From: a virus | Lineage: Duplodnaviria; Heunggongvirae; Uroviricota; Caudoviricetes | Length of the DNA stretch: 8,743 nt | IMG/VR virus record: IMGVR_UViG_2526164651_000002 | Direction: 5' to 3' (one strand) | Part shown: positions 1-8,743 of the stretch, one piece after another | How the letters are laid out: each line of letters begins with the position of its first letter | Numbering within the stretch: the stretch's first letter is position 1 | Translations under genes and position numbers: made by a program | Notes under the pieces: generated by a model | What the model saw: only the letters and a program-made list of their open reading frames with translations | The model's database searches: none | Told to the model about the DNA's origin: nothing

Positions 1-662
<662 letters not shown>

Positions 663-890
663 TTTCGCATTGGCTAACTCCTTCGTGTATTTAGCATCGA
701 GTGCATCAGCAGCACGCTGGCGCTGCTGCATGTCAGTAATGGTTGCGTTCGCCAGCTTCAGTTCTCTTGCGTTTTTGTCGCGCTGCTCTTTGTAGGTAAT
801 GGCGTTATCACGGTAATGATTAACAGCCCATGACAGGCAGACGATGATGCAGATAACCAGAGCGGAGATAATCGCGGTGACTCTGCTCAT
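663..890 (-). pseudogene. Rz i-spanin, N-terminal ~75 codons, 3' end replaced by IS911
   Basis: [55 protein letters not shown]... has an N-terminal TM segment and coiled-coil start typical of lambdoid Rz. ATG at 888-890 overlaps the endolysin stop (ATGA). The frame runs into the IS911 terminus and stops at 660-662. Confidence 0.75.
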
Positions 891-1384
891 TGCTGCCCCC
901 ACAAACAGACTTCACGCTCAATCTCACGACGGGTCATCAGCCCTTTCCATTGCTTACCGCCAGCATATGTCCAGCGACGTAGCTGGTCACATGCGCCTTT
1001 GATATCGCCCTGGTTTATTTTGCGAAGAAGCGTCGATGTTCTGAAATTGCCAGCGCCCACGTTGTAAACGAACGAGTAAAGAGCGCCGCGCGTTGTTTCC
1101 GGTATATCGACTTTGATGTACGGGTTAATTTGTCTGGCGACAGTGACAAGGTCTTTATTCAGGAGAGCTTTGCATTCTGCTTCGGTATACGTTTTACCAG
1201 GCATGATGTCTTTTCCGGTGTGTCCGTGACATACAGCCCATACACCAATGATATCTTTGTATGGTATGTAGCTGACACCTTCCAGACCATCGTTACCACC
1301 TGGGCCAGTGATTAACACAGATGCTATAGCAACAGCCCCGCCACCAATAGCAACTGCAACAGCCTTGCGTAATGATGGCGACAT
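887..1384 (-). CDS. Phage lysozyme R, phage-21-type SAR endolysin (T4-lysozyme-like muramidase)
   Basis: 165 aa. The N-terminal Gly/Ala-rich weakly hydrophobic segment [20 protein letters not shown] is a SAR-domain signature. The E-x8-D-x5-T catalytic spacing ([24 protein letters not shown]) is present. Strong resemblance to R21 / DLP12 RrrD as recalled. Start overlaps the holin stop (TAATG). Confidence 0.9.
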
Positions 1385-1599
1385 TATTCACCTCTCGCAG
1401 CCTTACGCTTATCTTCTCTTATTTTGAAATACAGATTCGTCAGATAAGTCAGAAGCCCCAGAAGCAGACTTCCCAGCACACCAATCGCAGCCCACTGTGA
1501 TGGACTGACCTGATCCAACCACTGCAAAAACCAGTAGCCGGCACTGCCGGCGTAGGTGCCGTAGGCAATGCCTGTTGATATTTTTTCCATCTGATACAT
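1384..1599 (-). CDS. Class II holin (S21-like pinholin) with dual-start motif MYQM
   Basis: 71 aa: [71 protein letters not shown]. Two TM segments and a charged C-terminus. Met1 and Met4 give the antiholin/holin start pair. SD-like GGGGGCGGGA lies upstream. The ORF-track N-terminal extension to 1698 is rejected. Confidence 0.85.
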
Positions 1600-1630
1600 A
1601 TCCCGCCCCCGACAGACCTGTGCTATCGGA

Positions 1631-1663
1631 AAGAAAAAGGCCATCAGCAAAACTCTGATGGCC
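1631..1663 (-). terminator. Intrinsic terminator on the minus strand, ~30 nt upstream of the holin start
   Basis: Minus strand reads GGCCATCAG-agttttg-CTGATGGCC followed by TTTTTCTT (9-bp perfect stem, 7-nt loop, T-tract). Confidence 0.6.
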
Positions 1664-1772
1664 TGAATCACCTTTACCAATATTGTATGAAAAAACACGC
1701 ACGACTAATTGACAATAATTTTCATTTCCATTAAAAAAGATCGCGTAGCATTCTTAATTCATGAGGAACTTT

Positions 1773-1840
1773 ACCCGCCAGCAATCTGAGTAGCGAAAGC
1801 TGTTCATCCCCAATGTTTTTGCTGGCGGGTCCTTTTTTCT
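1773..1840 (+). repeat. 12-bp perfect inverted repeat (acccgccagcaa / ttgctggcgggt) separated by 34 nt, followed by T6 on the plus strand
   Basis: Seen directly: 1773-1784 and 1819-1830 are exact reverse complements; TTTTTT at 1834-1839. Function unknown (terminator-like for plus-strand transcripts, or a protein-binding palindrome). Confidence 0.7.
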
Positions 1841-2277
1841 ACGGTCCTCCTCCCCGGAGGGGGGCATTTCATTATTTTTCTAATCGTTACTGGTGAGAAG
1901 GCGGAAGAAAAAGCCAGTTCTTCGCCCCTAAATAACAGCATGATTCCAGTACATGCAAAATCTGATTTCCAGCTCACACATACCGAGTACTGTACAAAAA
2001 ACCGCCAACCAAGGCAGTTAAGAGTGTGTTCCCGGGGTTTGCTTAGAATATTTTGTAAGTTGTCCGAAGAGATATTTACAACACCAGAATGATGCATTAT
2101 CAGTCCCCTGCCAGAGGTTCACTACGTAACCTGACCGACAATGCACCATTCTGGTGCTGAAAAAAGAGCACTGGAACTGCAACAAAACAACATCACAGAA
2201 CAGGAGATGGTAAGGAGTCAGACATTCCCACACAATATTGTGTCAGTGCAAATAACAACCTTCGTCTCAAATCTCGC

Positions 2278-2352
<75 letters not shown>

Positions 2353-2355
2353 ATA

Positions 2356-2431
<76 letters not shown>

Positions 2432-2433
2432 GC

Positions 2434-2510
2434 TGGCCCACCACCGAGGACTCGAACCTCGCACCGTCAACTTAGAAGGTTGATGCTCTATCCGGATGAG
2501 CTAGTGGTGG
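2434..2510 (-). tRNA. tRNA-Arg (anticodon UCU), decodes AGA
   Basis: Reverse complement CCACCACTAGCTCATCCGGATAGAGCATCAACCTTCTAAGTTGACGGTGCGAGGTTCGAGTCCTCGGTGGTGGGCCA. 7-bp acceptor, D-stem GCTC/GAGC, anticodon stem TCAAC/GTTGA with loop CUUCUAA, T-arm CGAGG-TTCGAGT-CCTCG. The 5' C start is unusual; exact ends need tRNAscan. Confidence 0.75.
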
Positions 2511-2512
2511 TT

Positions 2513-2588
2513 GGTGGCCCTTGCTGGACTTGAACCAGCGACCTGGCGATTATGAGTCGCTCGCTCTGACCAACTGAGCTAAAGGGCC
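2513..2588 (-). tRNA. tRNA with CAU anticodon, ileX-like (probably lysidine-modified tRNA-Ile2 reading AUA; elongator Met not excluded)
   Basis: Reverse complement GGCCCTTTAGCTCAGTTGGTCAGAGCGAGCGACTCATAATCGCCAGGTCGCTGGTTCAAGTCCAGCAAGGGCCACCA. Anticodon loop CUCAUAA. Acceptor and anticodon arms closely resemble E. coli ileX as recalled. Confidence 0.8.
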
Positions 2589-2597
2589 GGAGGCAGA

Positions 2598-2626
2598 ATA
2601 ATAACCATATGTCATCACATCTGCAA
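2598..2626 (-). promoter_or_regulatory. Candidate sigma70 promoter for the tRNA array (-35 TTGCAG, 17-bp spacer, -10 TATTAT)
   Basis: Minus strand reads TTGCAG-atgtgatgacatatggt-TATTAT-tctgcctcc, then the first tRNA begins at 2588. Sequence inspection only. Confidence 0.4.
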
Positions 2627-2676
2627 ACTCATCTGACCACCAGCACGTTTAACGTCCTGTGCCGTTTTTCAGGTAT

Positions 2677-2705
2677 AAAAAAACCCGCATAAAGCGGGCT
2701 CTTTC
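2677..2705 (-). terminator. Intrinsic terminator downstream of the putative Q gene (candidate tR')
   Basis: Minus strand reads gaaagag-CCCGC-TTTAT-GCGGG-TTTTTTT, a GC stem with a 7-T tract, ~75 nt after the Q-like stop codon. Confidence 0.7.
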
Positions 2706-2777
2706 AAATGTCCATGTCTGCTATTCGCCTCGCGGTACAGCTTTGCGAAGCGTACAAGAATTGAAGCAGTTTTTACG

Positions 2778-3332
2778 TCAAAAAGCAATAACTTTTTTCT
2801 CTATACCAAAAGCCATAACCATTGGTTTGTACAAAATAAATTCTGCCACCTTTAGCCAATGCTCAATGCGTCTTTCACAGGTTCTTAAACTCCATTTCGG
2901 GTGTGCATCATTCAGCAGTTCAGCCATTTTGCGTTTGGTCATCCCCCGCCCCTCATACCGTTGCCGAAGGACGCTAATCAATCCTGGATGCTCTGCCAGC
3001 ACCTCACTTATGACCCGATCAATACATAACGCCTCTGCATCAGTACAATGCGCCAGCCAGCTCTTTTGCTTACCGTTAATCATATCCCGCAAAAAAGCCT
3101 CAAGTTCAGACTTGTTCAGACCTGCTTTTTTCATCCTCCGGAGCGCCTCGTTAATTGCCGTTTTTGTCAGCTTTTTAGAGGTCAACATCAGGTTAAACAT
3201 ATTCCCCGTCTTACCGCCACCAATATACGACCAGCGCCCCCACATACGTAGTTTTCCCTGAATCCAGACACTTTCCAGCGTGGTGAGACGAAGGTGTTCT
3301 CCGCTTTTTCCTGTATTCGTTGGGTAAATCAT
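2778..3332 (-). CDS. Putative late-gene antiterminator Q (phage antitermination-Q-like), 184 aa
   Basis: Position is canonical: after nin-region genes and before a terminator and the lysis cassette. Start at 3330-3332 is preceded by AGGAGG with a 7-nt spacer and overlaps the upstream stop (ATGA). Family assignment is from recollection plus context, not a search; the ORF-track extension to 3452 is rejected. Confidence 0.5.
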   Translation of the reverse strand: MIYPTNTGKSGEHLRLTTLESVWIQGKLRMWGRWSYIGGGKTGNMFNLMLTSKKLTKTAINEALRRMKKAGLNKSELEAFLRDMINGKQKSWLAHCTDAEALCIDRVISEVLAEHPGLISVLRQRYEGRGMTKRKMAELLNDAHPKWSLRTCERRIEHWLKVAEFILYKPMVMAFGIEKKVIAF

Positions 3333-3619
3333 AAATATCCCTCCTTTCTCCAGATTTCTTGTGTGCGAAAAACACCTTCTGCATGCATCAGGCGTAATTC
3401 TTCTTTGGTGTAATCGCTGGTTTTTACCCGCCCGTCGATTAAATCGTGGCACGAGCTACAGGCAATCGCTGCCTGCATATCGTGTGGCTTTATCGCTGTT
3501 CCGCACGTTCCCGCCAGTCGGTAATGCGCCAGCACAGACGTTTCCGGATCGTGATTGCAGTAGCCAGGAATTCTGACGGTGCACATCTGCCCCCGCGCCG
3601 CTTTAAGTAAATCCACCAT
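3329..3619 (-). CDS. YbcO-like nin-region protein (DUF1364, putative Zn-binding nuclease), 96 aa
   Basis: MVDLLKAARGQMCTVRIPGYCNHDPETSVLAHYRLAGTCGTAIKPHDMQAAIACSSCHDLID... has the cysteine pattern and length of DLP12 YbcO as recalled. Translationally coupled to both neighbours (TAATG at 3617-3621, ATGA at 3329-3332). Confidence 0.6.
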   Translation of the reverse strand: MVDLLKAARGQMCTVRIPGYCNHDPETSVLAHYRLAGTCGTAIKPHDMQAAIACSSCHDLIDGRVKTSDYTKEELRLMHAEGVFRTQEIWRKEGYL

Positions 3620-4218
3620 TACGCAAACTCCAGCAGCTGCGCGGCCACATTTTCGACTTGTTCCGGAGAGGAAAATTTACGGAACAGAATCCAGTTCCAC
3701 AGCACATTCAGTACAGATTTATAAACCTGCTGAAACTCGGTTTCGTCCATATTCGCAAACGCGATAGATTTCGCCCGACACCCACGGCTACCGTCCGGAT
3801 AAAAATGCTCGGTGTAAAATCCGGCCTGAATGGCTACCCACTCGCGGAAAGCCTCAAACGACTTTAGCAATGCCGTATCACGGGTTCTGCGTGTCGCAAC
3901 TGTATTCAGATATTGCTCTGCGGCTTCGCTCAGAGCTGGCGTATGTTCCCGGCCTACTGATTCACACAGGTAATCAACGAAACCGGACACCAGTTTTCGT
4001 TCGCGAGGCGTGATCGCCCCACCGATCGGAGTCCAGTAATCGAAACCCAGTTGCAGGAGTTTGAAAAAACGCTTGTGGAATGCGTAGTTACGCACACGCT
4101 TAAAGTCTGCGTGTATCCACTCACCTATTTTGATTTGATGCAGAAAATCGCAACTCTCCGGCGTCGCCGGGAGAAGTAATCCGGAAGAGGTTTGTTTGAC
4201 CAGTTGTATATGTGCCAT
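3619..4218 (-). CDS. YbcN-like nin-region protein (DUF1367 family), 199 aa
   Basis: Start MAHIQLVKQ... at 4216-4218 has the RBS GGAGAAAG. Motifs FHKRFFKLLQLGFDYWTP and AKSIAFANMDETEF resemble the YbcN family as recalled. The ORF-track upstream extension to 4260 is rejected. Confidence 0.5.
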   Translation of the reverse strand: MAHIQLVKQTSSGLLLPATPESCDFLHQIKIGEWIHADFKRVRNYAFHKRFFKLLQLGFDYWTPIGGAITPRERKLVSGFVDYLCESVGREHTPALSEAAEQYLNTVATRRTRDTALLKSFEAFREWVAIQAGFYTEHFYPDGSRGCRAKSIAFANMDETEFQQVYKSVLNVLWNWILFRKFSSPEQVENVAAQLLEFA

Positions 4219-4256
4219 CGGCTTTCTCCGGTGGCACGGTGTTACACAGCAGGAGT

Positions 4257-4544
4257 TCAATCCTGCTCAAGATTGTAGATGAGTTTATTCTTCAGCAAAA
4301 GCAGAAAACCAGCCTTAAAACCAATCTCTTTCAAAACCCGTAATGATGTGACAAATTCGTCCTCACGCAAAATAAAACCGTCCGTCAGAAGTCCATTACA
4401 AAAATAAAATAACACAGCACCGCTCTTCCTTTGTTGAGATTGCAAACATCTAATGCGGCAATGGCTGACAATCGCTCCATTCTCAACGCGCACAGCATAG
4501 AGGCCATTTTCACTAAAAATTTCACGCAATTCTTCGATTTTCAT
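4257..4544 (-). CDS. Hypothetical protein, 95 aa, no family recognised
   Basis: ORF with a plausible RBS (GGAAGGA ~8 nt upstream of the ATG at 4542-4544). Lies between the hok terminator and the nin genes. Confidence 0.4.
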   Translation of the reverse strand: MKIEELREIFSENGLYAVRVENGAIVSHCRIRCLQSQQRKSGAVLFYFCNGLLTDGFILREDEFVTSLRVLKEIGFKAGFLLLLKNKLIYNLEQD

Positions 4545-4664
4545 CTTCAGAATCCTTCCAGATAAATAGCTCTCCCCTGTTCGGGGTCCATCCCTCTTCT
4601 CCCTGCGCGCTACTTAAGTGAGTCGATTCTATCTGCGAAGGTGCGCGAATCAAATTCACCGGAA

Positions 4665-4716
4665 ATAAACAACAAAAAACCCGCCGAAACGCTGAGAGAT
4701 CACAGCGATGGGCGGG
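4665..4716 (-). terminator. Terminator-like stem-loop with T-tract downstream of hok (also a candidate hok mRNA 3' fold-back element)
   Basis: Minus strand reads CCCGCC-cat-CGCTG-tgatctct-CAGCG-tttc-GGCGGG followed by TTTTTTGTTGTTT. Confidence 0.5.
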
Positions 4717-4793
4717 TTAAGTGCGGGTGCGTTGAGGATGCCTGACACATCAGAGGTGGGCGGGGATGGGATCAGCTCCCCACCCGGTCACTC

Positions 4794-4949
4794 TTACTTC
4801 CTGGATTCGTAGTCTACGAAGACAGCGACCTCCGTCTGGCCGGTTCGGATTCGTACCTCACAGAGGTCTTTCCTCGTTACCAGTGCCGTCACTATGACGG
4901 TTAAACAGATGACGATCAGGGCGATTAACATCGCCTTTTGCTGCTTCAT
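4794..4949 (-). CDS. hok: Hok/Gef-family type I toxin, 51 aa
   Basis: MKQQKAMLIALIVICLTVIVTALVTRKDLCEVRIRTGQTEVAVFVDYESRK has the single TM helix and conserved C-terminal CEVRIR...EVAVF motif; very close to HokD/RelF as recalled. RBS AAGGAG lies 9 nt upstream. The in-frame upstream extension to 5006 may be a mok-like leader frame. Confidence 0.85.
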   Translation of the reverse strand: MKQQKAMLIALIVICLTVIVTALVTRKDLCEVRIRTGQTEVAVFVDYESRK

Positions 4950-5176
4950 AGCCTGCTTCTCCTTGCCTTTCGGCATGTAAGAGGCTAACCTACATGTGCA
5001 AAGCATGAAATTGGCCTCAGATTAATGTTAAGCGTCTTGCCGGACGCGTAATGTTAACTGGGGCTTTTCTCTATCTGCCTTTTGGTGTTCATGCCTGAAG
5101 CAGATAGCCTCAAGCACCCGCAGTCATTCTACTTACCTCGCCAATATGAAATCAATCAGAAAGGTGCCCCATAAAA

Positions 5177-5863
5177 TCACTCCTTCTCTTCTTTACCGTA
5201 GTGGAGTTGACCAATTTTGATAAGAGGGCGTCCCTGAGATTTGCGGTGTAGATTGGTATCGCGCAGAGAATACACACAGCCACAATATTCCTGCTGATAG
5301 AATTTTTCGCGCTTGCTGATTTCAATCATACGGGACGAGCCGCCCTGCTTGCGCCAGTTATAATCCCAGTACACCATGCCCGGATAATGCGCGACGGCTC
5401 GCCGCCCACAGTCGTTAACCTGCTGCATATTTTTCCAGCGTGAAATGCCCAGTGAACTGCTGATCACACTGAAACCATTTTCAGCGGCGTACAGCGCTGT
5501 CCGCTCAAAACGCATGTCAAAACACATGGTGCAACGGATCCCTCGTTCGGGCTCCCATTCCATTCCTTTGGCTCGTTCAAACCAGTTGTCTGTGTCGTAA
5601 TCAGCATCAATAAACGGCACGCCGTGTTGTTCAGCAAAGCGAATATTCTCATCCTTACGAATTAAATACTCTTTCTGAGGATGAATGTTCGGGTTGTAGA
5701 AAAAGATGGTGTAGTCGATTCCCGAGGCCTGAAGCGCCTCCATCACCTCACCGGAACATGGAGCACAGCAAGAGTGCAGTAGTAGTTTGTTTGCCCCGTT
5801 TGGGAGCTCCAATTTGGGCCGTTTGAAATCAGCAACTGTCATAAATATGTTTATTGGGGTCAT
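5177..5863 (-). CDS. QueH-like epoxyqueuosine reductase (DUF208 family), 228 aa
   Basis: Hallmark motifs [30 protein letters not shown] and [12 protein letters not shown] match the DUF208/QueH signature as recalled. The true start (Met1 or Met8) is uncertain and neither has a clear SD. Confidence 0.7.
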
Positions 5864-6082
5864 AAAAATATCAAAGAGTGTAGCATTAGAACGGGGCTAT
5901 CGGAAACAGATGTGTGACTGCTCCCCGCCCTTTCGGGCGGTCTCCTGATGATTTGAGGGTGCAGAAATCCCTCCGGTTAAGGATTAAATTTTTAACAGTG
6001 CTAAATTTAATTATTCAGTTCTGGATTTTGTCGCCCTGCGTATCCGCGCTTTCGCGTTACGCTCAATCTGTATCTGAAGTGG

Positions 6083-7260
<1,178 letters not shown>

Positions 7261-7322
7261 GTGTTGTTCTGAGGTGAGCATATCACCTCTGTTCAGGTGG
7301 CCAAATTCAGTGTGCCACTTCA

Positions 7323-7397
7323 AACTGAATTTATGCCAGCAATGGCAGGGATTCGCTCAACCTTAATTAAGGAGAAAAACATGAACACCAATTATGA
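7323..7397 (+). other. 75-bp orphan segment between IS911 and IS1, holding an RBS and the first six codons (MNTNYE) of an unidentified gene cut by IS1
   Basis: aaggagaaaaacATGAACACCAATTATGAG runs straight into the IS1 terminus at 7398. Confidence 0.4.
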
Positions 7398-7412
7398 GGT
7401 AATGACTCCAAC

Positions 7413-7916
7413 TTACTGATAGTGTTTTATGTTCAGATAATGCCCGATGACCTTGTCATGCAGCTCCACCGATTTTGAGAACGACAGTGACTTCCGTCCC
7501 AGCCTTGCCAGATGTTGTCTCAGATTCAGATTATGTCGCTCAATGCGCTGAGTGTAACGCTTGCTGATAACGTGCAGCTTTCCCTTCAGGCGTGATTCAT
7601 ACAGCGGACAGCCATCCGTCATCCATACCACGACCTCAAAGGCCGACAGCAGGCTCAGAAGACGCTCCAGTGTGGCCAGAGTGCGTTCACCGAAGACGTG
7701 CGCCACAACAGTCCTCCGTATCCTGTCATACGCGTAAAACAGCCAGCGCTGACGTGATTTAGCACCGACGTAGCCCCACTGTTCGTCCATTTCAGCGCAG
7801 ACAATCACATCACTGCCCGGTTGTATGCGCGAGGTTACCGACTGCGGCCTGAGTTTTTTAAGTGACGTAAAACCCTGTTGAGGCCAACGCCCATAATGCG
7901 TGCACTGGCGCGACAT
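7413..7916 (-). CDS. insB: IS1 InsB frame (expressed as the InsAB' transposase by -1 frameshift)
   Basis: 167-aa ORF with the typical IS1 InsB sequence; slippery TTAAAAAACTC lies on the minus strand around 7851-7860. Confidence 0.9.
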
Positions 7917-8110
7917 CCGACGCCATTCATGGCCATATCAATGATTTTCTGGTGCGTACCGGGCTGAGAGGCGGTGTAAGTGAACTGTAGTTGCCATGTT
8001 TTACGGCAATGAGAGCAGAGATAGCGCTGATGTCCGGCAGTGCTTTTGCCGTTACGCACCACGCCTTCAGTAGCGGAGCAGGAAGGACATCTGATGGAAA
8101 TGGAAGCCAC
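7835..8110 (-). CDS. insA: IS1 InsA (zinc-finger/HTH transposition regulator)
   Basis: 91 aa, [40 protein letters not shown]..., the canonical InsA sequence. Confidence 0.92.
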
Positions 8111-8165
8111 GCAAGCACCTTAAAATCACCATCATACACTAAATCAGTAAGTTGGCAGCATTACC

Positions 8166-8743
8166 GTCTTGCCGAAGAAGATCCAGCTTCTGCAACCAGG
8201 CCATTCAGAACTGAAGTGAAGCGCAGTCGACTGTTAATTGACGAGTATCTGTTAATCAGGAAAATAGCAGACGTCCAGAACGAATGGTTCGGCCTTTGCA
8301 TGGATCTTGCACTGGTAACAGGACAGCGCGAAGGAGATCTGGCGGCTATGAGATGGGAGGATATAAGAGATGGCAGGCTATACGTGGAACAACAAAAAAC
8401 AGGGGCAAAAATTCGCATTTCTCTCCCCACCACGATTTCCAGATTGAATTTAACACTTGCCGATGTACTGGATAACTTGAAAAAAATAAACGGTAAAAAC
8501 GAAAAGTTACTCGGAGGGAAGACAGCCAGGACAATCGCAGCACAGTTCAGGATTGCCCGAGACACATCCGGATTGAAATGGGAAGGTGACCCACCGCCAT
8601 TTCATGAAATCCGAAGTTTATCCGGTCGCCTGCACTCAGCAGAAAAAGGCAGTGATTTCACTCAGGCGCTCCTTGGACATCGTTCATCCAGCATGACGGA
8701 TAAATACCGTGACGGACGAGGGAGGGAATGGAAAGACATTTAG
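8166..8743 (+). pseudogene. Lambda-Int-like tyrosine integrase, C-terminal catalytic domain only (~191 codons), 5' part removed at the IS1 junction
   Basis: ...CMDLALVTGQREGD..., YVEQQKTGAKI, FHEIRSLSGRL, LLGHRSS and MTDKYRDGRGREWKDI align residue by residue with the lambda Int R-K-H-R-H-Y catalytic region as recalled. Stop TAG at 8741-8743. The first 58 codons of ORF 7991..8743 are IS1 sequence. Confidence 0.9.

Follow-up and report, generated by a model that had tools for sequence, protein, structure and literature searches.

The closest described relatives of the locus reported here are the lysis cassette of phage 21 (OL657228) and that of DLP12 in E. coli K-12 (essD, rrrD/ybcS, rzpD/rzoD), which is likewise a pinholin plus SAR-endolysin cassette carried by a defective lambdoid prophage. 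If the ancestor of our locus behaved as phage 21 does, Q-modified RNA polymerase would have run from pR' past terminators and tRNA genes into S-R-Rz/Rz1; the pinholin would then have built up and depolarised the inner membrane, depolarisation would have freed and activated the membrane-tethered SAR endolysin, and the Rz/Rz1 spanin would finally have broken the outer membrane. The pinholin kills by depolarisation and requires neither endolysin nor spanin to do so (PMC9636201), and spanin defects give rise to spherical cells rather than to survival (PMC9239132, PMC9636201). The S-R-Rz/Rz1 genes of DLP12 have been reported to be expressed and domesticated, affecting OMV and biofilm phenotypes (PMC7918800). 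As for Shigella, PMC7918800 summarises work of the Prosseda/Colonna group on the lack of a functional DLP12 SRRz/Rz1 module. The same summary cites Leuzzi 2017 (Int J Med Microbiol 307:268) for the finding that S. flexneri in which this module was restored to function released more peptidoglycan fragments and had lower virulence, and for the proposal that an active lysis module harms virulence in Shigella and has been lost.

The stretch of DNA analysed here (the window; 8,743 nucleotides of IMG/VR virus record IMGVR_UViG_2526164651_000002) is, in sequence comparison, a 100% match to S. flexneri contig AFGY01000005.1 over positions 1..7384. The nearest relative that is intact, a prophage in E. 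coli FDAARGOS_944, matches it at 99.7% identity (13 differences) over 4.1 kb extending from the hok region as far as codon 76 of Rz. The cassette lies on the minus strand (1599..660) in the order holin, endolysin and the first 76 codons of Rz. The holin stop and the endolysin start have one base in common (TAATG) and the Rz start overlaps the endolysin stop (ATGA), both junctions being directly visible in the sequence, as a preliminary description of this DNA had noted. That description had also identified a phage-21-type pinholin and SAR endolysin cassette at 660-1599, and the Pfam and PDB matches and the identities to phage 21 given below bear this out. The assignment is sound, far beyond chance, since it draws on the Pfam matches, on the matches to the RrrD and R21 structures, on the identities to phage 21 and on the position of the Rz1 start. 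Public S. flexneri annotations call the cassette genes holin, lysozyme RrrD and lysis protein. An Rfam scan of the window returned tRNAs and sok only.

The pinholin gene (phage 21 S-type, class II holin) occupies 1384..1599 on the minus strand (ATG 1599..1597, TAA 1386..1384; 71 codons plus the stop). Its 71-aa product matches PF04971 'Bacteriophage P21 holin S' over 63 of the 64 profile positions (1-63), with E=6.2e-34 and a score of 116 bits where the cut-off is 26, and is 90% identical to S21-71 of the annotated phage 21 genome (OL657228). The TMD architecture is that of a pinholin, with a weakly hydrophobic, Gly/Ala/Ser-rich TMD1 and a small-residue TMD2 in which G40, G43, S44 and G48, 98-100% conserved among homologues, are all present. 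TMD1 is conserved too, apart from a single change relative to the FDAARGOS_944 allele, S16Y (codon TAC at 1554..1552, minus strand; changed base 1553). Of 120 homologues, 116 (97%) have Ser at position 16 and two have Ala; none has Tyr. For triggering, TMD1 must exit the bilayer; it acts as a regulator, and TMD2 is enough for hole formation (both from bioRxiv 10.1101/2021.04.20.440580); S16Y might, for that reason, alter timing only. Placing a bulky aromatic residue in a weakly hydrophobic TMD1 would be expected to delay or block triggering, and the holin is possibly impaired by it; we found no experimental data on S16Y in the literature searched. The pinholin alone, if artificially expressed, might nevertheless be toxic.

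The N-terminus of this holin had been read as a dual start, MYQM. Two in-frame Met codons (M1 and M4) are indeed there, but the extension between them is Tyr-Gln, with no basic residue, and so it lacks the charge feature of the S21-71 antiholin (MKSM). In S21-71, antiholin character comes from an additional positive residue at the N-terminus (PMC9636201). We considered whether MYQM might be a lineage-specific mutation of MKSM and rejected the idea: among 120 representatives MYQM occurs 19 times, against 36 for MKSM and 30 for MYRM, and it is a frequent natural allele. Judged by this distribution and by its residues, MYQM is not a lesion, but it does not carry the charge that defines the antiholin.

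The SAR endolysin gene (GH24, R21/RrrD type) follows at 887..1384 on the minus strand (ATG 1384..1382, TGA 889..887; 165 codons plus the stop, 165 aa). Its product matches PF00959 'Phage lysozyme' (E=3.4e-44); the best match in the PDB is DLP12 RrrD (4zpu, E=1e-106), with phage 21 R21 close behind (3hde, E=7e-106), and the identity is 93% to R21 of OL657228 and 93-94% to the solved structures. The SAR domain is present, R6 and K7 being followed by a 19-residue stretch of which 11 are Gly, Ala, Ser or Thr. The canonical lysozyme triad is E-X8-D-X5-T (PMC9239132), and Glu35/Asp44/Thr50 is the triad given for the P21 and DLP12 endolysins (PMC8228626, Table 3). When the window was searched for E-X8-D/C-X5-T, E35 and D44 were found in place and position 50 was Ala (T50A, codon GCT at 1237..1235, minus strand), so that the triad reads E35, D44, A50. 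Thr50 is carried by all 120 cluster representatives (77-96% identity) and by 126 of 128 representatives of 50%-identity clusters (~40-98% identity), the other two having gaps. Not one of the 246 homologues with a residue at position 50 has Ala there, and we therefore rejected the view of T50A as a common natural variant; it is a derived change at an invariant residue.

Our literature search, which covered T26A in T4 lysozyme and T50 in R21/RrrD, turned up no experimental data for a Thr-to-Ala change at the triad Thr of any GH24 lysozyme. In T4 lysozyme the strictly essential residues are Glu11 and Asp20, and T50A could accordingly be hypomorphic rather than null. By position and conservation, the substitution has probably lowered or abolished muralytic activity, leaving an endolysin that is hypomorphic or dead. 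The second change in the endolysin, A80V (changed base 1146, minus strand), is probably harmless, since position 80 is variable among homologues (N, A, T, S, D or V). Together with S16Y these make three differences from the FDAARGOS_944 allele (which has S16, T50 and A80 and also encodes a 156-aa Rz in which an Rz1, lipobox included, is embedded) in S and R, all of them nonsynonymous; three of three is not statistically significant alone. Holin and endolysin had both been described as intact. This holds for the reading frames; it does not hold for the sequences, which carry S16Y at a near-invariant position and T50A at an invariant one. The preliminary description had, moreover, named an inactivating substitution at a catalytic residue as grounds for abandoning its own reading, and T50A changes the third residue of the triad.

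The third gene is only a fragment. Rz', the truncated i-spanin gene, spans 660..890 on the minus strand (ATG 890..888) and runs for 76 codons to a TGA at 662..660, keeping the TMD and the first part of the periplasmic domain. It matches PF03245 'Bacteriophage Rz lysis protein' over profile positions 1-48 of 126 only (E=3e-11) and does not differ from the first 76 of the 156 residues of FDAARGOS_944 Rz; this N-terminal half (the first 76 residues) is 87% identical to Rz of phage 21 (OL657228). Against a full length of ~153-156 aa for an i-spanin, 76 of 156 residues are left. The end of an IS911 element, beginning TGAAGTGG, abuts codon 76 and supplies the stop codon 662..660 with its first three bases. 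Rz had been said to be cut by IS911 after about 75 codons; the truncation and the identity of the element stand, with codon 76 as the exact point.

Of the embedded o-spanin gene there is only a remnant. In FDAARGOS_944 Rz1 begins MRKLKMMLFGASLIMVVGC in the +1 frame of Rz, from the same ATG as in the window, and has a lipobox; in phage 21 it starts at Rz nucleotide 221, and the ATG in the window falls at exactly that nucleotide. What is left here (663..670, minus strand) is ATG (670..668), CGA and two further nucleotides, after which the frame enters IS911 (13 residues); only two Rz1 codons (ATG-CGA, 670..665) precede the element. The distal part of Rz/Rz1, lipobox included, can be found in AFGY01000005.1, on the far side of IS911 and outside the window. 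At the junction 14 bp (GCTGAAAATGATGC, Rz1 codons 3-7) are absent and there is no target duplication. Both spanin subunits are knocked out, and the C-terminal half is displaced, still in the genome. The earlier statement that IS911 removed the C-terminal half of Rz together with Rz1 is thus right about the loss of both spanin genes, but two codons of Rz1 were kept and the distal DNA lies beyond the element.

The element itself is represented at this edge by its right-hand 662 bp (1..662, plus strand; the 3' part of orfB), the window beginning inside it, and these are 99.4-99.5% identical to an element annotated as an IS3-like IS911-family transposase. Its membership in IS911 is supported by orfA/orfB, by near-identity (98.9-99.4%) to the annotated IS911-family element in E. 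coli VL7S7 and by the TGAAGTGG terminal repeats. A second, complete IS911 at 6075..7322 (minus strand) cuts the prophage short immediately upstream of QueH; its flanks are differing triplets, ATC and AAC, hence without a target duplication, and it is transcribed in the direction of the nin-Q-S-R genes. The two copies differ at three positions, one being a CGA to TGA change that leaves the copy adjoining Rz' with a nonsense codon in orfB (in-frame TGA, 391..393). A simple insertion with target duplication was rejected as the origin of the Rz junction, given the 14 absent bp and the differing flanks, as was an inversion between the two oppositely oriented copies, the distal Rz DNA standing directly after the first of them.

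Upstream of the cassette, the gene for a Q-type late antiterminator occupies 2778..3332 on the minus strand; its 184-aa product has a DUF1133 and a weak Phage_antitermQ match, an assignment taken from the Pfam annotation of the identical gene in another locus of our set (L003). The Q frame is intact, and both the gene and the interval from it to the tRNAs are identical to those of FDAARGOS_944. Four tRNA genes (2278..2588, minus strand; anticodons CAT, TCT, TGT and TCC) were found by ARAGORN and matched Rfam tRNA models; they are annotated Ile/Arg/Thr/Gly in the intact relative and belong to the leader of the late operon, in the stretch from Q to the holin. Inspection by eye revealed, at 2672..2702 (minus strand) and so about 75 nt downstream of Q, a GC-rich hairpin that runs into T7 (AGCCCGCTTTATGCGGGTTTTTTT); it precedes the tRNA genes, where a tR'-type terminator would stand, though the automatic terminator scan made no call there. 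That scan did find a terminator-like hairpin at 2019..2000 (minus strand) and another, with a 10-bp stem and a T-run, at 1638..1664 (minus strand), ~40 nt upstream of the holin start. With three terminator-like hairpins between Q and the holin, S-R expression should need Q, as in phage 21.

An IS1 copy of 768 bp with InsA/InsB ORFs lies between the second IS911 and an integrase fragment, at 7398..8165 (minus strand), these ends being set by what we take to be the IS1 terminal repeat. The fragment, int', is the 3' part of the prophage integrase gene (8166..8743, plus strand); in E. coli FDAARGOS_943/944 the same prophage has an integrase to which it is 99.8-100% identical. In the intact relative some 11 kb precede Q, with xis, recombination genes, repressor, cro, ydaT and replication genes, and this early region adjoins int and ybhA. 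Here int' and the two insertion sequences mark a deletion of ~10.9 kb that took away xis, the recombination genes, repressor, cro and the replication genes. Because IS1 and IS911 have replaced the early segment, Q has lost its native promoter and SOS-responsive switch; both elements are transcribed toward Q, and weak read-through into the nin-Q region is consequently possible. The deletion is plain to see, and together with the hairpins it points to transcriptional silence of S-R. As to the suggestion that the pair could be lethal if the late operon fires, such firing is doubtful, the early segment having given way to IS1/IS911 and three hairpins standing between Q and the holin.

The occurrence of these alleles elsewhere gives some idea of the order of events. 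Exact matches number 53 contigs for the T50A/A80V endolysin, 22 for the S16Y holin and nine for the 76-aa Rz'; those contigs with any of the three that bear a species name are named from S. flexneri only. A sister set of S. flexneri loci (L004, L006 and L008-L011) has the same T50A/A80V endolysin, a holin with S16 and an Rz that an IS66-family element interrupts at codon 37; beyond this element L004 keeps an intact Rz1. T50A and A80V are common to the two lineages and so are earlier than both Rz insertions; on this distribution, the IS66-family and IS911 insertions into Rz would have come later and independently. S16Y is confined to the IS911 lineage. Finally, CP178302 (L013, labelled E. coli ECMA0423) shares the Rz'-IS911 junction of the window but is without the endolysin-holin-tRNA segment, which shows that erosion is still under way.

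We consider it probable that this is the lysis cassette of an S. flexneri lambdoid prophage remnant, silent and decaying, and most likely an inert relic. Four layers of damage lie one upon another: a null spanin, with Rz cut at codon 76 and a two-codon Rz1 parted from its lipobox; an endolysin without its triad Thr and presumably of reduced or lost muralytic activity; a pinholin whose triggering S16Y may delay or block; and the replacement of repressor, cro, pR and replication genes by IS1 and IS911, with at least three hairpins insulating the holin, which should leave it silent. Against this reading stand the chance that T50A is hypomorphic only and that S16Y touches timing only, the possible read-through from the second IS911 and the IS1, and the S and R frames, which are still open, in 53 contigs for the endolysin and in 22 for the holin. 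Erosion of the cassette was most likely neutral or favoured, in agreement with the lambdoid lysis loss in Shigella summarised in PMC7918800. Three substitutions and two insertions do not discriminate between drift and such selection as its driver.

The same decay may have been driven not by drift but by positive selection against the release of peptidoglycan fragments or against lysis in the intracellular phase, a possibility to which we give some weight, if clearly less than even. The virulence data of Leuzzi 2017 (as summarised in PMC7918800) speak for it, as do the three nonsynonymous changes out of three in S and R, two of them at highly conserved positions, and the two independent IS insertions in Rz. 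Nevertheless, the numbers involved do not suffice to test for selection, IS-rich prophage remnants collect such insertions neutrally, and with the early region deleted the cassette should be silent and thus invisible to selection. The local density of insertion sequences in these loci is ~ one per 2.5 kb, so that two insertions in the 471-bp Rz gene are not strong evidence of selection. A more elaborate version, in which detoxification proceeded in order within an intracellular pathogen (T50A, an active-site attenuation, fixed first, followed by independent IS knock-outs of the spanin in two lineages and by a pinholin TMD1 change in one of them), seems to us improbable. Were it true, the antivirulence role proposed for lambdoid lysis modules in Shigella would extend to a second prophage, and the ordered series would offer a natural Thr-to-Ala triad variant for study.

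It is just as doubtful that the holin-endolysin pair is functional and would, on late transcription, kill or burst the cell by spanin-independent lysis or spheroplasting, thereby keeping a capacity for suicide or cargo release. The argument has some substance: both frames are open and translationally coupled; the SAR domain, E35, D44 and the glycine-zipper residues of TMD2 are conserved; Q and the Q-to-tRNA interval are identical to those of the intact relative; pinholin depolarisation is lethal without endolysin or spanin (PMC9636201); and spanin-defective cells turn spherical and do not survive (PMC9239132, PMC9636201). Against this stand T50A at an invariant triad residue, S16Y at a 97%-conserved TMD1 position, the deletion of the native promoter/repressor region, several terminator-like hairpins ahead of the holin and the further loss of cassette genes in the related strain L013. 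For the system as a whole, the retained suicide or cargo-release capacity proposed in the preliminary description is contradicted by the substitution at a catalytic residue.

Least probable by far is domestication, in which a spanin-less, attenuated pair would have been selected for a host function (peptidoglycan turnover, vesicle control or protein release): it is without positive support here, despite the models of DLP12, whose module is reported to be domesticated for OMV/biofilm phenotypes (PMC7918800), and of SpmX, a detoxified domain that keeps the GH24 fold with the D20/T26 positions remodelled (bioRxiv 10.1101/418723), for while two S. flexneri lineages carry the T50A allele with their frames open and Rz was struck twice independently, S. 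flexneri is a young clone in which open frames are weak evidence of constraint, zero synonymous changes are available from which to estimate purifying selection, one lineage has a further radical holin change, at least one strain has lost the genes wholly, two Rz insertions are unremarkable at this IS density, and the published data (PMC7918800) favour selection against lysis-module activity in Shigella.

Taking the locus, then, as a probable relic, its significance beyond annotation quality is small. It is an ordinary case, one more example of IS-driven prophage erosion and of lysis-module loss in Shigella; the family, the mechanism and the loss in this genus are already in the literature, and the small new points are just two, T50A as a natural variant of the triad and the order of events inferred here. 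The practical lesson is that function should not be assumed for an open-frame holin-endolysin pair in a Shigella prophage remnant: one look at the catalytic triad, and one at the missing regulatory region, alters the reading. The natural T50A allele could in addition be a handy reagent for measuring what the third triad residue contributes in SAR endolysins.

How closely the locus follows the known systems, and where it leaves them, can be summarised by comparison with each. Phage 21 has its genes in the same order, with stop and start codons overlapping in the same way, and its layout of Q, pR', terminator, tRNAs and S recurs here in that tRNAs and a terminator likewise stand between Q and S. 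The alignments with phage 21 and DLP12 suggested in the preliminary description confirm the kinship, at 90% for the holin, 93% for the endolysin and 87% for the Rz half with phage 21, and at ~90% nucleotide identity with DLP12. The window differs from phage 21 in the family of its Q (DUF1133), in a holin extension of MYQ, without the extra positive charge, rather than MKS, in S16Y of the holin and T50A and A80V of the endolysin, in an Rz cut at codon 76 and in an Rz1 of two codons. DLP12 keeps the Glu35/Asp44/Thr50 triad and both spanin genes, whereas spanin, triad Thr and upstream regulatory region are all gone from the Shigella cassette. That the window might hold DLP12 itself was rejected: the two share only ~90% nucleotide identity, their nin genes are not alike, and in E. 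coli the intact sibling has ybhA as its neighbour. The locus studied by Leuzzi 2017 (as summarised in PMC7918800) is DLP12; our cassette is of the same type and from the same organism but belongs to a different prophage. It is the prophage adjoining ybhA in FDAARGOS_944/943 (NZ_CP065613/CP065615) that resembles the window most, having the same integrase, QueH, hok, Q, tRNAs and MYQM holin; it differs in its S16, T50 and A80, in a full Rz/Rz1 and in an early region that is complete from int to the replication genes.

In three S. flexneri loci of a sister lineage (L004, L006 and L008), Rz is interrupted at codon 37, equivalent to window ~781, by an IS66-family element; these loci carry the same endolysin substitutions as the window (T50A/A80V), and their holin has the wild-type S16. 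In one of them, L004, an intact Rz1 of 63 aa lies past the element. The junction between the truncated Rz (Rz') and IS911 recurs identically in CP178302.1 (locus L013, labelled E. coli ECMA0423), where the far side of IS911 is joined to a point inside the Q/YbcO region, at window ~3218, and this locus consequently lacks the endolysin, the holin and the tRNAs.

The window itself holds two IS911 copies in mutually opposite orientation (1..662 and 6075..7322), which differ at 3 of 662 positions; no target duplication was found in the flanks of either copy. In the copy adjoining Rz', a CGA to TGA change at 391..393 in orfB truncates the transposase. The other copy belongs to the stretch 6075..8743, in which ~10.9 kb of early region has given way to IS911, a 75-bp orphan segment (7323..7397, between IS911 and IS1), IS1 and the 3'-terminal part of int. 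The early genes replaced are xis, gam/recE-like genes, the repressor, cro, ydaT and replication genes, all of this region being present in the intact relative, the prophage adjoining ybhA in E. coli FDAARGOS_944.

The lambdoid prophage carries in its nin region a gene of the epoxyqueuosine reductase QueH family (PF02677; 5177..5863, minus strand), which lies upstream of hok/sok, the late antiterminator gene Q and four phage tRNA genes. It is a tRNA-modification gene neighbouring phage tRNAs, and the intact E. coli relative has a QueH gene too. The hok-family type I toxin ORF (4794..5119, minus strand), annotated as hokD in relatives, is accompanied by a full-length match to the sok antisense RNA (Rfam RF01794, 117 bits). 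This module appears to be intact, and it is potentially a second toxic module of the remnant.

A short distance upstream of the holin there are two single-base deletions with respect to the intact relative (1611 and 1639, minus strand): one falls within the G-run (GGGGGCGGG) of what is putatively the ribosome-binding region, and the second where the terminator-like hairpin meets its T-tract. Of the 13 differences with respect to the intact relative, 6 fall in the interval of ~580 bp (1700..2277, minus strand) that separates the holin from the last tRNA. This interval has no annotated gene in the relatives; the slot is the position of stx in the Stx phages, but it is free of toxin genes here. 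Finally, ARAGORN calls the tRNA at 2512..2588 (minus strand) a tRNA-Met (CAT). The annotation of the intact relative gives its counterpart as a tRNA-Ile, with a CAT anticodon that is presumably lysidine-modified, like those of the ileX/ileZ-type phage tRNAs.

Follow-up and report, generated by a model that had tools for sequence, protein, structure and literature searches.

The region at about 4674-5155 of the window (the whole 8,743-nt stretch of DNA that was analysed) is very probably, as judged from its sequence, a complete type I toxin-antitoxin module (hok/mok/sok) that belongs to the hokW/sokW lineage found in prophages. None of the expected sequence elements is missing; they are homologous to those of a validated system and conserved in structure. 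Membership of this lineage is indicated by 91.8% identity to 933W over 425 nt and by lambdoid early or nin-like neighbours. The module is an ordinary one that has already been described: it is of the hokW/sokW type of lambdoid prophages and carries the RefSeq label hokD. Nothing in the locus is new, and identical copies are already in public genomes. The original prediction had called the region a hok/gef-type locus at 4794-5176; Pfam (HOK_GEF) and Rfam (RF01794) agree with the family, and the range has been corrected to about 4674-5155.

To describe the locus we used an alignment of 31 loci. Genome contigs were scanned for 27 of these, and the window, 933W, EcO18 (an E. coli O18 prophage) and R1 make up the remainder; they are drawn from Escherichia, Shigella, Kluyvera, Photorhabdus, Pantoea, Erwinia and plasmid R1. 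The names of the mRNA elements (tac, ucb, fbi and others) follow PMC9841398. The features of the locus and of its surroundings are the following.

5150..5155, minus strand: candidate -35 (TTGATT) of the hok promoter, 18 nt from the -10; consensus scan, 9/12 matches
5126..5131, minus strand: -10 (TAGAAT) of the hok promoter; kept in 933W, EcO18 and most other aligned loci
5108..5119, minus strand: tac element GGGUGCUUGAGG, 5' end of the hok mRNA with +1 near 5119; position 1 of the Rfam model, pairs with fbi
5071..5107, minus strand: 5' hairpin CTATCTGC ... GCAGATAG; fold, Rfam and 31-locus alignment
5058..5069, minus strand: ucb or anti-SD segment GAAAAGCCCCAG; fold and Rfam consensus
4998..5068, plus strand: predicted Sok-like antitoxin RNA of about 71 nt; coordinates transferred from the sokW misc_RNA
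5015..5018, minus strand: mok Shine-Dalgarno GAGG; hardly varies across the 31 loci, held by ucb when the full-length mRNA is folded
4794..5006, minus strand: mok-like ORF of 70 aa, an N-terminal extension of Hok in the same frame; ATG at 5006
4963..4991, plus strand: Sok-like promoter, -35 TTGCCT (4963-4968), 17-nt spacer, -10 TAACCT (4986-4991); identical hexamers in sokW
4959..4964, minus strand: hok Shine-Dalgarno AAGGAG; motif kept in most of the 31 aligned loci
4794..4949, minus strand: hok toxin ORF of 51 aa; Pfam HOK_GEF, NCBIfam Hok family
4758..4785, minus strand: GC-rich stem-loop just past the hok stop codon; fold, 9-bp stem
4725..4737, minus strand: fbi (fold-back inhibitory) element CCUCAACGCACCC; pairs with tac, identical in 933W and K-12 hokD
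4674..4718, minus strand: intrinsic terminator of the hok mRNA, CCCGCC/GGCGGG stem and T6 run; fold and sequence
5177-5863, minus strand: QueH epoxyqueuosine reductase; Pfam E=1.9e-65
2278-2588, minus strand: four tRNA genes (Gly-TCC, Thr-TGT, Arg-TCT and one with a CAT anticodon); ARAGORN
1-662, 6075-7330 and about 7340-8110: IS3-family transposase genes (left copy split in two ORFs) and an IS1 transposase gene

The toxin gene and its upstream extension

The Hok coding sequence proposed at 4794-4949 is present as an ORF of 51 aa (MKQQKAMLIALIVICLTVIVTALVTRKDLCEVRIRTGQTEVAVFVDYESRK), which matches Pfam HOK_GEF at profile positions 1-42 of 42 (E=9.8e-23; 79.9 bits, cut-off 22). With the NCBIfam Hok subfamily model it scored 55 bits, under the 73-bit cut-off. 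Compared with HokW of 933W, the peptide shows one residue change, R50 for E50 (50/51 identical), and the other three coding differences are synonymous.

An in-frame upstream ATG at 5006 had been described as mok-like, and it indeed opens a 70-aa ORF laid out as in mokW and mokC. Both the length and the in-frame 213-nt layout are the same as in mokW/hokW of 933W and in mokC/hokC of K-12. The mok Shine-Dalgarno GAGG (5018-5015) is followed after 8 nt by the ATG at 5006, whose column is nearly invariant across the 31 loci. Other short ORFs in the region were observed at 5082..5174 and 4766..4897, both on the plus strand.

We also observed that the codon of Tyr47, a conserved tyrosine near the Hok C-terminus, is UAC followed by G, which gives a UACG motif at 4808-4811 on the minus strand; the ACGA core of the site is kept across the 31 aligned loci. 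A preprint (bioRxiv 10.1101/2025.08.07.668861) reports A-to-I editing by TadA, changing Tyr to Cys, for the hokC, hokD and hokE mRNAs, and by its sequence the Tyr47 codon appears to correspond to that editing site. Editing of Tyr47, if it occurs, would give a second cysteine for a disulfide with Cys30.

The 3' hairpin and the terminator

R1 has a 3' hairpin that protects the processed mRNA, and its role is described in PMC9841398; by analogy, the stem-loop at 4758..4785 may have the same function here. Its sequence differs from that of 933W and EcO18, and the stem is still formed. The structured terminator claimed at 4665-4716 is present, with CCCGCC at 4716-4711, GGCGGG at 4685-4680 and the T6 run at 4679-4674. 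Its loop carries a 23-nt insertion with its own hairpin, CGCTG/CAGCG (4686-4710, minus strand), which is found in neither K-12 hokD nor EcO18, where the terminator has the simple CCCGCttcgGCGGG form.

Directly after the hok terminator there is a second promoter-like site, TTGATT-16-TAGAAT (4626-4653, minus strand), with the same hexamers as the hok promoter. It precedes a 95-aa ORF (4544..4257), for which no Pfam match was found.

The antisense RNA gene

A plus-strand antisense RNA had been expected at about 4950-5060, and homology places a putative gene there, with a promoter at 4963-4991 and an RNA at about 4998-5068. The ends of the RNA were transferred by alignment from the sokW misc_RNA (AF125520 58664..58734). 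A consensus scan for promoters and terminators found the hok promoter; it returned neither the Sok promoter, nor the Sok terminator, nor the hok terminator. The Sok promoter was missed because its -10, TAACCT, has only 3/6 matches to the consensus, which is probably also why it went unrecognised in the original prediction. The hok terminator was missed because its loop is longer than 8 nt, and we assume that the Sok hairpin was skipped owing to its internal mismatches. The negative outcome of the scan was therefore treated as a limit of the tool, and homology was used to place the Sok gene.

The spacer of the Sok promoter has one difference from sokW, at position 4976. A pattern of TTGnnn, 17 nt (occasionally 18) and TAnnnT is present in 29/31 loci, including those of Photorhabdus, Pantoea, Erwinia and R1, the last with TTGCGC-17-TATCCT. 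The two exceptions are L021, a 5'-truncated hokD copy, and L020, whose -35 is disrupted. In the 'pro-less' sokW mutant (primers YO-421/422) exactly the TAACCTA box is replaced and the antitoxin activity is lost (Takada et al., PMC8621323); the protection lost in this promoter-less construct was partly restored by sokW supplied in trans (PMC8621323).

The predicted Sok RNA would fold into about 9 unpaired 5' nt, a long interrupted hairpin and a CUUUUCUCU tail (-30.2 kcal/mol, z = -4.9). Its 5' single-stranded tail is complementary to the mok start region, and its promoter lies inside mok. The question of whether the antitoxin RNA is intact can be answered at the level of sequence: there the Sok gene is intact, with hexamers identical to those of sokW and a predicted tail, hairpin and U-tract, and it can be placed to within a few bases.

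Variation in the Sok recognition region

Of the differences from 933W, seven substitutions are concentrated at 5013-4999, in the 16 nt surrounding the mok ATG; this stretch corresponds to the Sok 5' tail and its target. Among 11 close relatives, the mean column entropy reaches about 0.85-0.9 in the approximately 20 nt around the mok start (4994-5014) whereas elsewhere in the leader and coding sequence it mostly stays at 0.1 or below, and only the loops of the 5' hairpin (0.84) and of the 3' hairpin (0.74) approach it. It is conceivable, though in our judgement quite unlikely, that these 20 nt or so constitute a hypervariable specificity cassette selected for orthogonal hok/sok copies, with the window copy drifting to a Sok-only immunity element. 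Under such a reading, resident Sok RNAs would not neutralise incoming prophages, and these in turn would have no neutralising effect on the toxins already in the cell.

One Shigella flexneri genome holds three different alleles (L008, L009 and L012). We considered the Sok-tail allele of the window as a unique one and rejected this, since about 340 E. coli genomes have it at 100% identity. Some of the co-resident paralogues show clear degradation, with a mutated tac region in L020 (E. coli ECMA0423) and a hokD-type copy without leader in L021; the window copy is intact.

Leader elements and mRNA folding

The leader had been put at about 225 nt, a figure that fits the 227-nt gap between the QueH stop codon (5177) and the hok ATG; the transcribed leader is shorter, about 170 nt, its +1 lying near 5119 and the hok ATG at 4949. 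The inverted segments ctatctgc and gcagatag noted there are present and exact; they had been likened to fold-back elements, but form instead the 5' hairpin between tac and ucb. The arms of this hairpin, CTATCTGC (5107-5100) and GCAGATAG (5078-5071), are an exact inverted repeat that extends to a 10-bp stem. The true fold-back pair is that of tac (5119-5108) with fbi (4737-4725), comprising 12 pairs, and fbi falls outside the range given in the original prediction. The ucb segment binds the mok SD as long as the mRNA is closed and tac once it is open, and its complement gives the U-tract of Sok.

The full-length mRNA (5119..4674, 446 nt) was folded as one RNA. Its minimum-energy fold (-187.7 kcal/mol, z = -8.3) has both tac/fbi and ucb/mok SD paired, the mok SD pairing with the GCCCCAG segment of ucb. 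The tac/fbi helix is extended by the mok start region, where 5006-4994 pairs with 4750-4738, and the distal (3') part of the coding region is paired with the SD and start of hok. This predicted fold is the closed, untranslatable and Sok-refractory form known from R1 (described in PMC9841398). Folding of the full mRNA and alignment to characterised loci had both been proposed as checks on the locus: the first gave this tac/fbi-closed structure, and the second near-identity with 933W hokW between the hok -10 and fbi, both included.

The structure is conserved among the 31 loci. The proportion of paired cells was 83%, compared with 36-43% when the partners were slid by 1-3 columns, and we counted 50 pairs with changes on both sides, a number matched by 0/500 shuffles. 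The 5' hairpin (helix 4) is 96.8% paired, with A-U swapped for U-A or G-C at columns 110/182, and helices 2 and 3 are 86-89% paired. A compensatory change in tac/fbi (alignment columns 99/553) shows U-A in 18 loci and C-G in 10; the helix between the hok start and the coding region shows C-G versus U-A covariation (14 vs 14, columns 310/457), and the ucb/SD helix also shows compensatory changes.

RF01794 ('sok') is the sole non-tRNA Rfam match in the whole window. It lies at 5119..4944 on the minus strand and covers the full model, 1-157 (117 bits, gathering score 59, E=7.6e-27), well beyond a chance match. The consensus of this family, which is on the hok strand, opens with tac (GGGUGCUUGAG) and runs as far as the AUG of hok. 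Since the model spans tac to the hok AUG, it describes the hok-sense leader in its open conformation, and Sok is the complement of part of it; we accordingly rejected the match as the antisense RNA itself. The open-form stems, tac/ucb and SD-mok/dcb, are contained in the Rfam consensus, and all key stems are canonical in the window. For the isolated leader, the open form has -41.9 kcal/mol against -58.2 kcal/mol for the minimum-energy fold, a gap of about 16; this comparison is uninformative because the validated R1 leader has the same kind of gap (-48.3 against -62.1, about 14). The 3'-trimmed mRNA folds into the tac metastable hairpin and not into the open form.

Occurrence and comparison with known loci

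A megablast search with a 651-nt query, in which the 3' end of QueH was included, identified related loci in 4731/5426 complete E. coli genomes. In 741 E. coli genomes the matches cover at least 80% of the query at 91-92% identity and correspond to QueH-hok loci. The E. coli matches are annotated as 'type I toxin-antitoxin system toxin HokD', often beside 'epoxyqueuosine reductase QueH'. Related loci were also found in 79 phage records, including 933W and VT2-Sakai, where mokW, hokW and the antisense sokW are all annotated.

The closest characterised system is hokW/mokW/sokW of the Stx2 phage 933W and the Sakai prophage Sp5 (AF125520; Takada et al. 2021, PMC8621323), with about 92% DNA identity from the hok -10 through fbi; the identity to VT2-Sakai is likewise about 92%. 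The window and 933W share the 70-aa in-frame Mok, the 51-aa Hok and the Sok hairpin, and identity is complete in tac, ucb, fbi, the Shine-Dalgarno sequences of mok and hok, and the -35 and -10 hexamers of Sok. They differ upstream of -20, where 933W has L0139 and the window QueH, and in the 3' hairpin, whose loop is larger in the window and whose sequence is not the same. The terminator region of the window resembles K-12 hokD, unlike 933W, and the position in the phage genome also differs from that in 933W. The 933W/Sp5 hokW/sokW locus is an experimentally working type I toxin-antitoxin system: HokW is toxic and is neutralised by sokW when the latter is transcribed from its own promoter, mutation of the -10 abolishes this, and RNase III and Hfq contribute (PMC8621323).

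RefSeq PGAP calls the window-type gene hokD. K-12 hokD (relF), in the cryptic prophage Qin, is homologous to the window in the coding region, 3' hairpin, fbi and terminator. The homology extends from the hok SD onward only; upstream, K-12 hokD adjoins relBE and is without tac, ucb, mok and sok; the window has the complete form. K-12 hokC (gef)/mokC/sokC has Mok in frame, an alignable leader and sokC annotated at the equivalent position. It differs in being without the 18-nt Sok hairpin extension and in not being prophage-borne; IS186 lies just downstream of it, and the 3' homology to the window ends about 60 nt past the stop codon. We looked for a disruption like that beside K-12 hokC and found no IS element or frameshift within 4674-5155.

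The order of elements is also the same in hok/mok/sok of R1: promoter, tac, 5' hairpin, ucb, Sok terminator hairpin, mok SD and ATG, the Sok promoter within mok, hok, 3' hairpin, fbi and terminator. The mok frame of R1 is shifted by one base against that of hok, the two ATGs being 58 nt apart as against 57 in the window. The R1 locus is plasmid-borne and post-segregational killing is proven there; R1 Hok and HokW have 44% protein identity (Takada et al., PMC8621323).

A 10-nt deletion in the hok promoter

The gap from the QueH stop codon to tac is 77 nt in the window and 87 nt in 873 other E. coli genomes. The difference is a 10-nt deletion in the spacer of the hok promoter (5132-5155), by which the ancestral TTGGCG-17-TAGAAT is gone. 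EcO18 carries a GAGGTGACGT-type insert where the window has the deletion, and in two aligned loci, EcO18 and L010, the -35 is TTGGCG, 17 nt from the -10. The short junction was found only in the window, in L008 of S. flexneri and in two FDAARGOS E. coli strains, and TTGATT stands at the -35 position solely because of this lineage-specific deletion.

The surrounding prophage remnant

The locus had been attributed to a decaying prophage, and this description fits: prophage DNA is confined to 663-6074, with IS elements on both sides. The 5.4-kb remnant encodes a lysozyme, a 104-aa ORF sitting where related prophages have the holin, the four tRNAs, a DUF1133 Q-like protein, DUF1364, DUF1367, the 95-aa ORF, hok and QueH. 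No immunity, replication or structural genes of the prophage are found within the window, and the module sits in a heavily eroded, non-inducible remnant. In related prophages the hok locus occupies the same early-region position, beside QueH, DUF1367 and Q-like genes.

The 70-aa Mok ORF is 100% identical to one in a Shigella flexneri chromosome, and the 201 nt of upstream leader read in L008 (S. flexneri) are identical to the window. An IS-bounded remnant of this kind is typical of an IS-rich, Shigella-type chromosome. We also noted that the tRNA with a CAT anticodon is called Met by ARAGORN, and that RefSeq has tRNA-Ile at that position of the cluster in a near-identical prophage. A 250-aa ORF at 7991..8743 on the plus strand had no NCBIfam match.

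Proposed mechanism and possible roles

By homology with R1 hok/sok and Sp5 hokW/sokW, a constitutive promoter (TAGAAT, 5131-5126) would make a stable mRNA of about 446 nt. Its 5' tac would pair with the 3' fbi, the mok SD would be held by ucb and the mok start would be buried, so that the closed mRNA would be neither translated nor bound by Sok. Slow 3' trimming would take off fbi, and the trimmed leader would refold into the tac/ucb and SD-mok/dcb stems, so that the mok start would be presented in a hairpin loop. This exposed loop would be bound by the 5' tail of a short and unstable RNA from the plus strand (about 4998-5068, made from TTGCCT-17-TAACCT); the pairing would block the translation of mok and the coupled translation of hok and mark the duplex for RNase III. 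Upon depletion of Sok, the 51-aa Hok would be made and the inner membrane damaged. It is by analogy with these systems that we infer transcription, processing, toxicity and a biological role in the host.

The remnant is without regulatory and morphogenetic modules, and hence the lysis-assisting role of Sp5 hokW/sokW cannot apply here; this leaves addiction that serves its own preservation, perhaps a function against phages, or no function at all. Chromosomal hokA, hokB and hokC tested earlier gave no post-segregational killing, as summarised in the preprint cited above (bioRxiv 10.1101/2025.08.07.668861), and for this reason we place only moderate weight on the module being live.

It is possible, if somewhat unlikely, that the locus is intact but functionally silent like the chromosomal hok loci tested, drifting in a non-inducible remnant and giving neither killing on loss nor a response to transcription arrest. 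The reduction of the prophage to 663-6074 between IS3-family and IS1 elements, with no immunity, replication or structural genes in the window, and the 10-nt deletion in the hok promoter are consistent with silence. On the other hand, every regulatory element is conserved and the differences in paired regions, for example in the 3' hairpin, keep the stems, which argues for recent or continuing purifying selection. Moreover, the near-identical hokW/sokW is active (PMC8621323), and a substitute -35 hexamer with an equal match to the consensus is present.

We regard as unlikely a phage-related role, either faster lysis on induction as in Sp5, or abortive infection once a phage shuts down host transcription and Sok decays. 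In Sp5, treatment with mitomycin C makes sokW vanish, HokW precedes the endolysin by about 1 h, and deletion of the locus halves phage release (PMC8621323). The conserved early-region position beside QueH, DUF1367 and Q-like genes in related prophages points in the same direction, as does an approximately four-fold enrichment of hok genes in prophages. However, lysis timing cannot operate in a remnant without regulatory and morphogenetic modules, and a section heading of the bioRxiv survey states that hok is not enriched beside defence systems.

It is very improbable that the promoter deletion has attenuated the toxin side and left the locus mainly as a Sok donor, giving 'anti-addiction' or immunity against incoming hok loci of the same allele: the deletion is confined to the window, L008 and the two FDAARGOS strains as against 873 longer-form genomes, the Sok promoter is untouched and about 340 E. 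coli genomes share the Sok-tail allele of the window, but TTGATT-18-TAGAAT scores 9/12, the same as a typical promoter, read-through from QueH is possible (the consensus scan found no terminator between 5177 and 5155), and the Hok ORF and all mRNA elements are intact.

The reading that we prefer is that of a sequence-complete module of the hokW/sokW lineage. A selfish type I module that is whole in a 5.4-kb prophage stub fits the idea of deletion resistance, although it does not prove it. In the related genomes inspected, RefSeq annotates the toxin ORF only, as hokD. Beyond annotation the importance of the locus is slight, and it offers two modest leads: the diversity of Sok recognition alleles, with the cross-talk of co-resident copies that this concerns, and the promoter deletion.

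Follow-up and report, generated by a model that had tools for sequence, protein, structure and literature searches.

Results

A defective lambdoid prophage that retains queH

The window, by which we mean the whole 8,743-nucleotide stretch of DNA that was analyzed, carries a queH gene on the minus strand as an open-reading frame at 5177..5863, which codes for 228 amino acids in the ORF listing. Directly downstream of it, as a separate module, lie a mok/hok type I toxin ORF (4794..5006, minus strand; Pfam HOK_GEF, E = 9.8e-23) and a hok/sok regulatory RNA region (4944..5119, minus strand) that scores 117 bits with Rfam RF01794 (sok), above the gathering score of 59. An earlier note on this DNA, made from the sequence alone, had placed the gene upstream of a type I toxin, and the mok/hok and sok matches bear this out. 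A sigma-70-like site on the minus strand (5155-5126), starting about 20 nt past the queH stop codon, fits the hok mRNA promoter. A hokD gene is also annotated in the prophage of E. coli FDAARGOS_944 that carries an identical queH, and hok adjoins queH in 67 of 82 sampled copies, making it the usual, though not obligatory, neighbor. Four tRNA genes (2278-2588) have the identities Gly-TCC, Thr-TGT, Arg-TCT, and Met/Ile-CAT; as none of these anticodons is of the GUN type, none of the four tRNAs is a queuosine (Q) substrate, as had been noted before.

Comparison with an intact prophage of E. coli FDAARGOS_944 (L001) accounts for the remainder of the window. Positions 663-6074 are collinear with L001 at 99.76% identity, and the two copies of queH are 100% identical. 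Collinearity stops at 6074 and restarts ~ 5.9 kb further on. At this point, a complete IS911 (6075..7318, minus strand), which encodes transposase domains and is named by PGAP as an “IS3-like element IS911 family transposase”, replaces the replication and immunity region; it lies upstream of the queH ORF at a distance of 211 bp and is co-oriented with it. The same comparison delimited a partial IS911 at 1-662, 79 bp that remain of the early-left region at 7319-7397, an IS1-sized element at 7398-8165, and the 3′ part of the integrase gene at 8166-8743. In all, two blocks are missing from this prophage: ~ 5.9 kb with the genes for replication and immunity, the region of the early rightward promoter (pR) among them, and ~ 4.7 kb with the genes for recombination and excision. 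The window is a defective lambdoid prophage, decayed by IS911 and IS1, in which queH is intact.

The translation start of queH

Translation of queH probably begins at the ATG at 5842, giving a coding sequence at 5177..5842 (minus strand, stop codon included) and a protein of 221 rather than 228 amino acids with a Pfam QueH domain. The first seven codons of the long ORF are probably untranslated because the position of Met8 coincides with the N-terminus of the enterobacterial QueH homologues in an alignment, PGAP gives 666 nt and 221 amino acids for the E. coli FDAARGOS_944 gene, which is 100% identical, and the allele of the E. coli A10 prophage (L008) has an in-frame stop within codons 1-7 while the remainder of its frame is intact. 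The in-frame extension at 5843..5863 (minus strand) is without coding conservation and is probably 5′ UTR. No Shine-Dalgarno sequence was visible 5′ of either ATG (5863 or 5842). The exact 221-residue protein is present in NCBI as “epoxyqueuosine reductase QueH” of Shigella sonnei and, as a MULTISPECIES record, of Enterobacteriaceae, on at least 1000 contigs. The earlier description of a 228-residue QueH-like product is upheld as to the family, through the match to Pfam PF02677, while the length is most likely 221 residues.

Family assignment, conserved residues, and fold

The protein matches Pfam PF02677 (QueH, DUF208) over positions 1-174 of the 175-position profile, with an E-value of 1.9e-65 and a score of 220.6 bits, above the cutoff of 23.5. 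The three cysteine motifs reported earlier are all present in the translation, HSCCAPC at residues 30-36, CTMCF at 111-115, and YCGCVYS at 193-199 in the 228-residue numbering used throughout, and the profile match places their occurrence far beyond chance; the profile search that the note had proposed as a check puts the protein firmly in QueH. No NCBIfam model matched in a profile scan, so the QueH name assigned by PGAP must derive from another rule. In a phmmer search of the PDB, the best match was the QueH of Thermotoga maritima (7lc5, E = 5e-22).

Residue conservation was assessed in an alignment of 43 sequences, consisting of the window QueH, 41 full-length representatives at 37-80% identity drawn from a search of a 1.84-billion-protein representative set, and T. 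maritima QueH. All invariant columns are kept in the window protein (C32, C33, P35, C36, N59, R69, E106, R110, C111, C114, K144, C194, and C196), as are the further invariant or near-invariant positions N57, E65, Y66, R118, Q191, G195, and S199. The predicted metal-ligand cysteines C32, C33, C36, C111, C114, C194, and C196 are present, in columns that are invariant or 98% conserved among the 43 sequences. Six of them correspond to C9, C10, C87, C90, C169, and C171 of T. maritima QueH (window C32, C33, C111, C114, C194, and C196) in the shared CC-x-P, C-x-x-C, and C-x-C patterns. The two proteins belong to the same Pfam family and have the same fold (T. maritima structures 7LC5, 7LC7, and 9DEU). 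They differ in that they are only ~ 30% identical, the T. maritima gene is chromosomal whereas this one is phage-borne, and Asp13 of T. maritima aligns with Cys36, leaving the window protein without the acidic residue at that position. Cys is the family norm here, occurring in 42 of the 43 aligned sequences and in 103 CCAPC motifs against 3 CCAPD in a motif census, and T. maritima Asp13 is the exception; Cys36 is therefore not disqualifying for membership in QueH. Asp thus does not define the family, and the sole hint at a role for Asp13 is that T. maritima QueH was crystallized as a D13N mutant (9DCO). The expectation that alignment to characterized QueH proteins would confirm both the Fe-S ligand cysteines and a catalytic Asp was thus borne out for the cysteines, all of which are kept, and not for the Asp, in place of which the window protein has the majority residue of its family. 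A further difference from T. maritima QueH is a conserved C-terminal tail of ~ 25 residues (RDTNxHRKSQGRxLIKIG..YYG), common to gammaproteobacterial QueH.

An AlphaFold2 model of the window QueH reached a mean pLDDT of 74.8 and is only moderately confident, since the underlying alignment was shallow (29 homologues, all at least 76% identical). In Foldseek searches of the PDB with this predicted model, the top five matches were the five T. maritima QueH entries (E = 1.7e-11 to 4e-10), with target TM-scores of 0.82-0.85 and rmsd values of 2.6-2.9 Å. The next group consisted of the PP-loop proteins LarE and TtuA, at E-values of about 1e-5.

queH is an accessory gene of the nin region

Among 5426 complete E. 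coli genomes, queH was found at ≥ 90% nucleotide identity in 995 (~ 18%), nearly always as a single chromosomal copy, while queG was found in all 5426. This agrees with the earlier proposal that such a gene would be accessory in hosts that use QueG. Every context inspected was either a lambdoid prophage (FDAARGOS_944, 042, and A10) or phage HannyBb, and the slot was identical in all four, with DUF977 and replication genes on one side of queH and hok/DUF1367-DUF1364-DUF1133 on the other in these four independent prophages and phages. At this locus, queH is prophage cargo and not a ubiquitous core gene, the latter being the finding that the earlier note had named as contrary to its view. The order in intact prophages is ydaU/ydaV and DUF977, followed by queH, hokD, DUF1367, DUF1364 (YbcO), DUF1133, the tRNAs, and holin/RrrD/Rz, and the isolated phage HannyBb has a matching layout. 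This order places queH in the nin (delayed-early) region, ahead of the Q-like antiterminator DUF1133, and the tRNAs in the late operon, which corrects the earlier assignment of queH and the tRNA array to the same late region.

In IMG/VR, 191 viral contigs encode a relative. A tblastn search of 50,697 phage records gave 25 matches, of which HannyBb alone was credible. The other matches were set aside as mislabeled bacterial DNA, among them the 328-kb Acinetobacter phage MD-2021a, which carries soxR, T6SS, and metabolic genes, and the UNVERIFIED fecal “Bacteriophage sp.” MT835504, which carries ABC transporters, argH, and a topoisomerase.

A single-gene cassette with a candidate promoter

The extent of the mobile unit was taken from the limits of homology among prophages. 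Homology to the E. coli A10 prophage is confined to 5173-5890, with both flanks different, and homology to HannyBb and to the E. coli 042 prophage extends to 5913. The minimal mobile cassette is thus placed at 5173..5890, ~ 720 bp that comprise the gene and ~ 48 nt upstream. The prophage L009 presents the converse arrangement, retaining the flank that ends at 5135 and the one that starts at 5925, with other genes between them, and DUF7167 and hypothetical-protein genes fill the queH slot in L009 and in other related prophages. queH is a single-gene cassette that is swapped for different cargo in sibling prophages.

A scan for consensus sigma-70 -35/-10 promoters found nothing upstream of queH and detected just the hok mRNA promoter downstream, and no intrinsic-terminator-like site was found on either strand in 4700-6200. 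Across 14 classes of prophage upstream sequence, the sole invariant non-coding block is CTCTrATGCTACAC, which contains a putative extended -10 element, TGCTACACT (5877..5885, minus strand), 40 nt upstream of the ATG at 5842; in the A10 allele, the hexamer is TACACA. The end of the minimal cassette at 5890 just takes in this element. The same TGCTACACT is found at -40 of the Erwinia queH, and TGCTAAAAT is found at -44 of a Citrobacter-type locus, while TAnnnT hexamers start between -41 and -33 in Providencia, Photorhabdus, Pantoea, Proteus, Gibbsiella, and one further lineage. A TAnnnT hexamer starts in this 9-nt interval (-41 to -33) upstream of queH in 9 of 10 independent enterobacterial lineages, against an expectation of 2.4 ± 1.3, and none of 5000 mononucleotide shuffles reached 9; the interval was picked after inspection, and the positional profile has one clear peak. 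The conservation and position of this element suggest that queH carries its own putative promoter and may be expressed in lysogens. Such a promoter would explain how the gene could be useful in the window, which is without the phage early promoter. Alternatively, the window copy could be transcribed by read-through out of the co-oriented IS911.

Morons such as lambda bor and lom are single accessory genes with their own promoters, placed between conserved phage genes. queH resembles a lambdoid moron in that it is one gene which some prophages have and others lack at a fixed slot between conserved modules, in that other cargo can take its place, and in that it has a candidate promoter of its own; it differs in that no downstream intrinsic terminator was detected.

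Chromosomal relatives and selection on the prophage alleles

Beyond the E. coli/Shigella cluster, the closest relatives are the QueH proteins of other Enterobacterales, at 79-90% amino acid identity (Erwinia, Providencia, Proteus, Photorhabdus, Gibbsiella, Ewingella, Pantoea, Citrobacter koseri, Enterobacter, and Klebsiella). At all loci inspected, these genes are chromosomal and outside phage contexts. In Erwinia, the order is purL-queH-glrK; in Providencia, queH adjoins tmcA, dapE, and purC (tmcA-queH-purC); in Photorhabdus, it adjoins benE and toxin-complex genes; and at the Citrobacter-type locus, LysR and acetyltransferase genes lie alongside. The phage and chromosomal proteins are alike over their full length, sharing the N-terminus and the C-terminal tail, and their genes share a similarly positioned -10-like element. 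They differ in setting, with housekeeping or otherwise non-phage neighborhoods for the chromosomal genes, compared to an accessory cassette in the prophage nin region, carried by 18% of E. coli. Since the relatives at 79-90% identity are chromosomal, the phage gene appears to be an enterobacterial housekeeping-type queH that was acquired by a temperate phage.

The full frame is intact in 83 of 84 sampled copies, and all 84 are intact from Met8. These copies comprise 21 DNA alleles but just 8 protein variants. Pairwise Nei-Gojobori comparison of the prophage alleles to the window allele gave dN/dS values of 0.013-0.057, at dS values of up to 0.37. queH has been under strong purifying selection within its prophage lineage.

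Discussion

Proposed function of the phage-borne QueH

Given the family assignment, the cassette structure, and the selection on the gene, we think it likely that queH of the Rac/lambda-like phages of E. coli and Shigella is a captured single-gene moron encoding a functional, B12-independent QueH for host tRNA. The cassette would have come from the chromosome of some other Enterobacterales bacterium, apparently bringing its own extended -10 promoter along. By homology, the protein is predicted to bind an Fe-S center through its seven conserved cysteines, the basis for the metal site being PDB titles and secondary citations. The enzyme, if active in E. coli, would work at position 34 of host tRNA-Asp, -Asn, -His, and -Tyr, where it would convert epoxyqueuosine (oQ) to Q by reducing the oQ34 epoxide to the Q34 cyclopentenediol; the 80-90% identity to chromosomal QueH of related bacteria and the strong purifying selection support this activity indirectly. 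The final step of Q synthesis in the lysogen, and perhaps in lytic growth as well, would then no longer depend on B12. A more specific statement, that a functioning and self-promoted QueH is a lysogenic-conversion gene of temperate lambdoid phages in E. coli and Shigella and uncouples Q maturation from B12, is one that we hold tentatively and place slightly on the doubtful side of even.

The B12 rationale has arguments on both sides. To our knowledge, E. coli cannot synthesize cobalamin de novo, and the host QueG needs B12, so a phage queH would make Q maturation B12-independent. The gut usually supplies E. coli with corrinoids, which weakens the argument from B12 scarcity. Redundancy with the universal queG also makes a selective benefit of the phage gene less certain. 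The reaction predicted for this QueH is that of QueG, the conversion of oQ34 to Q34 on tRNA (EC 1.17.99.6), but the two enzymes are unrelated in fold and cofactor: QueG requires cobalamin and belongs to the E. coli core, whereas QueH uses only iron and is prophage-borne here. This division is consistent with past work, in which the last step of Q synthesis catalyzed by QueG was found to be cobalamin-dependent (PMC4646009), and QueH has been treated as a cobamide-independent (PMC6461909) or iron-dependent (PMC9508795) alternative and described as a non-orthologous replacement of QueG (PMC5372724; PMC6063277). Staphylococcus aureus has both QueG and QueH, which are expressed differently (PMC13443448).

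Alternative explanations

The enzyme might act on host tRNA to the benefit of the lytic cycle instead, expressed as a delayed-early gene from pR through the nin region and tuning the decoding of NAU and NAC codons in phage messages through a higher Q/oQ ratio in infected cells. In HannyBb and in every intact prophage, queH lies within the nin region and points the same way as the early rightward operon, which fits this explanation, as does the outcome of the standard scan, which found no canonical promoter upstream of the gene. In Shewanella, phage infection is reported to raise Q and lower oQ through induction of queG (bioRxiv 10.64898/2026.03.05.709803, a preprint). The -10-like element, however, moves with the cassette and is common to chromosomal queH genes, and the window copy is 100% identical to that of an intact prophage even though its early operon, including pR, is deleted. 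The explanation also leans on a presumed difference in decoding between oQ and Q. We regard a purpose mainly in lytic growth as unlikely, although expression in the lysogen and use in the lytic cycle are compatible and not mutually exclusive. It is much less likely still that queH is a neutral or decaying hitch-hiker without current function in E. coli and Shigella. Every host genome already has queG (5426/5426), the window prophage is heavily degraded by IS911 and IS1, and a Shine-Dalgarno sequence is not evident, which are the points in favor of such a passenger. The dN/dS values of 0.013-0.057 across the prophage alleles, at dS of up to 0.37, disfavor decay, and the intact frames from Met8 in 84 of 84 copies, the reduction of 21 alleles to 8 protein variants, and the retention of all family-invariant residues point the same way.

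The possibility that we consider the most improbable is action on a target other than tRNA, such as a 7-deazaguanine base of phage DNA or a free nucleoside. Phages do use preQ0-derived bases in their DNA (PMC6884629), and PDB structures of QueH in complex with GMP and with free queuosine indicate that the pocket binds nucleosides. The phage clusters known for 7-deazaguanine chemistry (DpdA with FolE/QueD/QueE/QueC) are similar to the present case in that they are phage-borne genes of the queuosine/7-deazaguanine pathway, but they serve to place preQ0-type bases in phage DNA, whereas queH is a lone Q-specific gene of tRNA maturation. In an annotation-based check of the complete HannyBb genome and the 24.7-kb intact prophage L001, no DpdA/TGT-like transglycosylase and no FolE, QueD, QueE, or QueC for preQ0 synthesis was annotated, so the alternative of 7-deazaguanine chemistry that had been raised in the earlier note finds no support there. 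Hutinet et al. (2019, PMC6884629) detected no Q-specific genes in 7-deazaguanine phages, and the 80-90% identity to chromosomal QueH in housekeeping neighborhoods likewise argues against such a target. A PADLOC scan returned no defense-system match, and a role of queH in defense was dropped on that result.

Significance and current annotation

Function on host tRNA, by a QueH that the phage supplies, remains the reading we prefer, and it would have consequences for the host. A Q-specific tRNA-modification gene is kept as mobile phage cargo in ~ 18% of E. coli, beside a universal B12-dependent isoenzyme. If the enzyme is active, the phage would determine how strains differ in oQ versus Q when B12 is limiting, and in about one-fifth of E. 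coli strains oQ/Q would respond to B12 differently than in K-12. Activity would also bear on Q-dependent translation, on metal and oxidative-stress phenotypes, and on virulence in E. coli and Shigella.

The identity of the protein is not new, as RefSeq/PGAP already gives the name QueH to the exact sequence; this is a known and annotated enzyme in a phage context that has been little noticed. [quoted passage not shown] (2019, PMC6884629), and a full-text literature search combining QueH, DUF208, or epoxyqueuosine with phage or prophage found no report of a phage-borne QueH. If the proposed function is correct, queH would be the first documented case of a phage carrying an enzyme of the Q-specific tRNA branch. 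Phage annotation, both in PHROGs and in Pharokka-style records, is still without a function for the gene: its family in PHROGs is phrog_3217 (E = 1.7e-138), listed as “unknown function”, and the HannyBb record labels queH a “hypothetical protein”.

Representation of queH in phage annotation and sequence records

Against the PHROGs database, the queH gene (window 5177-5842) matched phrog_3217, a family that carries the label "unknown function". The phrog_3217 profile has 188 positions, the first of which falls at residue 34 of the 221-aa QueH, and it therefore does not contain the CCAPC motif. The internal Met41 (numbered on the 228-aa open-reading frame) is also the start of many database family members. 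QueH family identity is probably masked in phage annotation pipelines by N-terminally truncated gene calls.

Several INPHARED records containing queH are not phage genomes; chromosomal bacterial genes flank the gene. Two of these, CAKLQH020000001.1 and CAKLQF020000001.1, are named "Acinetobacter phage MD-2021a", are 328-379 kb in length, and place queH among genes such as soxR and those of a T6SS. In the third, MT835504.1, the one record checked among the UNVERIFIED faecal "Bacteriophage sp." contigs, queH lies amid ABC transporters, argH, and a topoisomerase.

The representative search also returned QueH domains (54-60% identity) inside very long predicted proteins of 719-1398 aa (P0125, P0128, P0135, and P0138), as well as one joined to a ribosomal protein S21 domain (P0089). 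These long and S21-joined proteins may reflect either gene fusion or faulty gene prediction.

Insertion sequences and loss of the early region

The surviving 5.4-kb prophage segment, which contains an Rz fragment, lysozyme, holin, tRNAs, a Q-like module, hok, and queH, is flanked by two inverted copies of IS911, an arrangement that resembles a composite transposon. The left copy (window 1-662, plus strand) extends past the window edge and cuts the Rz gene at 662/663, and the right copy occupies 6075-7318 on the minus strand. Comparison of window 6075-8743 with positions 12899-24176 of L001, the intact relative in E. coli FDAARGOS_944, revealed two IS-mediated losses, one of ~5.9 kb that removed replication genes, cro/cI-like immunity, and Rha, and another of ~4.7 kb that removed recE, gam, xis, and the 5′ part of int. 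IS911 is separated from an IS1-sized element (7398-8165) by a residual 79-bp prophage island (7319-7397). Together with the name that NCBI gives to the exact QueH protein, the IS load suggests that the source is Shigella (sonnei-like).

Features neighboring queH and the tRNA array

At window 5925-5940, just beyond the queH cassette and with the putative -10 ~40 nt downstream, the minus-strand sequence ccgccc-gaaa-gggcgg is a perfect GC-rich hairpin. No U-tract follows it on the minus strand, and the plus strand has only a weak T-rich tail. The sequence from 5925 onward is common to prophages without queH, such as L009.

Between hok and DUF1367, a 95-aa open-reading frame (4257-4544, minus strand) gave no Pfam match and matched phrog_340 (E=6e-20), also labeled "unknown function"; its counterpart in L001 is annotated as a hypothetical protein.

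The fourth tRNA (2512-2588, minus strand) was called Met (CAT) by ARAGORN, and the identical gene in L001 is tRNA-Ile according to PGAP, i.e., with a lysidine-modified CAT anticodon. The array differs among prophages, with only Gly and Thr in the E. coli 042 and A10 prophages and Arg and Ile in L009.
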